Source: an uncultured bacterium | Lineage (GTDB): Bacteria > Patescibacteriota > Minisyncoccia > Phycocordibacterales > Phycocordibacteraceae | Assembly (NCBI GenBank): GCA_947085505.1 | Contig: CAMTWI010000004.1 | Span: 1,800 to 65,799 of the forward strand | Reading direction: 5' to 3' | DNA length: 64,000 bases | Shown here: piece after piece, positions 1 to 64,000 of the stretch | Position numbering within the stretch: the stretch's first letter is position 1 | Layout of the letters: each line of letters opens with the position of its first letter | The notes under the pieces: generated by a model | Database searches by the model: none | What the model was told of the DNA's origin: nothing | The model's input: the letters and a program-made list of their open reading frames with translations, nothing else | Program-made: the position numbers and the translations under genes

Positions 1-17
1 AGGGGCTTTCGTTCCCG

Positions 18-1157
18 ATGATGTCTTCGTGGGCACAGCCGAGTCAGACTCCTGGTTCAGGCACCTACGCTCTTGATGCAGGAAACAACTATCAAGCCAT
101 GACTGCTGAGATGGCAGAAGGATCGTCCTACAGCACGAATGAGGATGTGAGCGGGGAGAATGTGGACGCCACCTGTACTGAGGGTGGTGCGCCGTACGCT
201 CTTATAGGCTACACGACCGGCAACACGTACGAAGAAGCAGCGGCTGGAACACCGAGCCCTACGGCACCAGCGTTCACCAACTTAACGCAGGATAAGTTCG
301 TAATTGTATGGAATGACGACTGTTCGATTCCTAACGAGCCAGAAATGGTACACGTAACCATCCTCAAGTACGTTGATGGTGAGCCTGCAACAGCATCGTC
401 CACACAGAGCACGGGCTTCGACATGGTTTCGTCCTCAACGAATCCAGAGGGAGCACCAGCGGGTGGTGGCTCATACGAGCTCAATCCTGGAAACGATTAC
501 ATGGCTATGACTAATCCTATGGAAGAGGGTTCGTCATACACAACCTACGAGGTTGTTGATGACGAGACCGTAGCGATGAGTTGTACTGAAGATGGTGCGC
601 CGTACGCGTTCCAGGGCTACACATCGGGTTCTTCAATTGAAGAGGCTGAGAATGGAACAATGGCGACAACATCGTCCATTACACTTCAGAACATACAGGA
701 AGATACGTTCATCATTGTATGGAATGAGACTTGTGATGGAGAGGCAGTCCCTGGAGAAGGTGAGCTCACGGTTGATTCAGTGAACGCACTCGACACTGAC
801 GGACAAGCAACGGGCAACTATGCGGATGGGTGGTCATACCGCTTTAACCTAACGGTACCAACCGATGAGCAGAATGTAGCGTTCCGTTTCGCTAATTGGA
901 TGAGCGGTAACGACATGCTTCCGGTAGCAAACAACATGCGCATCTCGTCTGAACAGGCGGATAACAATGGCGCAACGGTAAGCATAACGGCTGCTAACGT
1001 ATATTCTGCAGACCTCCGCATGGTTGAGGATCTTAACCCCCTCCTTCCAGGTCTTCAGGTAGCAGTATTGGTCGAAGTGCGCATCCCGTCCGGCACGAAT
1101 AACGGTTCGTACATCACGAGCTATGGTATCCGTAGCACTCCGGTCGTGGCACAGTAA
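18..1157 (+). CDS. Surface/secreted repeat protein, probably 5'-truncated by the window edge
   Basis: 379-codon ORF; the frame stays open back to nt 3 and the annotated Met has no signal peptide. Two tandem ~125-aa repeats (YALDAGNNYQAMT..FVIVWNDDCS and YELNPGNDYMAMT..FIIVWNETCD). Lies directly upstream of a sortase substrate and the sortase. Confidence 0.6.
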   Translation: MMSSWAQPSQTPGSGTYALDAGNNYQAMTAEMAEGSSYSTNEDVSGENVDATCTEGGAPYALIGYTTGNTYEEAAAGTPSPTAPAFTNLTQDKFVIVWNDDCSIPNEPEMVHVTILKYVDGEPATASSTQSTGFDMVSSSTNPEGAPAGGGSYELNPGNDYMAMTNPMEEGSSYTTYEVVDDETVAMSCTEDGAPYAFQGYTSGSSIEEAENGTMATTSSITLQNIQEDTFIIVWNETCDGEAVPGEGELTVDSVNALDTDGQATGNYADGWSYRFNLTVPTDEQNVAFRFANWMSGNDMLPVANNMRISSEQADNNGATVSITAANVYSADLRMVEDLNPLLPGLQVAVLVEVRIPSGTNNGSYITSYGIRSTPVVAQ

Positions 1158-1169
1158 CCGACTGACACT

Positions 1170-1682
1170 ATGGAAAAACTCTTAAAAATGGTTCCCCTTG
1201 GAGCGCTCTCCTTCCTCTTTGTTGGGAGCACTGCGGCGGCACAGTCTGAAATAACTGGAACCCTTACAGGGTCTGGAGAAACGACTGACACTACTGATAG
1301 TGGAGACGGCACACTTGGGGGCACTGTGACTGACGACTCTGATGGGACGCTTGGGGGCACGGTTTCTGGAGGGGGCTCAAGCGGCACCCTTGGAGGAACG
1401 GTCTCCGACGGCAGCACCCTCGGCGGTACTGTTTCTGGAGGAAGCTCTGGAGGCGGAGGAGGCAGTAGTGGTGGCGGCGGGGGAGGCTCTTCTAACAACA
1501 ATCAAGGAGAGGTTCTCGGCGCTAGCGACGACAACACGGGCGGTAGTGTGCTCGGCGACTCTACCGGATTCCCGAATACGGGACTTGGTGGAGAGGGTTT
1601 GACGCTCATGTTCGCACTTATTGCAGCAGCAATGATTGCCAGTATCGGCATCTATCTCGCATCGCGTCGCGCAGTACGCTAA
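1170..1682 (+). CDS. Gly/Ser/Thr-rich cell-surface protein with C-terminal sortase sorting signal
   Basis: Signal peptide (LSFLFVGSTAAAQS). Low-complexity TLGGTVS/GGGSS repeats. C-terminus is FPNTG, then a hydrophobic stretch (LTLMFALIAAAMIASIGIYLA), then the basic tail SRRAVR, i.e. an LPXTG-type tripartite signal. Confidence 0.8.
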   Translation: MEKLLKMVPLGALSFLFVGSTAAAQSEITGTLTGSGETTDTTDSGDGTLGGTVTDDSDGTLGGTVSGGGSSGTLGGTVSDGSTLGGTVSGGSSGGGGGSSGGGGGGSSNNNQGEVLGASDDNTGGSVLGDSTGFPNTGLGGEGLTLMFALIAAAMIASIGIYLASRRAVR

Positions 1683-1743
1683 GCGTCTTTGGACGTTCGC
1701 AAGGCAGCGGGATTCGTTCCGCTGTTCTTGCGATACCTACACC

Positions 1744-2307
1744 ATGACTCGATACTCCCTACTCATTCTCATTGGCCTGGCCACTCTAATCGCACTTGCT
1801 GCGGGAATGTACTATCTCAACGCGCCCATCAGTACTGAACCAAGTCAGAAAGTTGTTCTTACGCCAGACACCCCGGCTCGTCTCATGATTCCAGTACTTG
1901 ATGTTGATGCATCGGTTGAATCTGTCGGACGCACGCGAGCGGGAAATATGGGAAGCCCCACATCATCAACGGGTATTGCGTGGTTTAAAGAGGGCGCGAG
2001 ACCTGGCGAGCGCGGGAGTGCCGTTGTTGCAGGACACTTGGATAATGCACTCGGTCGTTCAGGAGTCTTCAAGAACCTCGAGAAGCTTCAAGCTGGTGAC
2101 GAGGTGCTCGTTGAAACCGTCTCTGGTGAGACTTTGCGCTTTAGAGTAGTTGAGATGGTGATCTATCCGCACAACGCAGCTCCTGACGATCTCTTCACTC
2201 GTGCTGACGGCAGTTTACTTAATCTCATCACCTGCACAGGTGAATGGCTCCAGGAAGAGAAGACGTATGACGGTCGGCTGGTTGTGTACACGGAGTTAGT
2301 ACCGTAA
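1744..2307 (+). CDS. Sortase (transpeptidase)
   Basis: ORF 1636..2307 with the start moved to ATG 1744, which gives an N-terminal TM anchor (LLILIGLATLIALAAGMYY). Conserved His (VVAGHLD), catalytic Cys in LNLITCTG (TLxTC type) and a downstream Arg (YDGRLVVY). Confidence 0.8.
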   Translation: MTRYSLLILIGLATLIALAAGMYYLNAPISTEPSQKVVLTPDTPARLMIPVLDVDASVESVGRTRAGNMGSPTSSTGIAWFKEGARPGERGSAVVAGHLDNALGRSGVFKNLEKLQAGDEVLVETVSGETLRFRVVEMVIYPHNAAPDDLFTRADGSLLNLITCTGEWLQEEKTYDGRLVVYTELVP

Positions 2308-2339
2308 GTGGGTACGGCTGGAATGTTTTTGCAGTTGGT

Positions 2340-2409
2340 GACCCCACGTTAGTGAGAATTGGAATCAGTTAGTATCTGAACTCAATACTTGGCTGGTGTA
2401 TGGACGGTC
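2340..2409 (-). repeat. Pseudo-tRNA-Glu-3'-end direct repeat, distal copy
   Basis: Plus strand reads GACCCCACGTTAGTGAGAATTGGAATCAG... The first ~29 nt are near-identical to 3083-3110. Read on the minus strand it is ATTCCAATTCTCACTAACGTGGGGTCAC, resembling the tRNA-Glu 3' end TTCGATTCCCCGTGGGATCAC. Confidence 0.6.
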
Positions 2410-2423
2410 TCTAGATAAAGAAG

Positions 2424-2456
2424 TAGCCCCGCAACCAAGTTAATGGCGGCGGGGCT
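2424..2456 (-). terminator. Intrinsic terminator of the 162-aa high-GC gene
   Basis: Minus strand: AGCCCCGC..loop..GCGGGGCT followed by ACTTCTTTATC, just after the stop at 2480. Confidence 0.55.
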
Positions 2457-2479
2457 CCCGTGACTAAATCGGGTTGAGT

Positions 2480-2968
2480 CTAGTTGGCTACAGCCGAGGC
2501 TTCGCGATCCAGCTCATGCTGAAAGCGATTCCAGTTGCGGTCGATGGTGATTTCGCCCGTACGAACGCGGTCATAAATCTCCTTGACCGTGCGAATACTG
2601 CCGCCGCTGATTGAGATGTTCTGGTGACGGACCGCAATCGCGGGGCCATCGCCGAAGCCGCCCTGGGTGTCGTTGTAGGTCTCGACACGCAGTGTGGCCC
2701 CTTTGTGCCTGTAGAGGCCATCCTTGCGGAAGCCCTCATGGATTTTCCCTTCGTAGGTCACGCGCTTGATGTGCTCGCGAGCCACGGTCGGAAGCACTGC
2801 CGAGGGATCCATGATGTCGGCGTAGATGGGAACGAAGTTTTCGCCACTCACCCGGTCGGTATCGACATCAGGTCCGTCGGTGCCGAGTTGGCTGCGCGAC
2901 TTTCCTTCGGTGGTGACGAGGGCGCTCGAGGTGGTGGTTTTCAACCAAATCCTTGCACTCATTTTCAA
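2480..2968 (-). CDS. Hypothetical protein (high-GC ORFan cassette)
   Basis: 162-aa ORF, visibly more GC-rich than its flanks. Has its own promoter, an SD (GGAAGGA) and a terminator. No motif recognised. Confidence 0.55.
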   Translation of the reverse strand: MKMSARIWLKTTTSSALVTTEGKSRSQLGTDGPDVDTDRVSGENFVPIYADIMDPSAVLPTVAREHIKRVTYEGKIHEGFRKDGLYRHKGATLRVETYNDTQGGFGDGPAIAVRHQNISISGGSIRTVKEIYDRVRTGEITIDRNWNRFQHELDREASAVAN

Positions 2969-3047
2969 AGTCCTTCCATGTTTCCGCCCTTTGGTTTTCT
3001 CCCGTAATCGCTTTTAACGAATATCGGCCCATCAGTACGGTATTTAA

Positions 3048-3076
3048 ACCGTACCATATAGTATATAAATAGTCAA
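3048..3076 (-). promoter_or_regulatory. Sigma70-like promoter of the 162-aa gene
   Basis: Minus strand: TTGACT-N17-TACGGT, about 80 nt upstream of the ATG at 2968. Confidence 0.5.
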
Positions 3077-3082
3077 GAGTGT

Positions 3083-3151
3083 GACCCACGTTAGCGAGAA
3101 TTGGAATGAGCCCGTGCAGGAGCTTAATACCTGGCTAACGTTTGAGGGGTC
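3083..3151 (-). repeat. Pseudo-tRNA-Glu-3'-end direct repeat, proximal copy
   Basis: Plus strand: GACCCACGTTAGCGAGAATTGGAATGAG...GCTAACGT..GGGGTC. Minus strand: ATTCCAATTCTCGCTAACGTGGGTCACA, compared with the tRNA-Glu 3' end plus flank TTCGATTCCCCGTGGGATCACA. Confidence 0.6.
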
Positions 3152-3164
3152 CCCTTGGAGAAGA

Positions 3165-3530
3165 CTAACCTTTAGCCATTTCTGCTTCTATCTTGGAAAC
3201 CAGATCAGATGAGTCTGTGTACTCAATGAGCTTTCCTTTGATGAATTTGAGTGCAGAAGAAGGGGTTGTGCCAGTCTTATATACGAAGAATGTCGGAATG
3301 CCCGCTGCTTGTACCAAGCCTATTTCTATACCCGCACCCGTGGAAGGGTATGAGACTTCAGCGATCATAAGGTCTGTATCCGGGATCTGAGAATTCGTCT
3401 CAATCTCTAGATTCTCCTCGTCATGAGGAAAGATAATGGTGTGTTCCGTTGCGAGCGCTGATTGCTTTAGAGGCTCGTACAGCTCGGTCTGGTAATCGTA
3501 ATTGCTGGAATGGGCAACAAGGATTTTCAT
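3165..3530 (-). CDS. Nucleoside 2-deoxyribosyltransferase-like (YtoQ-like) protein
   Basis: 121 aa. MKILVAHSS.. and DLMIAEVSYPSTGAGIEIGLVQAAGIPTFFVY fit the E..PS.G.G.E.G pattern of this fold (recalled, not searched). Confidence 0.5.
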   Translation of the reverse strand: MKILVAHSSNYDYQTELYEPLKQSALATEHTIIFPHDEENLEIETNSQIPDTDLMIAEVSYPSTGAGIEIGLVQAAGIPTFFVYKTGTTPSSALKFIKGKLIEYTDSSDLVSKIEAEMAKG

Positions 3531-3605
3531 AGCGATATTGTATCAGGTTCCAATGACTAATTGGGTACCGTCATGACGTGGCTTAAAATAAGCACAAAAA
3601 CATTG

Positions 3606-3677
3606 TGATCCCACGGGGAATCGAACCCCGATTTCCTGCGTGAAAGGCGGGCGTCCTAACCGTTAGACGATGGGACC
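3606..3677 (-). tRNA. tRNA-Glu (UUC)
   Basis: Minus strand: GGTCCCATCGTCTAACGGTTAGGACGCCCGCCTTTCACGCAGGAAATCGGGGTTCGATTCCCCGTGGGATCA. Cloverleaf folds by hand; anticodon loop is CTTTCAC. Confidence 0.9.
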
Positions 3678-3763
3678 TTTCTTGTAGCACTTTGCTACGG
3701 AAGGCACTGTACCACTTTTCTAGCGAGCTTCAAACGTTGTAATGCCTTATACTCCGTGAATAT

Positions 3764-4726
3764 ATGGGACTTATCATATCGCTTGCCTTACTTTTCATTG
3801 GGCTCCTCATCTTAATACTCGGGGCCGATTGGCTCGTGAAGGGGGCATCCTCTATAGCGCGAAGGTATGGAATCTCGCCCCTTGTTATAGGTCTTACGGT
3901 AGTGGCGTTCGGGACTTCAATGCCGGAACTTTCCGTGAATATCTACGCGGCACTTTCTGGTGCCACGGGACTTGCGGTAGGGAACGTCGTTGGTTCGAAT
4001 ATCGCAAACATCCTGCTCGTACTCGGTGCGTCGGCTATTATCTGCAGTTTGTCGGTAAAGTCGAGTACGGTGAGGTGGGAGATACCACTCGCGCTCCTTG
4101 CGAGCGTGCTTGTGCTTGTGGTGGGTAGTGACCGGCTTCTCGACGGTGCGGTTATCGACGTTATTACACGGACTGATGGCATCGTGTTGCTCGGATTGTT
4201 TGCGATATTTATGTTTTATATCATCGCGCTCGTTAAAAGCGACTCGAGTGCAATTGAGATTGATGATAGTGAAGCGCTCCCGAGAAGGCGCGCGGTGCTC
4301 TACACCGTTGTCGGACTTGTCGGACTTGTTGCGGGCGGGCGACTACTCGTAGATCAAGCGGTATCGTTCGCGACACTGGCCGGACTCTCCGAAGCTGTTG
4401 TCGGACTTACGGTAGTTGCGATTGGTACCTCGCTTCCTGAACTCGCAACCTCTGTAGTCGCCGCGTGGCGTAAACAAGTAGATATTGCCGTTGGCAACGT
4501 TATTGGCTCAAACATTTTCAACGTCTTCCTTGTACTTGGCGTAAGCTCGGTCATCGCGCCTTTGCCGGTACGTGATGGGTTCGTGGTCGATGCGCTCGTG
4601 ATGATTGCTGCGACACTCTTTTTATTTGTTGCGCTTTTCCTTGGCAAGCGCGGGCACATCGATCGATGGCAAGGAATACTATTTGTGCTTCTGTATTTTG
4701 CATACGTGACGTATTTGCTCCTCTAA
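3764..4726 (+). CDS. Ca2+/cation antiporter (CaCA, YrbG-like)
   Basis: 320 aa, about 10 TM segments. Two alpha-repeat motifs, GTSMPELSV and GTSLPELAT, each followed by GN(V)(V/I)GSNI. Confidence 0.85.
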   Translation: MGLIISLALLFIGLLILILGADWLVKGASSIARRYGISPLVIGLTVVAFGTSMPELSVNIYAALSGATGLAVGNVVGSNIANILLVLGASAIICSLSVKSSTVRWEIPLALLASVLVLVVGSDRLLDGAVIDVITRTDGIVLLGLFAIFMFYIIALVKSDSSAIEIDDSEALPRRRAVLYTVVGLVGLVAGGRLLVDQAVSFATLAGLSEAVVGLTVVAIGTSLPELATSVVAAWRKQVDIAVGNVIGSNIFNVFLVLGVSSVIAPLPVRDGFVVDALVMIAATLFLFVALFLGKRGHIDRWQGILFVLLYFAYVTYLLL

Positions 4727-4781
4727 GCCGACCCTTATCATTTACTGCTTCTCTTGATAGGATGCAGGGGTTCCAACACAG

Positions 4782-4869
4782 GGAGAGGTGCGTGAGTGGT
4801 TGAAACGACCGGTTTCGAAAACCGGCATACCGAAAGGTATCGGGAGTTCGAATCTCCCCCTCTCCGCCA
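4782..4869 (+). tRNA. tRNA-Ser (CGA), CCA encoded
   Basis: GGAGAGG...CCGGT TTCGAAA ACCGG, long variable arm, GGAGTTCGAATCTCC CCTCTCC G CCA. Confidence 0.9.
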
Positions 4870-4910
4870 AAGAAAAAGGGCGCTCGCTTTCGCGGGCGCC
4901 CTTAGAAGGT

Positions 4911-6080
4911 CTAGTACAACGTTGGCTTGTTGCGATCCTTCAAGAATGCAGCAATGGTTTCCGGGGCTGAGAGCCCCGGGTACGCCACTGATCCATTCAC
5001 GAACATTCGCATCGGCACGCCTGCTCGCTCGAGCATCTCAAAGCCCGCACGACCAGTTGGGTTCAGGTTGTCCGTTATGAATCGAAGGCTCTCCCCAACA
5101 TGCCGTAGTCCGAAACGAGAATCATTACGATCGAGATACGGCGCAAGTGGGGAATCACCCACAAGCAGGAAGGTAGCGCGTAGTGCACGCCCGGCGTAGC
5201 ACCCAGCCCGAAGGTCAGGAACTTGGTCACCAGCGATGAGGAGATCCTCGATCATCTCTCCACGGGAGAGAATTGCGAGTGTCTCGTCCACCATTTCTTC
5301 CTTCGATGCATACCGCGGCATGAGATAGAACTGAAACTTTTCGATAGTTTCATCGCTCTCGTCCACAATCCGCAAGTTTTGGTGAATGTTTCCAAACTCC
5401 TCAACGAGCGAATTATTGTTCTCAACCGTAATACCGGAGAGGTTTGCAATCTGTTGCAAACCAAGTAGGGCTGTTTGGATATCGTTCTTAACGCGATCTT
5501 TGATTGCCCGATTCTGGAACTGGAACTGAATGCGATACTCAAGAGGCATCACGTCCGTTCTCGCTGCCCGGTAGTTCTCTTCGAACTCGATGGGCGCGAG
5601 ATAGTCCCGGTAGTCTTCCAGGAGTGGATTACGAATGAGTCGTATGAAGTTGAGCGCATGCGCGCGCCAATTAATGCCAAGCCGTCGCTTGTATGAGCGA
5701 CGTTCTCGGTACCACTCCTCAGGCTGTAGGAAATAACAGCCGGTTCCCATACTCATGATCGCTTTCGGATCCGTGAACGGCACACGACATGCAATCGTTT
5801 CCGGCTTCAGGTAGTATCGTCTTCCCGGCGTTCCCCCAAGGAGTGGGCGAGGCCGGCTGAAGCCGTTATGAACTGATGTTGTGTGGTATTCGTTCGACAT
5901 TAGCATTTCCGCGGTTTGCGCTGAGGCAACCGTGAATGTGCCGTTTGCGTCGACGTAATCACGCACGAATTGGGCGGCGGCAAGCGCTTCAGGCGCTGCC
6001 GTGCCATCCTTCATGGCCTCGGTCATTAAGGTGCCGTCGACATCAAAGACGCCAACATACCCCAAGCTCGGCGTCTCCAT
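4911..6080 (-). CDS. HAD-superfamily hydrolase-like protein with large cap insertion
   Basis: 389 aa. N-terminal FDVDGTL (HAD motif I) and C-terminal LLIAGDQVPD (motif IV-like). Substrate unknown. Confidence 0.5.
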   Translation of the reverse strand: METPSLGYVGVFDVDGTLMTEAMKDGTAAPEALAAAQFVRDYVDANGTFTVASAQTAEMLMSNEYHTTSVHNGFSRPRPLLGGTPGRRYYLKPETIACRVPFTDPKAIMSMGTGCYFLQPEEWYRERRSYKRRLGINWRAHALNFIRLIRNPLLEDYRDYLAPIEFEENYRAARTDVMPLEYRIQFQFQNRAIKDRVKNDIQTALLGLQQIANLSGITVENNNSLVEEFGNIHQNLRIVDESDETIEKFQFYLMPRYASKEEMVDETLAILSRGEMIEDLLIAGDQVPDLRAGCYAGRALRATFLLVGDSPLAPYLDRNDSRFGLRHVGESLRFITDNLNPTGRAGFEMLERAGVPMRMFVNGSVAYPGLSAPETIAAFLKDRNKPTLY

Positions 6081-6181
6081 TGATATTTCCCCCTATGTAA
6101 ATGAACAGAGCTCATCCGACTGTATATGAACTGTTCTGAAGACTTCATGAAGTCTCACAGAGAGCCTAGATACGATATACT

Positions 6182-7396
6182 GTGCCAATCATGCCAATGT
6201 CTCTCCCAAAGCCGAAAGAGTGTGCTGAGTGTGGAGACGGAGCAATCTTTCACAAGGTTACGTATATAAGTATCGTCGTGGACGAGATAATGGCGCCCTT
6301 CTCCCAACCAAATCCCTTTCTTCGGGGATTTGTACGACTGGTGTATGGCATTGAACGCAAAGTTACACCAAAGATACTGAAGGGTCTTATGCGGCTTAGG
6401 TGGGCAAGGAACGTATCGGAACCGGATAACGATACGCAGTTGCTTGCGCTTATGCTCTGGAACGAAGCAAAGGAACGAGGTATTGAAGTCGCTGAATTTC
6501 GCCTGTTTGGATTGCCGCGCAACATATTCGTTGCTACGTATCCAGACGGGCTTGAGATAGCGTACGAAGGCATCCCCATGCCTGGGAACTCTGATCTTGA
6601 GCGTGTGCCATGGATGGACAACAAGGCGGTTCTCAAACAGAAGTTCCGGAAGCTCGGACTCCCGGTTGCAAAGGGAGGTGCCGTATCAAACCTCAAAGAC
6701 GCGAAGAAGCTCTTCGCGACACTCACACCACCTGTTATTGCAAAACCGTTCTCTGGATCTGCATCCCGCCATACGGTGCTTCACATAACGAACGAGAAGG
6801 AACTCGAACGAGGATTCAACGTTGCGAAGGAAATCGCACCGAAGGTTGTTATAGAAGAAGAGTTAGTTGGCGCCGTATATCGCGCAACGGTTGTGGATGG
6901 GAAGTTTGCTGCGGCACTCCGCAGGGATCAGCCGCATGTTGTGGGCAATGGCGTCAGCACTATAGCCGAGCTCGTTGCAGATGCGAATAAGCACCCGGGA
7001 CGCCAAGGACCCTATTTCCATCACATGAAGCTCGACAATTTTGCAAAGGAAGAACTCGCGTGGCAGGGACTTACATTTGAGAGCATCCTTCCAGAAGGCG
7101 CGCGTGCAACGCTGCATCAGAAGATTAATTGGAGTGTCGGAGGAACAACCTGTGATGTTACGGACGAGACGCACCCGGACAACATCGCGCTCTTTGAGGA
7201 GGTAGCGAGAGTGCTCAACACCAAGATGGTGGGTCTCGACTTCATAATCGGCGACATGAACAAGTCCTGGAAGGAGCAAGAGCGATGCGGCATCCTTGAG
7301 TGCAACAGTATGCCGTTCTTCGATAACCATCATCTGCCGTTTGAAGGGAAGCCAAGGAACGTTGCGAGTCTCATTTGGGACATGAATAGGGGGTAG
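6182..7396 (+). CDS. ATP-grasp ligase related to the cyanophycin-synthetase ATP-grasp domain
   Basis: 404 aa; GTG at 6182, first ATG at 6191. The C-terminal GILECNSMPFFDNHHLPFEGKPRNVASLIWDM resembles the CphA EVNAAPG..H..PSEG.PRNV motif (recalled). Confidence 0.65.
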   Translation: MPIMPMSLPKPKECAECGDGAIFHKVTYISIVVDEIMAPFSQPNPFLRGFVRLVYGIERKVTPKILKGLMRLRWARNVSEPDNDTQLLALMLWNEAKERGIEVAEFRLFGLPRNIFVATYPDGLEIAYEGIPMPGNSDLERVPWMDNKAVLKQKFRKLGLPVAKGGAVSNLKDAKKLFATLTPPVIAKPFSGSASRHTVLHITNEKELERGFNVAKEIAPKVVIEEELVGAVYRATVVDGKFAAALRRDQPHVVGNGVSTIAELVADANKHPGRQGPYFHHMKLDNFAKEELAWQGLTFESILPEGARATLHQKINWSVGGTTCDVTDETHPDNIALFEEVARVLNTKMVGLDFIIGDMNKSWKEQERCGILECNSMPFFDNHHLPFEGKPRNVASLIWDMNRG

Positions 7397-7451
7397 GAAT
7401 TCATTTCCTTTTAACCCCTGCCTCTGTTAAACTTCATATATAGGTCGAATT

Positions 7452-7482
7452 GCCAGCCAATATCTTGGATGGCTTTGTTTTT
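7452..7482 (+). terminator. Intrinsic terminator after the ATP-grasp gene
   Basis: GCCAGCCAA-TATC-TTGGATGGC followed by TTTGTTTTT. Confidence 0.6.
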
Positions 7483-7523
7483 GGGCCTTTTAGGTCCTTA
7501 CAGGGTCGTTCACACAAAACAAC

Positions 7524-7652
7524 ATGACTGATGACACACAGATGGACCCTATGGTCGGTGGCGAGGAGGAGGTAGCTCCTGTCGCACCAGCTGAGGGCAT
7601 GGAGGAGGCACCTGCAGAGGCTGCTCCGGCTGGCGAGGAGGAGGCTGCATAA
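7524..7652 (+). CDS. Possible 42-aa acidic small protein
   Basis: Below the ORF-track cutoff. Sequence MTDDTQMDPMVGGEEEVAPVAPAEGMEEAPAEAAPAGEEEAA; GC-rich; contains the internal DNA repeat GGCGAGGAGGAGG twice; followed by a strong T6 terminator. No clear SD or promoter. Confidence 0.25.
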   Translation: MTDDTQMDPMVGGEEEVAPVAPAEGMEEAPAEAAPAGEEEAA

Positions 7653-7665
7653 GCCCCCTTTAGCT

Positions 7666-7706
7666 AAAGAAAGAACCGCATCTAAGGATGCGGTTCTTTC
7701 TTTTTT
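7666..7706. terminator. Bidirectional intrinsic terminator (small acidic ORF / trxB)
   Basis: GAAAGAACCGCATC-TAAG-GATGCGGTTCTTTC followed by TTTTTT on plus, with an A-tract on the other side. Abuts the trxB stop. Confidence 0.75.
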
Positions 7707-8631
7707 AGGAGTGCTTCATGAGCCACTGATAGATGTCTTCAAGTGCTTTCACGGCGTCTCCGGCCGCGATGTTGTTCTGGTGATAGAGTTCGTCGGTGCA
7801 GTCTCCGGCAGCCCACACACTATCCACGGATGTGTGCTGATTTCGGGGATCTGTTATAACGCGTCCAACCGCATCAAGATCAACGAGGTCTTTCGCATAA
7901 TCCGTGTTCGGTATAACCCCAACCTCAACAAAGACGCCCGTAACCGGAAGCTCGGTAACGACTCCTGTTGTTCGGTCCTTAACGGTGAGTCCCGAAACAA
8001 ACTTGTCGCCAAGCACCTCTACAGGTTCCGCGTTGAGTACCGCTTTCATGTTCGGGTGTGCGAGCACCTTTTCAACCGTTATCGCATCACCCTTAAAGGA
8101 TGCATGGCGATGGATGAGTGTCACAGACTTCGCGTATGCAAGAAGTTGGGCTGCGGTCTCAAGGCCGGCATTCCCGCCCCCCACAACGGCAACGTCTTGT
8201 CCTGAGAACATGGGGCCGTCACACGATGCGCAGTAGGTAACACCCATATTCTCGAACTTCTCAGCGCCCGGTACGAGAAGTTTCTTTCGGCCGGCACCAG
8301 AGGCCAAAAGAACAGAGCGGCTAGTATAGGTCTTGCCGTCGCGTGTAGTAGCCGTAAACCCTCCCTCAGCCTTCGAGAGGCTCTCCACACGATCTCCTTC
8401 CACTATCTCGAGTACATCCTGCTTGTAGGCCTCAAGGTGCTCCTTGAAGGATTTCTTAAGATCATCTCCACTAATATTTACGGTACCAATCCAGTTCTGG
8501 ATTCCTTCTGAGACGGTAGACTGTCCGCCAATCTCTTCTGCGATAAGTACTGTCTTGAGGCGCTTGCGAGCGGCGTACACGCCGGCAGCGACGCCCGCCG
8601 GTCCGCCGCCAATGATGATGAGGTCTTTCAT
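7705..8631 (-). CDS. trxB: Thioredoxin-disulfide reductase
   Basis: 308 aa. IIGGGPAGVAAGVYA FAD fold, redox CASCDG, second GGGNAG dinucleotide fold. Confidence 0.9.
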   Translation of the reverse strand: MKDLIIIGGGPAGVAAGVYAARKRLKTVLIAEEIGGQSTVSEGIQNWIGTVNISGDDLKKSFKEHLEAYKQDVLEIVEGDRVESLSKAEGGFTATTRDGKTYTSRSVLLASGAGRKKLLVPGAEKFENMGVTYCASCDGPMFSGQDVAVVGGGNAGLETAAQLLAYAKSVTLIHRHASFKGDAITVEKVLAHPNMKAVLNAEPVEVLGDKFVSGLTVKDRTTGVVTELPVTGVFVEVGVIPNTDYAKDLVDLDAVGRVITDPRNQHTSVDSVWAAGDCTDELYHQNNIAAGDAVKALEDIYQWLMKHS

Positions 8632-8637
8632 AGAAGG

Positions 8638-8646
8638 AGTATAGCA
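8638..8646 (-). promoter_or_regulatory. Extended -10 (TGCTATACT) immediately upstream of trxB
   Basis: Minus strand: TGCTATACT ends 6 nt before the ATG, implying a leaderless or very short-leader mRNA. No SD. Confidence 0.35.
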
Positions 8647-8679
8647 AAATCCCCTGGAGCTAGCTCCAGGGGATTTTGC
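8644..8679 (-). terminator. Intrinsic terminator after ftsZ
   Basis: GCAAAATCCCCTGGAGC-TA-GCTCCAGGGGATTTTGC perfect hairpin flanked by A/T runs. Confidence 0.7.
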
Positions 8680-8688
8680 TCATCTCAT

Positions 8689-9972
8689 CTACTTCTTGTG
8701 CCTACGGAGGAAGGAGGGGATAGCGCCCCATGCTTCATCTTCGTCCTCGGTAGCGTTCTGTTGTGCGGAAGGCGGGGTGACGGTCTTTGTGACCGCTTCC
8801 TCACGCCGTTGCGGCTGGGCAGTTACGAGAGGCTCCTCGCGACGTTTCTCAACCTTTGGCTCTTCAACAACAGGCTCAGGGAGTGGTGCAGGTGCTGGCT
8901 CCTCGCGGCGTCCTATCTCGTTGTAGATCTTTCCACGGGTCTCCTCTTGTTCATCAGGCTGCATTGCAAAGAGGGAACGCTCGATACCGCCCTGGCTGCC
9001 GTCTCCATTGTCGCCCTCAGGGAAACCGGTTGCGATAACAATGATGCGGATTTGGCCCTTCTTAAGCTTCTCGTCGCGCATAATACCGAAGATAACTTTG
9101 GCGGTTGGATCAACAGAATCTGAGACAACCTTCGCCGCCTCCTGAACCTCGAGGATACCGAGATCGTCTGCACCAGCGACAACGAAGAGGACACCCTTCG
9201 CGCCCGTGATAGAGACGTCGAGGAGTGGGGAATTAACCGCTTGAGCGGCTGCGTCTTGTGCACGCCTGTCGCCATCTGCAATACCAATGCCCATGAGTGC
9301 GGGACCCGCGCCCTCCATGATGGCCTTGATGTCGTTGAAGTCGGTGTTGATCTCTCCTGGGGTAGTGATGATGTCAGAGACACCCTCAACGGCCTGGCGG
9401 AGAATCTCGTCGGCCATAGCGAATGCAGACTTCGCGCTGGTCTGTGCCTCAACAATAGAGAGGAGCTTGTCGTTAGGGATAACGATAAACGCATCCACTT
9501 CTTTCTTGAGCTCCATGAGACCTCGCTCAGCGAGCTCCTTGCGGTGCATGCCCTCGAACATGAATGGGCGAGTAACAACTGCGACGGTGAGTGCACCGAT
9601 TTCCTTTGCGATCCTCGCTACAACTGGTGCTGCACCGGTGCCAGTGCCGCCACCCATACCGCAGGTGATGAAGACCATATCCGAGCCCTGGAGTGCTTCC
9701 TGGATCTCCTGACGAGTCTCTTCAGCAGCACGCTTGCCGAGTTCCGGGTTCATACCGGTACCGAGCCCACGGGTTAGGTTCTTCCCGATGTGAATCTTCC
9801 GCTTCGCGAGGGAGCGGTGAAGATCCTGTGCGTCTGAGTTAACGGCAATGAATTCAACACCCTTCACCTTGGAATTAACCATGTGATTCACGGCATTGCA
9901 GCCGGAGCCGCCGACTCCCACGACACGTATCCTGGCGAACGTCTCGACTTCTGGTTCTACTCGCTTTGACAT
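8689..9972 (-). CDS. ftsZ: Cell division GTPase FtsZ
   Basis: 427 aa. GVGGSGCNAV and the tubulin signature GGGTGTGAAPV. Acidic/proline-rich linker and conserved C-terminal IPSFLRR peptide. Confidence 0.95.
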   Translation of the reverse strand: MSKRVEPEVETFARIRVVGVGGSGCNAVNHMVNSKVKGVEFIAVNSDAQDLHRSLAKRKIHIGKNLTRGLGTGMNPELGKRAAEETRQEIQEALQGSDMVFITCGMGGGTGTGAAPVVARIAKEIGALTVAVVTRPFMFEGMHRKELAERGLMELKKEVDAFIVIPNDKLLSIVEAQTSAKSAFAMADEILRQAVEGVSDIITTPGEINTDFNDIKAIMEGAGPALMGIGIADGDRRAQDAAAQAVNSPLLDVSITGAKGVLFVVAGADDLGILEVQEAAKVVSDSVDPTAKVIFGIMRDEKLKKGQIRIIVIATGFPEGDNGDGSQGGIERSLFAMQPDEQEETRGKIYNEIGRREEPAPAPLPEPVVEEPKVEKRREEPLVTAQPQRREEAVTKTVTPPSAQQNATEDEDEAWGAIPSFLRRHKK

Positions 9973-10010
9973 ATGGAGCTGTTAAATGGTCCCCTAATAA
10001 GTTCTGCCTC

Positions 10011-10019
10011 ATCATACCA
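10011..10019 (-). promoter_or_regulatory. Extended -10 (TGGTATGAT) upstream of ftsZ
   Basis: Minus strand: TGGTATGAT about 40 nt upstream of the ftsZ ATG. Only a weak -35. Confidence 0.35.
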
Positions 10020-10419
10020 GGCAAATCGAGCATGCAAATACTGACAAAAATCGGAAACGTGCTGTAAAAACAGGACCATTTTGGATACAAATCGGGACCA
10101 ACGCTGAGGTCGGTCCCGAAAAAGAGGTGGAGTGAGCAGGTTTAGGCTTGGATGGAGCTACCTCTAATTACGTGAGTTAGCTTTACCACCCGCTTTTCTT
10201 CGAACGCAGTCCTTGAAAAAGGTGAGCGACTACTTTTCTAGCATCTTCACAGTTGTTCAGTTATACCGCCAACATGACAGCTTTCCTGTTCTACGGTCCC
10301 GTACGTTTCCGGCAACGCGGTAGAAGAAGACACCGGCCTATTTCCTCCTTAGGAAATCTCGTTTGATGTATTCCTGCACACTGCACACATCGCGAGTATA
10401 CAGAGTGGACCTCGCTTGT

Positions 10420-11595
10420 CTACGGAAGGAACTGTTTCAAAAACTTCTGCACCGACGTTGCGAATTCTCCCATTGCAAACCCACTTTTCTTCTTCGGTGT
10501 CTCCGTGTCACCCGTAAGGCCCCAGAGTGCGAGTCCGTACGCAACGGCCCAGGTAGCATCCTTCACCTTCGTGTCGCTTGAAACCTTAAGGTCTGCGATA
10601 CGAGATGGGAGATTAAGCGTGCCCTTTGCAATGTCACTAATAGAGCCTTGTCCTGAGGCTCCTCCAGAGATAATAATGCCGGCAGGAAGATTGCCGCGAC
10701 GTCCAAGTACTTTTAGGTGCTTATCGATGAGTTCAAACATCGCGCGGAAACGAGCCGTAACAATCTCGTCCACTTTCTTGCGCGGATACATAGCGCCGCC
10801 GAGGCGTCCGAGCTTCAAGCGTTCCGCGTCTTCAAGAGAAACCTTAAATCCAAGTGCAAGATCGTCGGTTATATTAGTTGACCCGATAGGGAATACTTTT
10901 ACAGAAATAGGGAGTCCTTCGTCGTACACAACGATAGACACGGTTTCAGCACCAATGTTGGCGAGCACGCAGCCTTTCATCTTCTGGTCCTTGGTGAGGG
11001 TGACGTAGGAGCCAGCTAGTGGGGACGCCATCCGATCAACAACCTCGATGTTTGCACTTTCGGTGGTAGCAGTCAGGACTTCGGCATGCTGCGTGAGGCA
11101 TGTAACGAAAAGATAATCCGCGGTGAGGCGAGTTCCTTTGAGGCCGATGGGCTCGCCGAGTGACTTTGCTCCGTCCACTCGAAACTCAACCGGAATCTCG
11201 TGGAGAATAGTGCGATTCAGGAAGCTTGGCCTTGCAGCCTCGCGTGCGGTTTCAAGTACCTTCTCAAGATCGAGGTCTGTAATCTCCTGATCAGCACGAG
11301 AGATGATTGTCTCGCCCGTAGCTCGAACCTCGTCTAAAGAGACTCCACCAATGGCGAGGAAGCCGCGGCGTATAGGGACGCGAGCAACCTGTTCAGCCTG
11401 AGCGCGTGCCTGGCGCACGCTCTCTGCGGCATCCTCAGCGTCCACCACATACCCGTGTCGCATACCGCGGCTCTCTGCTATACCCGTCCCGATGATATGG
11501 AGCTCAGGTCCCGTCTCCGTCTGCACCTCTTCAACCACCACGACTTTCGTCTGGTGCGTGCCGATGTCGATGCCGGTAGCGATTCGTCGGGACAT
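10420..11595 (-). CDS. ftsA: Cell division protein FtsA
   Basis: 391 aa, actin-like ATPase. GIDIGTHQTKVVV phosphate-1 and IISGGASGQGSI phosphate-2/adenosine motifs. Adjacent to ftsZ. Confidence 0.9.
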   Translation of the reverse strand: MSRRIATGIDIGTHQTKVVVVEEVQTETGPELHIIGTGIAESRGMRHGYVVDAEDAAESVRQARAQAEQVARVPIRRGFLAIGGVSLDEVRATGETIISRADQEITDLDLEKVLETAREAARPSFLNRTILHEIPVEFRVDGAKSLGEPIGLKGTRLTADYLFVTCLTQHAEVLTATTESANIEVVDRMASPLAGSYVTLTKDQKMKGCVLANIGAETVSIVVYDEGLPISVKVFPIGSTNITDDLALGFKVSLEDAERLKLGRLGGAMYPRKKVDEIVTARFRAMFELIDKHLKVLGRRGNLPAGIIISGGASGQGSISDIAKGTLNLPSRIADLKVSSDTKVKDATWAVAYGLALWGLTGDTETPKKKSGFAMGEFATSVQKFLKQFLP

Positions 11596-12014
11596 TAAGA
11601 AGAGCGTTTTTTAGACTGACTAGTAAACCGCTTGAGGAGCAAGCGTTCCTTACGCTCCATTGTAGCCCCGTGACGCTCTCCCTTCAAATGAAGGCATCCG
11701 TGGATAAAGAGAAACCCAACGAATTGCGTGTACGTCATGTCGTAGTCGGGTGCCTGTTTCTTCGCTACCGGAAGACAAATAACAATCTCTCCGGACTTCG
11801 TGCCTGATTCGTACGAGAGTACGTTTGGCACGTAGTCCTTTCCGCGCAACCTGATGTTCATGGACCGTGCGCGGGTGGAGCCGGCAAACACCAAAGACAT
11901 ATCCCAACCGGGTAAGGTTGCTGCGAGCGCCTCTTGGTATGGAAACTTCGGGACAGGGGACTTTGTGAAGTTGCGGGTGTCGAGCGTTGTGGGCATGTCT
12001 ATAGGATATAGCAA
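11595..12014 (-). CDS. ybeY: rRNA maturation endoribonuclease YbeY
   Basis: FIHGCLHLKGERHG matches the H-G-x-L-H-L-x-G-x-x-H zinc motif. The true start may be internal. Confidence 0.85.
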   Translation of the reverse strand: MLYPIDMPTTLDTRNFTKSPVPKFPYQEALAATLPGWDMSLVFAGSTRARSMNIRLRGKDYVPNVLSYESGTKSGEIVICLPVAKKQAPDYDMTYTQFVGFLFIHGCLHLKGERHGATMERKERLLLKRFTSQSKKRSS

Positions 12015-12039
12015 AAAGCGCCCGAAGGCGCTTGTTGTT

Positions 12040-12300
12040 CTACTTGCGGCCGCGGGTCTTTCGAGCGGCTGGATCGATCTTGCCGAGCTTCACCTGCTCG
12101 TTGTATTCCGCAATGCGCTCTCCTCGAATCATGGCGCGAGCGTGATCTACGTTCTTGGACTTCTGGCGAACGAAGTAACGGCGCTTTCGAAGCATACGAA
12201 CGAGACCGAGGCCCTGGCCACGGCGGGAGAAACGGCGGATAAGAGAAGCTGCGCTCTCGTTCTTAGCGCGGCGGACCTCTACGCGTACGGCGTTTTGCAT
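12040..12300 (-). CDS. rpsU: 30S ribosomal protein S21
   Basis: 86 aa, very basic. V.V..NES...LIRRFSRR...RKRRYF.R.SK pattern typical of S21. Confidence 0.7.
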   Translation of the reverse strand: MQNAVRVEVRRAKNESAASLIRRFSRRGQGLGLVRMLRKRRYFVRQKSKNVDHARAMIRGERIAEYNEQVKLGKIDPAARKTRGRK

Positions 12301-12358
12301 ACCAGAAACATAGCATACTGAGGTATTTCCTGTCTAGGATGGGTGCCTAAACGTCCTT

Positions 12359-13516
12359 TTATGCAACAACCTTCAACCGCTCAATGAGTGACGTAAGTGG
12401 AATAAACGTCTCCGTGTGGGTAGAGCGCTCTCTTAGGATTACGTTCCCTTCAAGTGCCTCCTTGCGTCCCATGATGAGGAGATATTGCGGGTTATGAGTC
12501 TCTGCGAGACGCATCTGCTCAGACAAGGACGCGATGCCCATAGCCTGCGTCATCGGGATGCGTGCACGGCGGAGATCGTCAGCCATCTTCATGCTCTCGA
12601 GCTTTGCTTCGTCTCCGATGTGCACGAATACGAAACGAGGCGCCGCACGCTCCTTAACGGGTGCAATTGGCTCGCGATTTGTTGTATTGATACGAATAAC
12701 AGCACCAATTGAATGCACGGCGGACTTGAAGAATGGACGAGCGAGCTCGTTATAGCGAGAACCCCAGGCACTTACGTTCCCGTTCCCGTTGGGTATCGAA
12801 AGATCGAAACACGTCTCTGCCCATGACGAGCCATGCGAAAGAAGATCGGGCGCGAGCTCGTACGGAGTGTCGGTTGTCTCCAGGTACTCAAGCACGCACT
12901 CAAAGTGCTTGCGACTCGCTTCGGAGAGATGATCGGTTGGAGACGGAAGATGTTCAGAATCTTCTTTCGAGCGTGCGAGCATTTGGGCAGCCTCGAGAAT
13001 GTCGCCATCCTTGGCGCAGTTCACACACTCCTCGGGAAGCACCGGTCCGTGCTTGCGGAAGAATTGGGTTAGTTCGCGTGCAAAGCGGCTACGGGTCTCC
13101 TTGTCTCCCATGCTGTTCAACTTCAGATGAGGATCAGACTTCGTAAGGTCCTGCATGAGGGCACGCACGGCGCGGATAAGCACTGCGTCGCCAATGGCGT
13201 GCTCAACACCAAGTACATGGAACTGGATGACGATCTGCTTTGGTGCGGGGCGGCCAGCAGCAGCGTTTGAGTGCCAGAAGAAAAGCGGCTGAAGAGCAGA
13301 CGGCGTAATCCCCGAATCACGTACCTGCTTCAAAAGCGCTACAACTTCTTTTGCGGCAGGATCGAGCGTATCGAGCGCGTAGCCGTCCGGGTACGGAGCC
13401 TTCACATTCTGGCCGCGGCGGGCATGTGTAAGGGTTGAGAGTGGTGCAAAACCGTAGTAGTTGCCAATCGCGTGCGCACGCTTGAGAACATCGGAAGGAA
13501 GAAGCGTGGTTGGCAT
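12359..13516 (-). CDS. Histidyl-tRNA-synthetase paralog (HisZ-like) with degenerate catalytic motif 2
   Basis: 385 aa. QFHVLGVEHAIGDAVLI resembles the HisRS F.Q.G.E..G...DAE segment, but the preceding RYERPQ is replaced by HSNAAAGRPAP. The C-terminal anticodon-binding-like domain (PRFVFVHIGDEA..YLLIMG) is retained. Confidence 0.55.
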   Translation of the reverse strand: MPTTLLPSDVLKRAHAIGNYYGFAPLSTLTHARRGQNVKAPYPDGYALDTLDPAAKEVVALLKQVRDSGITPSALQPLFFWHSNAAAGRPAPKQIVIQFHVLGVEHAIGDAVLIRAVRALMQDLTKSDPHLKLNSMGDKETRSRFARELTQFFRKHGPVLPEECVNCAKDGDILEAAQMLARSKEDSEHLPSPTDHLSEASRKHFECVLEYLETTDTPYELAPDLLSHGSSWAETCFDLSIPNGNGNVSAWGSRYNELARPFFKSAVHSIGAVIRINTTNREPIAPVKERAAPRFVFVHIGDEAKLESMKMADDLRRARIPMTQAMGIASLSEQMRLAETHNPQYLLIMGRKEALEGNVILRERSTHTETFIPLTSLIERLKVVA

Positions 13517-13522
13517 AGTTGT

Positions 13523-14074
13523 TTATTGAACTTCAGTTACAGCACCTGGTAACACCCCTATAGAACTAAACGGTAAGAGCCGTACGTATGCGCGTCCCAT
13601 GACGTCCCTCTCGGGAAGTGCGCCCCACGTACGCGAGTCGGAGCTCTTTGGTCGGTTGTCACCCATAACGAAGTATTCTCCAGTACCGAGGGAGCGATCG
13701 AGTGTGTACGTAGCGTCTTCAGAGACGACATAGGACTCATCAAGTTCAATTCTGGTGCCATCAGTCTTCGTTACGAAAGTCTTTCCTTGCTCGATGTGTA
13801 CTGTTTCGCCTGGAAGACCAATAAGGCGCTTTATATAAAAGACAGTTTCGTCATTTGGATACCGGAATACCACAACATCGCCGCGCTTAGGCTCGCTCAG
13901 GCGATACGAAAGCTGATCAACGATTAAATAATCGCCACTATCAAAGGTTGGATACATACTTTCGCCTTCAACAACGAATGGTTGCGCGACAAAAAGGCGG
14001 ATGGGGACGACGATGACGACAGCAAGGACAACGAAAGTGATGATCTCACGAAACGCGGTCCCAAGAACGTTCAT
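13523..14074 (-). CDS. lepB: Signal peptidase I
   Basis: 183 aa. N-terminal TM, catalytic GESMYPTF, RGDVVVF, YIKRLIGLPGE, GDNRPKSSDSRTWG. Confidence 0.9.
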   Translation of the reverse strand: MNVLGTAFREIITFVVLAVVIVVPIRLFVAQPFVVEGESMYPTFDSGDYLIVDQLSYRLSEPKRGDVVVFRYPNDETVFYIKRLIGLPGETVHIEQGKTFVTKTDGTRIELDESYVVSEDATYTLDRSLGTGEYFVMGDNRPKSSDSRTWGALPERDVMGRAYVRLLPFSSIGVLPGAVTEVQ

Positions 14075-14201
14075 GGGGGCATTGTATTCCTATGAAATCT
14101 CACGTCAACTTTTTGCACAAATGGTTCGTCCTTGCTGCATACATCGCAAGATGCTATAGCATCTGCAGATTCACCTCCTTACGGAAAGGATACTAAGTTC
14201 C

Positions 14202-14585
14202 ATGTGCGATACCTGTGAGACACTCATCTGCGTGCTATTCGACAATCTCGTGCGCGACTACTTCCGTGATTTTCCTGAACCGCAGGAAGCTGCTCGAGCG
14301 TACCGACCGACCTACATGCGGCTCGATGTGCGCAACGCAGCAGAATCTGCTGCAACTAAGACTGGCTTCAAGGCCATGGTTGAGGCGGCGGCCGGCATCG
14401 AGTATGATCCCGGCGAATTCCTCGCGGTGCTCGCCGAGAAGTCCGGATTCAAGGACCACGTCCTCAATTGGGCCCGCGGCATTATCCCGAACGGTCTCGC
14501 GAGAAAGGTCATCCTGACCTGTGCGGAGAACATCATCCGCGAGCGTGGCGCCCAGCCGACCCTGAGTCTGCAATTAGCCGCGTAG
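14202..14585 (+). CDS. Hypothetical protein (high-GC ORFan cassette)
   Basis: 127-aa ORF, GC-rich relative to its neighbours. Upstream TTGCTG-N17-TATAGC (with TG extension) and SD GGAAAGGA; followed by a 12-bp perfect hairpin. Confidence 0.5.
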   Translation: MCDTCETLICVLFDNLVRDYFRDFPEPQEAARAYRPTYMRLDVRNAAESAATKTGFKAMVEAAAGIEYDPGEFLAVLAEKSGFKDHVLNWARGIIPNGLARKVILTCAENIIRERGAQPTLSLQLAA

Positions 14586-14604
14586 CGTATCTTTCACGGC
14601 CTTT

Positions 14605-14635
14605 TATGCCGCGGCACTCACCCTGCCGCGGCATA
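14605..14635 (+). terminator. Hairpin terminator after the 127-aa gene
   Basis: TATGCCGCGGCA-CTCACCC-TGCCGCGGCATA (12-bp perfect stem), then GCTCTTTCCC. Confidence 0.55.
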
Positions 14636-14662
14636 GCTCTTTCCCTGGTACAATTCAATGTA

Positions 14663-15262
14663 ATGGCACACGTTATCATCGGTCTCGGGAATCCTGGCGG
14701 GGAATATGCGAACACCCGACACAATGCTGGAAGGATGACAGCAGAATTATTTGCACACCAGGAAAGACTCTCTGAGTTCAAACTAAAGAAGACCGCACAA
14801 GCGCTCCTCTCGGAAGGTGTGGTAGATGGAATTAAGGTGCAGGTTGTACTTCCAGAGGTCTATATGAACCTCTCAGGCAAGAGCGCTCTCGCGCTTGTGA
14901 AGTCGAAGCCCGCCGCAAAAAAGCTCCTCGTTATTCGCGATGATCTCGATCTGCCGCTTGGTGTCATTAAGATGACGACATACGGGCGAGGTGCGGGCGG
15001 ACACAAAGGTGCTGAAAGCATCATGCGTGCACTTAAGACCAAAGACTTCGCACAAATGAAGATTGGTATTGCAGGACAGACTCCCAAGGGAAAACTCAAG
15101 AAAGTGTCAGGCGAGGAGAAGGTAATTAACCACGTCATCGGGAAGTTCAAGCCTACAGAAGAGGCGCTTCTTAAGAAGACGCTGAAGAAGGCCGCTGAAG
15201 CCGCTCATCTTTTTGTTACGGACGGCATCGACAAGGCGATGCTCTACGCGAACACCCGTTGA
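14663..15262 (+). CDS. pth: Peptidyl-tRNA hydrolase
   Basis: Start moved to ATG 14663 (MAHVIIGLGNPGGEYANTRHNAG). The upstream part of ORF 14468.. overlaps the preceding cassette and its hairpin. Confidence 0.9.
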   Translation: MAHVIIGLGNPGGEYANTRHNAGRMTAELFAHQERLSEFKLKKTAQALLSEGVVDGIKVQVVLPEVYMNLSGKSALALVKSKPAAKKLLVIRDDLDLPLGVIKMTTYGRGAGGHKGAESIMRALKTKDFAQMKIGIAGQTPKGKLKKVSGEEKVINHVIGKFKPTEEALLKKTLKKAAEAAHLFVTDGIDKAMLYANTR

Positions 15263-15282
15263 TTGCTCTAAGCGGCAATTAG

Positions 15283-15933
15283 TTGCATACTCCGGCCAGG
15301 ACTGTTCCAAATGCTTGGGGGATACACGTGACCAGCAACAAACGAAAGAAGAAGGTCCCGGCAGGACCTTGTAAGGTTAAAAGCCTAAAGTCGCTTCGAG
15401 CCTTGTTGAAGCGCCACGGCGTGAACTATGCAGACTGGGGTGTAGGATACACGAAAACCCCGCAAGAACTGATGAAGGAGGTTAGGCTCGGCGAGTCTTT
15501 GCTTCTCATCAAGCGCGGTATGCTGCGACGTCAAGCACGGCACTCGCAGGCGAGTATCACCTGCATGGTCGACGGCATCTTGTACGAACTCGTTGAAGAC
15601 CGTCAGGTATTCGCGAATGGTACGGTCCGCCGTAGAGAGGGCGGCCGAAGCGTAAGCGAGAAGATCCAGTCTGGTGAGTCACCTAAGGCAGCGATGATAC
15701 GAGGGATCCACGAGGAACTCGGTCTTGTTGATTACACCGGCGAAGGACTTGTGCGAGAAATCCGCCGCCCGCGCAGACGCAGTAACGATTCTGCCGAATC
15801 CTATCCCGGACTTGCGGTTGACCACATCGAGTTCCAGTTCTCGTGGGCCATGCCGCTCAAGTACTTTTGTGCTGATGGCTATGTTGAAGTGAAGAGACGG
15901 AAGTCTACCTATTTCGTTTGGAAGGTAGCGTAA
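15283..15933 (+). CDS. Nudix-like hypothetical protein
   Basis: 216-codon ORF (TTG at 15283; GTG at 15328 with GGGGGA upstream is an alternative start). GESPKAAMIRGIHEELGL is a degenerate Nudix box. Confidence 0.5.
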   Translation: MHTPARTVPNAWGIHVTSNKRKKKVPAGPCKVKSLKSLRALLKRHGVNYADWGVGYTKTPQELMKEVRLGESLLLIKRGMLRRQARHSQASITCMVDGILYELVEDRQVFANGTVRRREGGRSVSEKIQSGESPKAAMIRGIHEELGLVDYTGEGLVREIRRPRRRSNDSAESYPGLAVDHIEFQFSWAMPLKYFCADGYVEVKRRKSTYFVWKVA

Positions 15934-15956
15934 ACTCAATCGTGCATACAAACGAA

Positions 15957-15984
15957 AACGCCCGGAACGAAAGTTCCGGGCGTT
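15957..15984. terminator. Bidirectional terminator between convergent genes
   Basis: AACGCCCGGAAC-GAAA-GTTCCGGGCGTT followed by GTCTGTTTG. Confidence 0.7.
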
Positions 15985-15997
15985 GTCTGTTTGCTTG

Positions 15998-17146
15998 TTA
16001 CTTCTTCGCTCCCTTCTTCGCTCCTTCGTAGGAGAGTGTCATGCGCTGATCCTTTGGCTCAAAGAGGGTAATGGAGAATGGGTAGGTCTTGCCGAGCTCG
16101 AGAGACTCGCGAAGCTCCACAGGGGAGGCGAACTCTGAGATGTGGACGAGACCTGCAACACCTTCCTCGATGGAGGCGAGAGCTCCGTGCTTGTTGTACT
16201 TGATGATGACACCGGATACTTCCATACCCTTTTGGTAACGGTCACTCGCGGTCTTCCATGGGTTTTCCATGAGAGCCTTTACAGAAAGGGAAACCTTGCC
16301 GTCCTTCACCTCGATAACCTTTACGGATACCTTGTCGCCAACCTTAAAGAGAGTGCGTGGATCTTCAACGAGACCCCAGTCGAGCTCAGAGATGTGCACG
16401 AGACCCTCGAGACCCTGCTCGAGCTTCACGAACACACCGAAGTCAACGGCTCCCGTAACCTCGCCCTCAACAACGTCGCCAACCTGGTACTTGTCGATGA
16501 GCGATGCCTTCTCATTCTCTTCGTCGCCTGCGCGCTCAGAGAAGATAAGCTTGCCCTCCTTCGCGTCCGCTGTAATGATGCGGACCGAAAGCATCTGGCC
16601 GGTAAGCTTCTGAAGCTCGCCGAAGATCTTGTCCTTGTCGCCCTCAGGAACGCGCGGGTAGTGTTCCTTGGTGAGCTGGGAAGCCGGAAGGAATCCCTGG
16701 ATGCCCTGCCACGAGAGAATGAGGCCGCCCTTGTTCGCCTCGTCGACGGTAAGGGTGTAGACGGTCTGTCCTGCGATAGCGAGTTCAGCCTCGCTCCAGA
16801 TAGCGGCCTGGCGAGCCTCCTTAAGAGAGAGCTCGATGTAGCCATCAAGTCCCGCTGCGTCAACAACCTTTGCGGAGATTGTATCGCCAGGGTTCGCTTT
16901 GCGGAGAACGTCTGCGGCGTTTAGGTACTCGCGGCCGTAGATGATACCGGTACCAAACGGAGGAAGGTCTACATAGAGACGTCCGCGGACGAGCTCGATG
17001 ATAGTTCCTTCGATAAGGTCGCCAGCACGTGGCGGGGTAGCAATACCGTCAAGCATCCCCTCCATGGGGTGTCCTGGCTCTACAGTAACGGTCGAGACAA
17101 CTGGGGGAGCTTTGCGCTCCTCAGTTGCCTGAGTTTCTTCAGGCAT
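15998..17146 (-). CDS. rpsA: 30S ribosomal protein S1
   Basis: 382 aa with four S1 (OB-fold) repeats, e.g. GDVVEGEVTGAVDFGVFVKL..GLVHISEL and GMEVSGVIIKYNKHGALASI..GLVHISEF. Confidence 0.9.
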   Translation of the reverse strand: MPEETQATEERKAPPVVSTVTVEPGHPMEGMLDGIATPPRAGDLIEGTIIELVRGRLYVDLPPFGTGIIYGREYLNAADVLRKANPGDTISAKVVDAAGLDGYIELSLKEARQAAIWSEAELAIAGQTVYTLTVDEANKGGLILSWQGIQGFLPASQLTKEHYPRVPEGDKDKIFGELQKLTGQMLSVRIITADAKEGKLIFSERAGDEENEKASLIDKYQVGDVVEGEVTGAVDFGVFVKLEQGLEGLVHISELDWGLVEDPRTLFKVGDKVSVKVIEVKDGKVSLSVKALMENPWKTASDRYQKGMEVSGVIIKYNKHGALASIEEGVAGLVHISEFASPVELRESLELGKTYPFSITLFEPKDQRMTLSYEGAKKGAKK

Positions 17147-17263
17147 GATTAGAATACGAGGCGCTCATATGTGACGGGTACTAGCTGCCTTTCGGTATGC
17201 CAGGGATAGCCCGCTCACGGCTTGTATACGCGCTCGCGATAGGGAAAAGCTATCATATATATA

Positions 17264-17299
17264 GGTAAAAAAGAAGCCCCCGCGTATTAGGCGGGGGCT
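17264..17299 (-). terminator. Intrinsic terminator at the left edge of the high-GC island
   Basis: Minus strand: GCCCCCGC-CTAATAC-GCGGGGGC followed by TTCTTTTTT. Confidence 0.7.
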
Positions 17300-17433
17300 G
17301 CTGATTATGACCCTTGCGGGTACGAGCCCTGGTGTTACTTCAGCCTTTGACTGAAGCTCGTCAGGGTGTCACGTCGGTCACCTCCATCGTAGCCATTGCG
17401 GGTTGCAGGCGTGCGCTCGGCGCCGCCCAGGGA

Positions 17434-17559
17434 TCAGGCCGCGGTGTTGATGCCGGCGGCGATGGTCGGCGGCGAGGCGGCCGGGGCGATCAGGATCATG
17501 GCGGCCATCAGGCCGGCGGAAAACTCAGAAGCAAGGGACTTGTTCGGCGGTCGCTGCAT
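17434..17559 (-). CDS. 41-aa hydrophobic/Pro-Ala-rich small ORF
   Basis: Not in the ORF track. Sequence MQRPPNKSLASEFSAGLMAAMILIAPAASPPTIAAGINTAA. SD GAGGAG lies 8 nt upstream. Has its own TTGACA promoter and a downstream terminator. Very GC-rich. Confidence 0.4.
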   Translation of the reverse strand: MQRPPNKSLASEFSAGLMAAMILIAPAASPPTIAAGINTAA

Positions 17560-17596
17560 TGGTGTTTCTCCTCTTGATGCAGGCTTGAACAGATGT

Positions 17597-17624
17597 AAGT
17601 TAACACACCCCAAAATATTGTCAA
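17597..17624 (-). promoter_or_regulatory. Sigma70-like promoter of the 41-aa ORF
   Basis: Minus strand: TATTGACA-N16-TAACTT. Confidence 0.5.
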
Positions 17625-17640
17625 TACTCTGTGGATATGT

Positions 17641-17681
17641 CGTAATAAAAGGAAAAGGCTCGGACCGAGTGGGTCCGAGCC
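17641..17681 (-). terminator. Intrinsic terminator after the 349-aa gene
   Basis: Minus strand: GGCTCGGACC-loop-GGTCCGAGCC followed by TTTTCCTTTTATT. Confidence 0.7.
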
Positions 17682-17707
17682 TGCCTCCTAAGAGGACTTA
17701 AAGGTTC

Positions 17708-18757
17708 TTACTTCTTCTTGTTCGACTTGCCTTTGAGGGACATGTCGGCCGAGGAACCCCGACGGGCCTGACGTTCGGCCTGGTCACGCTGCGAGCGCGC
17801 GGCCAGTTTGGCTTTGCGTGCAGGCGGCGGGCCTTTGGATCGAGTCGCCGACACCGTCGGCAGCGGGGTGCTCGTCACTTCGTTGACCGTCCCGCGCTTG
17901 GCGCAGGTGATCTTGAAGCGCAGGGCGTAGTCCGGCCGGTGCTGCAGTGCGTCGAGGACGTGCTGCTGCACACCTCGGCCCAGCAGGCCGCGATCACCGT
18001 CGTCCTCGAGCAGCTTGTAGGCCGCTTCGAAGACCGCGGGCGAACGCTTGCCGCCCACAGCCAGCACGGCGACGAGCTCGTGGTAGAGCTTGTCTTCCGC
18101 GCGGGTGCGCTGATCACCCTTCAGCTCCTCGCGCAGGCGCGCTTGGGACTGACGGATGTACAGGATGCGGATGTCAGCCACATCCTCGGTGCTGAGGTTC
18201 TTGATCTCGAGCGTGCCGTCGGTGTTGGCCAGCTTGCGGACGTTGCCGTCCGCGTACAGGATGTCGATGGACTCGCCGTCGGTGAGGCCGATCAGCATCT
18301 CGTCCTGGTAATTGGAGCTGGTCACGACGCTGCCGTCGGTGACGATCTTCGAGGAGAATGCCTCCTTGAACGTCGTACCCTTCGTGCGGGCGAACTTGGT
18401 GTCCACGTGCACGAGAACGGAATCGTCGGCCTTCATGCGCTGCCGGAGCAGCGGAAGCTGTCCGTCCTTGCCGGCCCAGCGGATGCTGGCGGCCCGGACG
18501 ATGTGGGCTTCGTTGATCGCGCACGGCTGGTGCGAATCAACCATGATGTAGCGTTTGCCGATGAACAGCGGCGGCTGGGTCTGCATCGAGGAATTGACGT
18601 TCAGGAGGAGACCCTCCTCGAGAACGCCTTCCAGGAAGCGGAAGCAGTTGGTGGCCGGCTGGACGATGCCCAGCTGCGGCGCCTTCAGACCCCGAAGGGA
18701 CTGGGCCGGGTGGGCAGCGACGAAGTCGATGTGGTCCTGGGTGTTTTCGGCGGACAT
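17708..18757 (-). CDS. Hypothetical 349-aa protein with basic C-terminal tail (high-GC island)
   Basis: Long ORF with a GC-rich third-position style unlike its neighbours. The C-terminus is lysine/arginine-rich (ARKAKLAARSQRDQAERQARR..KGKSNKKK). No recognisable domain. Confidence 0.6.
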   Translation of the reverse strand: MSAENTQDHIDFVAAHPAQSLRGLKAPQLGIVQPATNCFRFLEGVLEEGLLLNVNSSMQTQPPLFIGKRYIMVDSHQPCAINEAHIVRAASIRWAGKDGQLPLLRQRMKADDSVLVHVDTKFARTKGTTFKEAFSSKIVTDGSVVTSSNYQDEMLIGLTDGESIDILYADGNVRKLANTDGTLEIKNLSTEDVADIRILYIRQSQARLREELKGDQRTRAEDKLYHELVAVLAVGGKRSPAVFEAAYKLLEDDGDRGLLGRGVQQHVLDALQHRPDYALRFKITCAKRGTVNEVTSTPLPTVSATRSKGPPPARKAKLAARSQRDQAERQARRGSSADMSLKGKSNKKK

Positions 18758-18813
18758 GAGCAGTCCCTTTCAAGAATCTGAAGGATGCAAAAGCGCATAC
18801 CTTATCCTCTTTA

Positions 18814-18842
18814 ATACTATCATATACTATACATATTGTCAA
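18814..18842 (-). promoter_or_regulatory. Consensus sigma70 promoter of the 349-aa gene
   Basis: Minus strand: TATTGACA-N17-TAGTAT. A T8 tract (plus 18852-18859) sits in UP-element position. Confidence 0.6.
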
Positions 18843-18892
18843 TAGTATGGTAAAAAAAAGACCCACCCCAAAAGGGCAGGCGAGAAGGGAAA

Positions 18893-18955
18893 GAGCTGAC
18901 CCAATCTGGTGTCGGCAACCCGGAAGAACCGGCAGGAACCCAGATGGGTCAGCTC
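18893..18955. repeat. Long imperfect inverted repeat in the island's non-coding arm
   Basis: GAGCTGACCCAATCTGG ... CCAGATGGGTCAGCTC (16 bp, one bulge) enclosing CCGGAAGAACCGG. Confidence 0.6.
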
Positions 18956-19082
18956 TCCGCGCAGCGGCCAACGCGCGCTATAAGAGCCGTATCACTCAAG
19001 CCTCTATTGCGACGCGTATGGCCTGTGCACAGTCCTGACCTCCCTACCTACTCCCCTACAATTGCGGTATAATGAAGGGAAC

Positions 19083-19724
19083 ATGGTCATCACCCACCAC
19101 GGCGGGCAGTGCTTCAAGATCACCCAAGGCGACCTCACGATCGTCTTCGATCCTATATCCAAAGGAGGCTCGCTGCCTGCGGTTCGTTTTGGTGCGGATC
19201 TCGCACTCGTAACCCGAAAGCACACCGACATGAACGGAACCGATGAGGTCTCCTTCGGCGGTAAGGAACCATTTGTTATCGACGGGCCGGGCGAGTACGA
19301 ACATTCAGGTGTCAGGGTCCAGGGCTTCCTCACAAAAAGTCAGTACCAGCCAGTGAAGGGAGCTTTGGACGCAATTAATACCGTCTATGCTATTACCGTT
19401 GACGGCATGACCCTCGTACACCTCGGCGCGCTCTCAGACCCGATGCTTTCTCATGACGCGCGGGAAGCTATCGACGAGATCGATGTCCTCTTTGTGCCAG
19501 TGGGTGGCGCGGGTGTGCTTTCACCTGCTGAAGCCTCGAAGCTTGCAGTTACCCTGCAGCCGAAGATCATCATCCCAATGCACTGGTCGGGGATGGGCGA
19601 GGCAAAGTCCCTTGAGGCCTTCCTTGGAGACGACAGCAAGGACGTTGAGAAGGTAGACAAGCTTACCCTTAAGAAGAAGGATGCTGCAGAGAAAGACGGT
19701 GCTATCATCGTGATAACCCCCTAA
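19083..19724 (+). CDS. MBL-fold metal-dependent hydrolase (UPF0173-like)
   Basis: Start moved to ATG 19083 (MVITHHGGQCFKI) because TATAAT at 19067-19072 lies inside the longer ORF. LALVTRKHTDMNG and VPVGG motifs. Confidence 0.75.
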   Translation: MVITHHGGQCFKITQGDLTIVFDPISKGGSLPAVRFGADLALVTRKHTDMNGTDEVSFGGKEPFVIDGPGEYEHSGVRVQGFLTKSQYQPVKGALDAINTVYAITVDGMTLVHLGALSDPMLSHDAREAIDEIDVLFVPVGGAGVLSPAEASKLAVTLQPKIIIPMHWSGMGEAKSLEAFLGDDSKDVEKVDKLTLKKKDAAEKDGAIIVITP

Positions 19725-19728
19725 CCCT

Positions 19729-20109
19729 ATGGCTACCGAACGCATCATCGATCACATCGACCGCCTCCGGGAGAAGCCGGAGCATGTGCGGCATCGCATT
19801 GCAGTTTTAACTGCCGCCGGCATCACGGGAATCGTTGCGGTTACCTGGATGGGAGCACTCGCGAGTTCAGGGACGCTTGCGCTTAAAACTGGAGCGACTC
19901 CAGAGAATGGATCTGGTACCGGGGAGGTAACGAAGGCTATCTCGGAATCAACATCTGCGTTCTCCAATCTCATGGGTGCTGCAGGGGCAGCATTCAATGC
20001 AACAAGTACTGAAGCAGCACTTCAGATAATCGAGACCCGAACCTCGTCCACGCTTGATGCAAAAGTAGGGCCTGCAAACGCGACGAATAAGACCGTTATT
20101 CCTTTTTAG
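19729..20109 (+). CDS. Hypothetical single-pass membrane protein
   Basis: 126 aa. TM helix VLTAAGITGIVAVTWMGALA. Translationally adjacent to its neighbours. Confidence 0.5.
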   Translation: MATERIIDHIDRLREKPEHVRHRIAVLTAAGITGIVAVTWMGALASSGTLALKTGATPENGSGTGEVTKAISESTSAFSNLMGAAGAAFNATSTEAALQIIETRTSSTLDAKVGPANATNKTVIPF

Positions 20110-20112
20110 TAC

Positions 20113-22596
20113 ATGGCAAAGAAAGCAGTTGTTCCAGAGGAGCCGATTGTACCGCGTATAAACGTGGTTGATCAGTCTATTGTCGGCGAAATGCGTGCGT
20201 CGTACCTCGACTACGCGATGTCCGTGATAACGAGTCGTGCTCTTCCTGACGTCCGCGACGGATTGAAGCCGGTACATCGCCGAATCCTCTACGCGATGCG
20301 CATGACGGGACTTACGCCGTCCGCTAAGTTCCGCAAGTCAGCAACGGTGGTGGGAGAGGTGCTCGGTTCATACCACCCGCACGGCGACAGTTCGGTATAC
20401 GACGCGATGGTGAAGCTCGCGCAAGACTTTGCAACGCGCTACCCGCTCGTGCAGGGCCAGGGTAACTTCGGTTCGATAGACGGGGATCCGGCCGCTGCCT
20501 ACCGCTATACCGAAGCAAAGATGTCGCGTCTTGCGGACGAGATGCTCAAGGATCTTGAGAAGGAGACTATTGAGTGGTCTCCGAACTTTGATGGCTCAAA
20601 GCAGGAACCATCGGTGCTTCCGGCTGCCGTTCCGAATCTTCTTTTGAACGGTACGCTCGGTATTGCCGTTGGTATGGCAACGAACATCCCGCCGCATAAC
20701 CTGCGCGAGGTAGTTGCGGCAACCACACACCTTATTGATGACCCTGACGCAACCATCGACGATCTCCTTACCCATGTAAAGGGACCTGACTTCCCTTTGG
20801 GTGCTGTTGCGTTTAATCAGGCTGACATCAAGCACGCCTATACCACCGGCCGCGGTGGTGTGGTCGTACGCGGGGAAGCCGATATTGTTGAGGAGAAGAA
20901 GGGTACGTCAATCATCATCACCTCAATTCCCTACCGCGTGAACAAGGCGGATCTCATTACCCGCATTGCAGACCTCGTTCGGGACAAGAAGCTCGAGGGC
21001 GTGAAGGACCTGAGGGACGAATCCACAACCGACATCCGCATCAATGTGGAGTTGAAGGGCAGTGCGCACCCACAGGCAGTGTTGAATAATCTCTATAAGT
21101 ACACGGAGCTCGAGTCGACGTTCCATTACAACATGCTCGCGCTCGTTGATGGGGTTCCCGAGACTCTTTCCCTAAAGGGCATGCTTGAGAGCTTCATCAG
21201 CCACCGCAAGGAGGTAGTGAAGCGTCGCACTGAATTTGAGCTTAAGAAGGCACAGGAGCGTGAGCACATCTTGCTCGGTCTTTCAAAAGCGCTCGACCAT
21301 ATTGACGAGGTTATCGCCACCATCAAGAAGGCGAAGGATGTGCCAGATGCGTCTGTGCAGCTTCAGAAGAAGTTTGGCTTCTCTATTATCCAAGCGGCTG
21401 CCATTCTCGACATGCGCCTCCAGAAGCTTGCAGGCCTTGAGCGCAAAAAGATTGAGGACGAACTCAAAGAAGTACAGGATCTTATAAAGCGCCTCCAGAA
21501 GATTCTTTCCTCAGCAAAGAATATTCTTGCGGTTGTCCGCGAGGAGTTACAGGTAATCTCTGAGAAGTACGGAGACGATCGCCGTACAAAGATTGTGAAG
21601 GGGGGTGTGAAAAATATTTCTATAGAAGACCTCGTTGCAGACGAGGAATCCGTACTCGTGCTTACCCAAGGCGGCTACGTAAAGCGTACAAATCCTGAGG
21701 AGTTCAAGCTCCAAAAGCGTGGTGGCGTTGGTGTTATCGACATGTCCACAAAAGAAGAAGACGTCGTAACGCATTTCCTCGCAACAACGGCGCACTCCGA
21801 CCTCCTCTTCTTTACGGATTTTGGCAAGGCGTACCAGCTCAAGATGTACGAGCTTCCAGAAGGAAAGCGCGCAACCAAGGGCAAGAGCATCATGAATTTC
21901 TTACAGCTTTCCGCTGAAGAGAAGGTAACGAGCGTGCTTGCGATGCCAAAGATTGAGAAAGGAAGCGGGGCACGTGACGCGCTTTCCGTGTTCCTTGTAA
22001 CCGAGTGCGGCACTATTAAGAAGGTAGAGGCGAAGTCGTTTGCGGACGTGCGCCGTTCCGGCATCATCGCTATTGCCCTTAAGGGCGGCGACAAGCTCGT
22101 CTCTGCACACCTTGCAGCCCCCGGAGACTCTGTATCGATTGTGACAGCCGAAGGTCAGTCCATTCGTTTCGATGAGAGTGAGACTCGCGCTATGGGACGC
22201 ACCGCAGCCGGGGTGCGCGGTATGACGGTTAAGAAGGGAGACCGCATTGTCTCAGCTGAGGTGGTGCCAGCAGAAGCCGGCAACAACGCCTCGCTCCTGG
22301 TTATCATGGACAAGGGATACGGAAAGAAGACTTCCCTTTCAGAGTACAAGATTCAGGGACGTGGAGGGTCTGGTATCAAGACCGCCGACGTAACCGCAAA
22401 GACCGGAAAGATCATCGGCGCCAAGGTGCTTATTGGGGACGAAGCAAAGGACGAAGAGCTCGTGGTTATCTCGAAGAAGGGTCAGGTTATCCGTTGCTCG
22501 GCAGGAGAGATCTCAACACTCTCCCGTGCAACGCAGGGCGTGCGTATTATGAAGATGCGCGAAGGGGATTCGATCGCATCGATGGTAGCTCTCTAA
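20113..22596 (+). CDS. gyrA: DNA gyrase subunit A
   Basis: 827 aa. [28 protein letters not shown] and the [14 protein letters not shown] region with catalytic Tyr context [12 protein letters not shown]-terminal beta-pinwheel repeats. Confidence 0.95.
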
Positions 22597-22609
22597 CACA
22601 AACTTATCT

Positions 22610-22996
22610 ATGAACATGGAACGTCCGGGAGATATCGGACCGAACGCGCTGAGGAGCGTACCGAACGAGGGAAGGAAGCTGGATGCGGATCCGTACCGCA
22701 AGCTCACCCTCGGCGAAGCGCTCACCAATGCGCTCACGCCTGAAGAGTCTGCACAGTACCAAGCCGTACTGTTCGCGCGGTCCCTCGCGGACCTACGTGC
22801 TGCTATGGACGCATTCAACGAGGTGAGTACACCTAAGAAGGCGTCGCAACTTAACATGTCGCTTGCGGACATGATCATCGACGACGAGCCGCTCTCGCTT
22901 GATGTTCATGACCTACCGAGCGATGTGCGTGTCGTGGTGCGCCGCGGGATGGATGGTAAGACCTCGATGCATTTCGTAGATGTGCCTGCCGCCTAG
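22610..22996 (+). CDS. Hypothetical protein
   Basis: 128-aa ORF downstream of gyrA. No motif recognised. Confidence 0.45.
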   Translation: MNMERPGDIGPNALRSVPNEGRKLDADPYRKLTLGEALTNALTPEESAQYQAVLFARSLADLRAAMDAFNEVSTPKKASQLNMSLADMIIDDEPLSLDVHDLPSDVRVVVRRGMDGKTSMHFVDVPAA

Positions 22997-23047
22997 TGCG
23001 TGTTGATTGCGAGCCGCTTTATGCGGCTCGCTTGCTATACTCTTTAT

Positions 23048-23578
23048 ATGAATTTCAGTAATCCGCAGAGCAATGTGCTCCAGCTTGGCCTGCGTGAAGG
23101 CATGAAGGTAGCGGACCTGGGAGCAGGTTCCGGACACTATGCAGCTGCGGCTGCTGCAATCGTTGGGCCTGAGGGTCGCGTATATGCAGTAGACATTCAG
23201 GAGGATGTTCTGAAGCACGTGAAGGACCATGCGGAGAGCAAGGGTCTCCGGAACGTGGAGACTCTCTGGGGAAACTTCGAGAAGCTTGGAGGGACTAAGT
23301 TAAGAGATGCTTCGGTTGATGCGGTTATTCTTTCAAACACTCTCTTTCAGCTTGAGCATCGTGAAGGAGCTGTTGCTGAAATGAAGCGCATTTTGAAAAG
23401 TGGTGGGCGACTCCTTGTTGTTGACTGGGCAGGTGCCTATGGAGGTATGGGACCACTTCCGCATCATGTTGTCTCAGAGCATGTCGCAGAAGAGCTCTTC
23501 ATCGGTGCAGGTTTTCACAAGGTGAAGGATTTCCGTGCTGGGCCTCATCATTACTCCATAGTCTTTACTGCGCCGTAA
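23048..23578 (+). CDS. Class I SAM-dependent methyltransferase
   Basis: Start moved to ATG 23048. Motif I VADLGAGSGHYA; post-I/II YAVDIQ; GGRLLVVDW. Confidence 0.75.
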   Translation: MNFSNPQSNVLQLGLREGMKVADLGAGSGHYAAAAAAIVGPEGRVYAVDIQEDVLKHVKDHAESKGLRNVETLWGNFEKLGGTKLRDASVDAVILSNTLFQLEHREGAVAEMKRILKSGGRLLVVDWAGAYGGMGPLPHHVVSEHVAEELFIGAGFHKVKDFRAGPHHYSIVFTAP

Positions 23579-23579
23579 T

Positions 23580-24884
23580 ATGGCTAACTTGAAACCGTTC
23601 CAGGTGATTATTATGGGAATCTTCGGATTCATCGCGCTTGCGGGCCTGTTTCTGTTTGCAAACTTCCAAGGCTTTTCAAGCGGGGTACCCAAAGTTGGTA
23701 CCGTATTTATATGGGGTACGCTTCCCGCGGACTCAATGAACGCAGCCCTCATGGCATTCAAGGAGTCACATCAGGAGTATGGGAAGGTTACCTACACAGA
23801 GCGACCCCAGGAGACATTTGATGCAGATGTTGCAGAAGCGATTGCGTCAGGACGAGGTCCAGATCTCCTTATCCTCACCCAGGAAGATCTTCTTGCAGCA
23901 CAAGCGAAGCTTTCTCCAATCCCCTCGTCTTCAATCTCTGAACGTGATTTTAGGGATACCTATCTCCCGATACATGAGATCTTCTTGATTCAGGGAGGAA
24001 CCTACGCCATCCCATTTCTTGTTGATCCGCTTGTCCTTTATTACAACCGGCCAATTCTCGCCTCTTCAGGTGCGGCACAGCCGCCTTCAACCTGGGAGGC
24101 GGTCTCCGGGCTCGCAGCAACCGTGAATAGGCAGACCGATGCGCAAACCGTAACAAGAAGCCTCATTGCACTTGGTACGTATGAGAACATTGAGAATGCC
24201 CGCGCGATTCTATCGCTTTTGTTCCTTCAGGCGGGATACGACATAAGCGAACGAACCGCTACAGGAGCACGCTCAGACCTCTCAGACGCGCTTAACAATG
24301 TGTTTGGTATGGCACCGGCCGAGAGCGCCCTTAACTTTTACACGGAGTTCTCAAATCCAGGGAAAACGGTGTATTCATGGAATCGTTCTCTTCCCAATAG
24401 CCGACAGGCATTCATAGCCGGAGATCTAGCGCTCTATCTAGGCTATGCATCAGAGCGCAGACAACTTGCCACTGCTAATCCAAACCTCGACTTTGATATG
24501 AGTGCCGCGCCAATGCCTGGTACGAATACGACACGCACAACGTATGGCCGTGCGTATGGGTTCGCGATACCTAGAGCAACTCAGAATGGTGAAGGAGCCC
24601 TGAGGGTAGCACTCACGCTTTCTGAACGTAATTCAGTACCGATATTCGCGAGAGCATTGGGCATGGCACCTGCGCATCGTGGTGCCCTTGCTCCTTTGGC
24701 GGGCGATCTCTTTGAGCCGGTCTATTACCCGGAGGCGCTTGTTGCACGGGCCTGGCTCTCCCCAGCACCACGCGAGACTGATCGCATCTTTGCTACCATG
24801 ATTAATAACGTGCTCTCTGGAAGGGAAGGCATTAGTAGTGCCATAACAACCGCCAGCCAGTCCCTCAACGCAGCATTCAAGTAA
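23580..24884 (+). CDS. Membrane-anchored extracellular solute-binding-like protein
   Basis: 434 aa. N-terminal TM (IIMGIFGFIALAGLFLFA). DLLILTQEDLL, IPFLVDPLVLYYNRPIL and WEAV resemble family-1 ABC substrate-binding proteins. No permease or ATPase gene is adjacent. Confidence 0.6.
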   Translation: MANLKPFQVIIMGIFGFIALAGLFLFANFQGFSSGVPKVGTVFIWGTLPADSMNAALMAFKESHQEYGKVTYTERPQETFDADVAEAIASGRGPDLLILTQEDLLAAQAKLSPIPSSSISERDFRDTYLPIHEIFLIQGGTYAIPFLVDPLVLYYNRPILASSGAAQPPSTWEAVSGLAATVNRQTDAQTVTRSLIALGTYENIENARAILSLLFLQAGYDISERTATGARSDLSDALNNVFGMAPAESALNFYTEFSNPGKTVYSWNRSLPNSRQAFIAGDLALYLGYASERRQLATANPNLDFDMSAAPMPGTNTTRTTYGRAYGFAIPRATQNGEGALRVALTLSERNSVPIFARALGMAPAHRGALAPLAGDLFEPVYYPEALVARAWLSPAPRETDRIFATMINNVLSGREGISSAITTASQSLNAAFK

Positions 24885-24886
24885 CC

Positions 24887-25285
24887 ATGACCTCTATGAA
24901 GAAAAGTCTCTGGATTGGTATCGGTGCCTTACTAGCACTTGTTCAGCCGCTATCGGTTGCTGCCCAGCCCACACCTCCCAACACACCTCCTCCAACTACT
25001 GGATCATGTGGTAGTAGTGGGGGGCTTACCAATCCGTTGAATGGGGTCTGTTCACTCTCTGACTTCCTAAAAGCGATTCTCGCGGGTGTCGTCCAGATTG
25101 GTACGATTATTCTCATTATGATGCTCGTGTATGTCGGCTTCTTGTTCGTTGCCGCACGCGGGAACGCAGAGAAGCTTCAAAGCGCGAAGAGCGCCCTTGT
25201 ATGGACCGTTATCGGTGGGCTTATCCTTCTCGGTGCTACTTCTATACAGCTTGTGATCGAGGGAACGGTTAACTCACTCCGTTAG
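24887..25285 (+). CDS. TrbC/VirB2-like (pilin-like) small membrane protein, divergent member
   Basis: 132 aa. Signal peptide (..LVQPLSVAAQP), Pro/Thr linker, two TM helices separated by ARGNAEKLQSAKS. Confidence 0.55.
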   Translation: MTSMKKSLWIGIGALLALVQPLSVAAQPTPPNTPPPTTGSCGSSGGLTNPLNGVCSLSDFLKAILAGVVQIGTIILIMMLVYVGFLFVAARGNAEKLQSAKSALVWTVIGGLILLGATSIQLVIEGTVNSLR

Positions 25286-25286
25286 T

Positions 25287-25586
25287 ATGAAAAAAATTCT
25301 TCTTGCGATTGCCGCGTTTGCCTTTGTGCCAGTCTCTGCACACGCAGCGAGCCTCAAGGAGTTAACGCAGGATATCGTTGAGTTGGTAAACACTTCAGTA
25401 GTGCCTCTCTTCTATGCGCTTGCATTTCTCTTATTCATATACGGCATGGTCCGATTCTTTTTCTTCGGGGGAGAAGAGAATCGTGCGAAGGGTAAGACCT
25501 TTATGCTCTGGGGAATCATTGGATTCGTGGTTATGTTTTCAGTTTGGGGCATTGTCAGGCTCCTTATGACCGCGCTTCCTGGTTAG
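25287..25586 (+). CDS. TrbC/VirB2-like small membrane protein (paralog 2)
   Basis: 99 aa. Signal peptide, VPLFYALAFLLFIYGMVRFFFFGGEENRAKGKTFMLWGIIGFVVMFSVWGIV. Confidence 0.6.
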   Translation: MKKILLAIAAFAFVPVSAHAASLKELTQDIVELVNTSVVPLFYALAFLLFIYGMVRFFFFGGEENRAKGKTFMLWGIIGFVVMFSVWGIVRLLMTALPG

Positions 25587-25632
25587 TGTATAAACCCTTG
25601 TTCTGCCCTCGTATCCTGTTACGCTTTATACT

Positions 25633-26040
25633 ATGAAAACATTTGTCACAGCACTCCTTATAGGTCTCTTTTCAGTTGCTACTACCGTATCCGCTCAGGT
25701 TGTGCCCGCCACCTCAGCACGAGGCAATATCGGTGGCAATACACTGGGAGCATATCTCGCTAGCATCGTTGATTTCATCAATGTCTATCTTGTACCCTTC
25801 CTTTTCGCAATAGCCTTCTTCGTCTTCATCTGGGGTATCTTCAACTATTTCATTGCAGGAGGAGCCAACGAAGAGCAGCGAGACAAAGGAAAGCAGCTCG
25901 TTATGTGGGGGATTATCGGATTCGTGGTTATGGTCTCTCTCTGGGGTCTTGTGAACCTAATTACCAATACCCTTAATTTTGGGGAAAGCGGAAACGCACC
26001 AAAGATACCACAATTCGATCCTCCTAGGTCAGGCTCCTAA
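25633..26040 (+). CDS. TrbC/VirB2-like small membrane protein (paralog 3)
   Basis: 135 aa. VPFLFAIAFFVFIWGIFNYFIAGGANEEQRDKGKQLVMWGIIGFVVMVSLWGLVN. Confidence 0.6.
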   Translation: MKTFVTALLIGLFSVATTVSAQVVPATSARGNIGGNTLGAYLASIVDFINVYLVPFLFAIAFFVFIWGIFNYFIAGGANEEQRDKGKQLVMWGIIGFVVMVSLWGLVNLITNTLNFGESGNAPKIPQFDPPRSGS

Positions 26041-26150
26041 CCCAAGGGCTGTTTCGCGTTTTCCACACGGAATTCCTAGCTCTATTGACCTCCCCCCATT
26101 ACCGACTATCCTATAGGTATACGCCATCGCGTTACCCGTAATCAAACATT

Positions 26151-26513
26151 ATGAAGAAACTAGGTTATCTCAGTGCCGCATTTGCGCTTTCGTTCCCGCT
26201 CTTCGCTTTCGCGCAGGTGAACGCAACGAACGTACAGAACCTTGGCCAGGGCATCATTGGTCTTATTAACAACGTTGCAGTGCCTCTTCTATTCGCGGTC
26301 GCATTCATCGTCTTCATCTGGGGTATCTTCACGTACTTCATATCAGGCGGTCACGACGAGGAGAAGCGTGAGACCGGAAAGAGTCTTATGCTCTGGGGAA
26401 TCATTGGATTCTTCATCATGGTTTCGGTATGGGGTCTTGTGAACATCCTTCGCGGAACATTCAACTTCGACAACCGCATCGATTACGGACAGCCGCTTCC
26501 GCCGAGCCGCTAA
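26151..26513 (+). CDS. TrbC/VirB2-like small membrane protein (paralog 4)
   Basis: 120 aa. VPLLFAVAFIVFIWGIFTYFISGGHDEEKRETGKSLMLWGIIGFFIMVSVWGLVN. Confidence 0.6.
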   Translation: MKKLGYLSAAFALSFPLFAFAQVNATNVQNLGQGIIGLINNVAVPLLFAVAFIVFIWGIFTYFISGGHDEEKRETGKSLMLWGIIGFFIMVSVWGLVNILRGTFNFDNRIDYGQPLPPSR

Positions 26514-26570
26514 ACGCTCTCTCCACACAAAAGCCCGCGCGCAAGCGCGGGCTTTTGCTATGATGAGTAT

Positions 26571-26819
26571 ATGAGCCCCTTCCAAACATTCGTCGGGAAA
26601 GTACAGGAGAATATTCTCACACCGATCATCACGCTCCTTTCGCTCGCTGCGTTCCTTTTGTTCCTCTGGGGCATTGTGGAGTTCATTGCTGGCGCTGAAG
26701 ACGAAGAAAAGCGTAAGAGCGGACAGCAACATATGATCTGGGGAATCATTGGTCTGGTTATTATCTTTGGCGCGAACGCCATTGTCTCTCTCATTAAAGC
26801 AACAGTTGGTGCACCATAG
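26571..26819 (+). CDS. TrbC/VirB2-like small membrane protein (paralog 5, no signal peptide)
   Basis: 82 aa. LSLAAFLLFLWGIVEFIAGAEDEEKRKSGQQHMIWGIIGLVIIFGANAIV. Confidence 0.55.
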   Translation: MSPFQTFVGKVQENILTPIITLLSLAAFLLFLWGIVEFIAGAEDEEKRKSGQQHMIWGIIGLVIIFGANAIVSLIKATVGAP

Positions 26820-26890
26820 GGAAGTATATGTATAGAAAAAAGCCGGTCCCGGAGGACCGACTTTTTGGTGCGTCAGAGACGCAAGATGCT

Positions 26891-27658
26891 TTACACAGGT
26901 GGCGAGAATATGAAGGCATACTCGAGCTTGATAGGCTCGTTCCCTTTTGACTGGGGACGACAGGCATTCACAGCCTGATCGCCACTGGTCTCGAGAGGAA
27001 GTTCAGTGTTGCGGGTGCGCGTCGTGCACCAGACATTGAACCGTGCACCGTCAAAGGTTGCTGCCGTACATTCAGGATCCTGCTTTTTATCGCAGAACCT
27101 GAGGTAGTGGCAGTCGGGGATGGGAATCATCGCCGACTTTGCGTCCCTGCGTGGCGGGGCTGTAACGCTCCGCCATTCTACCGGCACTGGCGTGCAGACA
27201 GCGGCAACGGGCGTTGCCCGAGCTGCAGTCTGTTCGATGTGTCGGTTGAAGCGCTCCACATGCGAGAGGCCAGGCTTTTGCCCGAACCCCATGCCCACCA
27301 GAAGCCACCACACGAATGTACCGACAATTACAGCCGCGCCGATTGCGAGAGACCAGTTTAGGATGGTCTTCCATAATGGCGACGAGCGGTGATCGTCGTG
27401 ATGCCCGTGACCTCCGCCGTGTGATGGGTGGGGATCAGGGGTATGCGTCACAGGTCCAGGCACATGAGGCTCAGGAGCTTTCTTCGGCTCCTTATGCCCT
27501 TTCTTACTGTGTTCGGTACGCGGCTTGAGCATGTTCAGGACCCCGAAGAGTATGAAGATGATCAAGAGAATTCCGAGCACAAGAAGCACGTACGTCCCCA
27601 GCAACCAGTTAAGGCCGCCCAGAACGGTAGAGAAGATTACATCGAAGAACTTTTCCAA
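26891..27658 (-). CDS. Membrane protein with His-rich linker and Cys-containing C-terminal domain
   Basis: 255 aa. Two TM helices flank HPSHGGGHGHHDDH. Downstream partner of the SPFH gene. Confidence 0.5.
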   Translation of the reverse strand: MEKFFDVIFSTVLGGLNWLLGTYVLLVLGILLIIFILFGVLNMLKPRTEHSKKGHKEPKKAPEPHVPGPVTHTPDPHPSHGGGHGHHDDHRSSPLWKTILNWSLAIGAAVIVGTFVWWLLVGMGFGQKPGLSHVERFNRHIEQTAARATPVAAVCTPVPVEWRSVTAPPRRDAKSAMIPIPDCHYLRFCDKKQDPECTAATFDGARFNVWCTTRTRNTELPLETSGDQAVNACRPQSKGNEPIKLEYAFIFSPPV

Positions 27659-27667
27659 TGTGACCCC

Positions 27668-28861
27668 CTACTTCGCCAGTTTGTCGATGATTTTCGCGAC
27701 TGACGGCATATCAACCGCAATCACCTTGCCGGCTCCGGGCGACTTGAGTGCGTCGTTTCGGAGCTGGATTTCTGCCATTTCCGGATGCTCAGCGAGCTCC
27801 TTAAGCAACATTGCTGTTGCTTCTGCAGTTGCTTTACCGATGTCACGAATGCCATCAGCCTTTGCACCGTTGACGTTGCGCAGCGCCGTTGCTTCCGCTT
27901 CGGACGCTGTTACTGCCATGGTTGCCTCTTGATCAGCCTGGTAGGCAGCGATACTGAGCTTCTCGTTCTCGATGGCGTGCTGGCCAGTGAGGACGATTTT
28001 CTCGAGGTTGGCAGAGTAGACGGTTATGCCGATGGTACCCTTTGTACCTTGGGCGCCTTCCGGACTTTCGTCCGGAAGGCGATCAGTTAGATCACGCATC
28101 CGCTTCGAGAAGTCCTCGCTGTCGCCGTGTTCGGACTCATCTGTCTCGGAACGCAGCTCGTCATACGTGAACGTACCGATGAAACTCCGTGCCTGCCGAT
28201 CGATGTAAGACTCCAACTGGACAAGCCAGTCGTCAGAATCGATAAGCGCTTTCTTCGGATTCGTCATACGGACGACAGTGACGAATTCAGCCCGCACCGT
28301 CAGGTTGTCGGCGGTCTTGGCCTCCTTCAGCACCATCACATAGGCGAAGTCGTTGGCCTTGAAGATCTTTGTGTCTGCTCTGCGTGACTTGATGGCGAGG
28401 TCACCGTCCCCCTCTTCCTGGCGCTGATACTCGTTCCACGAGAACTCGTAGGAGCGAATCTCGCGCATCTTCGGAAGCCCGACCCAATACAGGCCGAATT
28501 CCCGCAGTAGCCAGGGACGGTTGTCGTAGTGGTTTGCCGGGTACTCCGTATGCTTCGGCAAGAATTTCTTGGGAAACCAAGGCTTGCAAAGGTAGGATAC
28601 GCCTGCCTCATTATCCAGAATTTCCCACCGTGGTTTGTCTTTATCGAACCACGGCTTCGAAGGGTCGTTGAGGTGATGATCCTCGAACGACATGATGATA
28701 CGGTGGAATGAGCTACCTTTGTTGATGATTTTTCCCGTGCCCTCTTCGACTTTCGTGAAGATGTGGTCTCGGTCTGCCCATCCGCTAAACACGAACGGGG
28801 AGAGGATGGCTGTACCCGCGAGAAGCGCGGTGACAAAGCCAGCAGCGATAACATTGAACAT
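27668..28861 (-). CDS. SPFH/band-7 (flotillin/stomatin-like) membrane protein
   Basis: 397 aa. N-terminal TM. TADNLTVRAEFVTVVRMTNPKKAL..IDRQARSFIGTFTYDELRS fits the SPFH pattern. Ala-rich coiled C-terminus. Upstream minus-strand TTGACT-N18-TATACT. Confidence 0.65.
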   Translation of the reverse strand: MFNVIAAGFVTALLAGTAILSPFVFSGWADRDHIFTKVEEGTGKIINKGSSFHRIIMSFEDHHLNDPSKPWFDKDKPRWEILDNEAGVSYLCKPWFPKKFLPKHTEYPANHYDNRPWLLREFGLYWVGLPKMREIRSYEFSWNEYQRQEEGDGDLAIKSRRADTKIFKANDFAYVMVLKEAKTADNLTVRAEFVTVVRMTNPKKALIDSDDWLVQLESYIDRQARSFIGTFTYDELRSETDESEHGDSEDFSKRMRDLTDRLPDESPEGAQGTKGTIGITVYSANLEKIVLTGQHAIENEKLSIAAYQADQEATMAVTASEAEATALRNVNGAKADGIRDIGKATAEATAMLLKELAEHPEMAEIQLRNDALKSPGAGKVIAVDMPSVAKIIDKLAK

Positions 28862-28978
28862 TTTAATACCCTCGTATTCGTGTTGATGTGTTTCAGCACC
28901 TTGCTCTCAAGGAGCTGGTTTTCTAGGAATAGTATACCACTAAAATTGACAAAAAGTCAAGTAGTAGCTTGGTTGTTG

Positions 28979-29059
28979 TGCTGGAGAGAGGACTCGAACC
29001 TCCACCCCCGAAGGGACCTGCTCCTAAGGCAGGCGTGTCTACCATTTCACCACTCCAGC
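28979..29059 (-). tRNA. tRNA-Leu (UAG)
   Basis: Minus strand: GCTGGAGTGGTGAAATGGTAGACACGCCTGCCTTAGGAGCAGG + variable arm + GGAGGTTCGAGTCCTCTCTCCAGCA. Confidence 0.85.
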
Positions 29060-29123
29060 GTCCCTCTATCCTACCAGGAATAGGAAAGGGCGGGAATCCT
29101 TAGATACCCGCCCTTTCCCCATG

Positions 29124-29196
29124 TGCACCTGCCTGGGCTCGAACCAGGGACCATCTCCTTAAGAGGGAGTTGCTCTACCAACTGAGCTACAGGTGC
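29124..29196 (-). tRNA. tRNA-Lys (CUU)
   Basis: Minus strand: GCACCTGTAGCTCAGTTGGTAGAGCAACTCCCTCTTAAGGAGATGGTCCCTGGTTCGAGCCCAGGCAGGTGCA. Anticodon loop CTCTTAA. Confidence 0.85.
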
Positions 29197-29248
29197 AAGC
29201 AATACCGAAGTACTCCTAGATACTAATAGATATGCCTCTCTAATTCAA

Positions 29249-30388
29249 CTACACAACCGTTCGGTACAGATGAGTAGGGATATGCGCGAGTATCACGTAG
29301 GGCGTGGTGCTCGCCAGACGAGCCATAGAGAGGACAGAGTTTGTGTCTTCAGGATTCCGGCTTATAAGCGTAACTAGGTCTCCGCGCTTAACCTCTGTAT
29401 CGGTTACATCGATTGAAACCATATTCATCGACACACGCCCGACTATAGGACAGGCAATCTCGTTTACCTGAAGACTGCCAGTGTTCGAGAGATTGCGATC
29501 TATACCCTCGTAGTAGCCGGCAGGGACGGTTGCGATACGCGAAGGACGCGTAGCACGATATGTCGCGTTATACCCAACCGTGTCGCCTTCAGGGATGGTT
29601 CGAATTGATGTAACGAACGAGTGCATAGAGAGCACAGGCTTTAACTGAAGGGTGTCTCCTGGAGCGGTATTGTATCCGTATAGACCCATACCAATACGCA
29701 GGACATTCATAGGATGATTTACACTCGTTCGTACACCTTTTGTTGCGGCGGCATGCGTGTACTCAATCGAAGGGAATGCAGCTTTGACGGTCTCAAGTAG
29801 GGAATCCCAGAGGGAGAGTTGTGTATCCGTAAACGTGGCGTCGATATTGTCAGCGTCGGCCAAGTGCGTGGCAACACCTACAACTGAGATGCGGGGATTT
29901 CCCTTGATCAACTTTACTGCTTCATTAAGTCCTTCTGGAAGGAGACCCTGCCGATGCATGCCGGTATCGAGTTTCAGGTGCAGACGTACAGAAGTACGGG
30001 CCTCCTTCGCCACAGACCGAAGCTGCTCAATATCAACGATTGCGAAGTCTGTATTGGGTAATTTGCTTAAGACTATGGCCTCAGGCCGCACATAGCCCAT
30101 AACGACGATCCTGGAGCGTATTCCAGCCTTCCGGAGCATGTCTGCCTCATAAAGGGAATCAACCATAAAGAAGGCAATGTCTTCCTTGTCGAGGAGTTCT
30201 GCGATAACAACGAGTCCGTGCCCATAGGCGTTACTCTTGAGGACCGGAGCAATTGCTTGATCCGGGTACGCTTCTTTATATGTGCGGAAGTTATGTAAAA
30301 GGTTCTCTTTGGAGATTGCTACTGTTATGAGCGGCTCATGACGTCGTAGTAACCGGCGGAGCCTTCTCGCTACAGGACGGATATTCAT
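29249..30388 (-). CDS. alr: Alanine racemase
   Basis: Start moved to ATG 30388 (MNIRPV..) because the longer ORF runs into tRNA-Leu. PLP lysine context VLKSNAYGHG; C-terminal GRVSMNM. Confidence 0.9.
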   Translation of the reverse strand: MNIRPVARRLRRLLRRHEPLITVAISKENLLHNFRTYKEAYPDQAIAPVLKSNAYGHGLVVIAELLDKEDIAFFMVDSLYEADMLRKAGIRSRIVVMGYVRPEAIVLSKLPNTDFAIVDIEQLRSVAKEARTSVRLHLKLDTGMHRQGLLPEGLNEAVKLIKGNPRISVVGVATHLADADNIDATFTDTQLSLWDSLLETVKAAFPSIEYTHAAATKGVRTSVNHPMNVLRIGMGLYGYNTAPGDTLQLKPVLSMHSFVTSIRTIPEGDTVGYNATYRATRPSRIATVPAGYYEGIDRNLSNTGSLQVNEIACPIVGRVSMNMVSIDVTDTEVKRGDLVTLISRNPEDTNSVLSMARLASTTPYVILAHIPTHLYRTVV

Positions 30389-30390
30389 AG

Positions 30391-30475
30391 TACCGGGGGC
30401 GGGACTTGAACCCGCACGGCATTGCTGCCAAAGGTGTTTAAGACCTTCGTGTATAACCAATTCCACCACCCCGGC
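30391..30475 (-). tRNA. tRNA-Leu (UAA)
   Basis: Minus strand: GCCGGGGTGGTGGAATTGGTTATACACGAAGGTCTTAAACACCTT + long variable arm + GCGGGTTCAAGTCCCGCCCCCGGTA. Confidence 0.85.
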
Positions 30476-30965
30476 TTCTGTAACGAATGTTACTTCCTCT
30501 GTGCGTAGGTTTCAAACTGTGACAATTTGGACAAAGAATCCTCAAGTTCTCAAGTCTGTTATCCCTATTGTCTCCATTGATATGATCAAGCTCAATGGGT
30601 ACACGTCCATCAACACTCTTTTGGGCCCAACCACATTCTTCACATTGAGGTTTCTTAAGACCAGATGAAAATAGTCTTCTTTTTAAGTTTATGCGTGATG
30701 TGGACGTATTCTCTACAAGTAGCTCTTCCAATGAGTACACAGGCTCCTTTGGTATCTGCATGCCCTTACACCACGCCTTACCCTTAAAGTGAGTAATATC
30801 TATATCGTACTTATCAATATAGAGATAACACTGACTATAATTTCCACCCGCAGGAACAAGCCCAAGAGTCTGAATTAATCCTCGAATACTGCTTGAGGAA
30901 TTAACCGCTTTTCTTAGATTTCCTTCTTCCCAACGTTGAGGAATATGCTTGGCCACTACTGCCAA
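30438..30965 (-). CDS. Free-standing HNH homing-type endonuclease
   Basis: 175 aa, lower GC. CEECGW..ELDHINGDNRDNRLENLRILCPNCH is the HNH/zinc motif. The ORF fills the tRNA-Cys/tRNA-Leu spacer and its last 12 codons read into tRNA-Leu. Confidence 0.8.
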   Translation of the reverse strand: MAVVAKHIPQRWEEGNLRKAVNSSSSIRGLIQTLGLVPAGGNYSQCYLYIDKYDIDITHFKGKAWCKGMQIPKEPVYSLEELLVENTSTSRINLKRRLFSSGLKKPQCEECGWAQKSVDGRVPIELDHINGDNRDNRLENLRILCPNCHSLKPTHRGSNIRYRSRGGGIGYTRRS

Positions 30966-30979
30966 TTATAGCTCTATCT

Positions 30980-31054
30980 TGGAGGCCCAGACGGAAATCG
31001 CATCCGTGCATAGCGGGTTTGCAATCCGCCGTGTTTCTACTTCACCACTGGGCC
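30980..31054 (-). tRNA. tRNA-Cys (GCA), CCA encoded
   Basis: Minus strand: GGCCCAGTGGTGAAGTAGAAACACGGCGGATTGCAAACCCGCTATGCACGGATGCGATTTCCGTCTGGGCCTCCA. Unusual T-loop TGCGATT and an A-C pair closing the anticodon stem. Confidence 0.7.
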
Positions 31055-31088
31055 GTACCGCAATACTAGCGCGATGGAGGCGCTTACG

Positions 31089-31442
31089 CTACGCAGCGTC
31101 TTCTTCCTTCTCGGGGACTATGAGACCCCGAGTAGCGTCTTCAAATGCCTGGCGAGCACGTTCGCCCTTATCAATTTCAAACCAAATGAAGGGAAGGCGA
31201 GCGAAACGGGTAGTCTTCTTGAGCTCATTGCGGAAGAGATCCTTGTGCCGCATTAAGAAATCAATAGCATTTCCTTCCTGGGCCTCAGGATAGACGCTCA
31301 CATAAATGGTTGCGTTCTTGCGGTCCTTTGAGAATGTCGCGCGCATTGGCGTAATAAGGGTACCGCGACCCGCCTCACGAGCGATGTAGCGTCCGATGTT
31401 CTCTAGGAGTATTGAAACTGCTCGTTCGTCGCGTGCGCTCAT
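31089..31442 (-). CDS. rbfA: Ribosome-binding factor A
   Basis: 117 aa immediately downstream of infB. KNATIYVSVYP..FLMRHKDLFRNELKK..LPFIWFEID pattern. Confidence 0.8.
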   Translation of the reverse strand: MSARDERAVSILLENIGRYIAREAGRGTLITPMRATFSKDRKNATIYVSVYPEAQEGNAIDFLMRHKDLFRNELKKTTRFARLPFIWFEIDKGERARQAFEDATRGLIVPEKEEDAA

Positions 31443-31443
31443 A

Positions 31444-32928
31444 CTATTTTGTTTCAGTCATGCGGAAGGCAATAAGAGTGTCTCCCGCAACGGTCTCGTA
31501 CTTGCTCTCAATTTGAAGGCCGAACTCGCCCTCGACCTTGATTTCGTTTACGTCAGCACGAGCAACCTGGAGGTTCGTGAGCTTTGCGTTTCCGATGTGG
31601 AGTCCACGACGATCTATCTTCACCTGGTCGCCAACCGTAAGAACGCCTGAATTCCAGCGCGCACCGAGTACCTGCTTAACGCCGGCAGTGCTGAATGCTT
31701 TGAGGACCTTGGCTTCGCCGAGGATCTGTTCAACGGTAATGCGTGGTGCGCGTTCAGTAACGAGCTCCTCGATACGCTCCTTCAAGTTGTAAATAATTGA
31801 GAACGTATCGATAGAAACGTGCATCCGCTCTGCGGAGTCACGTGCTGCGGAGTCCGTACCAACGTTGAAGGCGATGACATAGCCGTTACCGGCTGCTGCT
31901 GCCTTTACGTCGTTCTCAGAGACTGCACCGATGCCCTCCATAACGATCTTGATGGTCACGCGGTCGTGCTCGATCTTGGCGAGCTCGTGCTTAATTGCGA
32001 GGATGCTGCCCGTTACGTCGGCCTTAAGGATGAGCGGAAGGAGTATCTTTCCATCCGCTTCGCCGCGTTCCTGGGTGTGTGCGGGGTTGGCCTCAACGCC
32101 CATAAGTGCGAGTTTCTCTGCCTCCTTCTTGTTTGCGGTTGAGGAGAATGGCGTGCCTGCTGGGGGAAGACTGGTCCAGCCGCTAATACGAATAGGCTGA
32201 GACGGAAGTGCCTCTTTGATTCGTGCGCCGGTGAAGTCCTCAATAAAGCGGACTGGGGCGAGGGCGGCACCTGCGATTGCAAACGAACCAACCGGGAGTG
32301 TGCCGTTCTTCATAATGAGCGTCGCAGAAAGGCCGCGCTTCGGGTCCTGCGAGGACTCAAGCACGAAGCCCTCAGCCGGAGCGTCCGGGTCTGCGGTGAG
32401 TTCTGCGAGGTCTGCAGTGAGGAGTACGAGATCAAGAAGCTCTGGAACTCCGTCACCAGACTTCGACGAGACACCAGTGAAAGGAATAGAACCGCCAAGG
32501 CCTTCAAGATAGATACCGTTCTCAAGTGCCGAGATGCGCGCCTTTTCGATATCAGCTCCTGCCTTATCAATCTTTGTAAACGCAACAATGAATGGAATGT
32601 TCGCCTCAGTGATCGCCTCAAATGCCTCTAGTGTCTGTGGCTTCACGCCTTCTTCAGCGGCAATAACGAGAATAGCTATATCGGCAGCAGCGGCGCCGCG
32701 AGCCCGAAGTGCACGAAAGGCTTCGTGCCCTGGTGTGTCGAGGAAGGTGATTCGACGGCTCGTACCTTCGTGTTCGTGCTCAGCCTCGTATGCTGATACG
32801 TGCTGCGTAATACCACCCGCTTCGCCAGCGGTTACGTTTGCCTTACGGATGTAGTCCAGCAAGGAGGACTTGCCGTGATCAATGTGTCCCATGACGGCCA
32901 CGATCGGTGGTCGGGTGCTCGATGCCAT
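31444..32928 (-). CDS. infB: Translation initiation factor IF-2 (short form)
   Basis: 494 aa. VAVMGHIDHGKSSLLD G1, DTPGHEAF G3, TKIDK G4. Begins directly at the G domain. Confidence 0.9.
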   Translation of the reverse strand: MASSTRPPIVAVMGHIDHGKSSLLDYIRKANVTAGEAGGITQHVSAYEAEHEHEGTSRRITFLDTPGHEAFRALRARGAAAADIAILVIAAEEGVKPQTLEAFEAITEANIPFIVAFTKIDKAGADIEKARISALENGIYLEGLGGSIPFTGVSSKSGDGVPELLDLVLLTADLAELTADPDAPAEGFVLESSQDPKRGLSATLIMKNGTLPVGSFAIAGAALAPVRFIEDFTGARIKEALPSQPIRISGWTSLPPAGTPFSSTANKKEAEKLALMGVEANPAHTQERGEADGKILLPLILKADVTGSILAIKHELAKIEHDRVTIKIVMEGIGAVSENDVKAAAAGNGYVIAFNVGTDSAARDSAERMHVSIDTFSIIYNLKERIEELVTERAPRITVEQILGEAKVLKAFSTAGVKQVLGARWNSGVLTVGDQVKIDRRGLHIGNAKLTNLQVARADVNEIKVEGEFGLQIESKYETVAGDTLIAFRMTETK

Positions 32929-33008
32929 AATGGTCCTGATTATCTCATAAAATAAGGCTTTTACAACTCCACACCCATTTCCATGGTGGATGGGCGTACA
33001 ATACGCTC

Positions 33009-34175
33009 ATGAAGAAGAAACGAGTCTATCTGGATTGGGCCGCCGCCGCACCGGTATTGCCAAAGGCGTATCGTGCGTTCTCGAAGACACTTTCAGTCTT
33101 TGGGAATCCTTCTTCGCCTCATAAAGAAGGTCGCGAGGCACACGTGCTCCTCACTGATGCGCGTGTGCGCATTGCACGTCTTGCTGGCGTGAAGCAGGAC
33201 GCAGTGATTTTTACCGGAGGTGCGACAGAGGCAAATGCAATCGCTATTCTCGGTCAGGTGCGAGCAGTTAGAAAAAATATGAAGGACGTACATGTCCTCT
33301 ACCTCCCGAGCGCGCATGCGTCCACACGAGGAGCAATAATGGAACTAGAAAAGGAAGGCGTTCAGATTGAGCCACTAGTTGTTACAGGGGGATCGATTGA
33401 TTTGGTTGCACTAAAGCGTCAAATTCGTCCCGAGACCGGACTTGTTGCACTCGAAGTGGTGTGTGGGGAGACAGGAACGCGATTTGATACGCGCGGCGTG
33501 CGACAGGTACTCGACCTTGCTCAAAAGGAAGGCGGACCAAGAATCCGTATGCATGCAGACGCGAGTCAGCTGCCACTCGTTGAATCATTTGAATTAACCC
33601 GCATTGCGTCCGATACACTCGCACTCGATGCGCAAAAGGTGGGCGGTGTTCGCGGTATCGGTGTCTTGCTCGCCCCGCGTCAGGTTTCTATTGAACCTTT
33701 AATCCTTGGAGGAGGACAGGAGCGGGGACTACGCCCGGGCACCGAGTCTGCAGGACTTGCGAGTGCGTTTGCCATTGCGCTCGAAGAAGCTCATGATACT
33801 CATGTATCCTTTGCACTAAAGGCAAACCTTCTAAGAAGTCGGCTAATAGAGCGTCTCCATGTAACTATTCCTTCCCTAGAGATTAATGGCGGAAAAAACA
33901 CCGTGCCACATATACTCAATGTCTCACTTCTCGGTCGCGACACAGATTACGTCGCGGCACTTCTTGATGAAGCAGGCTTTGCGGTATCAACGCGAAGTGC
34001 GTGCGCTACAGACGACGAAGGTTCGGTCGCTGTACTCGCGTATACGGAGGATTCTAGGAGAGCCTCTTCAACGCTTCGCATTTCGTGGGGACCAACCACT
34101 ACGGAGCAGGAGCTTAACCGTTTCTCAGATACCCTTATCCACGCAGTTCGATTCGTAGACACGAACACGGTATAA
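33009..34175 (+). CDS. Cysteine desulfurase (class V aminotransferase)
   Basis: 388 aa. TGGATEANA, HADASQ, PLP-lysine context LDAQKVGGVRGIGVLL, catalytic-loop STRSACA. Confidence 0.85.
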   Translation: MKKKRVYLDWAAAAPVLPKAYRAFSKTLSVFGNPSSPHKEGREAHVLLTDARVRIARLAGVKQDAVIFTGGATEANAIAILGQVRAVRKNMKDVHVLYLPSAHASTRGAIMELEKEGVQIEPLVVTGGSIDLVALKRQIRPETGLVALEVVCGETGTRFDTRGVRQVLDLAQKEGGPRIRMHADASQLPLVESFELTRIASDTLALDAQKVGGVRGIGVLLAPRQVSIEPLILGGGQERGLRPGTESAGLASAFAIALEEAHDTHVSFALKANLLRSRLIERLHVTIPSLEINGGKNTVPHILNVSLLGRDTDYVAALLDEAGFAVSTRSACATDDEGSVAVLAYTEDSRRASSTLRISWGPTTTEQELNRFSDTLIHAVRFVDTNTV

Positions 34176-34184
34176 TTTCTCTAT

Positions 34185-34937
34185 ATGGATATCGAAGACC
34201 TCAACAAAACACAGCTGCTTCTTCTCACGATTCTCGTTAACTTCGTGATTGCTATTGCAACCGCCGTTATGACGGTGTCCTTGCTTGACCAAGCGCCCCC
34301 AACCGTTACCCAGACAGTGAACCGCATCGTTGAGCGTACGGTTGAGACTGCAGCCCAGACCCCACTCCCTACAATCCCCGGCATCGCTGCGCCTCCAAAG
34401 GAGACTATTGTAATACGTGACGAGGACCTTCTTTCGGCTGCTATTCGTGCTGACGCTGGAAGGCGCGTGATGATTCATAAGGGAGCCACGACAACACCGG
34501 TACTTGCTATTGGTACGTATCTTCCAGACAAGCGTGCGGTGGTAACCGCTACAGGCGCTGCGCTTCCTAAAGAGGCCACAATTGTGTTTGCAAACGGCGC
34601 GATAGCTGAGGCGTCGCTCTCGCGTGCTGGTGCAACACTCACCATCTTCGGATTCTCGGATACAGCGACATTGCCAGCTGCCACAACACCAGACCTTGTT
34701 ATGGCGGCGAGTCTCAAGCAGGGGCAGACTCTTGTATCGCTTACGCGCGAGCTTGCGGCGGTTTCAGGCATTGTTTCGATTATTGACGACGTGGGTATCC
34801 GGGCAAATGTTACCGGTGTTCCGCCAGGCGCTGCCGCTGTGAACATTTCGGGCGACATCATCGGTATCGCAACAGCAATTCCGGGCGTGTTTGCGCCTGC
34901 TGATCGCATCAACACACTTCTCTCAGAGGCACCGTAA
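34185..34937 (+). CDS. Membrane-anchored protein with degenerate trypsin/HtrA-like C-terminal region
   Basis: 250 aa. N-terminal TM. PGAAAVNISGDIIGIATA resembles G-N-S-G-G-P-L-V-N..G.VIGINTA but lacks the Ser. Confidence 0.45.
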   Translation: MDIEDLNKTQLLLLTILVNFVIAIATAVMTVSLLDQAPPTVTQTVNRIVERTVETAAQTPLPTIPGIAAPPKETIVIRDEDLLSAAIRADAGRRVMIHKGATTTPVLAIGTYLPDKRAVVTATGAALPKEATIVFANGAIAEASLSRAGATLTIFGFSDTATLPAATTPDLVMAASLKQGQTLVSLTRELAAVSGIVSIIDDVGIRANVTGVPPGAAAVNISGDIIGIATAIPGVFAPADRINTLLSEAP

Positions 34938-34982
34938 CAAGACGCTTCCCGGTACGTCATTATTAGTGTAAAACTCTATCCC

Positions 34983-37667
34983 ATGCCCCCATTCAAGAAC
35001 TTCACCGCAAAGGCTAAGGAAGCTATTAGAAAAGCGCACGAGCTTGCTATTGAGCGTGGACAGAACCACGTAAGCTCCTTGCACCTCCTAACAGCCCTCA
35101 TACATCAGGAGGAGAGTCTCGTATTCTCGGTCCTCGACCGGATGGACGTCGATACCATGATGTTTGCCGACACGCTTCTTGAGACGCTCGAGATCCCGGA
35201 GACGTCGTCGACTCTGTCGCCGTCCTACAATCTCTACCTCACGCCAGACCTCGCGCAGGCTCTTGAGGCGGTTGATAAGGTAGCAGCGCGCATGGGGGAT
35301 GCGTTTGTGGGTACCGAGCACCTGTTCGTAACGGTCCTTGAGCACCCGGGCCCCGCTGCAGAAATACTCTCGCGGTTCCGCATCGATTCCGATATGGTGC
35401 TGCAGCTTTTGAAGGATTTGAAGTCTGCCAAAGACGGGGAAGTGAAGGAACCGAAGAAGTTTCGCGCACTCGCAAAATACACCCGCAATCTCACAAAGAT
35501 GGCGGCAGAGAATGCACTCGATCCTGTTATTGGCCGCGACCAGGAGATTGGACGTGTGGTCCAGATTCTCTCGCGTCGCACCAAGAACAACCCGGTTTTG
35601 ATTGGCGAGCCAGGAACAGGAAAGACCACAATCGCCGAAGGACTTGCAACACGCATTGCAGCAGGTGACGTGCCGGAGTCTCTTAAGGGCAAAGAGCTAC
35701 TTTCCTTGGATCTCGGGCTCATGATTGCTGGCACTAAGTACCGCGGCGAGTTCGAGGAGCGTATGAAGGCGGTTATGAAAGAGGTTGAGAAGTCTGACGG
35801 AAAGGTCATTCTCTTTGTGGACGAGCTTCATACCATTGTTGGTGCTGGTGCTGCTGAAGGTGCGCTTGATGCGTCAAACATGCTGAAGCCAGCGCTCTCG
35901 CGTGGCGAGATCCGCATGATTGGTGCAACAACCATAAAGGAGTACCAACAGCACATCGAGAAGGATGGTGCGCTTACGCGTCGTTTTCAGCCAGTGTATG
36001 TCGAGGAACCATCAATTGAAGACGCAACGGCAATTCTTCGTGGACTGCGCGACAAGTACGAGCTTTTCCATGGTGTCCGCATCACAGACGGCGCGGTTGT
36101 GTCAGCCGTTGAGCTCTCAAGCCGCTACATAACGGATCGCTACCTTCCGGACAAGGCAGTTGATCTTATAGACGAAGCTGCGTCAGGTCTTCGTATTGCG
36201 CTTGAGAACAAGCCGCCAGCACTCGAGGAGACAGATCGCAAGATTCGCAGACTCGAGATTGAGCGCGAAGCGCTTAAGAAGGACGAGGAAGGAGACCATG
36301 CAAAAGATATGAAGGCACGTCTTTCCACTATTGATACGGAAATCGCTGATCTTCGCGAGAAGACCGCAGAACTCGAACTTAAGTGGAAGAATGAGAAGGA
36401 GGTTCTCGAATCAATTCGCACCCTTAAGACTGAACTCGACAAAGCACGCGTTGAGGCGGATAACGCAGAAGCTATGGCAGACCTTGGTACTGCCGCAGAG
36501 ATTCGCTACGGACGCATACCGGCTTTGCAGAAGGAGCTTGATACAAAGACAAAGCGCTTGAAGACGCTCCAGAAGTCGCGTCGCATTCTCCATGAGGAAG
36601 TTACTGAGGCAGAGATCGCGGGAGTTGTTGCACGCTGGACCGGTATTCCGGTTGCGAAGATGCTCGAAGAGGAAGCAGCGAAGCTTGCACGCATGGAAGA
36701 GGCGCTTACGGGTGCTGTTATCGGCCAGGATAGTGCAGTAAAGATAATCACGAATGCTGTGAAGCGCTCTCGTGTGGGTATTAGTGATCCGAATCGTCCG
36801 ATTGGCTCGTTCCTATTCCTTGGCCCTACTGGCGTGGGAAAGACAGAACTCTCACGACGTCTTGCGGAGTTTATGTTCAACGATAAGGAGTCCTTGGTCC
36901 GTGTTGATATGTCCGAGTTTATGGAGAAGCACTCCATTGCAAAGCTTATCGGTGCGCCTCCAGGCTACGTAGGGTACGAGGAAGCAGGATCACTCACGGA
37001 GCGCATCCGCCACCGTCCGTATGCGGTTATTCTCTTCGATGAGATCGAGAAGGCACATAGCGAGGTATTCAACATACTTCTTCAAGTTCTTGATTCCGGA
37101 CACCTCACTGATGGCAAGGGAAGAAAGGTGAACTTCAAGAACACCATCATTGTCCTCACCTCAAACATTGGTGCCGAGTTTATGGACCGCGCCGCAAATA
37201 TCGGGTTTGCACCTGGAGACGGATCAGCATCAGCTGAGGCCGCACAGATGAAAGAGAAGGTCATGGGAGCGCTTAAGGAACACTTCCGTCCAGAATTCCT
37301 CAATCGTCTTGATGACATTGTTATGTTTGAGTCGCTCTCAAAGGAAGCGCTCATGGATATCGTTGAGGTGCAGGTAGCAGAGATTGTGGAGCGCCTTTCT
37401 AATAAGCGCATCACGCTTACTGTTACTCCTGAGGTACGTGCTTGGCTCGCAGAGAAGGGATATAACCCACAGTACGGCGCCCGTCCTTTGAGACGTGCCG
37501 TTCAGGACCACATCCTCACCCCTGTGGCCACGCTTATGGTTGGTCAGGGAGTTATGGAGGGTGGGACCGTTAATGTAAGCCTTAAGAACGGAGAGCCTCA
37601 CTTCGAGGTTAAGAAGATGCCAGGGCGCGCTAAGGCCAGGACGAAGGCCGTTGCGCAGGCGAGCTAG
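34983..37667 (+). CDS. clpB: Chaperone disaggregase ClpB
   Basis: 894 aa. Clp N domain, two Walker A motifs (GEPGTGKT and GPTGVGKT), long coiled-coil middle domain, GARPLRR sensor. Confidence 0.95.
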
Positions 37668-37689
37668 GGCTGGTATAGTCCTCCTATCT

Positions 37690-37842
37690 ATGTCACAGGA
37701 TCGTCTAATTCTACTGCGCTCTGCTTCCGGGCACGTTCGCCGTACTCGTAAGAACAAGAAGAAGGTTGAGCGTAAGATTGAGCTTAAGAAGTTTGATCCA
37801 AACACTCGCACGCGCGAAATCTACAAGGAGGTTAAGAAATAA
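37690..37842 (+). CDS. rpmG: 50S ribosomal protein L33
   Basis: Start moved to ATG 37690. 50 aa: MSQDRLILLRSASGHVRRTRKNKKKVERKIELKKFDPNTRTREIYKEVKK (non-zinc form). Confidence 0.8.
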   Translation: MSQDRLILLRSASGHVRRTRKNKKKVERKIELKKFDPNTRTREIYKEVKK

Positions 37843-37845
37843 GAG

Positions 37846-37870
37846 AAAGCCGCCCGAAAGGGCGGTTTCT
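37846..37870 (+). terminator. Intrinsic terminator after rpmG
   Basis: AAAGCCGCCC-GAAA-GGGCGGTTTCTCGTTT. Confidence 0.75.
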
Positions 37871-37896
37871 CGTTTACGTATTGAAATGTCTCCTGG

Positions 37897-37977
37897 GGAA
37901 ATGGAAAAACCGTCCGGAGACGGTTTTTCCAGTACGTTCGTGAACTCTTTGGCCGAAACCTCGGAAATCACGAACGT
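37897..37977 (-). ncRNA. Candidate ~80-nt small RNA
   Basis: Minus strand. Starts ~7 nt after a TTGACA-N17-TAGAGT promoter. Has a 10-bp perfect stem ACGTTCGTGA..TCACGAACGT enclosing the CCGAGGTTTCGG hairpin, then the terminator hairpin GGAAAAACCGTC-TCCG-GACGGTTTTTCC + ATTT. No start codon. Confidence 0.45.
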
Positions 37978-37983
37978 TTGATC

Positions 37984-38012
37984 ACTCTATCCTAAGCGAT
38001 TTTTGCTGTCAA
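37984..38012 (-). promoter_or_regulatory. Consensus sigma70 promoter driving the candidate sRNA
   Basis: Minus strand: TATTGACA-N17-TAGAGT. Confidence 0.55.
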
Positions 38013-38040
38013 TACCCAAAAAGCAGGTTGGGGATAGCGG

Positions 38041-38067
38041 GCGGGCCCTGTGGGACGAGATTCGAAA
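38041..38067 (-). repeat. Pseudo-tRNA-3'-end element at the distal edge of the tRNA-Trp island
   Basis: Minus strand: TTTCGAATCTCGTCCCACAGGGCCCGC. T-loop-like TTCGAAT plus AGGGCCCGC, compared with the tRNA-Trp end TTCGATT..AGGCCCGC. 19/27 ungapped identity to the tRNA-Gln-locus repeat GTTCCAACATCGTCCCAGATTGCCAGC. Confidence 0.55.
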
Positions 38068-38090
38068 TATAATTCAGTTATAATAATGCA

Positions 38091-38993
38091 GTGAACACCA
38101 CTCTCATTCTCGAGGAGCTCTACTCAAAGGAGGAGATCGAAACTGCTTTCGATACTAATTTTGGTCCGCGCATAAAGGGTATTACTCAGCGACGTTCTTC
38201 AGATAATGAGCCATATATACTCATATTTGCTTCCGCTCGCGGCTCAATAGTGTACGGGGATAGGGTTGAGGGTAGGATTTTCTATTACAAGGGTGAGGGA
38301 TCAGACGGTGACCAGAAGCTTACAACCGCAAATAAGGCACTGATAAATTCAAATCTAAACAAGACACCCATCTTTGGTTTTCGTCAGCATGAGATTGGTG
38401 GCAAATACCAGTATCTTGGATTGGTATCGGTCCTTGAGTGGACCTATGCAGATTTCAATGGCAGAAAGGTGTATGAATTTAAATTCGAACAGGAGGGCTT
38501 AGAGAATCCTCTGCAAAGTACTAAAGAGTGGAATGAAATAAAGAACCAAAGTGAGCTTCCGGACCCATCCCTCACGGGAACGGGTGAAGTAGCTGTATCT
38601 ACTGTATCTAGCATAAAACGAAATGCAGCCTTTCCATTAAAGATTAAGGAGCAGTATCAGAATCGATGTGCTGTGTGTAGAAAATCACGGTGTACGGCTG
38701 CTGGGTACCCAGAGGTTCAGTCCGCCCATATATACCCAAAGGAGAAGAATGGAGCAGATGACTTAAGAAATGGCATAGCTCTATGCAGGCTTCATCACTG
38801 GGCTTTTGACGAGGGGCTGCTGGCTATTTCTGATGATTTAACTCTACTCGTTAACAATGCCATTACAAAGGATGAAGACTACGAAGAAATTAGCAAGTAC
38901 GCCGGAGTAGCTATCCTGCCTCCTCTGGACAAACGATATACACCGTTGCCACTTTTTCTGACAGAGCATAGAAAGCTACATGGGTTTGAGTAG
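38091..38993 (+). CDS. SRA(YDG)-like domain fused to HNH nuclease; putative modification-dependent (type IV) restriction enzyme
   Basis: 300 aa, GTG start. N-terminal YILIFASARG..FYYKGEGSDGDQKLTTANKALINS parallels the SRA motif Y.L...GGY....F.YTG.GG...DQKLT..N.AL. C-terminal CAVCRK..AHIYPK..NGIALCRLHHWAFD is HNH. Confidence 0.75.
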   Translation: MNTTLILEELYSKEEIETAFDTNFGPRIKGITQRRSSDNEPYILIFASARGSIVYGDRVEGRIFYYKGEGSDGDQKLTTANKALINSNLNKTPIFGFRQHEIGGKYQYLGLVSVLEWTYADFNGRKVYEFKFEQEGLENPLQSTKEWNEIKNQSELPDPSLTGTGEVAVSTVSSIKRNAAFPLKIKEQYQNRCAVCRKSRCTAAGYPEVQSAHIYPKEKNGADDLRNGIALCRLHHWAFDEGLLAISDDLTLLVNNAITKDEDYEEISKYAGVAILPPLDKRYTPLPLFLTEHRKLHGFE

Positions 38994-39083
38994 GTGTTGA
39001 TGAGTGCGAGTGCCCCCTAGGACAAGATTCAGCTTGCTTTAGAAGGGTATTGTGCCCCCAGGTACGAGTAGTATGATTCCTTC

Positions 39084-40088
39084 ATGAAGCTAAACTACGA
39101 AATAACGCCTGAGAATCTCAAGATTCTGGAAATCAAGCAAGTACTGCTGGATAAAGAGAAATTCGGTGCTCTTACGTTTGATCGGGCTTATTTACCTCTG
39201 CATGAGCTCAGGAAGATGTTTGTAGAGTTTCAAGAGCTCGACTACGCTTCTAAACTGGCTCCTGACGAAGTGCAAGAAGTGGAAAACTACAAGAATCAAC
39301 TTCTTGACTATGTTCGCCGAGTTCACTCAATAGATCCTACTACTGATCCTACTTTTAATACGAATGTTCGTGAGAATTTAGAAAATGAAATAATAAGTTT
39401 TTGTCAGCGAGTGAGTAAGGTTTTGAGAAACAACCTTGTCTATCTTAGACAGGAGCTTGCTCTTAGGAATCAGGACCAGCAAAGCTTAGCTGAAGAACAA
39501 AAAGCTACTGTGCAAGCGAGGAAGCAGGCAGAAGAAACGTTAAGTCAACTACAAGCAAAGCTTGAGGAACTAACTAGTAGAGAGCAGCAGCTCGAAAACA
39601 AATCAGGCGAGTTTGGTGCGAAGGCTCTCGGAATTCATTTTGGTACCGAGACAGATAACTATTCGGATGTAGCTAATAAGTGGTTTGTTGCCTCAATCGT
39701 TGCCTATCTTTTTCTTGTTTTCATCGTAATTGGTATAGGAATCTATTACAGTTTTTTCCATGGCGGCGGCTGGGAAACTCTTACGTGGCAGGAGGGAACC
39801 GCAAAGCTCTTTCTCTTTGCGGCTCTATGGTACGGATTAACCTTCATTACACGAAACTACAATGTAAATTCACATCTTGCTGCTGTAAATCGGCATCGTG
39901 CAGCAGTCGCTAAAACTCTCGAAGATTTCCTTGCTTCAAGTCCATCTGCTACTGGTGAAATGTTGAAGAATGGTACAGAAGCCATGTTTCGGCATGTAGC
40001 GATCGGTTTCATAACGAAAGCCGAAAAGGATTCTGGAAACCCTCTTCTTGAAGTCGTGAATAAGGTGGTGAATCCAAAAGGGGAATAA
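39084..40088 (+). CDS. Coiled-coil protein with C-terminal double-TM domain (unknown function)
   Basis: 334 aa. Heptad-rich QQSLAEEQKATVQARKQAEETLSQLQAKLEELTSREQQLE, then WFVASIVAYLFLVFIVIGIGIYY and LFLFAALWYGLTFI helices. Confidence 0.55.
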   Translation: MKLNYEITPENLKILEIKQVLLDKEKFGALTFDRAYLPLHELRKMFVEFQELDYASKLAPDEVQEVENYKNQLLDYVRRVHSIDPTTDPTFNTNVRENLENEIISFCQRVSKVLRNNLVYLRQELALRNQDQQSLAEEQKATVQARKQAEETLSQLQAKLEELTSREQQLENKSGEFGAKALGIHFGTETDNYSDVANKWFVASIVAYLFLVFIVIGIGIYYSFFHGGGWETLTWQEGTAKLFLFAALWYGLTFITRNYNVNSHLAAVNRHRAAVAKTLEDFLASSPSATGEMLKNGTEAMFRHVAIGFITKAEKDSGNPLLEVVNKVVNPKGE

Positions 40089-40203
40089 AATCAAAGGATA
40101 CGGTTGATTTCAAAATGATTCAGACCGTATGGAATGAGATAAAATTAGGTTACGGCTCCACACATCGTTTAAAATTTTAGGTAAACCAACTTTTCAATCA
40201 TCT

Positions 40204-40770
40204 TTAGGACAAAGAGTCTTTGGGGGTTGCAAGTTTTATATAGTCTAGCAATCGGTACTGATCTATAAGTTCAATCGGCTTGTCTTCAGCAAACTTTCTA
40301 GCTTCAAGAGTGAATCCTGCAGTAGTGATGAAATAGGCTTGCCCGTTTGCTAGGCGACCTGCTATAGCCCCGTAGAAATCTCTAATAGCTGACACCGGCA
40401 CCTGTCGAGTGATGTATCTCTTGCACTGAATATAGTTTGTAACACCGTTTTTCGTGGCAATCACATCAATCCCACCGTCGTAAGATTTTCCGACCGCTTC
40501 AGCCTGATACCCAAGTTGTATAAAAAGCTCAGCAATATAATCCTCGAACTCTTTAGGACTCATGCCCCGTATCCACTGGATAAGATCTCTATCAGATCTC
40601 CATTGCGCACCAGCCTTGAACTGCCGCTTGTTCCTCCATGAGCGATAGAGATCAGGTAAAACGACTTCGACCAGTACCCGAAGAACAAGCATTCCGAACA
40701 CGAAGACAATAAGCCATCCGAACACGGGTGAAAGCATTTCCACAATAGGATTGCTCGGAAAGATATCCAT
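40204..40770 (-). CDS. Membrane-anchored Mrr-like restriction endonuclease
   Basis: 188 aa. N-terminal TM (FGWLIVFVFGMLVLRVLV). FEDYIAELFIQLGY..DGGIDVIA...IQCKRY..V..IRDFYGA..FITTAGFT matches the Mrr_cat D-(Q/E)xK core (recalled). Confidence 0.8.
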   Translation of the reverse strand: MDIFPSNPIVEMLSPVFGWLIVFVFGMLVLRVLVEVVLPDLYRSWRNKRQFKAGAQWRSDRDLIQWIRGMSPKEFEDYIAELFIQLGYQAEAVGKSYDGGIDVIATKNGVTNYIQCKRYITRQVPVSAIRDFYGAIAGRLANGQAYFITTAGFTLEARKFAEDKPIELIDQYRLLDYIKLATPKDSLS

Positions 40771-40773
40771 TTC

Positions 40774-40974
40774 TTAAATACTATCACTCGGGCGTGCCTG
40801 CGTTTGAGGCTCTTCGGATAAGGCATCATAGAGCCTGGCCAAAGATCCTAAGAAAAGCTGAGCCTCGCCGGGAGAAACTTCAAGGTCGTAACTATTCTGG
40901 AAATAAGTGATCAGCCTTGTTTCCAAGCTTTTAGAAAACTTAAAATCAGAAGAGACGCTCTCTACAGTCCTCAT
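40774..40974 (-). CDS. Small hypothetical protein, paralog of 42340..42537
   Basis: Start moved to ATG 40974 (66 aa). LETRLITYFQNSYDLEVSPGEAQLFLGSLARLYDAL aligns with ELTNRTIAYYLGRGESISPETAQEYLRDMSSLYGSF. Confidence 0.4.
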   Translation of the reverse strand: MRTVESVSSDFKFSKSLETRLITYFQNSYDLEVSPGEAQLFLGSLARLYDALSEEPQTQARPSDSI

Positions 40975-41311
40975 ATACAAAAGTCTTTTGAGCCTCTGAA
41001 CTACACTTTGACCACTTGATATAATCCCCGTCAAAAGTGCCACAAGTACTCTGCGTGTGTGTTCCCATGGCAATACCCATTTCAGTAAGGCAGTCTCCGT
41101 ATGCTTTCATTTTAGTGTCCTGCGCTTTCATGGCTCTAATATTTGCTTCCTTCTGCGCGGCTTGCTGTTCAGGAGTTGGATTCGCACGCTGTACGGCCTG
41201 CTGGTGTACCTGAACGTCTTTCTGAGGCAGATAATAGCCGTAGTAATAACCAACAGAAATACCTCCTATTATCACGGCTAGGAGTGCAATCGGATCGAGG
41301 AAATTCTTCAT
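40946..41311 (-). CDS. Hypothetical membrane-anchored protein
   Basis: 121 aa. N-terminal TM (IALLAVIIGGISVGYYYGYY). Gln/Ala-rich linker and a Cys-containing C-terminus. Confidence 0.45.
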   Translation of the reverse strand: MKNFLDPIALLAVIIGGISVGYYYGYYLPQKDVQVHQQAVQRANPTPEQQAAQKEANIRAMKAQDTKMKAYGDCLTEMGIAMGTHTQSTCGTFDGDYIKWSKCSSEAQKTFVYEDCRERLF

Positions 41312-41340
41312 GGTCAGTAGGGGGACTGACCTCCCCTCAG

Positions 41341-41562
41341 TTATTTGAGGAAATAAGAAATATCTTTCTTGTAGATCTTGGCAAAGCGCTGAAGTTCTAT
41401 GACATCAACACGTTGTTGTCCCGACTCTACATTTGAGATATGCGACTGAGGCCTGTCGAGTTTCTTGGCAACTTCAGTCTGGGTCAGTCCTGCATCAAGG
41501 CGAGCCTTTCTAAGACGCTCGACAAAAACGGCATATTCCTTGGTATGAACTGACTTCTTCAT
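41341..41562 (-). CDS. XRE-family helix-turn-helix regulator
   Basis: 73 aa. RLRKARLDAGLTQTEVAKKLDRPQSHISNVESGQQRVDVIEL is a canonical HTH_3. Confidence 0.85.
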   Translation of the reverse strand: MKKSVHTKEYAVFVERLRKARLDAGLTQTEVAKKLDRPQSHISNVESGQQRVDVIELQRFAKIYKKDISYFLK

Positions 41563-41589
41563 ACACTAGAGCGTGTATCCAAGAAGTCA

Positions 41590-41608
41590 ATATCCAAATT
41601 ATGGATAT
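41590..41608. promoter_or_regulatory. Candidate operator palindrome in the divergent XRE intergenic region
   Basis: ATATCCA-AATTA-TGGATAT, a perfect 7-bp inverted repeat between divergent genes. Confidence 0.5.
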
Positions 41609-41653
41609 CGGTGGCAATTCGTAAAACAAGCGCTTTAGGTATATTCTTCGGCC

Positions 41654-42295
41654 ATGAGTCCAGAGGTAAGAAAGACCCTAGAGATTGTTTGTGCCGCAAT
41701 GCCTACTCGGCGTCAAGACGAGGAGTCTGATTTTTATTCGGTTCTCCTTACAGAGAAAGATTTTAAAAGGCAGGATCTAAGTATTGATGCTGGAGTCGCT
41801 GCGCTTAAGCATCTGGCTAGTACTGGTTCTGCTTTTGTCGAGGTTGGAAACATTTATGAAGCATCAATTGAAAACTTCGATGACCCTACGTTGGATGGGG
41901 AGCATTGTGTCGACATTTATGTTCACTCCTCTGTTCACCTAGAGCTGTTTGGAGGGTCTTCCATACCTGAGACAAAACCTACTTTTAGCTTTAGTGAAAA
42001 TATTCTAAAAGTAAATAGTCAGGACATATTATTTGGATCAATTGATGCAAAGGAAAAGGGAGCATATATATTGCAGTACATATTCGAGCATGATCTATCA
42101 GAACCTTCTGATTACAATGAAATACATGATCGTTTCTTTTTCGATGATCCAAGTTCTGGTTTTGGGAAAAGATTATACGAGGCATGCCGGATCATACGGC
42201 AAAGAGTTTTTGATATTTCCGGTGTGCGGGACTTTCTAATTTTTAACTCAAGCGACAAGGGCTCTGTAAGGATTAATCCTAAATATCTACCGTAG
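41654..42295 (+). CDS. Hypothetical protein (element-borne)
   Basis: 213-aa ORF divergent from the XRE gene. No motif recognised. Confidence 0.5.
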   Translation: MSPEVRKTLEIVCAAMPTRRQDEESDFYSVLLTEKDFKRQDLSIDAGVAALKHLASTGSAFVEVGNIYEASIENFDDPTLDGEHCVDIYVHSSVHLELFGGSSIPETKPTFSFSENILKVNSQDILFGSIDAKEKGAYILQYIFEHDLSEPSDYNEIHDRFFFDDPSSGFGKRLYEACRIIRQRVFDISGVRDFLIFNSSDKGSVRINPKYLP

Positions 42296-42339
42296 CTATA
42301 CGGTAGGATACCGTACGCCAAATTTTCTAAGCTCCCTTA

Positions 42340-42537
42340 GTGGAGCCTTTTTCATTTAGCCCAGAACTCACAAACCGCACTATTGCCTATTACTTGGGTC
42401 GTGGTGAATCCATATCTCCTGAAACAGCCCAGGAGTATTTAAGGGATATGTCGAGCCTCTACGGGTCGTTTATGGCGTTTGCGGACGTGCAGGAGGGGAA
42501 GGCGGCAGCGGCTTCAGCCGCGCCGTCGCACCCCTGA
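42340..42537 (+). CDS. Small hypothetical protein, paralog of 40774..40974
   Basis: 65 aa. Shared pattern L..R.I.Y(F/Y)......(V/I)SP(G/E).AQ.(F/Y)L...(A/S).LY. Confidence 0.4.
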   Translation: MEPFSFSPELTNRTIAYYLGRGESISPETAQEYLRDMSSLYGSFMAFADVQEGKAAAASAAPSHP

Positions 42538-42577
42538 CTTGATAAATAGCACATACAAGACACATACGAGATGAATC

Positions 42578-43351
42578 ATGGGATACACAAAAATTATTCA
42601 GTCAGGAGATCTAATCGAAAAATATGAGTACGAAAAACCTCCGCCCGAGCGTGTGCCTCGAAAGGTTAAGCCGGGGCGTATCGCTCCGTGGTCCGATCAA
42701 CTTACCGAAGAAAGGAGAGCAGATTGCATACACAAGAGACGAATATCAAGCATTAATCGTTGCCGCCAGTCGTTTTTCCGTCTCGTACGAGCGAATCTAC
42801 ACGCGGGCGCTCCCATCCTGCTCACACTCACAATGCTGGATATCGTGGACCTCAGAACTGCATACGCTTGCTACCACGAATTCGGACAAAGGCTGCGTCG
42901 AATTATCGGAAAGAATACTTCTTGGATTGCTGTGCCGGAGTTTCAGAAAAGGGATGCCGTACATTTCCATGTTCTGATCTGGAATCTACCCCATGAATAC
43001 ATTGAAACCGAACCAGACACCCGTCGAATTCAGAATCTCTGGAGAGCCGGTTATGTTGATCTTGTTCAGACAGACGGTTCGCCTAAGCTTGCTACCTACC
43101 TCGCAAAGTACATGTCCAAAGCGATGCAGGACCCTCGGCTCCTGGGACAAAAAGCGTATAGTGCTAGTCGGAATATATTGCGCCCGGTGTCGTTCAACAC
43201 TCAAACGTCGGTTAACACTGCTTGTGAGGTCTGGGGCATAACTGACGAGACAAAGCCAGAGTATGATCGGGAATTCGACACAAAGTGGATGGGGAAATGT
43301 CGCTATACTTCCTATTCTATCCAAAATATAGATAATGCTAAGGACGCATGA
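42578..43351 (+). CDS. HUH-type rolling-circle replication initiator (Rep)
   Basis: 257 aa. AVHFHVLIWN is the HUH motif and ATYLAKYMSK the Y-x-x-K-Y catalytic Tyr motif, as in small ssDNA phage/plasmid Reps. Confidence 0.7.
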   Translation: MGYTKIIQSGDLIEKYEYEKPPPERVPRKVKPGRIAPWSDQLTEERRADCIHKRRISSINRCRQSFFRLVRANLHAGAPILLTLTMLDIVDLRTAYACYHEFGQRLRRIIGKNTSWIAVPEFQKRDAVHFHVLIWNLPHEYIETEPDTRRIQNLWRAGYVDLVQTDGSPKLATYLAKYMSKAMQDPRLLGQKAYSASRNILRPVSFNTQTSVNTACEVWGITDETKPEYDREFDTKWMGKCRYTSYSIQNIDNAKDA

Positions 43352-44811
43352 AATACATTCTCTACTGTCGAAAATCTACGGATAACGAAGATAAGCAAGT
43401 CCTCTCACTCGATTCCCAGAAGATCGAGCTAGAACGTCTTGCTGAGCGTGAAGGTATAGAGATTGTTGCGACACTTACTGAAAGCCGGTCTGCAAAGGAG
43501 CCGGGTCGTCCCGTCTTCAATGAACTTATGCACCGAATCGCATCCGGTGAGGCCGATGCGGTTCTCTGTTGGAAAATAGATCGCCTTACTCGAAATCCTG
43601 TAGACGGTGGACAAATCCAATGGCTTCTCCAAAAAGGTTTGATCAAATCTATTCGGACCTTTGAACGAAGCTACAGCCCTTCTGACAATGTGCTGCTCAT
43701 GAGTATTGAACAGGCAATGGCTACTCAGTACCTTCGGGATCTGTCTGAGAATGTTAAACGCGGGAATAGAACCAAATTGGAACGAGGAGAGTGGCCAAGC
43801 TACGCACCTTTTGGCTACAAGAATGACAGGGTAAACAAAACTATTCTCGTAGATGAGAATCGCGCTCCTTATATTCGTCGGGCGTTTGAGCTATATGCAA
43901 CAGGTGGGTATGGCCTGAACCAAGTGGTAGAGATTCTTTATAGTGAGGGTTTCAGATCAAAGACTGGAGGCAAGGTTTTTAAGAACCAGATACATCATTT
44001 CCTAAATAGCCGTTTTTATATTGGCCTTATGGAAAGACAGGGAAAACTCTACCAGGGGAAGCATGAACCTCTTGTTTCTCAAGCTACGTTTGATCGAGTT
44101 CAAGAAGTGCTGCACGGAAGACTTCGTCCTTGCATGAAAAAGCATTTCTATTCTGCGCGCGGGTTCCTTAAATGCGAACTCTGCGGATGCATGATCACTG
44201 CTACTACCGCTAAGGGCCGGAAGTATTACTACTGCACAAATGGTAAGGGAAATTGCGGGGCCCACAAGAAATACCTAACTGAGGAAAAAACAGATCTTCT
44301 TGTCTCAAAACTCTTTTCCGAACTGGATATGGATGAGGAATTCATATTGCTCTGCGCGCAAGCCTTTCGAGAGGAGCACGGAAGTACCTCAACATATGAG
44401 GATCTACGTCCTGCAACTATCCAAAAGGAACTGGACGCTCTCGCTCTCAAAGAATCTCGCCTTACCGATTCCATGGCCTCTGGGGTCCTCAAAATGGAGC
44501 TGTACGAAGAGAAAATGCGTGAGATCGAGAATGGACGAACAGAACTCAAATCCCAGCTAAAAAGTATCGAAAATGAGAAGGGGGCCAATGCTACTTTCGA
44601 ACAGGTTCTAGATGTGTTTCTAGAAAGCAGTAGAGCCGCCAAACGATATTTGGAGGTTGATGAACAGGAAAAACGAAAGATGCTCGAAAAACTACTTTCG
44701 AACGCCTCTATCCTTGGAGAAGAAACGGCTTACTTTAAGTTTAAAAGTCCTTATCAGGCACTAGCTCTAGCACCTAAAAACAGGGATTTTCAAATGATGC
44801 GGGCCTACTAG
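43348..44811 (+). CDS. Large serine recombinase
   Basis: 487 aa. N-terminal resolvase catalytic domain (ILYCRKSTDNEDKQVLSLDSQ..CWKIDRLTRN), recombinase domain, Cys zinc-ribbon (CELCGC..YYYCTNGKGNC), C-terminal coiled coil. The 3' end overlaps tRNA-Trp. Confidence 0.9.
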   Translation: MKYILYCRKSTDNEDKQVLSLDSQKIELERLAEREGIEIVATLTESRSAKEPGRPVFNELMHRIASGEADAVLCWKIDRLTRNPVDGGQIQWLLQKGLIKSIRTFERSYSPSDNVLLMSIEQAMATQYLRDLSENVKRGNRTKLERGEWPSYAPFGYKNDRVNKTILVDENRAPYIRRAFELYATGGYGLNQVVEILYSEGFRSKTGGKVFKNQIHHFLNSRFYIGLMERQGKLYQGKHEPLVSQATFDRVQEVLHGRLRPCMKKHFYSARGFLKCELCGCMITATTAKGRKYYYCTNGKGNCGAHKKYLTEEKTDLLVSKLFSELDMDEEFILLCAQAFREEHGSTSTYEDLRPATIQKELDALALKESRLTDSMASGVLKMELYEEKMREIENGRTELKSQLKSIENEKGANATFEQVLDVFLESSRAAKRYLEVDEQEKRKMLEKLLSNASILGEETAYFKFKSPYQALALAPKNRDFQMMRAY

Positions 44812-44870
44812 GAATCGAACCTAGGACGTCGGTTTTGGAGACCGAAGTTATACCATTTAACTATAGACCC
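44800..44870 (-). tRNA. tRNA-Trp (CCA)
   Basis: Minus strand: GGGTCTATAGTTAAATGGTATAACTTCGGTCTCCAAAACCGACGTCCTAGGTTCGATTCCTAGTAGGCCCG. Anticodon loop CTCCAAA. Confidence 0.9.
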
Positions 44871-44948
44871 GGTATTGCCCACGATACCAGATACAGGGGT
44901 AGTGGAAAAGAACCCGTAATTAGAGCGTGCGCGGGATACAATCACTCT

Positions 44949-45983
44949 ATGAAAAGGCTCCTAGCCCCGCTCCTCCTTTTGTTCGTGCTCTTCATACCGT
45001 TTGCTGTGAGTGCACAATCGAATCTCCCACTCTTTGATCCGGACTGGCAGCTCGTGCCGGATGCACACAAGATTGATCCAGAGAACTGTCCTGAAGGGTA
45101 TCCTCTTGGATTTGCAGGAGTGTTGCAGCTCATACAAAACGGCATGAACGCGGCGATATCATTCGGCGTTATTATTTTTGTTTTGATTATCGCGGGCGCT
45201 GGTATCCTCTGGATTCTTACCCCAACGAATCCCGAGAATCATTCACAAGCAAAGAAGATTCTCACGAATGCGGTTATTGGTCTCCTGATTATTCTTTCAG
45301 CGTGGCTTATCGTTGATTTCGTTATGAAGCTTCTCTACAACCCTAACGCTCGTAATTTCGGTCCCTGGAATCAAATTCTTACCGGAGGAGACCTCTGCAT
45401 TAAGCCGATGGAGAATCTTCAACCTCTGTTTAGTGGGAATATTTTCTCAGTTCCAGGACGAGGAACTGGTGCCGATAGTGGAGGACCCGCAAGTCTCGGT
45501 AGTGGGTCTTGTTCTCCAACACTCATAAGCAATGCAGCATACATGGGAGGATACCCTCTTACGCAAGCTCAGGCGAATACGTTTTCCTGTCTGGCACAAG
45601 CAGAAAGCTCTTGCGGCACCAATATTTCAGGAGCCAAGACAGTTGATGGAAGACCAACAACTGCACACGGCATGTTCCAGATCGTCATGGGGTATAACGA
45701 CAAGTGTCATAATTTGAATGTTACGGTGTGTTCTTCAGCTGCAAGGAATGCTGGCTGGCGAGGATCAGGGGATTTAAATTGCTCGCAGGCATTTTCAGGA
45801 GGTAGAGTTAAGCAGGGTCAGGAAGAGCTTGCGCGAGTCTGTAGAGCAGCAGCAGCGAATATTGTTTGTAATGTCTCAGCTGCCGCATGCCTTCTTAAGG
45901 AGCGGCCTGATTTCGGCGACTGGACATCGGACCCCCGAAGTACGAGACAGAAAGCATGCATTGCTACCTTTTCTGGCCAATAA
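44949..45983 (+). CDS. Pilin-like (TrbC/VirB2-like) module fused to a lytic-transglycosylase-like domain
   Basis: Start moved to ATG 44949 (signal peptide MKRLLAPLLLLFVLFIPFAVSAQS). Two TM helices with ..ILTNAVIGLLIILSAWLIVDFVMKLLYN. C-terminal CLAQAESSCG...AHGMFQI resembles the SLT E-S...G(L/M)(M/F)Q(I/V) motifs. Confidence 0.6.
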   Translation: MKRLLAPLLLLFVLFIPFAVSAQSNLPLFDPDWQLVPDAHKIDPENCPEGYPLGFAGVLQLIQNGMNAAISFGVIIFVLIIAGAGILWILTPTNPENHSQAKKILTNAVIGLLIILSAWLIVDFVMKLLYNPNARNFGPWNQILTGGDLCIKPMENLQPLFSGNIFSVPGRGTGADSGGPASLGSGSCSPTLISNAAYMGGYPLTQAQANTFSCLAQAESSCGTNISGAKTVDGRPTTAHGMFQIVMGYNDKCHNLNVTVCSSAARNAGWRGSGDLNCSQAFSGGRVKQGQEELARVCRAAAANIVCNVSAAACLLKERPDFGDWTSDPRSTRQKACIATFSGQ

Positions 45984-45986
45984 TAT

Positions 45987-46562
45987 ATGAATATGAACTG
46001 GAAAATAATTCTTGCCTCTATTTTTCTCATACTCGGTCTTGCAACCATACTTATTACTGCATTCTTAATGCTAGATACTTCACCAAGGCAGTCTATCGAA
46101 GAGTCCCCTCAGGTTCTGTTTCCAACGAGCGGGGTGTTCGAGGCTACGGATTCTACAGGGAGACTTACACTAACGGGTGAAAGTGGTGAACCCATAACTG
46201 TAAAAGATTTTATTCGTAACGGTGAGACCGTTACTGACACTGTGAATCCTGGATCTTTCGTACTTGCTGGAAGTGTTGGTTATTGCTTGGAGGACGGATC
46301 ATGTCCTGAGGGTGCAAACACCGATAATTTCTCCATTACCTACAATAACGAGATTCAATCGTTCAATATTGTTCTACTTGCAGAGCCTCTTAGAAGATCC
46401 AGGGAGGCATCTGAGCGCTTTCTCATTGAAAGGCTCGGTCTTTCACAAGAGGATCTATGCAGACTGAACTACAATCTAGGAGTTCCTTATTTCGTAAATG
46501 AGCAATTCGCTGGTCAGAACCTACGGTTTAGTTTCTGCAAGGATGCTATCGTTCTACCATAG
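45987..46562 (+). CDS. Hypothetical membrane-anchored protein
   Basis: 191 aa. N-terminal TM (ILASIFLILGLATILITAFLML). Lies between the two pilin-hydrolase fusions. Confidence 0.5.
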   Translation: MNMNWKIILASIFLILGLATILITAFLMLDTSPRQSIEESPQVLFPTSGVFEATDSTGRLTLTGESGEPITVKDFIRNGETVTDTVNPGSFVLAGSVGYCLEDGSCPEGANTDNFSITYNNEIQSFNIVLLAEPLRRSREASERFLIERLGLSQEDLCRLNYNLGVPYFVNEQFAGQNLRFSFCKDAIVLP

Positions 46563-46566
46563 GTAT

Positions 46567-47481
46567 ATGAAAAGAATATTTTTACTCGTTCTAGGATTCT
46601 CCCTACTTCTACCCCTTTCTGTAGAAGCGCAGTTCGGTCCCATAGTGCCTGAAGTGTGCCGCACGTGCGCGTGTGGATTTGGTGGAGTGCTTGCTATTGT
46701 GCAAAATGTCGTCAATTTCATGATCGGTATAGCGATTATTTTCGCCACTATCATCATGGTATGGGCAGGAGGTCTCTACATACTTTCTGCAGCTAATCCT
46801 GAAAGCCGTAGTACGGCAAACAAAATGCTCATCAATGCGGTTATAGGTCTTCTGATTGTTCTGTCTGCGTGGCTAATTGTCGACTTTGTTATGAAGACGC
46901 TTTATAACAACGGCAGCGAATTCGGTCCATGGAACTCCATCCTGCTTGGTGGTTCAGGAGACAGCTGTGTAGTGGCGAAGCCAACGACACCACTTTTTAG
47001 TGGAAATATCCTTGCTGTGCCTGGAATGGGAACGGGGAGTGAAAACACAGGAGCGAGCGGTACTGTGGAGCTTGCTGGGGGCTGTACGGGTACGGGTACA
47101 AATTCAACGTGCTCTCGTTTGCCAAGTAATGTTGTATGTGAGGCGAGAGGCTGTTATGCAGATGCAGGGTTGGCAGCAGCGCTGGGTAATATCCGCAGCA
47201 GTGTAGGATGGGCTGTTACAGAAGGGTACCCAAAATCTCGATCCCATCGTGCAGCATGTCACTCAAATGGAACATGTGTTGATGTAGGTCTTCGTCCTAG
47301 AAATTACACCATAGAAAATATTATTGCATTTGACACTGCAGCTAAGGCAGCTGGTTTACGACCCGTTTACGAGGAGAAAGAGGACAGAGATTTCGTCGAA
47401 CAACTCAAGAGAAGAGGGGTGAATGCAATTTTCTTAGGCGATCACATTAGTGCTGATCACTTCTCTGTCTACGCTAATTAA
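46567..47481 (+). CDS. Pilin-like module fused to a putative zinc D,D-peptidase (M15/hedgehog-fold-like) domain
   Basis: Start moved to ATG 46567. N-terminal ~130 aa are paralogous to 44949.. (MLINAVIGLLIVLSAWLIVDFVMKTLYN, GPWNSILLGG, PLFSGNI). C-terminal SRSHRAACHSNGTCVDVG ... ADHFSV resembles H-x-x-G-x-x-x-D ... H zinc ligands. Confidence 0.55.
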   Translation: MKRIFLLVLGFSLLLPLSVEAQFGPIVPEVCRTCACGFGGVLAIVQNVVNFMIGIAIIFATIIMVWAGGLYILSAANPESRSTANKMLINAVIGLLIVLSAWLIVDFVMKTLYNNGSEFGPWNSILLGGSGDSCVVAKPTTPLFSGNILAVPGMGTGSENTGASGTVELAGGCTGTGTNSTCSRLPSNVVCEARGCYADAGLAAALGNIRSSVGWAVTEGYPKSRSHRAACHSNGTCVDVGLRPRNYTIENIIAFDTAAKAAGLRPVYEEKEDRDFVEQLKRRGVNAIFLGDHISADHFSVYAN

Positions 47482-48323
47482 TAGTGTTCTTGTCTCAATT
47501 TGCGTAACCACCCTTTTTGGTGTCTGGCGTAATGCCAAACCTTTGTCGAAAGAGAATCAAGAAGCGTGTCCTCACTTCGTTCGTTACGAAGGAATTCTCC
47601 AACGATTTTGTATTCAAGACCGAGCTCGTTGAGGCGCTCGTCTCTCACGTATTCACGTACGCGTTGTACCTCTTCAATGAGACCGTTCTCGAGCGCCCTT
47701 GAAAGACGTGTCCTGATGCGGGATCGAAGTTCGTCTCGCTCTGGGTTGAGAATTACCCACTCAACAGGGAACCGGGCTTCAGTTGCATCGCGTTCAGGTA
47801 CCTTGCCGTGCGTTTCAATTATTTCAAGTGCTCTAACAAGCCTTCGTTTGTTTAAAGGATCAATGCGCTCTGCACGGCGCGGATCCTTAGCGCGTATCTC
47901 TTCCATAAGAGAATCAGTACTGCGCTTTTCAAGTTCTTTTCGAAGATCTGCATTTGGTTCGGTTTCTTCAGGTAGACCATACAGAAGTGCATCAAAGTAG
48001 AAATGGGTGCCACCAGCCAGAATAGGGCGTTTGCCGCGACCGCGGATCTCTTCGATAAGTCGTTCCGCGTCCTTCACAAAGTCTCCAGCACTATAGGTTT
48101 CTTTTGGATCCCGGATGTCGATAAGATGGTGCGGGATGCCATCCATCTCCTCTTTAGAGGTCTTCTCCGTGCCAATATCGAGCATTCGGTATACCTGTCG
48201 GGAGTCGACAGAGATAACTTCGCCGTTAAATTCTTTTGCGAGTGCTACGGCACGCGCAGACTTGCCCGAGGCAGTTGGGCCGGCAACACACAGTATGGGG
48301 GAAGGGTCATCCACGTGGCTCAC
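47478..48323 (-). CDS. miaA: tRNA dimethylallyltransferase
   Basis: 281 aa. VAGPTASGKSARAVALA P-loop, SVDSRQVYRMLDIGTEK, GGTHFYFDALL. Confidence 0.9.
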   Translation of the reverse strand: MSHVDDPSPILCVAGPTASGKSARAVALAKEFNGEVISVDSRQVYRMLDIGTEKTSKEEMDGIPHHLIDIRDPKETYSAGDFVKDAERLIEEIRGRGKRPILAGGTHFYFDALLYGLPEETEPNADLRKELEKRSTDSLMEEIRAKDPRRAERIDPLNKRRLVRALEIIETHGKVPERDATEARFPVEWVILNPERDELRSRIRTRLSRALENGLIEEVQRVREYVRDERLNELGLEYKIVGEFLRNERSEDTLLDSLSTKVWHYARHQKGWLRKLRQEHY

Positions 48324-48367
48324 TGTGGCCAGAATGGTATCATGCCTCTACGTAACGAAACAGCACC

Positions 48368-49030
48368 ATGAACAAGGAACAAAAGAGCAACTATTGCGGC
48401 GAGTGTGGAGATTTCCATGATCCGTTCAATGAATATCGGTCGAGCGTCCGGGTGGGCGAGACGGTGCCTGACTACGAGTTTGAGACCTTCTACAAGGGAG
48501 ATGTGAAGTCCATGAAGTTCTCAGACTTCCGTGGCAAGTGGCTTGTCGTGATGTTTTATCCGGCAGACTTTACCTTCGTGTGCCCGACAGAGCTTGAGGA
48601 GATGGCGCTCTACTATCCAAAACTTCAAGCGATAAACGCTGACGTAGTATCATTCTCGACCGACACTGTCTTCGTGCATAAAGCATGGCACGACACCTCT
48701 GAGGCAATCAAGAAGATAACGTTCCCTATGGGTGCAGATCCGACGGGCAAGATTGCCGACGCGTTCGGTGTTCTTATTGAGGGTGGGGATCTTCCGTTTG
48801 TTCCAGACGAGGGCCTGGCACTCCGTGGTACGTTCATCATCGATCAGACCGGTACCCTCCGTGCTATGGAAGTGAACGACAACAGTATCGGACGTGCAGC
48901 AAAGGAGACATTTCGTAAGCTTCAAGCTGCGCAGTTTGTCGAAAGCAATGCAGGCCAGGTGTGTCCTGCGTCTTGGGAGCCGGGAGACGATACGTTAGAG
49001 CCAGGGATGGATTTGGTTGGAAAGATCTAA
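48368..49030 (+). CDS. 2-Cys peroxiredoxin (AhpC/Prx1 type)
   Basis: 220 aa. FYPADFTFVCPTELE peroxidatic Cys and a resolving Cys in GQVCPASW. Short Cys-containing N-terminal extension. Confidence 0.9.
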   Translation: MNKEQKSNYCGECGDFHDPFNEYRSSVRVGETVPDYEFETFYKGDVKSMKFSDFRGKWLVVMFYPADFTFVCPTELEEMALYYPKLQAINADVVSFSTDTVFVHKAWHDTSEAIKKITFPMGADPTGKIADAFGVLIEGGDLPFVPDEGLALRGTFIIDQTGTLRAMEVNDNSIGRAAKETFRKLQAAQFVESNAGQVCPASWEPGDDTLEPGMDLVGKI

Positions 49031-49035
49031 GCGAA

Positions 49036-49070
49036 AAAAATCGCCCGGACTAAGTGTCCGGGCGATTTTT
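49036..49070. terminator. Bidirectional intrinsic terminator
   Basis: AAAAATCGCCCGGAC-TAAGT-GTCCGGGCGATTTTT. Confidence 0.8.
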
Positions 49071-49076
49071 CATGTG

Positions 49077-49158
49077 TGCCGGGGGAGGGACTCGAACCCT
49101 CGACCTTTGCAGGAGCGGGTTTTGAATCCGCCGCGTATACCAACTCCGCCACCCCGGC
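49077..49158 (-). tRNA. tRNA-Leu (CAA)
   Basis: Minus strand: GCCGGGGTGGCGGAGTTGGTATACGCGGCGGATTCAAAACCCGC + variable arm + CGAGGGTTCGAGTCCCTCCCCCGGCA. Confidence 0.85.
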
Positions 49159-49302
49159 ATGCCGGAGCATCTAGGGGCGTACCCTCCAGATGCCCGAACG
49201 AAAGCTCCGTAGAGCAGGGTGTACCAACGTATCGGTACGAAGAGTATCGTACTTCACAGCTTGCGGTCCTGCAAAGTGAATGGGCGATGATACAATGCAC
49301 TT

Positions 49303-50310
49303 ATGTTTGGGAATAAGACACCAGAAGCGGAATCATTCGCGCAGCCTACGAAGTACGACTCCGTGTACTGGGTGGAGGTGAGTCGTATCGAGCCGAACCC
49401 ATACCAGCCTCGTATCGAGTTTGATGAGGAGCGCTTGAAGGCACTTGCTGAATCAATTCGGCAGTACGGCGTGCTCCAACCGCTTGTGGTGACGCGTAAC
49501 GAGGTTGAGAAGGCTAGTGGCGGCCTCCAGGCCTCCTACCAGCTTATTGCAGGAGAACGACGTCTCCGTGCCTCGAAGCTTATTGGGCTTCGTGAGGTAC
49601 CAGTCGTCATTCGTGCGGGTGAGCAGTCTGACAAGATGAAGCTCGAGCTCGCTATCATCGAGAATCTCCAGCGCGAAGATCTGAACGCTATAGATCGTGC
49701 AAAGGCGCTTGCGCAACTTGCTGAAACATTCGCGATCTCGCACTCAGAGATTGGAGCAAAGATCGGACGCTCTCGCGAGTATGTTTCGAACTCCATTCGT
49801 CTCCTCATGCTTCCCGAAGCTATTCAGATGGCGGTTGTTGGAAAGGAATTGTCCGAAGGACATGCTCGAGCGCTCTTGATGCTTAACGACAAGCCAGAAG
49901 AGCGAGATACACTCTTTAAGGAGATTGTTCTTAAAAAGACGTCAGTGCGTATGGTAGAGCAGATGGCACGACGTCTTGCACAGGATAAGATTCGTAAGCA
50001 CGACAAGACGCCAGAAATGATGGCGCTCGAGAAGTCGTTGACCGAGACGCTCGGCACCCGTGTGCTAATCGAGAGCCGTCCGCAAGGAGGACGCCTTCTC
50101 ATTGAATTCTTCTCGCCGGAGGACCTCTCACATATCGCCGCAATCCTTGCGACACAGGAAGAGGTTGTTATGCAGGAAGCAGATCAGCCTGCAGCAGATG
50201 CAGGAGAGCCAGAGATAGTTGTGAACACCACACAGCTCCCGCCGCTCGAGGCTCCCAAAGCGCCTGTGGTAGAGGAGGACCTCTACTCAGTCCGCAACTT
50301 TACAGTCTAG
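49303..50310 (+). CDS. parB: Chromosome partitioning protein ParB/Spo0J
   Basis: 335 aa. NPYQPRIEFDEERLKALAESIRQYGVLQPLVV, GERRLRA box, HTH region. No parA adjacent in this window. Confidence 0.9.
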   Translation: MFGNKTPEAESFAQPTKYDSVYWVEVSRIEPNPYQPRIEFDEERLKALAESIRQYGVLQPLVVTRNEVEKASGGLQASYQLIAGERRLRASKLIGLREVPVVIRAGEQSDKMKLELAIIENLQREDLNAIDRAKALAQLAETFAISHSEIGAKIGRSREYVSNSIRLLMLPEAIQMAVVGKELSEGHARALLMLNDKPEERDTLFKEIVLKKTSVRMVEQMARRLAQDKIRKHDKTPEMMALEKSLTETLGTRVLIESRPQGGRLLIEFFSPEDLSHIAAILATQEEVVMQEADQPAADAGEPEIVVNTTQLPPLEAPKAPVVEEDLYSVRNFTV

Positions 50311-51903
50311 CTACTTAGATTTCTTCCCACGCTTCTCTTTCTTTGGTTTCGCGCTCTCTGCGTGAGGACGCCCACGGTCACTAGCGTCGAGCGTTGCGCG
50401 AATATGACGCCGTGCCATGCTGGTGCGTGCGTAATCCATCCACTTCGCTGTTGGATGCGCAGATTTTGATTTGAGAATTTCAATGATGTCTCCGTTCCTG
50501 AGCTTTGTATCAAAAGAGACGAGCTTTCCGTTTACCTTCGCTCCCTGCATGTGGTCTCCGAGATCGCTGTGAATGGCATACGCAAAATCAATCGGTGTTG
50601 ATTCGGTTGGAAGATCGATAACGTCTCCTACAGGAGTGAAGACAAAAATGCGGTGCGAGAAGAAATCGCTCTTAAGTCCCTCGACAAATTCATCCGACTC
50701 GACTTCCGCATGCGCTTCCTTAAGATCTGTAAGCCAGCGCGGTATGTCTCCTGCTGCTAGTGCCGCCTTTTGATTCGCGGCAACAGGACGTTTCAGGTTA
50801 AGAAGTGCAGGAACAAGGTCCTTGATCCAAGGAAAGGAAAGTCGCTGGAATGCATTTTTGTTTGCTCCCTTCGCAAGCGACTTGTATGACATGTGCGAGG
50901 CGATCCCAAATTGTGCTCGCTGGTGCATGTCCTTGGTGCGCACTTGCATCTCAACGATACCCGCGTCACCCGTTACAACGGTGGTATGGAGAGACTGGTA
51001 GCCGTTTGGCTTTGGAAAGGATATGTAGTCCTTGAACTCGCCTGGAAGCGGCTTCCAGAGGGCGTGTATAACCCCGAGCACGGCATAACAGTCGTCAACG
51101 GTAGGGACGAGTACACGCAGCGCAGCTATGTCGTGGATACGGGTGATATCGTCACCCTTACGCTTCAGCTTCTGGTGTAAGCTCCACAGTCCTTTTGTGC
51201 GGATAGACGTTGAGAAATCCTTTACTTCCTTTCGCGCAAGCGCGTGACGAAGGTCCTTTTGTACGCGTGCAAGTCCCACCTCCGTCTCTTTGCTCTTGAG
51301 TTTGCGCACCTCAACGGCATGCTGGTACGCGTCAGGATCAATAGCAGGAAATGCAAGGTCCTCAAGTTCTTTCTTAAGAGAACCCATACCAAGACGGTCT
51401 GCAATTGGCGCGAATATCTCCAACGTCTCAAGCGCGATACGTTTCCTTTTCTCCTCGGGCACATGCTCGAGTGTTGTCATGTTGTGATAGCGGTCCGCGA
51501 GCTTGATGATGAGCACGCGTACGTCAGCAGACGTCGCAACAAGGAGTCGTCTCAGTGATTCTGCGTGGCGCTCGCCGCCTTGATACTTGTGTTGGCCAAG
51601 TTTCGTTACGCCTTCCACCAGAAAAAGAACCTCGGCACCCAGTTCCTTTTCAACCTCCTCGGCGGTTATGTCGACATCCTCAATTGCGTCATGAAGAAGA
51701 GCTGCTGCAACGGTTGGGGCGTCCATACCGAGTTCTGCAAGGTGTTTCGCAACGGCCGCGGGATGTATGAAAAAGGGCTCGCCTGAATAGCGGGTATGGT
51801 CCTTGTGAGCGTTCTGGCCAAATGCGTACGCTTTCTCGATAAGCGCCTCGTCCTCGGGGGTGAGGACGCTCATCTGGGCGAGTATTTCCTTAACAGTAGT
51901 CAC
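50311..51903 (-). CDS. rel: Bifunctional (p)ppGpp synthetase/hydrolase (RelA/SpoT homolog)
   Basis: 530 aa. HD hydrolase domain (HPAAVA..LLHDAIEDV), synthetase domain (YQSLHTTV), TGS-like C-terminal part. Short form lacking a long regulatory tail. Confidence 0.9.
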   Translation of the reverse strand: MTTVKEILAQMSVLTPEDEALIEKAYAFGQNAHKDHTRYSGEPFFIHPAAVAKHLAELGMDAPTVAAALLHDAIEDVDITAEEVEKELGAEVLFLVEGVTKLGQHKYQGGERHAESLRRLLVATSADVRVLIIKLADRYHNMTTLEHVPEEKRKRIALETLEIFAPIADRLGMGSLKKELEDLAFPAIDPDAYQHAVEVRKLKSKETEVGLARVQKDLRHALARKEVKDFSTSIRTKGLWSLHQKLKRKGDDITRIHDIAALRVLVPTVDDCYAVLGVIHALWKPLPGEFKDYISFPKPNGYQSLHTTVVTGDAGIVEMQVRTKDMHQRAQFGIASHMSYKSLAKGANKNAFQRLSFPWIKDLVPALLNLKRPVAANQKAALAAGDIPRWLTDLKEAHAEVESDEFVEGLKSDFFSHRIFVFTPVGDVIDLPTESTPIDFAYAIHSDLGDHMQGAKVNGKLVSFDTKLRNGDIIEILKSKSAHPTAKWMDYARTSMARRHIRATLDASDRGRPHAESAKPKKEKRGKKSK

Positions 51904-51939
51904 CGCATAAGGATACTGCCGTAACGAGGATGCAGCAAA

Positions 51940-54339
51940 CTATTTCAAATACTCAGCTGCTTCAAGTGGTGTAAGGGCATCGGCGTCCTGACTCTCCGGC
52001 AAGTAGATGCGACGAAGTCCTTTCTTCAAGAAGAGACCAGCTTTTGATTTGTAGAGCACGAGTGCCTTACCGGTTTTCGGATGTTTCCCGATCTCGCGTA
52101 CGATCTCGACGCCCTTGGGTGGACGCTTTGGTTCAGCAAGGACTTCTACCGCACGATCGAGCGTAACAGTATATGGGTCGTCTGCACCCTTGAGTGAACG
52201 GAACTCGCCGTCATGTCCCACATACGGACCAAACCTACCAACGTTCGCAATGATAGACTTTCCAGTTCCTGGATGATTGCCAAGCTCACGTGGAAGGGAA
52301 AGAAAATGAAGCGCATCAGCGAGCGTAACGGATGCGAGATCTGTTCCTGGCGGGATACTTGCACGTTTCAATGCTTTCTTTGGTCGTCCGCGCACTTTCT
52401 TGGGCTTGCCAGCCTTCGTAAGTTCAACAGGTGCCTCAACCTCAGGGAGCTCCATCTCAACGTATGGTCCGTAGCGTCCAGTCTTCACAAATATGGGAGC
52501 GCCGGTAACGGGATCCGTTCCAATCGGCTCGTCACCCTTGAGCTCCAATCCATCTTCCTGTCGTGCGCCTTCGCACTCAGGGTAGCGCGTACAGCTCATA
52601 AACACGCCTCCACGGCCGAGCTTGAACTCCATTGAGGCGCCGCACGTAGGACACGGGAAATCCTCAGATACAGGACCAAGCGAAGTTGCTTTCGGAAGCT
52701 TGTCTTTTGATGCAACCGCTTTTGAGAACGGTCCGTAGAACTCAGTGAGAGTTGTCTCATACCCACGTTCTCCTCGTGCGATCTCGTCGAGCTCATCCTC
52801 CATTTCGGCAGTAAAGGAGTCCGAGATGTATTCTGCGAAATGCTCTTCGAGCCATCCAGAGACAACCATACCGGTTGCGGTTGGGGTGAGGGTGCGTCCG
52901 GTCTTCTCGACGTAGCCACGATCTTGAATCGTTTTCATGATGCTCGCGTATGTAGACGGCCTGCCGATACCGCGCTTCTCAAGCTCCTTAACGAGCCCCG
53001 CTTCGGTGTAGCGGTTTGGCGGCTCAGTTTGCTTCTCGAGAGACCCGAGAGAGATAAGCGTAAGAGGCTCTCCTTCGTTAAGTTTAGGTAGCTCTACGTC
53101 TTCCCCGCGTGCGCGTGTGTCGCAGGCAAGCCATCCAGGGAACACGACACGTGACCCGTTTCCGGAGAAGAGCGGTATATCCGCATCTGCTTTTGCCTTA
53201 ACGCTCGTGCGCAACATCTGCGCTGGTTTCATTTGGCTTGCGAGCGCACGAGTGCGGATGAGTGCGTAGAGATTCTGTTCGTCTCCCGTTGCGCCTGCGG
53301 TTGCACGAGTCGGATCGGTTGGACGCACCGCTTCGTGTGCCTCCTGCGCATTCTTGCTCTTGGTCTTATACTCATGTCTCTCGGCATAGTCCTTGCCGAA
53401 TTCTTTCTCAACGGTCTCCAGAAGAACCGTCATTGCATCCTTTGATAGATTCACCGAGTCCGTACGCATGTACGTGATATGTCCAGCTTCGTAGAGCTTC
53501 TGTGCGGCACGCATGGTGCGGCTTGGCGAGAGACCAAGGCGTGTTGAACCTGCCTGCTGCAGTGTGGACGTCGTAAACGGGGGGCGTGGCTGGCGTTCTT
53601 CAGCACGTTCCTTCACTTCCGCAACAGTCCACGATGCAGTACGGCCGAGCGTCACAATACGCTCTGCTTCCTCTGCAGTCTTCGGTTCCTCAACGCAACT
53701 AGCGGGGAACTCGGCCTTTGCTTGTTTTGTGTCTGCTTTGAAGACGGCATCAAGAGTGAAATAGGTTTCAGGAATGAATGCCTGGATTTCACGTTCACGC
53801 TCAGCAAGGATGCGAAGTGCTGGAGACTGTACGCGGCCCGCAGACAGTCCGTACCGCACTTTCTTCCATATGAGACCTGAAAGGTCGTAGCCAACGAGGC
53901 GGTCAAGCACACGACGTGCTTCCTGGGCGCGACGTAGATGCTCATCGATTGCCCGCGGGTGGAGAAGGGCTTCTTCAACCGCAGCCTTGGTTATCTCATG
54001 GAAGACAACGCGCTGCGGCTTCTTTAGGCCCACCGCTTCCTTCACGTGCCAAGCAATAGCCTCGCCTTCGCGGTCCGGGTCAGTTGCAAGGAACACCTCG
54101 TCCGCTCGAGCGGCCGCTTTCTGTATCTTTTCGATAACCTCACGCTTGTCCGGAGAGATGACGTAGCGCGGAACAAACCCGTCTTCGATGTCCACGGCAT
54201 CCTTATTGCTCTTTGGAAGGTCGCGAACGTGACCCACGGACGCAAGCACCTCGTAGTCTTTTCCGAGGTACTGCTGGATGGTGCGCGCCTTGGCTGGCGA
54301 CTCAACGATAAGAAGTCTCTTAGTCATAGGTATACCCAC
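51940..54339 (-). CDS. topA: DNA topoisomerase I
   Basis: 799 aa. TOPRIM LLIVESPAKA, active-site region HITYMRTDS, C-terminal zinc ribbon (CPTCG..CTRYPEC) and repeated basic domains. The start may be ATG 54327. Confidence 0.95.
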   Translation of the reverse strand: MGIPMTKRLLIVESPAKARTIQQYLGKDYEVLASVGHVRDLPKSNKDAVDIEDGFVPRYVISPDKREVIEKIQKAAARADEVFLATDPDREGEAIAWHVKEAVGLKKPQRVVFHEITKAAVEEALLHPRAIDEHLRRAQEARRVLDRLVGYDLSGLIWKKVRYGLSAGRVQSPALRILAEREREIQAFIPETYFTLDAVFKADTKQAKAEFPASCVEEPKTAEEAERIVTLGRTASWTVAEVKERAEERQPRPPFTTSTLQQAGSTRLGLSPSRTMRAAQKLYEAGHITYMRTDSVNLSKDAMTVLLETVEKEFGKDYAERHEYKTKSKNAQEAHEAVRPTDPTRATAGATGDEQNLYALIRTRALASQMKPAQMLRTSVKAKADADIPLFSGNGSRVVFPGWLACDTRARGEDVELPKLNEGEPLTLISLGSLEKQTEPPNRYTEAGLVKELEKRGIGRPSTYASIMKTIQDRGYVEKTGRTLTPTATGMVVSGWLEEHFAEYISDSFTAEMEDELDEIARGERGYETTLTEFYGPFSKAVASKDKLPKATSLGPVSEDFPCPTCGASMEFKLGRGGVFMSCTRYPECEGARQEDGLELKGDEPIGTDPVTGAPIFVKTGRYGPYVEMELPEVEAPVELTKAGKPKKVRGRPKKALKRASIPPGTDLASVTLADALHFLSLPRELGNHPGTGKSIIANVGRFGPYVGHDGEFRSLKGADDPYTVTLDRAVEVLAEPKRPPKGVEIVREIGKHPKTGKALVLYKSKAGLFLKKGLRRIYLPESQDADALTPLEAAEYLK

Positions 54340-54388
54340 ACATACCGCGCATACCTATATATGGTCAAGCACGGGATATGCGCGAGGA

Positions 54389-55063
54389 TTATGAAAAGGG
54401 TTCGAAACCGAGCGTCTCAAGGATATCTTCAGAGCTTGTTATGAGCTCTGCACCAAGTCGAATGAACATATGTGGTCCCTCGCTATGTGGGTCACCAATG
54501 CGATGCGGTACGCACATGAGGTCGCGACTATATTCGCTCGCAAGGCGGGCGGTTATGAGCGTTCCTGAGCGCTCACCTGCTTCAATAACCAACACGGCGT
54601 CAGCCATCCCAACCATAATGCGGTTCCGTGAAGGGAAGTACTGGGGCCGTGCGGTGGTATCCGGTTCATGCTCAGAGAGAAGTGCACCGCCGGCAAGAAG
54701 GATCTCCTTTGCGAGTCCGAGATTGGTTTGTGGCGCTATAGCCTTGTCGCTGAGTCCTGACCCAGGAACAGCGATGGTATGAAGTCCTACGGAAAGTGCT
54801 GCCCGGTGCGCGCAGGCATCGGTACCAAGAGCGAGACCTGAGATGATGGATATCGGATAATCAGAAAGTCCTTGGATAAGTTTTTCGCATGTTGCTTCTC
54901 CATAGGGAGTGAGCGCGCGCGAGCCGACTACTACGAGCTTTTTCACGTCCGTGGCAGGAAGAGTCCCACGTATCCACAACGCAGAGGGCGGTTGTGGTAT
55001 CTCATTAAGAGCGCCGATACCTTCAGCTGAGTATGCACTCTTCACTATAGTGCGTATGTCCAT
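54389..55063 (-). CDS. dprA: DNA processing protein DprA (short form)
   Basis: Start moved to ATG 55063 because the longer ORF covers an upstream terminator. SGLALGTDACAHRAAL, FPSRNRIMVGMADAVLVIEAGERSGTLITA. Confidence 0.8.
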   Translation of the reverse strand: MDIRTIVKSAYSAEGIGALNEIPQPPSALWIRGTLPATDVKKLVVVGSRALTPYGEATCEKLIQGLSDYPISIISGLALGTDACAHRAALSVGLHTIAVPGSGLSDKAIAPQTNLGLAKEILLAGGALLSEHEPDTTARPQYFPSRNRIMVGMADAVLVIEAGERSGTLITARLASEYSRDLMCVPHRIGDPHSEGPHMFIRLGAELITSSEDILETLGFEPFS

Positions 55064-55134
55064 ATATATAAGTATGCGGCATACAGACACCGGAAAAGGG
55101 GCGTATCGGTATAACCGACACGCCCCCTTTTTGA

Positions 55135-55305
55135 TCACTTCCCGTCGCGCGGAAAGACGCTGCGTCCAGCGGATCGTCGCTGATGATCAATAATCCTGGC
55201 TTGCTCTTCAGGCGATAGCGCCTTGAATCTTGCAGCCCCCTGTTGGACGACCAGGTCGAACTCGTGATCCTGGTTCTGCGAAAGCATCATTCTCTTGGTT
55301 GCCAT
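55135..55305 (-). CDS. Possible 56-aa small protein
   Basis: Not in the ORF track. Sequence MATKRMMLSQNQDHEFDLVVQQGAARFKALSPEEQARIIDHQRRSAGRSVFPRDGK. SD GGAGAGGAAGG upstream. Followed by the hairpin GGGGCGT..ACGCCCC + TTTT (55095-55131). Confidence 0.3.
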   Translation of the reverse strand: MATKRMMLSQNQDHEFDLVVQQGAARFKALSPEEQARIIDHQRRSAGRSVFPRDGK

Positions 55306-55391
55306 TCACTATCCTTCCTCTCCCAACGTCTACCACAAAGATACCATGCGGTCCCTTTTCGGTAGAGGGATCCTGCCGTATAGTGCAAGGA

Positions 55392-56660
55392 ATGCTCGAT
55401 ATCCATTTCATCCGGGAGAATGCGGACGTGATTAAGATGGGCGCCGCTAAAAAGCATATTGCTATTGATATTGATCGTCTCCTTGTAGTAGACGATGAGC
55501 GCAAGTCGCTCCGCCAGCAGCTCGACGCTAAGCGCGCGGAGCAAAATCTTGCGAGTCGTACCATAGCGCTTTCAAGTGGCAATGAGAAAGAAAAACTCCT
55601 TGAGGCGATGCGTTTTGTAAAGGAGGGAATGCAGGAACTTGATGAGAAGCACAAAGCGGTCATGGAAGAATGGCAAAAGCTCATGCTTATGGTGCCAAAC
55701 ATTCCGGACATGACGGTACCCGAAGGCGAGAGCGATGCAGATAACCAGGAAGTTAAGAAGTGGGGTCAGCCAAAGGAATTTTCGTTCACACCAAAGGACC
55801 ATGTCGAGCTCATGACGAAGGCGGGCATGGCAGACTTTGAGCGCGGTACTAAGGTCGCGGGATTCCGCGGGTACTTCCTAAAGGGAGATGGCGTGCTTTT
55901 GAGTAACGCCATTTGGCAGCTCGCGCTGAAGCACTTTGCAGCGAAAGGTCTTGAGCCGATGATTGTGCCCTCTTTGGTTCGTCGCGAAGCATTTATGGGA
56001 ACAGGGTATTTGCCGCAGGGCGAGGAGGATCTCTACAAGACTCAAGACGGCGAGTATCTGGCGGGTACTGCTGAGGTTGCAACCATGGGGTACTACATGG
56101 ACGAGACCCTCGACAAGAGCGTGCTTCCTGCAAAATTCCTTTCCTTCTCTCCGTGCTTTAGGCGTGAAGCAGGTGCGCACGGCAAGGATGTGCGTGGTCT
56201 TATTCGCGTGCATGAGTTTTATAAGTGGGAGCAGGTTGTTTTGTGCGAAGCGTCGCACGAAGAGTCCGTAAAAATGCACGAGTGGTTGAATCGTAATACC
56301 GAGGAGTTTATCGAGCTTCTCAATATTCCGTACCACACGGTGGTTAATTGTGGCGGAGATCTCGGTCTCGGTCAGGTAAAGAAGTACGACATAGAACTGT
56401 GGGTCCCGGGTGAAGGGAAGTATCGTGAGATTAGCTCTGCATCCTACTTCCATGATTTCCAGACGCGTCGTCTCAATATTCGCTACCGTGCAGAAGATGG
56501 CACCATGAAGTTCCCCCACTCATTGAACTCAACCGCAATTCCTACGCCGCGCATCCTTGTCTCCATCGTTGAGAACTATCAGCAAGAAGATGGCACGATT
56601 CGCGTTCCTGAAGTCCTCGTCCCGTATGTCGGCAAAGAAATCCTGGGACATAGCGCCTAG
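55392..56660 (+). CDS. serS: Seryl-tRNA synthetase
   Basis: Start moved to ATG 55392 (MLDIHFIRENAD). N-terminal coiled-coil arm. Class II motifs FRREAG..G..R.HEF and GGDLG...KYDIELW..REISS. Confidence 0.95.
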   Translation: MLDIHFIRENADVIKMGAAKKHIAIDIDRLLVVDDERKSLRQQLDAKRAEQNLASRTIALSSGNEKEKLLEAMRFVKEGMQELDEKHKAVMEEWQKLMLMVPNIPDMTVPEGESDADNQEVKKWGQPKEFSFTPKDHVELMTKAGMADFERGTKVAGFRGYFLKGDGVLLSNAIWQLALKHFAAKGLEPMIVPSLVRREAFMGTGYLPQGEEDLYKTQDGEYLAGTAEVATMGYYMDETLDKSVLPAKFLSFSPCFRREAGAHGKDVRGLIRVHEFYKWEQVVLCEASHEESVKMHEWLNRNTEEFIELLNIPYHTVVNCGGDLGLGQVKKYDIELWVPGEGKYREISSASYFHDFQTRRLNIRYRAEDGTMKFPHSLNSTAIPTPRILVSIVENYQQEDGTIRVPEVLVPYVGKEILGHSA

Positions 56661-57627
56661 AGCGCGCTCAAAACTAAGTGAACCTGCGAAGACATCCTCT
56701 TCGCGGTCAACTCGTTCTATGGACATGCAGCGCCCGCGTGTTAAGGCGCCGGCCGCGTCTGTTCCCGTATCCAAACGCAATGTAACGATCACACGAGGTA
56801 AGAAACCCCGTACAGAGTCGCGCGAGCCGCTTAAGAAGCGTCGCAAGAAGACGCAGAAAGCATTCTTCGTTGCGGTGGGTATTTTAATTCTTGCCCTTGT
56901 TGCTGCTTCGTTTTATGTCGCATGGCTTCCTGCGTTTCGTATTAGTAGCGTAACGGCGAAAGGCCCTCATGCCGAGGAGGCACAGCGTCTTGCGAAGCGC
57001 ACGCTCGAGGGCACACATGCGTTTGTGCTTCCACGCAACTCGCTATTCTTCATTCCAGAAAGCGACGTGCGTGCGCGTATCCTTGCGGAGTACCCAGATA
57101 TCGAAGCGGTATCTATCTCTGCAAACGGTTTGAACGAACTATCCATAACAACCTTGCCCCGAGCAGAAGCGTTCGTGTGGTGTGGTACGTCTCAAGACGT
57201 TAGTGACGGTCAGTGTTACAGCACAAATGCTGAAGGGTTTATTTTTGCGCAGGTGCCACTTGAGATTTCTTCCACCTCAGAAGCGCTCCGTGTTTATGCG
57301 GGCATAGAAGGTCAACAGGGTGAGACTCCCATTGCGGCCCACATTAGCTATGCCTCCCGCATTCCCGAAGCACTGCGGTTTATCAAAGCCATTCAGACGC
57401 TTGGCGCGAATGTGGTATCGGTATCCTTCCGTGCAGATGAGGCGGATATCTATACTCAAGCTGGAACCCGCATTACCTACGTCCTCGGACGGGAGCAAGA
57501 AGCAGCTGGTATCGCGGCGAGTGTATTCCCGCAGTTATCCTTGAATGATGGGTCGGTATCATATGTTGATCTTAGATTCTCCGGGAAAGCGTATTTTAAG
57601 AGAACGAACGAGGTACCGATCGAGTAA
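56626..57627 (+). CDS. FtsQ/DivIB-like cell division protein (POTRA)
   Basis: Basic N-terminus, TM helix (AFFVAVGILILALVAASFYVAWL), POTRA-like FRISSVTAKG... The start is uncertain (ATG 56626 or 56719) and overlaps the serS end. Confidence 0.6.
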   Translation: MSAKKSWDIAPRARSKLSEPAKTSSSRSTRSMDMQRPRVKAPAASVPVSKRNVTITRGKKPRTESREPLKKRRKKTQKAFFVAVGILILALVAASFYVAWLPAFRISSVTAKGPHAEEAQRLAKRTLEGTHAFVLPRNSLFFIPESDVRARILAEYPDIEAVSISANGLNELSITTLPRAEAFVWCGTSQDVSDGQCYSTNAEGFIFAQVPLEISSTSEALRVYAGIEGQQGETPIAAHISYASRIPEALRFIKAIQTLGANVVSVSFRADEADIYTQAGTRITYVLGREQEAAGIAASVFPQLSLNDGSVSYVDLRFSGKAYFKRTNEVPIE

Positions 57628-57666
57628 ATAAAAAACCGGCGCCGAGAGATTAATCTCATGCGCCGG

Positions 57667-58149
57667 TTAGGCCTTTTTGGCAAGGCCGGGAACCAGCCCG
57701 TGTTTCTGTATGAATCTTTGATGTAGAGGCAAAAAGTTTTTCATACGCCGGTATTCAGAGAATTTGAAGAAGCGAACTTGCTCCATCGGGTCTAGGGTAC
57801 GTAGCGTTGTGACGTCATAGTCCTGAAGCTCAATGACGAAATAGTAGAGCTCGTAGAAATGCTTCTGCTTTACGCGTTGTCCCTTCTGGTGCTTGAGCGT
57901 CGATCGAGAGATGTGGTCCTGCACTTTGAAGGCACCCGGAGGTAGTTTAATCCCTGTTTCCTCCCAGAGCTCGCGCGATGCGGTCTCTTCTATGGAAAGC
58001 TCGTACGGTTCCCGCTTTCCGCCGGGATTGTGCCACGGTCCCAAGGTTCCATCTTTTCTTCGCTTACGCACGGCAACAAGGCCACCTCCAATTCTCATGA
58101 AGATGGCGACTGACCAGTCGAACGGTTCGGTCATGACGCACTCCTTCAC
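57667..58149 (-). CDS. Nudix hydrolase
   Basis: 160 aa. GGKREPYELSIEETASRELWEETGI matches the Nudix box G-x5-E-x7-REUxEExGU. Confidence 0.8.
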   Translation of the reverse strand: MKECVMTEPFDWSVAIFMRIGGGLVAVRKRRKDGTLGPWHNPGGKREPYELSIEETASRELWEETGIKLPPGAFKVQDHISRSTLKHQKGQRVKQKHFYELYYFVIELQDYDVTTLRTLDPMEQVRFFKFSEYRRMKNFLPLHQRFIQKHGLVPGLAKKA

Positions 58150-58238
58150 TGTCCTGTCCCGAAGCGGAACATCTGGTGAAACTTTACTCCTGCCATTCTA
58201 TATTGTCGAATAAAGCCAGGAACGGTAGGATAGCGCGT

Positions 58239-59213
58239 ATGGAATCGTTCTGGACTGGGCTTGCGAAGCACTTTTTCGTACTCGCGCCTATGGCGGACGT
58301 AACCGACGCTGCCTACCGGAAGCTCATTGCAAGCAAGGGGAAGCCGCACGTTACCTGGACTGAGTTTGTCTCGGCAGATGGTTTGTATTACACCCGCGAG
58401 AAGAAGGGTATTCCAGACGACGAGAACCCGCTCATGCGAGATCTGAAGTTTACGGATGCAGAGCGTCCTATTGTTGCGCAGCTCTTTTCCTCGAACCCCG
58501 AGACCATGAGCTATGCGGCAAAGCTGTGCAAGGAGCTCGGCTTTGATGGTATCGACATAAATATGGGATGTCCTGACAAATCGATTGAAAAGCAGGGATG
58601 TGGCGCCGCAATGATAAAGAATCCGGAGAAGGCGCGAGAGATAATCGCTGCTGCGCGCGAAGCGGGACTTCCCGTTTCCGTGAAGACGCGTATCGGCTAC
58701 AACACAGAAAGTATCGACGAGTGGCTAGGGATGCTTCTTCAAGAGAATCTTCCGGCACTAACGGTGCACCTGCGAACGCGCAAGGAGATGTCGAACGTAC
58801 CAGCACACTGGGAGCTCATGCCGCGTGTTGTAGCGCTTCGCGATACAATCGCGCCTCAAACGCTTATTATCGGGAACGGCGACATTGTAGACCTTAAGGA
58901 TGCGGAAGAGAAAGTTCGTACTAGTGGTTGCGATGCAGCTATGATCGGGCGCGGCATATTTGGAAATCCCTGGGTATTTGCAGGGCGCTCAACTGATGAC
59001 ACTACCCCTAGAGAGCGTCTTGAAGCTCTCATTGAGTTTGCATATGCATTTGAAGCTATGCAGCCTGCGAAATCTTTTCATTTGGTGCGTAAACACGTAA
59101 AAGCGTTCGCAACAGGCTTTGAGGGCGCCGCTGAGCTCCGTGCGAAGCTTATGGAGACCAGTTCTGCCGCCGCTATGGAGGGGGTCCTGCGCGAGCACGG
59201 GCTCCTGGTATAA
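58239..59213 (+). CDS. dus: tRNA-dihydrouridine synthase
   Basis: Start moved to ATG 58239. LAPMADVTDAAYR, GFDGIDINMGCP (catalytic Cys), VKTRIG. Confidence 0.85.
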   Translation: MESFWTGLAKHFFVLAPMADVTDAAYRKLIASKGKPHVTWTEFVSADGLYYTREKKGIPDDENPLMRDLKFTDAERPIVAQLFSSNPETMSYAAKLCKELGFDGIDINMGCPDKSIEKQGCGAAMIKNPEKAREIIAAAREAGLPVSVKTRIGYNTESIDEWLGMLLQENLPALTVHLRTRKEMSNVPAHWELMPRVVALRDTIAPQTLIIGNGDIVDLKDAEEKVRTSGCDAAMIGRGIFGNPWVFAGRSTDDTTPRERLEALIEFAYAFEAMQPAKSFHLVRKHVKAFATGFEGAAELRAKLMETSSAAAMEGVLREHGLLV

Positions 59214-59221
59214 TTGGTGCC

Positions 59222-60253
59222 ATGGCACACCAGTCCCTCTATCGCGCATATCGTCCTTCTACATTCAAGGATGTTATAGGCCAGGACCAGATAGTGAGAC
59301 CGCTTGAGGATCAGATTAAAAGCGGAAAGGTAGGGCATGCATATCTCTTTGCGGGGTCCCGTGGACTCGGGAAGACCTCTATTGCACGCATATTCGCGCG
59401 AGCGCTCAAGACTGACGAGCGAGATATTGTTGAGCTCGATGCTGCGTCAAATAACGGTGTTGACGAGGTTCGTGCGTTGAATGAGAGCGTGCATACGCTT
59501 CCCTATAATTCAGAACGGAAGGTCTATATCCTCGACGAGGCCCATATGCTCTCAAAGAGCGCCTGGAATGCATTCCTAAAGACACTTGAAGAGCCTCCTC
59601 AACACGTGGTTATTATCCTTGCGACCACTGAACTTGAGAAAGTGCCTGAGACCGTCCGTTCTCGCTGCCAGGTATTTCAGTTTAAGAAGCCGTCGCGGTC
59701 TGGCCTTGCGAAGCTTGTGCTTAATGTTGGCAAGAAGGAGGGCTACTCGATTGAGCCTGCTGCTGCAGATCTTATTGGCATGCTTGGAGACGGCTCGTAT
59801 CGCGACGCGCTCTCGGTGCTTGAGAAGGTGCTCGCATCATCTACGGACAAGACACTTACTCGTGAAGACACAGAGAAGGCGACAGGCGCACCCCGTCATG
59901 CGCTTGTGCACAATCTGGTGTCGGCCCTTTCCGAAGGGAATCAATCAAATGCACTTGCAACCATTCGAACGGTCTCAGAGCAAGGAATCGATATGCCGTT
60001 GTATCTAGCGCTCGTACTTGAGTATGTGAGGCAGATACTTCTTCTTCGTCATGCACCGGAGCTTGTTAAAGAAATTCAGGAGGAACTCGGAGAGGATGCA
60101 TATACAGAAGCCTCGGATCTTGCGTCGGCAAAGGACTCACAATTGTCGCACGAGACACTCCGGACCTTTCTTGATGCAATGGGTCGTATGCGTTTCTCGC
60201 CAGTGCCCTCGCTACCTCTCGAGCTCGCTGTTCTTGAGCTCGCACGCTCATAA
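59222..60253 (+). CDS. dnaX: DNA polymerase III subunit gamma/tau (short form)
   Basis: 343 aa. FKDVIGQDQIV, HAYLFAGSRGLGKTSIARIFARAL, YILDEAHMLS, SRCQVFQF. Confidence 0.85.
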   Translation: MAHQSLYRAYRPSTFKDVIGQDQIVRPLEDQIKSGKVGHAYLFAGSRGLGKTSIARIFARALKTDERDIVELDAASNNGVDEVRALNESVHTLPYNSERKVYILDEAHMLSKSAWNAFLKTLEEPPQHVVIILATTELEKVPETVRSRCQVFQFKKPSRSGLAKLVLNVGKKEGYSIEPAAADLIGMLGDGSYRDALSVLEKVLASSTDKTLTREDTEKATGAPRHALVHNLVSALSEGNQSNALATIRTVSEQGIDMPLYLALVLEYVRQILLLRHAPELVKEIQEELGEDAYTEASDLASAKDSQLSHETLRTFLDAMGRMRFSPVPSLPLELAVLELARS

Positions 60254-61170
60254 TGCTGAAATACCTAAAACCATTCTTTACCTATCTTGTGCCAGTTTTC
60301 GCGGTTGCGCTTCTAGCGTACGTTGCGCTTGGGACGAACGGTCTTTCTTTATTCAATCCTTTCTATAAGCCATGCGCAGAACCGCTTGGGTACGCAATTG
60401 ATGGTTATGACGAGCGCTTCGGTATCTCTCAGGAAGAATTTGCCGCCGCCGTTGCAGAAGCAGCAGCACTTTGGAACGACGCAGCTGGAATACAGGTACT
60501 CGCTCTAAGCGCTGAACCATCTATCTTTGTGGGTATGCTCTATGACGAGCGGCAGAGAGCGGTTGAGCTTGGCGAAACTATAGGCGGAGAGCAAGGAGCC
60601 TATAATTCCTTAAAGATGGAAGTAGAAAGACTGAATGACGAGTTCGTTACACTCCGTAGGTCTCATGAAGCAAAAGCCACTTCGTTTGAGCGAGACGTTC
60701 GCAAATATGAAGAAGAGGTTCAGATGTGGAATGCAAAGGGAGGTGCACCACCAGCAGCGTATGAAGAGCTTGAGGCAAAGAAGCGAGAGCTTGAGCGCCG
60801 GAAAAAGACGCTTGATGCTGGGGTAGCAACACTCAACAGTCTTATTGCGGCGATTCAAGAGCGGGTAACGCAGCTCAATGTACTTGCTGATCAAACCAAC
60901 GAAAAGGTGAATACGTATAACAAAACCCTTGGCCATGATTTTGATCAAGGAAATTATGTTGAAGATGAGGCGGGGAGGCGCATTACGATCTTTACGTTTG
61001 AAGATCGTATGGAGTTGAAGCGTGTGCTTGCGCATGAGTTCGGGCATGCGCTTGGTATTGGGCATCTTGAGGACCCGGGTGCCATTATGTATTCCTACAA
61101 TATCGGGAATGAACTTGTCTTAACCGCAGAAGATGTCGCGGCACTTAAAGAAGTCTGCGAGATTGAGTAG
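60253..61170 (+). CDS. Membrane-anchored metzincin-type zinc metalloprotease with coiled-coil insert
   Basis: 305 aa. N-terminal TM. HEFGHALGIGH..DPGAIMY is HExxHxxGxxH plus a Met-turn. Central heptad-rich segment. Confidence 0.7.
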   Translation: MLKYLKPFFTYLVPVFAVALLAYVALGTNGLSLFNPFYKPCAEPLGYAIDGYDERFGISQEEFAAAVAEAAALWNDAAGIQVLALSAEPSIFVGMLYDERQRAVELGETIGGEQGAYNSLKMEVERLNDEFVTLRRSHEAKATSFERDVRKYEEEVQMWNAKGGAPPAAYEELEAKKRELERRKKTLDAGVATLNSLIAAIQERVTQLNVLADQTNEKVNTYNKTLGHDFDQGNYVEDEAGRRITIFTFEDRMELKRVLAHEFGHALGIGHLEDPGAIMYSYNIGNELVLTAEDVAALKEVCEIE

Positions 61171-61215
61171 CTTGCGAGAGAAGTGATTTGCAGGCAGGAT
61201 TAACGGTGTGCGCAT

Positions 61216-61286
61216 TGGGAGATCGTCTAATGGTAGGACAGCGGCCTTTGAAGCCGTGAATCTAGGTTCGATCCCTAGTCTCCCAG
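61216..61286 (+). tRNA. tRNA-Gln (UUG)
   Basis: TGGGAGATCGTCTAATGGTAGGACAGCGGCCTTTGAAGCCGTGAATCTAGGTTCGATCCCTAGTCTCCCAG. Anticodon loop CTTTGAA. Confidence 0.9.
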
Positions 61287-61307
61287 CAATCTTGATACAA
61301 TTTCCTT

Positions 61308-61580
61308 ATGGCAACCGTAACTAAGAAGATTGATTCTGAATGGTTTGAGATGATTCTCTCAGGGAAGAAGAAATTTGAGCTGCGCCTCGCAGACTTTGAG
61401 TTTGCTGAAGGCGATACACTTCGCCTTGAGGAATGGAGTGGCGAAGGAGCTAGTCGTGCACCAACAGGAAGGTTTGTTGAAAAGGTCGCTACCTATGTTC
61501 GCAAGCCTGATCTAAAAGGTTGGCTAGAACAGCAGCCTGAACTAATGGAGAAATCATTCTACGTGATTCAGTTTGATTAA
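61308..61580 (+). CDS. ASCH/DUF3850-like (PUA-fold) small protein
   Basis: 90 aa. WFEMILSGKKKFELRLADFEFAEGDTLRLEEW fits the DUF3850 pattern (F..I.SG.K.FE.R..D..F..GD.L.L.E), recalled. Confidence 0.65.
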   Translation: MATVTKKIDSEWFEMILSGKKKFELRLADFEFAEGDTLRLEEWSGEGASRAPTGRFVEKVATYVRKPDLKGWLEQQPELMEKSFYVIQFD

Positions 61581-61604
61581 CGTTACTAGCTTAGACAAAG
61601 CAAA

Positions 61605-61630
61605 GGGCCGGCTCTCTGAAGAGCCGGCCC
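61605..61630. terminator. Bidirectional terminator between convergent genes
   Basis: GGGCCGGCTC-TCTGAA-GAGCCGGCCC. Confidence 0.7.
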
Positions 61631-61636
61631 CTGCGC

Positions 61637-61969
61637 TTATGCGCTTGCCATCACTTTCGGCACCCGGGCGGCGAGTTCGTCGCCAGACATATCAAGTTCT
61701 TCGGCGAGCTTCAGAACGTTGACGAGCATTTTGGTCGTAGCGACCTTGAGGGCCTCTTCGTCCATTTGCCCGCCATGGTCTGCAGCTTCAGCTTCGGCTG
61801 CGATCTTTCCGACTGACTTCATCATGTGAAGCGCACTGTGCCGGACAGCAAAAAGCAGTTTCTGCTCGTCCGAAAGTCGATCGTAGCCCGGGTAGTGTTC
61901 TTCGGTAAAAGTGTAGCGTTCCCCAATGAAGGCCATTAGGGAAGAAAGGTCTGCTGTTGGTGCGCTCAT
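61637..61969 (-). CDS. MazG-like all-alpha NTP pyrophosphohydrolase-like protein
   Basis: 110 aa, GC-rich. HSALHMMKSVGKIAAEAEAADHGG...KMLVNVLKLAEELDMS resembles the MazG-like helix pair (recalled). SD GGAGGG. Confidence 0.5.
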   Translation of the reverse strand: MSAPTADLSSLMAFIGERYTFTEEHYPGYDRLSDEQKLLFAVRHSALHMMKSVGKIAAEAEAADHGGQMDEEALKVATTKMLVNVLKLAEELDMSGDELAARVPKVMASA

Positions 61970-62017
61970 TACGCCCTCCGTTGTTTCTAGACAGAACGTA
62001 GCATATGTTGCAAAAAG

Positions 62018-62046
62018 GTTCCAACATCGTCCCAGATTGCCAGCAA
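62018..62046 (+). repeat. 29-nt pseudo-tRNA-Gln-3'-end repeat, copy 1
   Basis: GTTCCAACATCGTCCCAGATTGCCAGCAA, preceded by CAAAAAG. TATAGA hexamer lies 34 nt from the repeat start. Confidence 0.8.
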
Positions 62047-62057
62047 TAAAGTATAGA

Positions 62058-62318
62058 AAAATCCCCCAGAGCTACTTGCGCGCGGCTCATGGGGGAGTTG
62101 TTGGCTCTATAAAGAGTTTTTGTTCGCTGCTTCTGACACACATGCCTGCATGTCTGAGGGGCGGGGTATGATTTACTTTTATCTCCAGCTGTACCACATA
62201 GGCTGGCTAGTGGACTTGCTCTCCCTTTTTTGGAAGAGATATCCTGCGGTCCATCCCTGACCGTGTTCTTTTATCTGAGATTAACATACTTTAATTAATC
62301 TATACTGTCAATAGCATA
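62058..62318 (+). pseudogene. Non-coding module resembling a skeletonised 23S rRNA domain I segment
   Basis: No credible ORF. Colinear short blocks match recalled E. coli 23S: UCCCCCAG.AGC..GGGGAG; ACACA..AUGC..CAUG.CUG.G; GAG.GGGCGGG; AUAUCCUG; GGUCCAUCC; CUGACCGUG. Confidence 0.35.
62283..62311 (-). promoter_or_regulatory. Sigma70-like promoter pointing leftward (antisense to the module, toward the MazG-like gene)
   Basis: Minus strand: TATTGACA-N17-TATGTT. Confidence 0.4.
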
Positions 62319-62347
62319 GTTCCAACATCGTCCCAGACTGCCAGCAA
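62319..62347 (+). repeat. 29-nt pseudo-tRNA-Gln-3'-end repeat, copy 2
   Basis: GTTCCAACATCGTCCCAGACTGCCAGCAA. TGCTATACT (extended -10) begins 32 nt from the repeat start. ATG of the next gene is at 62376. Confidence 0.8.
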
Positions 62348-62375
62348 TACTGCTATACTCTTTTTGTAAACACAT

Positions 62376-62798
62376 ATGAAATGGTTCGAGACAAAGGAGA
62401 TAAGAAAAGTAGAGACTTTGTCCGAGAGGCAAGCAGCTTTTCTTCGTGAGCCTTCCATAGCTATCTTTGGTCCGTTCAACGTACTATTTAGGGGACATTT
62501 TGATTTCCTATTAACCGGTTTAGCGATTTACATTGCTCTTGGGTTTGTGCTTACGTCTCTTTTTTCTGTACCGATCGAGAGCCCGCTACTGCTGTTAGCT
62601 TCCTACGTGCCTTATGTAGTATTGGCGTACTTTGGAGTTAGACATGGTCGCAGGCTGTCCTGGAACCGCAGAGAGTGGAAGGACTTTAAGGAATTCCAGG
62701 AATCCGAGGGTGTGTGGGTGTTCTGGGGGTGGATAGGCTTAGGAGCACTGCTGCTATGGCTTGCTGTCGATACGTATACTTATATCCAGACGCTCTAG
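62376..62798 (+). CDS. Hypothetical multi-pass membrane protein
   Basis: 140 aa. Three predicted TM helices (LLTGLAIYIALGFVLTSLF, LLLLASYVPYVVLAYFGV, VFWGWIGLGALLLWLAV). Confidence 0.5.
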   Translation: MKWFETKEIRKVETLSERQAAFLREPSIAIFGPFNVLFRGHFDFLLTGLAIYIALGFVLTSLFSVPIESPLLLLASYVPYVVLAYFGVRHGRRLSWNRREWKDFKEFQESEGVWVFWGWIGLGALLLWLAVDTYTYIQTL

Positions 62799-62840
62799 GG
62801 ATATTTTAAGGCTACAAGTGCCAAGGTTCGTGTATTCTTA

Positions 62841-62868
62841 TTGACTTTTTCTAGAAACAGAGTATTGT
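62841..62868 (+). promoter_or_regulatory. Sigma70-like promoter of the high-GC lipoprotein gene
   Basis: TATTGACT-N16-TATTGT, then SD AAAGGAG 8 nt before ATG 62911. Confidence 0.5.
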
Positions 62869-62910
62869 ATCCAACAACTGACACACCGTCAGAAGCAAAG
62901 GAGTTCCTTG

Positions 62911-63360
62911 ATGCGTGCATTACTCGTTACGATTCTTGTGTTGAGCGCGTGCGCCATCCACGGCCCCACAAACGCACAAACGCTTTCGGCAACCCCGATC
63001 GAGCCCCGCGGCCAATCGCACTACCAACAGCACGAGTGCCGCGTGAGCCACGGCTATGCCGTGTGCTACGGCATCAGATATCGGATTATCGAGCGAAGAC
63101 CGGACGGACTCGTCCTTCAGCGGGACCGTTCGCCCGGATACGAGTCAGCCTTTCGACCCAGTCGACCCTACGAGCCGCCTCGTTATGATCCCCAGCATCG
63201 CGCTTTCGGGTCGGACCTCTGCAACGGCAGGCCCTGCCGGGGTCCAGACAGGAGCCCGAACTTCCAGGAGCGGCGCTTCTCCTCCGAAAGGGTCCGAGAA
63301 TGTGGCCGCCTCTCTTCGGAAGAGCTGATGCGGCGACAGAGACGCAACGATTGTCCCTAA
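62911..63360 (+). CDS. Putative secreted lipoprotein, Arg/Pro-rich (high-GC ORFan)
   Basis: ATG at 62911 (the track starts at TTG 62908). Signal peptide with lipobox-like LVLSAC. GC-rich. Followed by a strong terminator. Confidence 0.55.
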   Translation: MRALLVTILVLSACAIHGPTNAQTLSATPIEPRGQSHYQQHECRVSHGYAVCYGIRYRIIERRPDGLVLQRDRSPGYESAFRPSRPYEPPRYDPQHRAFGSDLCNGRPCRGPDRSPNFQERRFSSERVRECGRLSSEELMRRQRRNDCP

Positions 63361-63380
63361 GAGGACAAAACGAAAAGAAG

Positions 63381-63411
63381 GGCGGTCCGGGTTACCTGGA
63401 CCGCCTTTTTT
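63381..63411 (+). terminator. Intrinsic terminator after the lipoprotein gene
   Basis: GGCGGTCC-GGGTTACCT-GGACCGCC followed by TTTTTT. Confidence 0.8.
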
Positions 63412-63454
63412 CCTACGCTATCTAAAAGCTACACTTTGCTTCAATTCGCAAAAG

Positions 63455-63483
63455 GTTCCAACATCGTCCCATACACCCAGCAA
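63455..63483 (+). repeat. 29-nt pseudo-tRNA-Gln-3'-end repeat, copy 3 (variant)
   Basis: GTTCCAACATCGTCCCATACACCCAGCAA, preceded by GCAAAAG. TAAAAT hexamer lies 34 nt from the repeat start. Confidence 0.8.
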
Positions 63484-63495
63484 TGTTCTAAAATC

Positions 63496-63850
63496 TAGCT
63501 CGCACAGCAGAGCAGATTGATACTTTAGAACTATGCATCTGAAAGGCTAGACAAAAAGAAGGTCAGTGCTACGCTACTTATGGATCGGAAATGTCTCCCA
63601 CAGAGAGTACAGGCTCGCTTGGAGGCAGAAAGGGACGAACCCTAACCGACAGCTAAGGTCCTTAAGTTGGTGCTAATAGTGTTTTTCAGAAGCCCCATGC
63701 GGGCCCATGGATGAACGCAAAAACCGAGGGGTTAAGCACACCACCGAAGCTTCGGAGACAAGACCAATCCTGTTAATGGTCAACAAACTGTCTGGTACGA
63801 TCCAACCGAAAAAGCCCGTCGCAGCAATGCGGCGGGCTACTTCTTTATAT
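63496..63850 (+). ncRNA. ~345-nt 23S rRNA domain II-like RNA (mimic or decayed fragment) with its own terminator
   Basis: No ORF. GAAAGGGACGAACCCUAACCGACAGCUAAGGUCC and GGGGUUAAGCACACCACCGAAGCUUCGG match the recalled E. coli 23S H41-region strands. The segment corresponding to H43-H44 is missing. Ends in GCCCGTCGC-AGCAAT-GCGGCGGGC + TACTTCTTT. Confidence 0.5.
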
Positions 63851-63858
63851 ACAAAAAA

Positions 63859-63887
63859 GTTCCAACATCGTCCCAGACAGCCAGCAA
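63859..63887 (+). repeat. 29-nt pseudo-tRNA-Gln-3'-end repeat, copy 4
   Basis: GTTCCAACATCGTCCCAGACAGCCAGCAA, preceded by ACAAAAAA. TAGCAC hexamer lies 34 nt from the repeat start. Confidence 0.8.
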
Positions 63888-63924
63888 ACTCGTAGCACGT
63901 CTCCGCGTTCGCGCGGTTGGATAT

Positions 63925-63952
63925 TTGTCATTCACATTTTCTATGATATAAT
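63925..63952 (+). promoter_or_regulatory. Sigma70-like promoter of the gene starting at 63979
   Basis: TTGTCA-N16-TATAAT. Confidence 0.55.
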
Positions 63953-63978
63953 CATTCCACTATCCCTAGATCCCTTTC

Positions 63979-64000
63979 ATGAACGATTTTAAGAAAAGCA
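63979..64000 (+). CDS. 5' end of an unidentified gene (MNDFKKS..), truncated by the window
   Basis: ATG 27 nt downstream of a TATAAT box. Only 7 codons are visible. Confidence 0.35.

Follow-up and report, generated by a model that had tools for sequence, protein, structure and literature searches.

What generates short sequences resembling tRNA 3' ends at three different tRNA loci of a single patescibacterial genome, and what links them? In the 64,000-nt contig segment analysed (the window), seven such elements lie beside the genes for tRNA-Trp, tRNA-Gln and tRNA-Glu. The original prediction described them as a common T-loop-like half joined to a half copied from the adjacent tRNA, ~4-5 nt longer than a genuine tRNA end, and attributed them to a shared recombination or processing mechanism. 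All seven are present as described, and the Trp element and the first Gln repeat are indeed 19/27 identical without gaps. Here, we argue from comparative sequence analysis that all seven are very probably attR-type junctions of integrative elements whose movement depends on a single family of large serine recombinases (LSRs) with tRNA 3' ends as attB; the proposal that they are hybrid att sites of related elements in different tRNAs is thus supported by the comparative data.

The sites have a constant anatomy, in which an element-borne arm with the consensus (GG)TTCSAAY.TCGT.CCA.A is followed by a core shared with the neighbouring tRNA end. The shared block is 5-9 nt long in 24 site/tRNA pairs, these blocks intersect at tRNA nt 71-74, and in 21 sites nt 71-74 are the same as in the adjacent tRNA in one fixed register. 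The proposed division into halves therefore stands as an element-borne P arm and a tRNA-matching core, but the T-loop-like half appears to be an attP motif offset by 5 bp and not a copied or displaced piece of tRNA. The excess over the matching tRNA stretch is exactly 5 nt in six of the seven window sites (Glu r2 carries one G more), and, for every correctly placed T-loop, the core lies exactly 5 nt farther from the heptamer than from the T-loop. Identity between the P arm and the outer tRNA arm peaks at a shift of +5 (0.57, vs 0.23 at shift 0), a likeness that is partly selected for because the heptamer belonged to the search pattern; as a family trait, the offset counts as approximately one evolutionary observation.

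The similarity exceeds what generic T-loop conservation would give: over 20 nt, arms beside different tRNA isotypes have 77.5% identity, compared with 63.7% for the corresponding tRNA segments, and the C at position 57 required by TTCCAAC is found in none of 118 real T-loops from the comparison loci. The P arm is conserved over about 20 genomes and at least seven tRNA isotypes, in part explained by its coding for the LSR tail. Against the four Gln copies, the Trp element is identical at 18-20 positions of a fixed 28-nt register. The motif TTCSAAYNTCG occurs seven times in the window (0.69 expected); those at 3994 and 41839 lie inside ORFs, have no tRNA-like end and were treated as chance. The right half-sites show no conserved sequence, with only AAT/CA after the core (only AAT in 17 Gln-type sites and tRNAs; no conservation in the attR right arms of 15 loci). 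There is likewise no inverted repeat of the kind expected of att sites, as attP has no clear dyad symmetry and P', whose conservation is confounded by LSR coding, does not mirror P; canonical LSR sites are themselves imperfectly symmetric. A pairing of TTCCAAC with GTTGAA as the attP dyad, picked by hand from logos, was rejected, its centre lying at nt ~66 and outside the identity block.

Table 1. Features of the three tRNA loci in the window; att assignments are predictions.
Feature	Position	Strand	Remarks
Glu site r2	2338..2366	-	TTCCAATTCTCACTAACGTGGGGTCAC, one extra G; copy at 2364; sortase gene (core) comes next
Glu site r1	3081..3108	-	TTCCAATTCTCGCTAACGTGGGTCAC; copy at 3106; heptamer, +5 spacing, core TCAC(A)
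tRNA-Glu(TTC)	3605..3677	-	anchor of two-unit array
Right flank (B' side) of Trp attR	38015..38040	-	no alignment in close relatives, whose homology resumes at 38014-38023
Putative attR of tRNA-Trp element	38041..38067	-	reads TTTCGAATCTCGTCCCACAGGGCCCGC; geometry as in 21 sites of other genomes and the intact attP in L108
Core of Trp attR	38047->38041	-	GGCCCGC, same as tRNA-Trp nt 68-74
P arm of Trp attR	38067->38048	-	TTTCGAATCTCGTCCCACAG
SRA-HNH nuclease (ScoMcrA-like)	38091..38993	+	cargo
Coiled-coil protein	39084..40088	+	element gene
Mrr-type restriction endonuclease	40204..40770	-	cargo
Xre-type HTH regulator	41341..41562	-	regulator of element
Replication initiator (REP_ORF2-G2P / RepSA-like)	42578..43351	+	
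LSR, 487 aa	43348..44811	+	final four codons and stop inside tRNA-Trp
Putative attL of Trp element	44773..44821	-	B arm + core + P' arm
P' arm of Trp attL			ATCATTTGAAAATCC...; opposite strand codes LSR C-terminus
Core of Trp attL	44805->44799	-	GGCCCGC
B arm of Trp attL		-	tRNA T-loop, T-stem and acceptor 3' strand
tRNA-Trp(CCA)	44799..44870	-	probable integration target
tRNA-Gln(TTG)	61216..61287	+	anchor of four-unit cassette array
Gln site r1	62017..62047	+	GGTTCCAACATCGTCCCAGATTGCCAGCAAT (P arm + core CCAGCAAT); T of TTCCAAC at 62019; ends unit 1
Gln site r2	62318..62348	+	T of TTCCAAC at 62320; ends unit 2; Logan contig L092 begins exactly here
Gln site r3	63454..63484	+	T of TTCCAAC at 63456; ends unit 3
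Gln site r4	63858..63885	+	T of TTCCAAC at 63860; outermost, conserved core genes beyond

At the tRNA-Trp locus, 6.7 kb of DNA with a GC content of 0.43-0.46 (vs 0.52-0.55) separates the site from the tRNA. This island is absent from relatives with 97-99% identical ClpB, in which homology ends at 38014-38023 and restarts at 44797; the same relatives have unrelated inserts of 413-738 nt at the Trp site, so that the boundaries were obtained but a clean attB was not. Among the relatives of the window that were compared, no clean empty site was recovered at the Trp or Gln locus, and exact-protein look-ups placed the genes for the LSR and pilin on one and the same pair of Logan contigs and nowhere else, the window's ClpB not being on record. 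The island encodes two nucleases as cargo along with element genes (Table 1), including a Rep gene that makes the elements plasmid-like. Its LSR has the Pfam domains Resolvase (PF00239), Recombinase (PF07508) and Zn_ribbon_recom (PF13408), and residues R8, S10, C276, C279, C296 and C303 are invariant among 23 homologues. Residues 155-458, the C-terminal domain, align with the A118 integrase (4KIS; E 2e-6) and also with the SPbeta integrase (9DXH). Excision by serine integrases needs a directionality factor (RDF), for which no candidate was identified. It is the sole recombinase among the island and array ORFs scanned, which gave no Pfam match to tyrosine recombinases or Phage_integrase. We found 2057 homologues, with a single weak match in IMG/VR viral contigs; judged by IMG/VR, the family does not belong to phages.

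The Gln and Glu sites are arranged as arrays of small units, each closed by a site. Gln unit 1 contains a DUF3850/ASCH gene and a 110-aa ORF, unit 2 is ~300 bp without an ORF, and unit 3 has two small ORFs; the Glu units contain a nucleoside-deoxyribosyltransferase-like gene (ended by r1) and a 162-aa ORF (ended by r2). Genes beside the sites are in mixed orientation. None of these units contains an LSR, and the window encodes no Gln- or Glu-specific LSR. Copy numbers are four at Gln and two at Glu, with five and three in the related loci L020 and L028. In five relatives (L101, L102, L104, L105 and L106) the tRNA-Gln array lies between conserved flanks and contains unrelated cassettes, only the ~30-nt sites being common. 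A position weight matrix of LSR-type P' arms gave scores in the null range at internal array junctions, with no LSR 3'-end remnants, and the arrays are thus not simply stacked intact LSR ends; only Gln r3 has, in its right flank, ~14 nt resembling an LSR 3' end (..DFRTLL on the other strand). A promoter reading of the Gln sites, assessed by eye, was set aside because the -35/-10 spacings do not fit.

The association of LSR, tRNA and site extends across the family. A convergent tRNA lies within 300 nt of the end of the LSR homologue, often overlapping it, at 62 of 74 loci and for 15 isotypes (background density 0.106 tRNA per kb), and a matching arm-plus-core site lies 3-11 kb away at related loci. 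The motif TTC[CG]AA[CT].TC[GA]..CC occurs 29 times in 1.24 Mb of related loci, compared with ~1.2 expected by our own estimate, and ~25 of these are on the tRNA strand at the LSR-distal side. Two loci (L008 and L024) do not fit this simple scheme, and in the more distant L048 and L050 mainly the heptamer is kept and the inner arm varies. In a check of loci without a detected tRNA, several proved to be contig ends inside a tRNA or to contain degenerate tRNAs, and none showed attP.

Two metagenome contigs, L108 and L090, carry an intact attP in which arm, core and LSR 3' end are contiguous, without a tRNA. In L108, which is 117 kb long and free of tRNAs within 10 kb, attP reads TTTCGGATGTCGTCCCATAATGCCCGCATTGTGACAAAATC and lies inside the LSR 3' end. 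The LSR frame passes through the reconstructed attP forms, giving tails ..W(D/Y)(D/E)VGT or ..WDDIRT. Of 120 database homologues, ~15 have an attP-type tail and 58 have tRNA-antisense tails (..DSNQD..). The doubt originally cast on a serine recombinase, as a family that does not normally leave long tRNA-derived repeats, is thus overturned: its homologues abut tRNAs and their reading frame runs through attP.

We propose that the free element carries attP (candidate sequence ATTATATTTCGAATCTCGTCCCACAGGGCCCGCATCATTTGAAAATCCCTGTTTTTAGG) inside the 3' end of the LSR gene, whose free-form product would have 499 aa, with a P arm, a short core that is the same as tRNA nt ~70-75, and a P' arm that doubles as code for the LSR C-terminus. 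Strand exchange with the tRNA would occur at about nt 71-74, within the last acceptor base pairs and discriminator. Integration would leave the tRNA intact, with P' and the LSR beside it (attL), and would place P arm and core at the far end of the element (attR) as the 'pseudo-tRNA end', while exchanging the native LSR tail (..LWDEIRNIIQL) for tRNA-encoded codons. At the Gln and Glu loci, repeated insertions beside the tRNA may have accumulated small LSR-less units, each ending in a site.

The offset of the heptamer has a ready structural counterpart. In the A118/LI integrase the zinc-ribbon domain (ZD) motif occupies positions 16-24 of the attP half-site and 11-19 of the attB half-site (Rutherford et al. 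2013, PMC3783163). The P-arm heptamer is most likely the ZD recognition motif, judging from this correspondence, and in attB the genuine T-loop GTTCGAAT would be recognised by the same domain, 5 bp nearer the crossover than in attP; candidate ZD-read duplexes are GGTTCCAAC and GGTTCGAAT. Taking GTTCGAATC as positions 19-11 puts the centre at nt ~71-73. Such a shift between attP and attB would account for both the likeness to tRNA ends and the exact 5-nt excess.

The Glu repeats are the least securely connected, and there is a real, if minor, chance that they are unrelated to the LSR sites and derive from another element family or a local duplication with a chance TTCCAAT. In the fixed register only 9-13 of 28 positions agree between these repeats and the Trp and Gln sites – essentially heptamer, spacing and core – and Glu r2 departs from the +5 rule by one nucleotide. 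There is no WDD-type tail on the other strand, and the Glu-type arm (TTCCAATTCTCRCTAAC) has no match in 92 fetched loci. The link first drawn through TTCSAAT(T)CTCG needs a 1-nt indel and is loose. Against an unrelated origin, the two copies agree at 22 of 28 positions although the units that they bound, immediately downstream of tRNA-Glu, are unrelated, and Glu r1 combines heptamer, +5 spacing and core identity at nt 71-74, for which the control directions at five tRNAs gave one match. Retention of mainly the heptamer is also seen at the distant LSR loci L048 and L050.

A more doubtful alternative is that the common half is conserved solely as code for the LSR tail (W-D-D/E-V/I-G/R-T), with the T-loop likeness and 5-bp offset incidental. 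Every reconstructed attP is indeed read in one frame to give a recurrent peptide, database LSRs with that tail exist (some with ~25 more conserved residues ending ..LREAG), and wobble positions outside the heptamer vary, as selection at the protein level predicts. Within the heptamer, however, the pattern is reversed: the synonymous third positions (nt 50 and 53) are invariant and first-position changes bring radical amino-acid replacements (Gly/Arg, Val/Ile), and the residue after Trp varies between D, Y, C, F and R by first- and second-position changes with the third position fixed. Moreover, the arm is identical at 16/16 nt in four window units and five relatives where there is no LSR and it codes for nothing, and the offset is the value predicted from LSR structural work. 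The codon pattern points to selection on the DNA sequence of the heptamer.

Classical tyrosine-integrase tRNA islands, with the pseudo-ends as displaced and diverged 3' fragments of the original tRNA, are largely refuted and very improbable. The sites are indeed found downstream of tRNA 3' ends, share the orientation of the tRNA and delimit accessory DNA of low GC, as is usual for such islands (Islander and tycheposon literature), but the island genes include an LSR and no Pfam tyrosine recombinase, and the distal repeat, with 5-9 nt in common (7-9 nt when judged as a copy of the tRNA 3' part) and an inner sequence unlike tRNA, is no faithful tRNA copy. The sites also contain five extra nucleotides and the non-tRNA sequence TCGT.CCA whatever the tRNA, and TTCCAAC demands a C57 foreign to the 118 real T-loops compared. 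Conservation of the arm over genomes and isotypes indicates that the element, and not the host, carries it along. Equally remote is a function at the RNA level, in which tRNA-like 3' modules would serve adjacent small genes as processing sites, terminators or promoters. The intergenic position of the sites, often right after terminators and ahead of the next gene, and their tRNA-end look would suit this reading, but it is contradicted by insignificant single-strand folding (z -0.9 to +0.9), the absence of a T-stem partner upstream of the heptamer and of an Rfam match, the mixed orientation of neighbouring genes, and covariation of the sites with the LSR family and the core of the adjacent tRNA; the processing mechanism first entertained is thus unsupported.

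The LSR shares resolvase catalytic, recombinase and zinc-ribbon domains with the A118/LI integrase (4KIS; Rutherford et al. 2013), SPbeta SprA, phiC31 and Bxb1. As with A118-type integrases, the attP/attB core, expected to contain the crossover dinucleotide, is short, hybrid attL and attR border the element, and the outer motif is 5 bp farther from the centre in attP than in attB (here in left arms only). The family differs in its target, which is tRNA 3' ends of at least 15 isotypes instead of a protein-coding gene, in having the universal T-loop as the outer motif of attB, and in an attP within the integrase ORF, such that integration changes the LSR C-terminus. It also differs in having right half-sites without recognisable conservation or symmetry, in sites forming tandem arrays, and in plasmid-like elements.

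Several other systems share parts of this organization. Tycheposons of Prochlorococcus, 910 of 937 of which have tyrosine recombinases and true partial-tRNA repeats (Hackl et al., bioRxiv 10.1101/2020.12.28.424599), similarly form hypervariable tRNA-side islands with successive insertions pushing older elements outward, partial-tRNA-like repeats and degenerate remnants. They also carry cargo, defence genes and replication modules, and a minority have an LSR; the elements described here differ in their LSR family, 5-9 nt of tRNA identity, the +5 offset attP arm and patescibacterial hosts. Integrons resemble the arrays in having small, often single-gene units, each terminated by a conserved recombination site, and a fixed anchor, recombinase-free cassettes, and content wholly different between close relatives. 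In the window and the arrays of relatives, however, an IntI tyrosine recombinase and an attI/Pc platform are lacking, the folding of the sites is not attC-like (DNA z -0.9 to +0.9), a tRNA gene serves as anchor, genes are in mixed orientation, and the enzyme would be an LSR acting in trans. Myxophage Mx8 (intP/intX) and SSV1 have attP inside the integrase gene, such that integration alters the integrase, and use tyrosine recombinases. There, as here, the integrase ORF spans attP and the integrated copy has a different C-terminus; in the present case a serine integrase is involved, and its new tail is encoded by the antisense strand of the tRNA.

It is conceivable, though only as a tentative proposal, that serine integrases of Patescibacteria operate an integron-like cassette system with tRNA genes as its anchors. 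Recognition would be limited to the short core and the left half-site, which is of the T-loop type in the tRNA and of the +5 type in the cassette. The tRNA would stay a competent attB through successive insertions and each P-arm site a competent attP, and an LSR encoded at another locus could then capture, stack, excise and reshuffle LSR-less cassettes in trans. If so, the exchange of the LSR tail could provide the element with its own means of switching between free and integrated forms.

Serine integrases have been considered "not known for targeting tRNA genes" (Mageeney et al. 2020), the largest survey of LSR att sites leaves tRNAs unmentioned, and we found no report of tRNA-targeting LSRs in Patescibacteria in the open-access literature. 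The tRNA-targeting LSRs of Patescibacteria thus appear to be a large and previously undescribed family, with more than 2000 members, in which insertion at tRNAs of at least 15 isotypes is the normal mode. That the zinc-ribbon motif-shift model predicts the site geometry makes the family a natural test of that model, with the T-loop in attB and its mimic 5 bp farther out in attP. Retargeting between tRNAs is suggested by the kept outer motif, only the core-proximal bases being changed, and LSRs reading a T-loop-like motif and a short variable core could be of interest for tool design because tRNA genes are conserved landing sites. The LSR/tRNA sites would explain why assemblies break at these loci, and they mark fast-changing arrays of gene cassettes. 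For the highly reduced genomes of Patescibacteria, these elements would represent a major route of gene flux, carrying both defence cargo and small accessory cassettes.

The elements at three tRNA loci of the window (see table) exist as the original prediction described them, and a recount agrees with the 19/27 identity between the Trp element and the Gln repeat. The Trp 27-mer lies 6.7 kb downstream of tRNA-Trp in the tRNA's orientation, and forms the distal border of a stretch of low GC (0.43-0.46, versus 0.52-0.55). In one fixed register the 3′ ends of the sites are the last bases of their own tRNAs (Trp GGCCCGC, Gln CCAGCAAT, Glu TCAC(A)), and each site opens with a TTCSAAY heptamer exactly 5 nt farther from its end than the real T-loop, as the approximate excess claimed earlier had it, except that it is 6 nt in Glu_r2, one of the two Glu sites. 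The half proposed as common to all three loci holds for Trp and Gln (18-20/28 positions identical in this register); with only 9-13/28 identical, the Glu locus is only loosely tied to them. No fold was found in the sites.

Features of the window, and distal-site ends at comparison loci (L numbers) from other genomes or metagenomes
Feature	Position	Strand	Remark
tRNA-Glu locus	3605-3677	-	two copies TTCCAATTCTCrCTAACGTGGG(G)TCAC
tRNA-Leu(TAA)	30390-30475		unoccupied; alanine racemase after tRNA
Trp 27-mer	38041-38067	-	reads TTTCGAATCTCGTCCCACAGGGCCCGC
SRA-HNH nuclease (ScoMcrA-like)	38091-38993		Trp-island cargo
Mrr-type nuclease	40204-40770		Trp-island cargo
Large serine recombinase (LSR)	43348-44811	+	Trp island
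tRNA-Trp	44799-44870	-
tRNA-Gln locus	61216-61287	+	four copies GTTCCAACATCGTCCCAGAyyGCCAGCAAT
L025, Trp			...ACGGCCCGCA
L030, Gln			...CCCCGAGCA
L039, Lys			...CGCACA
L041, Asn			...AGAGCA
L049, Glu			...GCTGCCAA

A search with the LSR gave 2057 homologues (E<1e-20), and 80 LSR loci from species-representative genomes were fetched for comparison. In 62 of the 74 that extend past the gene, a convergent tRNA lies at most 300 nt from the LSR, often overlapping its stop codon; these tRNAs represent 15 isotypes, against a background density of 0.106 tRNA per kb. On the LSR-distal side, in the strand of the tRNA and 3-11 kb away from it, an arm GGTTCCAAC.TCGt.CCAcA recurs, followed by the last bases of the same locus's tRNA; one register fits 21 sites, in which nt 71-74 are identical to those of the adjacent tRNA. 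Generic T-loop conservation does not account for the shared half: the arm is part of the element, because it is better conserved across isotypes (77.5%) than tRNA segments are (63.7%), and because its commonest heptamer form, TTCCAAC, has a C at a position that is a purine in 118/118 real T-loops examined. The arm and tRNA-matching core thus support the view that these are hybrid att sites of related elements at different tRNAs, and the comparison identifies the LSR as the recombinase behind them. It is, as noted before, the only recombinase in view – at the Gln and Glu loci the search found small accessory genes only – and the doubt that its family makes such repeats does not stand. Two loci are irregular and fall outside this simple scheme: at L008 (tRNA-Tyr; LSR 159 nt from the tRNA) the right flank of attR matches the tRNA's own flank identically for >30 nt, and at L024 (tRNA-Lys) the distal repeat, in place of a +5 site, copies the tRNA 3′ end faithfully over 21 nt.

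Joining the attR arm and core to the attL sequence right of the core reconstructs attP, and in every such attP the LSR frame continues through core and arm in one frame, with tails reading ..LaVW(D/Y)(D/E)VGT.. or ..ALWD(D/E)IR(T/N)... Exactly such tails end ~15 of the best 120 database homologues, and tails read from tRNA antisense (e.g. ..DSNQD..) another 58. The arrangement is intact in two contigs, L090 and L108, the latter carrying TTTCGGATGTCGTCCCATAATGCCCGCATTGTGACAAAATC within its LSR 3′ end, where the core is of Trp type and the 26-nt geometry is unchanged. The attP therefore lies inside the integrase gene, and integration swaps the native tail (here LWDEIRNIIQL) for tRNA-derived codons (here Y-stop).

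By its C-terminal domain, the LSR can be aligned to the structure of the A118/LI integrase. That enzyme's 9-bp zinc-ribbon domain (ZD) motif spans half-site positions 16-24 of attP and, 5 bp nearer the centre, 11-19 of attB (PMC3783163). The present sites match this 5-bp shift exactly, in left arms only. P-arm/tRNA similarity peaks at shift +5 (0.57) for the outer 11 nt and at shift 0 (0.43) for the inner 8 nt. By analogy, the attB ZD motif would correspond to the T-loop (G53-C61), and that of attP to the heptamer lying 5 bp farther out. We infer such ZD recognition and the exact crossover position: the motif spacing puts the centre at nt ~71-73, and attL/attR identity blocks have nt 71-74 as their common intersection. 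The heptamer is under selection at the DNA level, because its third-codon positions are invariant, first-position changes give Gly/Arg and Val/Ile, and wobble positions just outside vary freely. The sites differ from a textbook LSR site in having unconserved right arms – only CA or AAT after the core – and no evident dyad symmetry, with P′ conservation inseparable from LSR coding.

Three relatives with ClpB 97-99% identical (L093, L095 and L098) are without the Trp island. Their homology with the window ends at 38014-38023 and restarts at 44797, 2 nt past the tRNA-Trp end, which verifies that an insertion took place and where it is bounded on the tRNA side; the gap holds unrelated inserts of 413-738 nt, and no clean empty Trp site was found among them. 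At tRNA-Leu(TAA), conversely, L098 is the occupied one and the window empty: in L098 (ClpB 99% identical) a distant LSR-like ORF of 457 aa (4566-5973), with no resolvase-domain match, converges on this tRNA, and window and L098 diverge right after C74.

The 487-aa LSR adjoins tRNA-Trp, with its stop codon inside the tRNA, and the island also encodes an Xre-type regulator and a rolling-circle/RepSA-like initiator; its two modification-dependent-type nucleases suggest a small defence island. Between ClpB and attR (37905-38014, minus strand), a promoter-like box (tattgacagc...taggatagagt) precedes a hairpin and intrinsic terminator; this unit, kept in the three relatives and without an Rfam match, may be a small RNA of ~80 nt. 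Low GC (0.445-0.48) continues past tRNA-Trp (44835-47481) across T4SS-pilin-like genes, and ~45472-46625 is unalignable with close relatives, marking a second variable region beside the integration site. The MAG belongs to the Patescibacteria; T4SS_pilin (PF18895) genes are present, homologues go under names such as Paceibacterota and Komeilibacteria, and identical contigs occur in Logan runs ERR3478706 and ERR3478709.

The arrays are hypervariable, tRNA-anchored and composed of units without a recombinase. Core genes follow r4, the outermost Gln site, and in five relatives the interval from tRNA-Gln to zf_Tbcl_2 holds differing genes (e.g. SnoaL_2; OmdA; AAA_17, His_Phos_1 and a methyltransferase), with only outer flanks and ~30-nt sites in common by blastn, except for one 85-aa ORF cassette common to two relatives. 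Arrays of 2-5 sites occur in other genomes. The units may be full elements that have decayed, or cassettes mobilized in trans; LSR 3′ ends are absent from internal junctions, only Gln r3 retaining ~14 nt. By the route of formation that we infer, absent right-arm constraint would let a tRNA serve repeatedly as attB. Gln units 2 (62048-62317) and 4 (63485-63857) have no ORF of at least 60 aa and may hold non-coding cargo or the remains of decay. Short-read assemblies appear to break at the repeated sites: a Logan contig (L092) starts at window 62319, exactly at Gln r2, and the M10 peptidase next to it has many homologues on 1-2 kb contigs. As hypervariable tRNA-anchored arrays they resemble tycheposon islands, and integron arrays in their form.

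According to Mageeney et al. 2020, no serine integrase had been reported to target a t(m)RNA gene; they saw 14/297 cases and asked for proof. tRNAs go unmentioned in Durrant et al. 2022, and a search of the open-access literature for Patescibacteria/CPR serine recombinases at tRNAs found nothing relevant. Within the limits of that literature, a tRNA attB, a T-loop-mimic attP arm, an attP-spanning integrase ORF and cassette arrays make these a new form of LSR integrative element, and the outline of the mechanism has good support. L108 (Ga0255842_1715758, 117 kb, GC 0.386), with an ArdC-like gene, giant ORFs (844 and >2300 aa) and no tRNA within 10 kb, looks like a large extrachromosomal element; if it is one, large plasmid- or phage-like replicons use this LSR family too.

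What the first reader, a model, noticed from the sequence alone, without database searches (positions are those of the whole stretch)
38091..40770. Cargo cluster: SRA-HNH nuclease, coiled-coil double-TM protein and membrane-anchored Mrr-like nuclease (candidate defence module)
**The three adjacent cargo genes:**
- A protein whose N-terminus parallels the 5mC-flipping SRA/YDG motif (FYYKGEGSDGDQKLTTANKALINS vs YTGSGG..DQKLTNTNRALALN) fused to an HNH nuclease. This is a type IV, modification-dependent restriction architecture.
- A 334-aa protein with a long coiled coil and two C-terminal TM helices.
- An Mrr_cat-type nuclease, on the opposite strand, with an N-terminal TM helix, which is unusual for Mrr enzymes.

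Two nucleases plus a membrane coiled-coil protein on a mobile element resembles a composite anti-phage or anti-plasmid module. The middle gene could be a sensor or effector rather than a bystander.

The spacer between the first two genes contains a direct repeat, GTGCCCCC(T)AGGWACRAG (39010-39021 and 39052-39062).
Basis: partly seen in the sequence, partly recalled or inferred. Interest (0 to 1): 0.55.

Follow-up and report, generated by a model that had tools for sequence, protein, structure and literature searches.

The report
Three unlinked defence-type cargo genes
Three neighbouring genes on a small mobile element are not one defence machine: two are ordinary nucleases, and the middle membrane protein belongs to a large unstudied family that is often built into restriction-enzyme operons, which makes it a candidate new immunity gene.

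Summary
The three ORFs exist as described, on a low-GC integrative element (~38.0-44.9 kb, possibly to 47.5 kb) with Rep and large serine recombinase genes.

- **A (38091-38993)** is a TagI/ScoMcrA-type SRA-HNH type IV endonuclease, confirmed by profile and fold. It is an ordinary member of a large family.
- **C (40204-40770, minus strand)** is a membrane-anchored Mrr_cat nuclease. In its family (752 homologues, Patescibacteria and Nanoarchaeota) the N-terminal TM helix is the norm (118 of 120), not unusual.
- **B (39084-40088)** has no curated family. It belongs to a superfamily of ~335-aa proteins (1,623 cluster representatives at E<=1e-10) that is distantly DUF6161-like.

The trio is not a conserved module. 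None of 39 other B-bearing loci has A or C, and a sister element with B at 86% identity carries other genes in C's slot.

B itself keeps restriction company. Of 28 independent loci, 8 have it directly after hsdM inside type I R-M operons, 1 has it inside BREX, and 7 have it beside other R-M, methylase or type IV genes. B is therefore probably a restriction-associated membrane accessory or effector. Its mechanism is inferred, not shown.

The spacer repeat is real and belongs to a three-copy motif whose two long copies bracket gene A.

The parts
38041..38066 (.). Motif copy 0 (GCGGGCCCTGTGGGACGAGATTCGAA), immediately upstream of gene A. Read on the minus strand it resembles a tRNA 3' end.
   Evidence: 25 of 26 nt identical to the first bases of sister contig L042, where it directly precedes the B leader. 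The pattern matches exactly only here and at 39012.
38091..38993 (+). Gene A: TagI/ScoMcrA-like SRA-HNH type IV (modified-cytosine-dependent) restriction endonuclease, 300 aa.
39008..39033 (.). Motif copy 1 (GAGTGCCCCCTAGGACAAGATTCAGC) in the A-B spacer.
39052..39068 (.). Short copy 2 (GTGCCCCCAGGTACGAG), 16 nt upstream of the B start codon.
   Evidence: This position is diverged in L042.
39084..40088 (+). Gene B, 334 aa. Order of parts: N-terminal helical domain, coiled coil, TM1, variable outside loop, TM2, invariant juxtamembrane segment, tail. Uncharacterised DUF6161-like superfamily associated with R-M and BREX loci.
   Evidence: Context.
40204..40770 (-). Gene C, 188 aa: N-terminal TM anchor plus a cytoplasmic Mrr_cat PD-(D/E)xK nuclease core. 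No Mrr_N domain.
40813..40974 (-). Small backbone ORF (~54 aa), conserved in sister element L042 at 63% identity.
40946..41311 (-). 121-aa protein with an N-terminal TM or signal segment. Backbone gene, conserved in L042 at 79% identity.
41341..41562 (-). XRE-type HTH regulator of the element (73 aa).
42578..43351 (+). Replication initiator (REP_ORF2-G2P type).
43348..44811 (+). Large serine recombinase (Resolvase + Recombinase + Zn ribbon).
   Evidence: Related recombinases lie near B homologues in L006, L017 and L031.
44799..44870 (-). tRNA-Trp whose 3' end overlaps the recombinase stop codon. Possible integration target or element boundary.

Best explanation
The region is a small defence islet of independently acquired cargo genes. 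It sits on an integrative element with Rep and large serine recombinase genes, in a bacterium that is probably a patescibacterium (CPR). It is not a three-component system.

**Gene A** is a stand-alone TagI-like type IV restriction enzyme. Its N-terminal SRA domain should flip out a modified cytosine, and its C-terminal HNH domain should cut the DNA. This step is inferred from the family.

**Gene C** is a stand-alone PD-(D/E)xK nuclease. One N-terminal helix holds it at the cytoplasmic face of the membrane. It belongs to a family that is extremely common in CPR bacteria and DPANN archaea.

**Gene B** is the interesting part.
- It belongs to a large, uncurated, DUF6161-like superfamily of ~335-aa proteins.
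- The predicted topology is a cytoplasmic N-terminal helical domain and coiled coil, a hairpin of two TM helices with a variable outside loop, and a nearly invariant juxtamembrane helix (NYNVNSHLAAVNRHRAAVA.TLEDF).
- Across lineages the gene is inserted directly after hsdM in type I R-M operons, often with a 4-nt start/stop overlap. It also occurs inside BREX and beside type II, type III-like and type IV genes.

I infer that B is an accessory of restriction-type immunity. Most likely it is a coiled-coil oligomer that acts on the membrane as a second-line (abortive or guardian-type) effector when restriction is challenged. The variable N-terminal part would be the sensor or partner-binding part, and the conserved TM2/juxtamembrane core would be the effector.

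The defence association is shown by context. The membrane-effector mechanism is inference.
For: **A**
- HNH_2 plus SRA.
- 200+ homologues of ~300 aa carrying SRA_ScoMcrA/SAD_SRA plus HNH_2.
- Profile hit to TagI, 1.8e-16, across both domains, plus the SUVH5/6 SRA domains.
- Foldseek: TagI 1.5e-13, ScoMcrA, SUVH5 SRA TM ~0.7.

**C**
- Mrr_cat, 8.7e-29.
- 752 homologues. 118 of the top 120 have the N-terminal TM helix, and the flanking charges (-2 before the helix, +5 after) put the nuclease domain inside the cell.

**Independence of the three genes**
- tblastn of A and C against all B loci gives no hits outside copies of the same element.
- Sister element L042 keeps B (86%) and the backbone genes (63-79%) but has two unrelated genes in C's slot.
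- Gene A is bracketed by a ~26-nt repeat. L042's leader joins the two halves as if A were absent.

**B superfamily**
- 70 close homologues.
- 3,037 representatives at E<=1e-3 and 1,623 at E<=1e-10.
- Close and distant tiers are homologous over the full length: hhalign probability 100%, E=7.5e-54.
- No curated family reaches threshold in Pfam, NCBIfam or PADLOC.
- Collinear sub-threshold DUF6161 matches over ~165-190 residues.

**B context (28 independent loci)**
- hsdM-B-...-hsdS-hsdR in L003, L005/L033, L017, L022, L025, L026, L035 and L041.
- brxB-brxC-B-AAA_15-pglX in L040.
- Dcm+EcoRII.
- HSDR_N_2-N6_Mtase fusion 5 nt upstream, and a Mod+Res pair downstream.
- N6_N4 methylases.
- Abi_C.
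- Fic.
- Vibrio plasmid array with Hhe, HEPN-associated, GIY-YIG and AbiH genes.

**B conservation pattern**
- The post-TM2 segment has 0.50 bits entropy, against 2.3-2.5 bits for TM1 and the loop. Loop length ranges from 10 to 54 aa.

**Literature**
- Embedding in type I R-M, BREX and DISARM predicts defence function, and most embedded genes remain unassigned (bioRxiv 10.1101/2024.01.29.577857).
- DUF6161 was flagged computationally as a candidate defence family (bioRxiv 10.1101/2025.01.08.631966).
Against: - No experiment of any kind supports a function for B.
- 8 of the 28 B loci have no recognisable defence neighbour. Two follow ATP-synthase or glycosyltransferase genes.
- In this window B is not embedded in an operon. 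It has its own 90-nt leader.
- The context sample is small, comes mostly from MAG and metagenome contigs, and was retrieved with two peptide patterns from the conserved core. No formal background rate was computed.
- The AF2 model of B is only moderate (pLDDT 71.7, pTM 0.40). It is weakest exactly in the conserved C-terminal part.
- Foldseek finds nothing for B.
- TM2 falls below a standard hydropathy threshold.
- Matches to SLATT, AbiZ and TM-CARF are sporadic and sub-threshold.
- The absence of gene A from L042 is inferred, because that contig starts 2 nt before the motif.
Confidence: 0.6

Rival explanations
1. One reading: A, B and C together form one composite anti-phage or anti-plasmid system. 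B is the sensor or effector that couples the two nucleases at the membrane.
For: - The three genes are adjacent on one mobile element.
- B and C are both membrane proteins.
- B-family genes are partners of restriction systems elsewhere.
Against: - No co-occurrence of A or C with B in 39 other B loci.
- C is replaced by unrelated genes in the 86%-identical sister element.
- A is a repeat-bracketed cassette.
- C is convergently transcribed. A and B are separated by a 90-nt leader and are not translationally coupled.
- A and C each belong to large families that occur alone.
Confidence: 0.06
2. B is a scaffold or tether, not a toxic effector. It is a membrane-anchored coiled-coil protein that recruits methylase or restriction complexes to the inner face of the membrane, where foreign DNA enters. 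Alternatively it regulates their activity (restriction alleviation or control).
For: - B always sits immediately after hsdM, often with overlapping stop and start codons. This implies co-expression with the R-M subunits.
- B partners with mechanistically different DNA-targeting systems: type I, II, III-like, IV and BREX.
- It has a long coiled coil and cytoplasmic domains on both sides of the TM hairpin.
Against: - B also occurs with no R-M neighbour (L004, L010, L023, L024, L036, L042), and next to Abi_C and Fic, which are not DNA-restriction enzymes.
- The most conserved part is the TM2/juxtamembrane core rather than a surface likely to bind varied partners.
- No interaction data exist.
Confidence: 0.17
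3. B has nothing to do with immunity. It is a membrane protein of mobile elements or a general envelope or stress protein. Its R-M neighbours reflect the fact that both kinds of gene accumulate in the same variable genomic hot spots.
For: - 8 of 28 loci have no defence neighbour.
- Several copies lie on serine-recombinase elements: the window, L006, L017, L031 and L042.
- There are no hits to any validated defence family.
Against: - Hot-spot co-location does not explain repeated insertion at one precise position inside operons, between hsdM and hsdS in 8 loci and between brxC and pglX in 1. Nor does it explain the start/stop overlaps.
- No relatives were found in the phage genome collection or in viral contigs.
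Confidence: 0.17

Closest known systems
TagI (PDB 6GHS) and the SRA-HNH part of ScoMcrA: type IV modification-dependent endonucleases
   Same: Gene A has the same two-domain order and size (~300 aa). The family profile aligns to TagI across SRA and HNH (1.8e-16). Foldseek gives 1.5e-13 over 320 columns. The HNH_2 Cys/His/Asn residues are invariant in the family.
   Different: Only ~22% identity to TagI. A lacks ScoMcrA's head and sulfur-binding domains: NCBIfam PT-DNA_restrict matches only the C-terminal part, at 73 bits against a cut-off of 180. Substrate specificity is unknown.
Mrr (E. coli type IV restriction enzyme) and Mrr_cat-containing defence proteins
   Same: Gene C has an intact Mrr_cat PD-(D/E)xK core (8.7e-29). 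It has domain-level hits to PADLOC mREase_IV and PDC-S02 models.
   Different: There is no Mrr_N winged-helix DNA-binding domain. A single TM anchor takes its place. C belongs to a separate small-protein family (175-240 aa, often with a topoisomerase-type zinc ribbon) that is abundant in Patescibacteria and Nanoarchaeota.
Pfam DUF6161 (PF19658), an uncharacterised family flagged by a protein language model as a candidate defence family
   Same: Distant members of B's superfamily align collinearly to nearly the whole DUF6161 profile (positions 27-57 to 214-215 of 216). The alignment covers TM1, the loop, TM2 and the conserved core.
   Different: All scores are below the gathering threshold (18.8-23.8 bits against 27). 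B itself and its close family give no hit. No function is known for DUF6161 either.
PrrC / RloC and PARIS: guardian genes embedded in or beside type I R-M and BREX loci
   Same: The same genomic logic applies: one extra gene nested inside an hsd operon or BREX locus. PrrC is described as almost exclusively embedded in type I R-M.
   Different: B has no ABC-ATPase, anticodon-nuclease or Toprim domain. It is a membrane protein, and no trigger is known.
ShdA of the Shield system (Pseudomonas): a TM helix plus long coiled coil, often found inside type I R-M loci
   Same: A TM segment plus a long coiled coil, and location within type I R-M loci (text of PMC10542128).
   Different: ShdA carries an RmuC-like nuclease domain. 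B has none, has two TM helices in mid-protein, and has a different conserved core. There is no PADLOC hit to Shield models.
SLATT-domain 2TM effectors of nucleotide-signalling conflict systems
   Same: A two-TM helical hairpin followed by a conserved helix. Sporadic near-threshold SLATT_1 hit (25 bits against 26.3) and a SLATT_4 hit in distant members.
   Different: Only 3 of 67 members hit, and only over TM1. No SMODS, SLOG or other cyclase partner appears in any neighbourhood.

Membership tests
SRA-HNH type IV restriction endonuclease (TagI-like), gene A | N-terminal SRA (SAD/YDG) base-flipping fold | tested here: met
   - Pfam SAD_SRA at 28.2 bits is just under the 30.7 cut-off.
- The family profile hits the TagI, ScoMcrA and SUVH5/6 SRA domains.
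- The AF2 model superposes on SUVH5 SRA at TM 0.69-0.71, rmsd 3.2-3.5 A.
SRA-HNH type IV restriction endonuclease (TagI-like), gene A | C-terminal HNH (beta-beta-alpha-Me) nuclease with conserved Cys/His/Asn | tested here: met
   HNH_2, E=4.9e-11. C193, C196, H213, N227, C232, H235 and H236 are invariant in 38 homologues.
SRA-HNH type IV restriction endonuclease (TagI-like), gene A | Cleavage depends on 5mC/5hmC (or another modification) in the substrate | not testable with these tools
   This needs a biochemical assay.
Mrr-type type IV restriction enzyme, gene C | Mrr_cat PD-(D/E)xK catalytic core | tested here: met
   PF04471, E=8.7e-29, residues 67-177. The D...QCK motif is visible in the sequence.
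Mrr-type type IV restriction enzyme, gene C | N-terminal Mrr_N winged-helix domain that reads modified DNA | tested here: not met
   No Mrr_N hit. Residues 1-60 are a TM helix plus a basic linker.
Three-gene composite defence system (A+B+C) | The components co-occur across genomes | tested here: not met
   None of 39 other B-bearing loci contains A or C. The sister element lacks C. A's plasmid homologues lack B and C.
DUF6161 (PF19658), gene B | Score at or above the Pfam gathering threshold (27 bits) | tested here: not met
   B and its close family give no hit at E<=0.01, and only 2 of 30 members hit at a permissive threshold. Distant members score 18.8-23.8 bits but align collinearly over the whole profile. 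This points to likely remote homology, not membership.
SLATT 2TM effector, gene B | SLATT profile match and association with SMODS/SLOG-type signalling enzymes | tested here: not met
   No hit for B. 3 of 67 distant members hit SLATT_1 below threshold. No cyclase or SLOG neighbours appear in any locus.
PrrC-like R-M guardian, gene B | Gene nested inside a type I R-M operon | tested here: inconclusive
   Met for homologues in 8 loci. Not met in this window, where B lies between two type IV-type genes.
PrrC-like R-M guardian, gene B | ABC-ATPase N-domain plus anticodon-nuclease C-domain | tested here: not met
   No such domains in Pfam, NCBIfam or PADLOC scans.
Shield ShdA, gene B | RmuC-like nuclease domain fused to a TM helix and coiled coil | tested here: not met
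   No RmuC or Shield hit. The TM plus coiled coil are present.
PADLOC phage-defence candidates (PDC) from guilt-by-embedding | Match to a PDC model | tested here: not met
   B has none. Distant members give only single hits at E~1e-3. C matches PDC-S02 only through the shared Mrr_cat domain.

The most novel reading that the evidence does not exclude
The B superfamily is distantly DUF6161-like, has over 1,600 clusters at 50% identity, and spans Patescibacteria, Bacteroidota and Vibrio. It would be an undescribed, widespread class of restriction guardian: a coiled-coil membrane protein co-translated with HsdM (or nested in BREX) that senses failure or inhibition of the restriction complex and then permeabilises or depolarises the membrane through its invariant TM2/juxtamembrane core. 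It would be a membrane-acting counterpart of PrrC and PARIS.
Probability: 0.25. Interest if true: 0.7.

Novelty: new variant of a known kind. Interest (0 to 1): 0.42.

Why it matters
- **Low-novelty parts.** A and C add nothing new beyond two more members of known nuclease families, and the proposed three-gene system does not exist as a unit.
- **What is useful.** The analysis singles out the middle gene's family as a large, unnamed protein superfamily whose position inside type I R-M and BREX operons is conserved across distant bacteria.
- **Why that position matters.** Genes in such positions have repeatedly turned out to be immunity genes (PrrC, PARIS, Hma-embedded systems).
- **If B is one.** It would be a membrane-acting accessory of restriction systems. 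It would also be one of the few defence candidates whose close family comes almost entirely from CPR bacteria, whose immune repertoires are poorly known.
- **Test material.** The family gives a concrete, cheap test set: natural operons with B present.

Tried and rejected
**Gene B: family and fold searches**
- Direct family assignment in Pfam, NCBIfam and PADLOC gave only coiled-coil noise (CENPU, SMC, LmuB, JetC).
- A PDB sequence search found nothing.
- Foldseek on the AF2 model gave all E>1.
- Scans of 30 close and 67 distant members gave no family above threshold.
- SLATT, 8xMP, DUF2207_C and AbiZ were considered and rejected as too sporadic and confined to the TM region.

**Gene B: phage carriage**
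- Nothing in IMG/VR for the close family.
- The distant alignment was too diverse for that tool.
- Nothing in INPHARED with two queries.

**Partner genes for B**
- The 278-aa proteins next to B in L033 and L034 are not homologous by BLAST.
- The genes downstream of B in L042 have no relatives in other loci.

**Spacer repeat**
- The second GTGCCCCC pair at 1317/1353 lies in an unrelated repetitive coding-like region.
- RNA folding of the spacer is no better than shuffles (z = -0.68).
- Promoter and terminator scans are at background.
- A permissive Rfam scan found nothing relevant.
- The idea that the motif is a displaced copy of the neighbouring tRNA-Trp 3' end was tested and not supported (14 of 25 matches).

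**Element boundaries**
- They were not resolved, because no empty-site sequence was available.
Full report
**1. What is in the sequence**

ORF listing confirms the three genes:
- A: 38091-38993 (+), 300 aa.
- B: 39084-40088 (+), 334 aa.
- C: 40204-40770 (-), 188 aa.

They open a low-GC segment (0.43-0.48 against about 0.53 in the flanks) running from ~38.0 to ~47.5 kb. This segment also encodes:
- a 121-aa membrane protein;
- an XRE-type HTH regulator;
- a Rep protein (REP_ORF2-G2P type);
- a large serine recombinase (43348-44811);
- a tRNA-Trp (44799-44870, minus strand) that overlaps the recombinase stop codon;
- three T4SS-pilin-type genes.

ClpB and an L33-like gene lie to the left, and MiaA lies to the right. 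The same element occurs on two Logan contigs (L027, L028). Best hits of B and C are from Patescibacteria, so the host is probably a CPR bacterium. That is an inference.

**2. Gene A is a TagI-like SRA-HNH enzyme**

- Pfam gives HNH_2 (4.9e-11) and SAD_SRA just below threshold (28.2 against 30.7 bits).
- The single sequence reaches TagI in the PDB only through the HNH half.
- The family is large: more than 200 homologues of ~300 aa from bacteria, haloarchaea and Nanoarchaeota. Most carry precomputed SRA_ScoMcrA/SAD_SRA plus HNH_2.
- A 38-sequence profile hits TagI at 1.8e-16 across both domains.
- The AF2 model is confident (pLDDT 88, pTM 0.80).
- Foldseek returns TagI (1.5e-13, 320 columns), ScoMcrA, and SUVH5 SRA at TM 0.69-0.71 normalised to the target.

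A is therefore a new member of a known kind. The mechanism (SRA flips out a modified cytosine, HNH cuts) follows from established knowledge of TagI and ScoMcrA and was not tested here.

**3. Gene C is a membrane-anchored Mrr_cat nuclease of a very common CPR/DPANN family**

- Mrr_cat scores 8.7e-29 over residues 67-177.
- There is one strong hydrophobic helix at 20-38. The flanks carry charge -2 before it and +5 after it, so the nuclease domain is predicted to be cytoplasmic.
- The homology search returns 752 proteins. The top 120 are 52-99% identical and 175-282 aa long. Many carry an added topoisomerase-type zinc ribbon (PF01396). Named sources include Paceibacterota, other Patescibacteria and Nanoarchaeota.
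- 118 of those 120 have the N-terminal hydrophobic helix.

So the anchor is the rule in this family. C lacks the Mrr_N reader domain, so it fails one defining feature of Mrr proper. PADLOC hits (mREase_IV, PDC-S02, ZorD) are domain-level only.

**4. The three genes are not a conserved unit**

I fetched 26 loci encoding B relatives from genome and metagenome collections, and more through exact-protein look-ups.
- tblastn with A and C finds nothing in any of them except copies of the same element, even at E<=10.
- The sharpest test is L042, with B at 86% identity. It keeps the backbone (homologues of the 54-aa ORF and the 121-aa protein, 63-79%). Two unrelated genes (136 aa and 197 aa, no Pfam hit on record) occupy the slot where C sits in the window.
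- A's haloarchaeal plasmid homologues stand among hypothetical genes, with no B or C.

**5. The repeat**

- A longer ~26-nt motif occurs at 38041-38066, just upstream of A, and at 39008-39033, just downstream of A. The pattern matches exactly only at these two places in 64 kb. Among all fetched loci it occurs only in this element and in L042.
- L042's first 26 nt match the upstream-of-A copy at 25 of 26 positions. They match the spacer copy at only 18 of 26. The rest of L042's leader then continues as the window's A-B spacer.

The simplest reading is that gene A is a repeat-bracketed cassette that the sister element lacks. The L042 contig starts 2 nt before the motif, so this is inferred and not shown.

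On the minus strand the motif looks like a tRNA 3' end (TTCGAAT loop, stems, then ...GGCCCGC). It is not a copy of the adjacent tRNA-Trp (14 of 25). Folding, promoter/terminator and Rfam scans gave nothing.

**6. Gene B is the part worth attention**

*Architecture.*
- AF2 with 30 homologues gives pLDDT 71.7.
- It predicts an N-terminal helical domain (1-82, high confidence), one very long helix (93-225) that ends as TM1, a second long helix (235-285) containing TM2, and a poorly modelled tail.
- Hydropathy supports TM1 strongly (202-220). TM2 is weaker.
- The loop between the helices varies from 10 to 54 residues, and TM1 and the loop are the most variable part of the protein (2.3-2.5 bits entropy).
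- The stretch right after TM2 (258-285, NYNVNSHLAAVNRHRAAVA.TLEDF) is almost invariant (0.50 bits).

*Family size and naming.*
- 70 close relatives, nearly all of the named ones Patescibacteria.
- An exhaustive profile search finds 3,037 cluster representatives at E<=1e-3 and 1,623 at E<=1e-10. Those listed are mostly full-length matches of ~335 aa.
- Close and distant tiers are homologous end to end (hhalign probability 100%, E=7.5e-54, 324 columns).
- Named members include Bacteroidota and Vibrio. Every source name seen is 'hypothetical protein', apart from one JGI label 'GGDEF domain-containing protein'.

*Curated families.*
- None reaches threshold in Pfam (2025), NCBIfam (2026) or PADLOC (2023), for B or for 97 relatives.
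- The only coherent signal is DUF6161. It gives sub-threshold but collinear alignments over almost the whole 216-position profile in three of ten distant members, covering TM1 to the tail.
- DUF6161 is itself uncharacterised. [quoted passage not shown] It is not among the six Actinomycetota systems that paper validated.

**7. Genomic company of B**

I counted 28 independent loci with at least one readable neighbour.

| Context | Loci | Count |
|---|---|---|
| Inside type I R-M operons, always immediately after hsdM and before hsdS/hsdR | L003, L005/L033, L017, L022, L025, L026, L035, distant L041 | 8 |
| Inside a BREX locus, between brxC and pglX | L040 | 1 |
| Beside other restriction or modification genes | see list below | 7 |
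| Beside other conflict-type genes | Abi_C (L032); Fic (L009, L037); Vibrio plasmid array with Hhe, HEPN-associated, GIY-YIG and AbiH (L043) | 4 |
| No recognisable defence neighbour | L004, L006, L007, L010, L023, L024, L036, L042 | 8 |

- In the type I operons, B's start overlaps the hsdM stop by 4 nt in L003, L033 and L035. The gap is 4-5 nt in L017, L022 and L041.
- The seven 'other restriction or modification' loci are:
  - Dcm+EcoRII (L029);
  - an HSDR_N_2-N6_Mtase fusion 5 nt upstream (L008);
  - a Mod+Res pair immediately downstream (L011);
  - N6_N4 methylases (L014, L015, and L031 at ~1.3 kb);
  - this window (SRA-HNH and Mrr_cat).
- Two of the loci with no defence neighbour follow ATP-synthase genes.
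- No relatives were found in phage collections.

Repeated insertion at one precise intra-operon position, in operons whose HsdM proteins are only 36-50% identical, is hard to explain by hot-spot co-location alone. It is the criterion used by the 'guilt-by-embedding' study. That study reports that most genes embedded in type I R-M, BREX and DISARM loci remain unassigned, and it placed 145 candidates in PADLOC (10.1101/2024.01.29.577857). B matches none of them.

**8. How it most likely works**

*Shown:*
- domain identities of A and C;
- independence of the three genes;
- the size and full-length conservation of B's superfamily;
- B's association with restriction-type systems.

*Inferred:*
- B is cytoplasmic at both ends. 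This rests on the absence of a signal peptide, the basic residues after TM2 and the variable loop being outside.
- It oligomerises through its coiled coil.
- It acts at the membrane through the invariant TM2/juxtamembrane core as a second-line effector or guardian. This is analogous in logic to PrrC or PARIS (the R-M guardians reviewed in PMC12707154). It resembles Shield's ShdA in shape (text of PMC10542128) but has no nuclease domain.

*Rivals:*
- B is a tether or regulator of R-M complexes. Tight coupling to hsdM favours this.
- B is a non-immune membrane protein of variable regions.

**9. Verdict**

The finding as framed, a composite SRA-HNH / coiled-coil / Mrr module, is not supported as a unit. 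Two of its three parts are ordinary. Its suspicion about the middle gene was well placed. B belongs to a large, unnamed, DUF6161-like superfamily whose embedding in type I R-M and BREX operons makes it a credible but untested defence candidate. Such candidates are numerous in current surveys, so interest is moderate.

**Limitations**
- The context sample is small and rich in MAGs.
- No background statistics were computed.
- The structural model of B is moderate.
- There is no experimental evidence.

Noticed in passing
window 38041-38066 and 39008-39033 (also L042:3-28): Gene A is bracketed by imperfect copies (17 of 26 nt) of one motif. On the minus strand the motif resembles a tRNA 3' end (TTCGAATCTCGTCCCACAGGGCC). 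In sister contig L042 the upstream copy is fused directly to the B leader. This suggests that A is an inserted or deletable cassette, or that these are att-site remnants.
   Followed up: partly
window 44799-44870 (-) and 43348-44811 (+): A tRNA-Trp gene overlaps the last 13 nt of the serine recombinase ORF. It may mark the integration site or the right boundary of the element. The low-GC segment continues to ~47.5 kb through the pilin genes, so the true boundary is unclear.
   Followed up: partly
window 40204-40770 (-) and homologues P0340-P0459: The TM-anchored Mrr_cat family is unusually well conserved (52-69% identity across more than 100 clusters) and abundant in Patescibacteria and Nanoarchaeota. 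Members often carry a C-terminal topoisomerase-type zinc ribbon. That level of conservation might suit a core function at the membrane, such as processing DNA as it is taken up, better than a fast-evolving defence gene.
   Followed up: partly
window 44835-45983, 45987-46562, 46498-47481: Two paralogous T4SS_pilin-type genes share a 93-nt stretch at 78% identity (45249-45341 and 46816-46908), and a 191-aa gene lies between them. One pilin protein has a C-terminal cysteine-rich domain. They lie in the low-GC segment next to the element.
   Followed up: no
window 1317-1360 (-): A second closely spaced GTGCCCCC pair (36 nt apart) lies in a repetitive, coding-like region with recurring GTGCC(C/G)CC...AAG(C/T)GT units. 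It is unrelated to the island motif.
   Followed up: partly
L033:3625-3915 and 7088-7924; L034:7412-8523: Small DUF4325 proteins and 278-aa proteins with no Pfam hit on record recur near B homologues in two unrelated loci. One of these loci is inside a type I R-M operon. The two 278-aa proteins are not detectably homologous to each other by BLAST.
   Followed up: partly
L040:7021-8649: In the BREX-embedded locus, an AAA_15 ATPase (542 aa) immediately follows the B homologue, between brxC and pglX. It could be a two-gene insert, since AAA_15 ATPases are components of PARIS/Septu-type systems.
   Followed up: no
L043 (Vibrio tubiashii plasmid pFP31, 184363-203298): A same-strand array of short genes with ~120-200-nt spacers carries Hhe, a HEPN-associated protein, a 5'-nucleotidase, the B-superfamily member, GIY-YIG and AbiH genes. 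It looks like an integron-type cassette array of defence genes.
   Followed up: no
window 37691-37842 (+): A short ORF after clpB encodes a protein that resembles ribosomal protein L33 (...KKVERKIELKKFDPNTRTREIYKEVKK). Two hairpin terminators follow it, and the island starts right after them.
   Followed up: no
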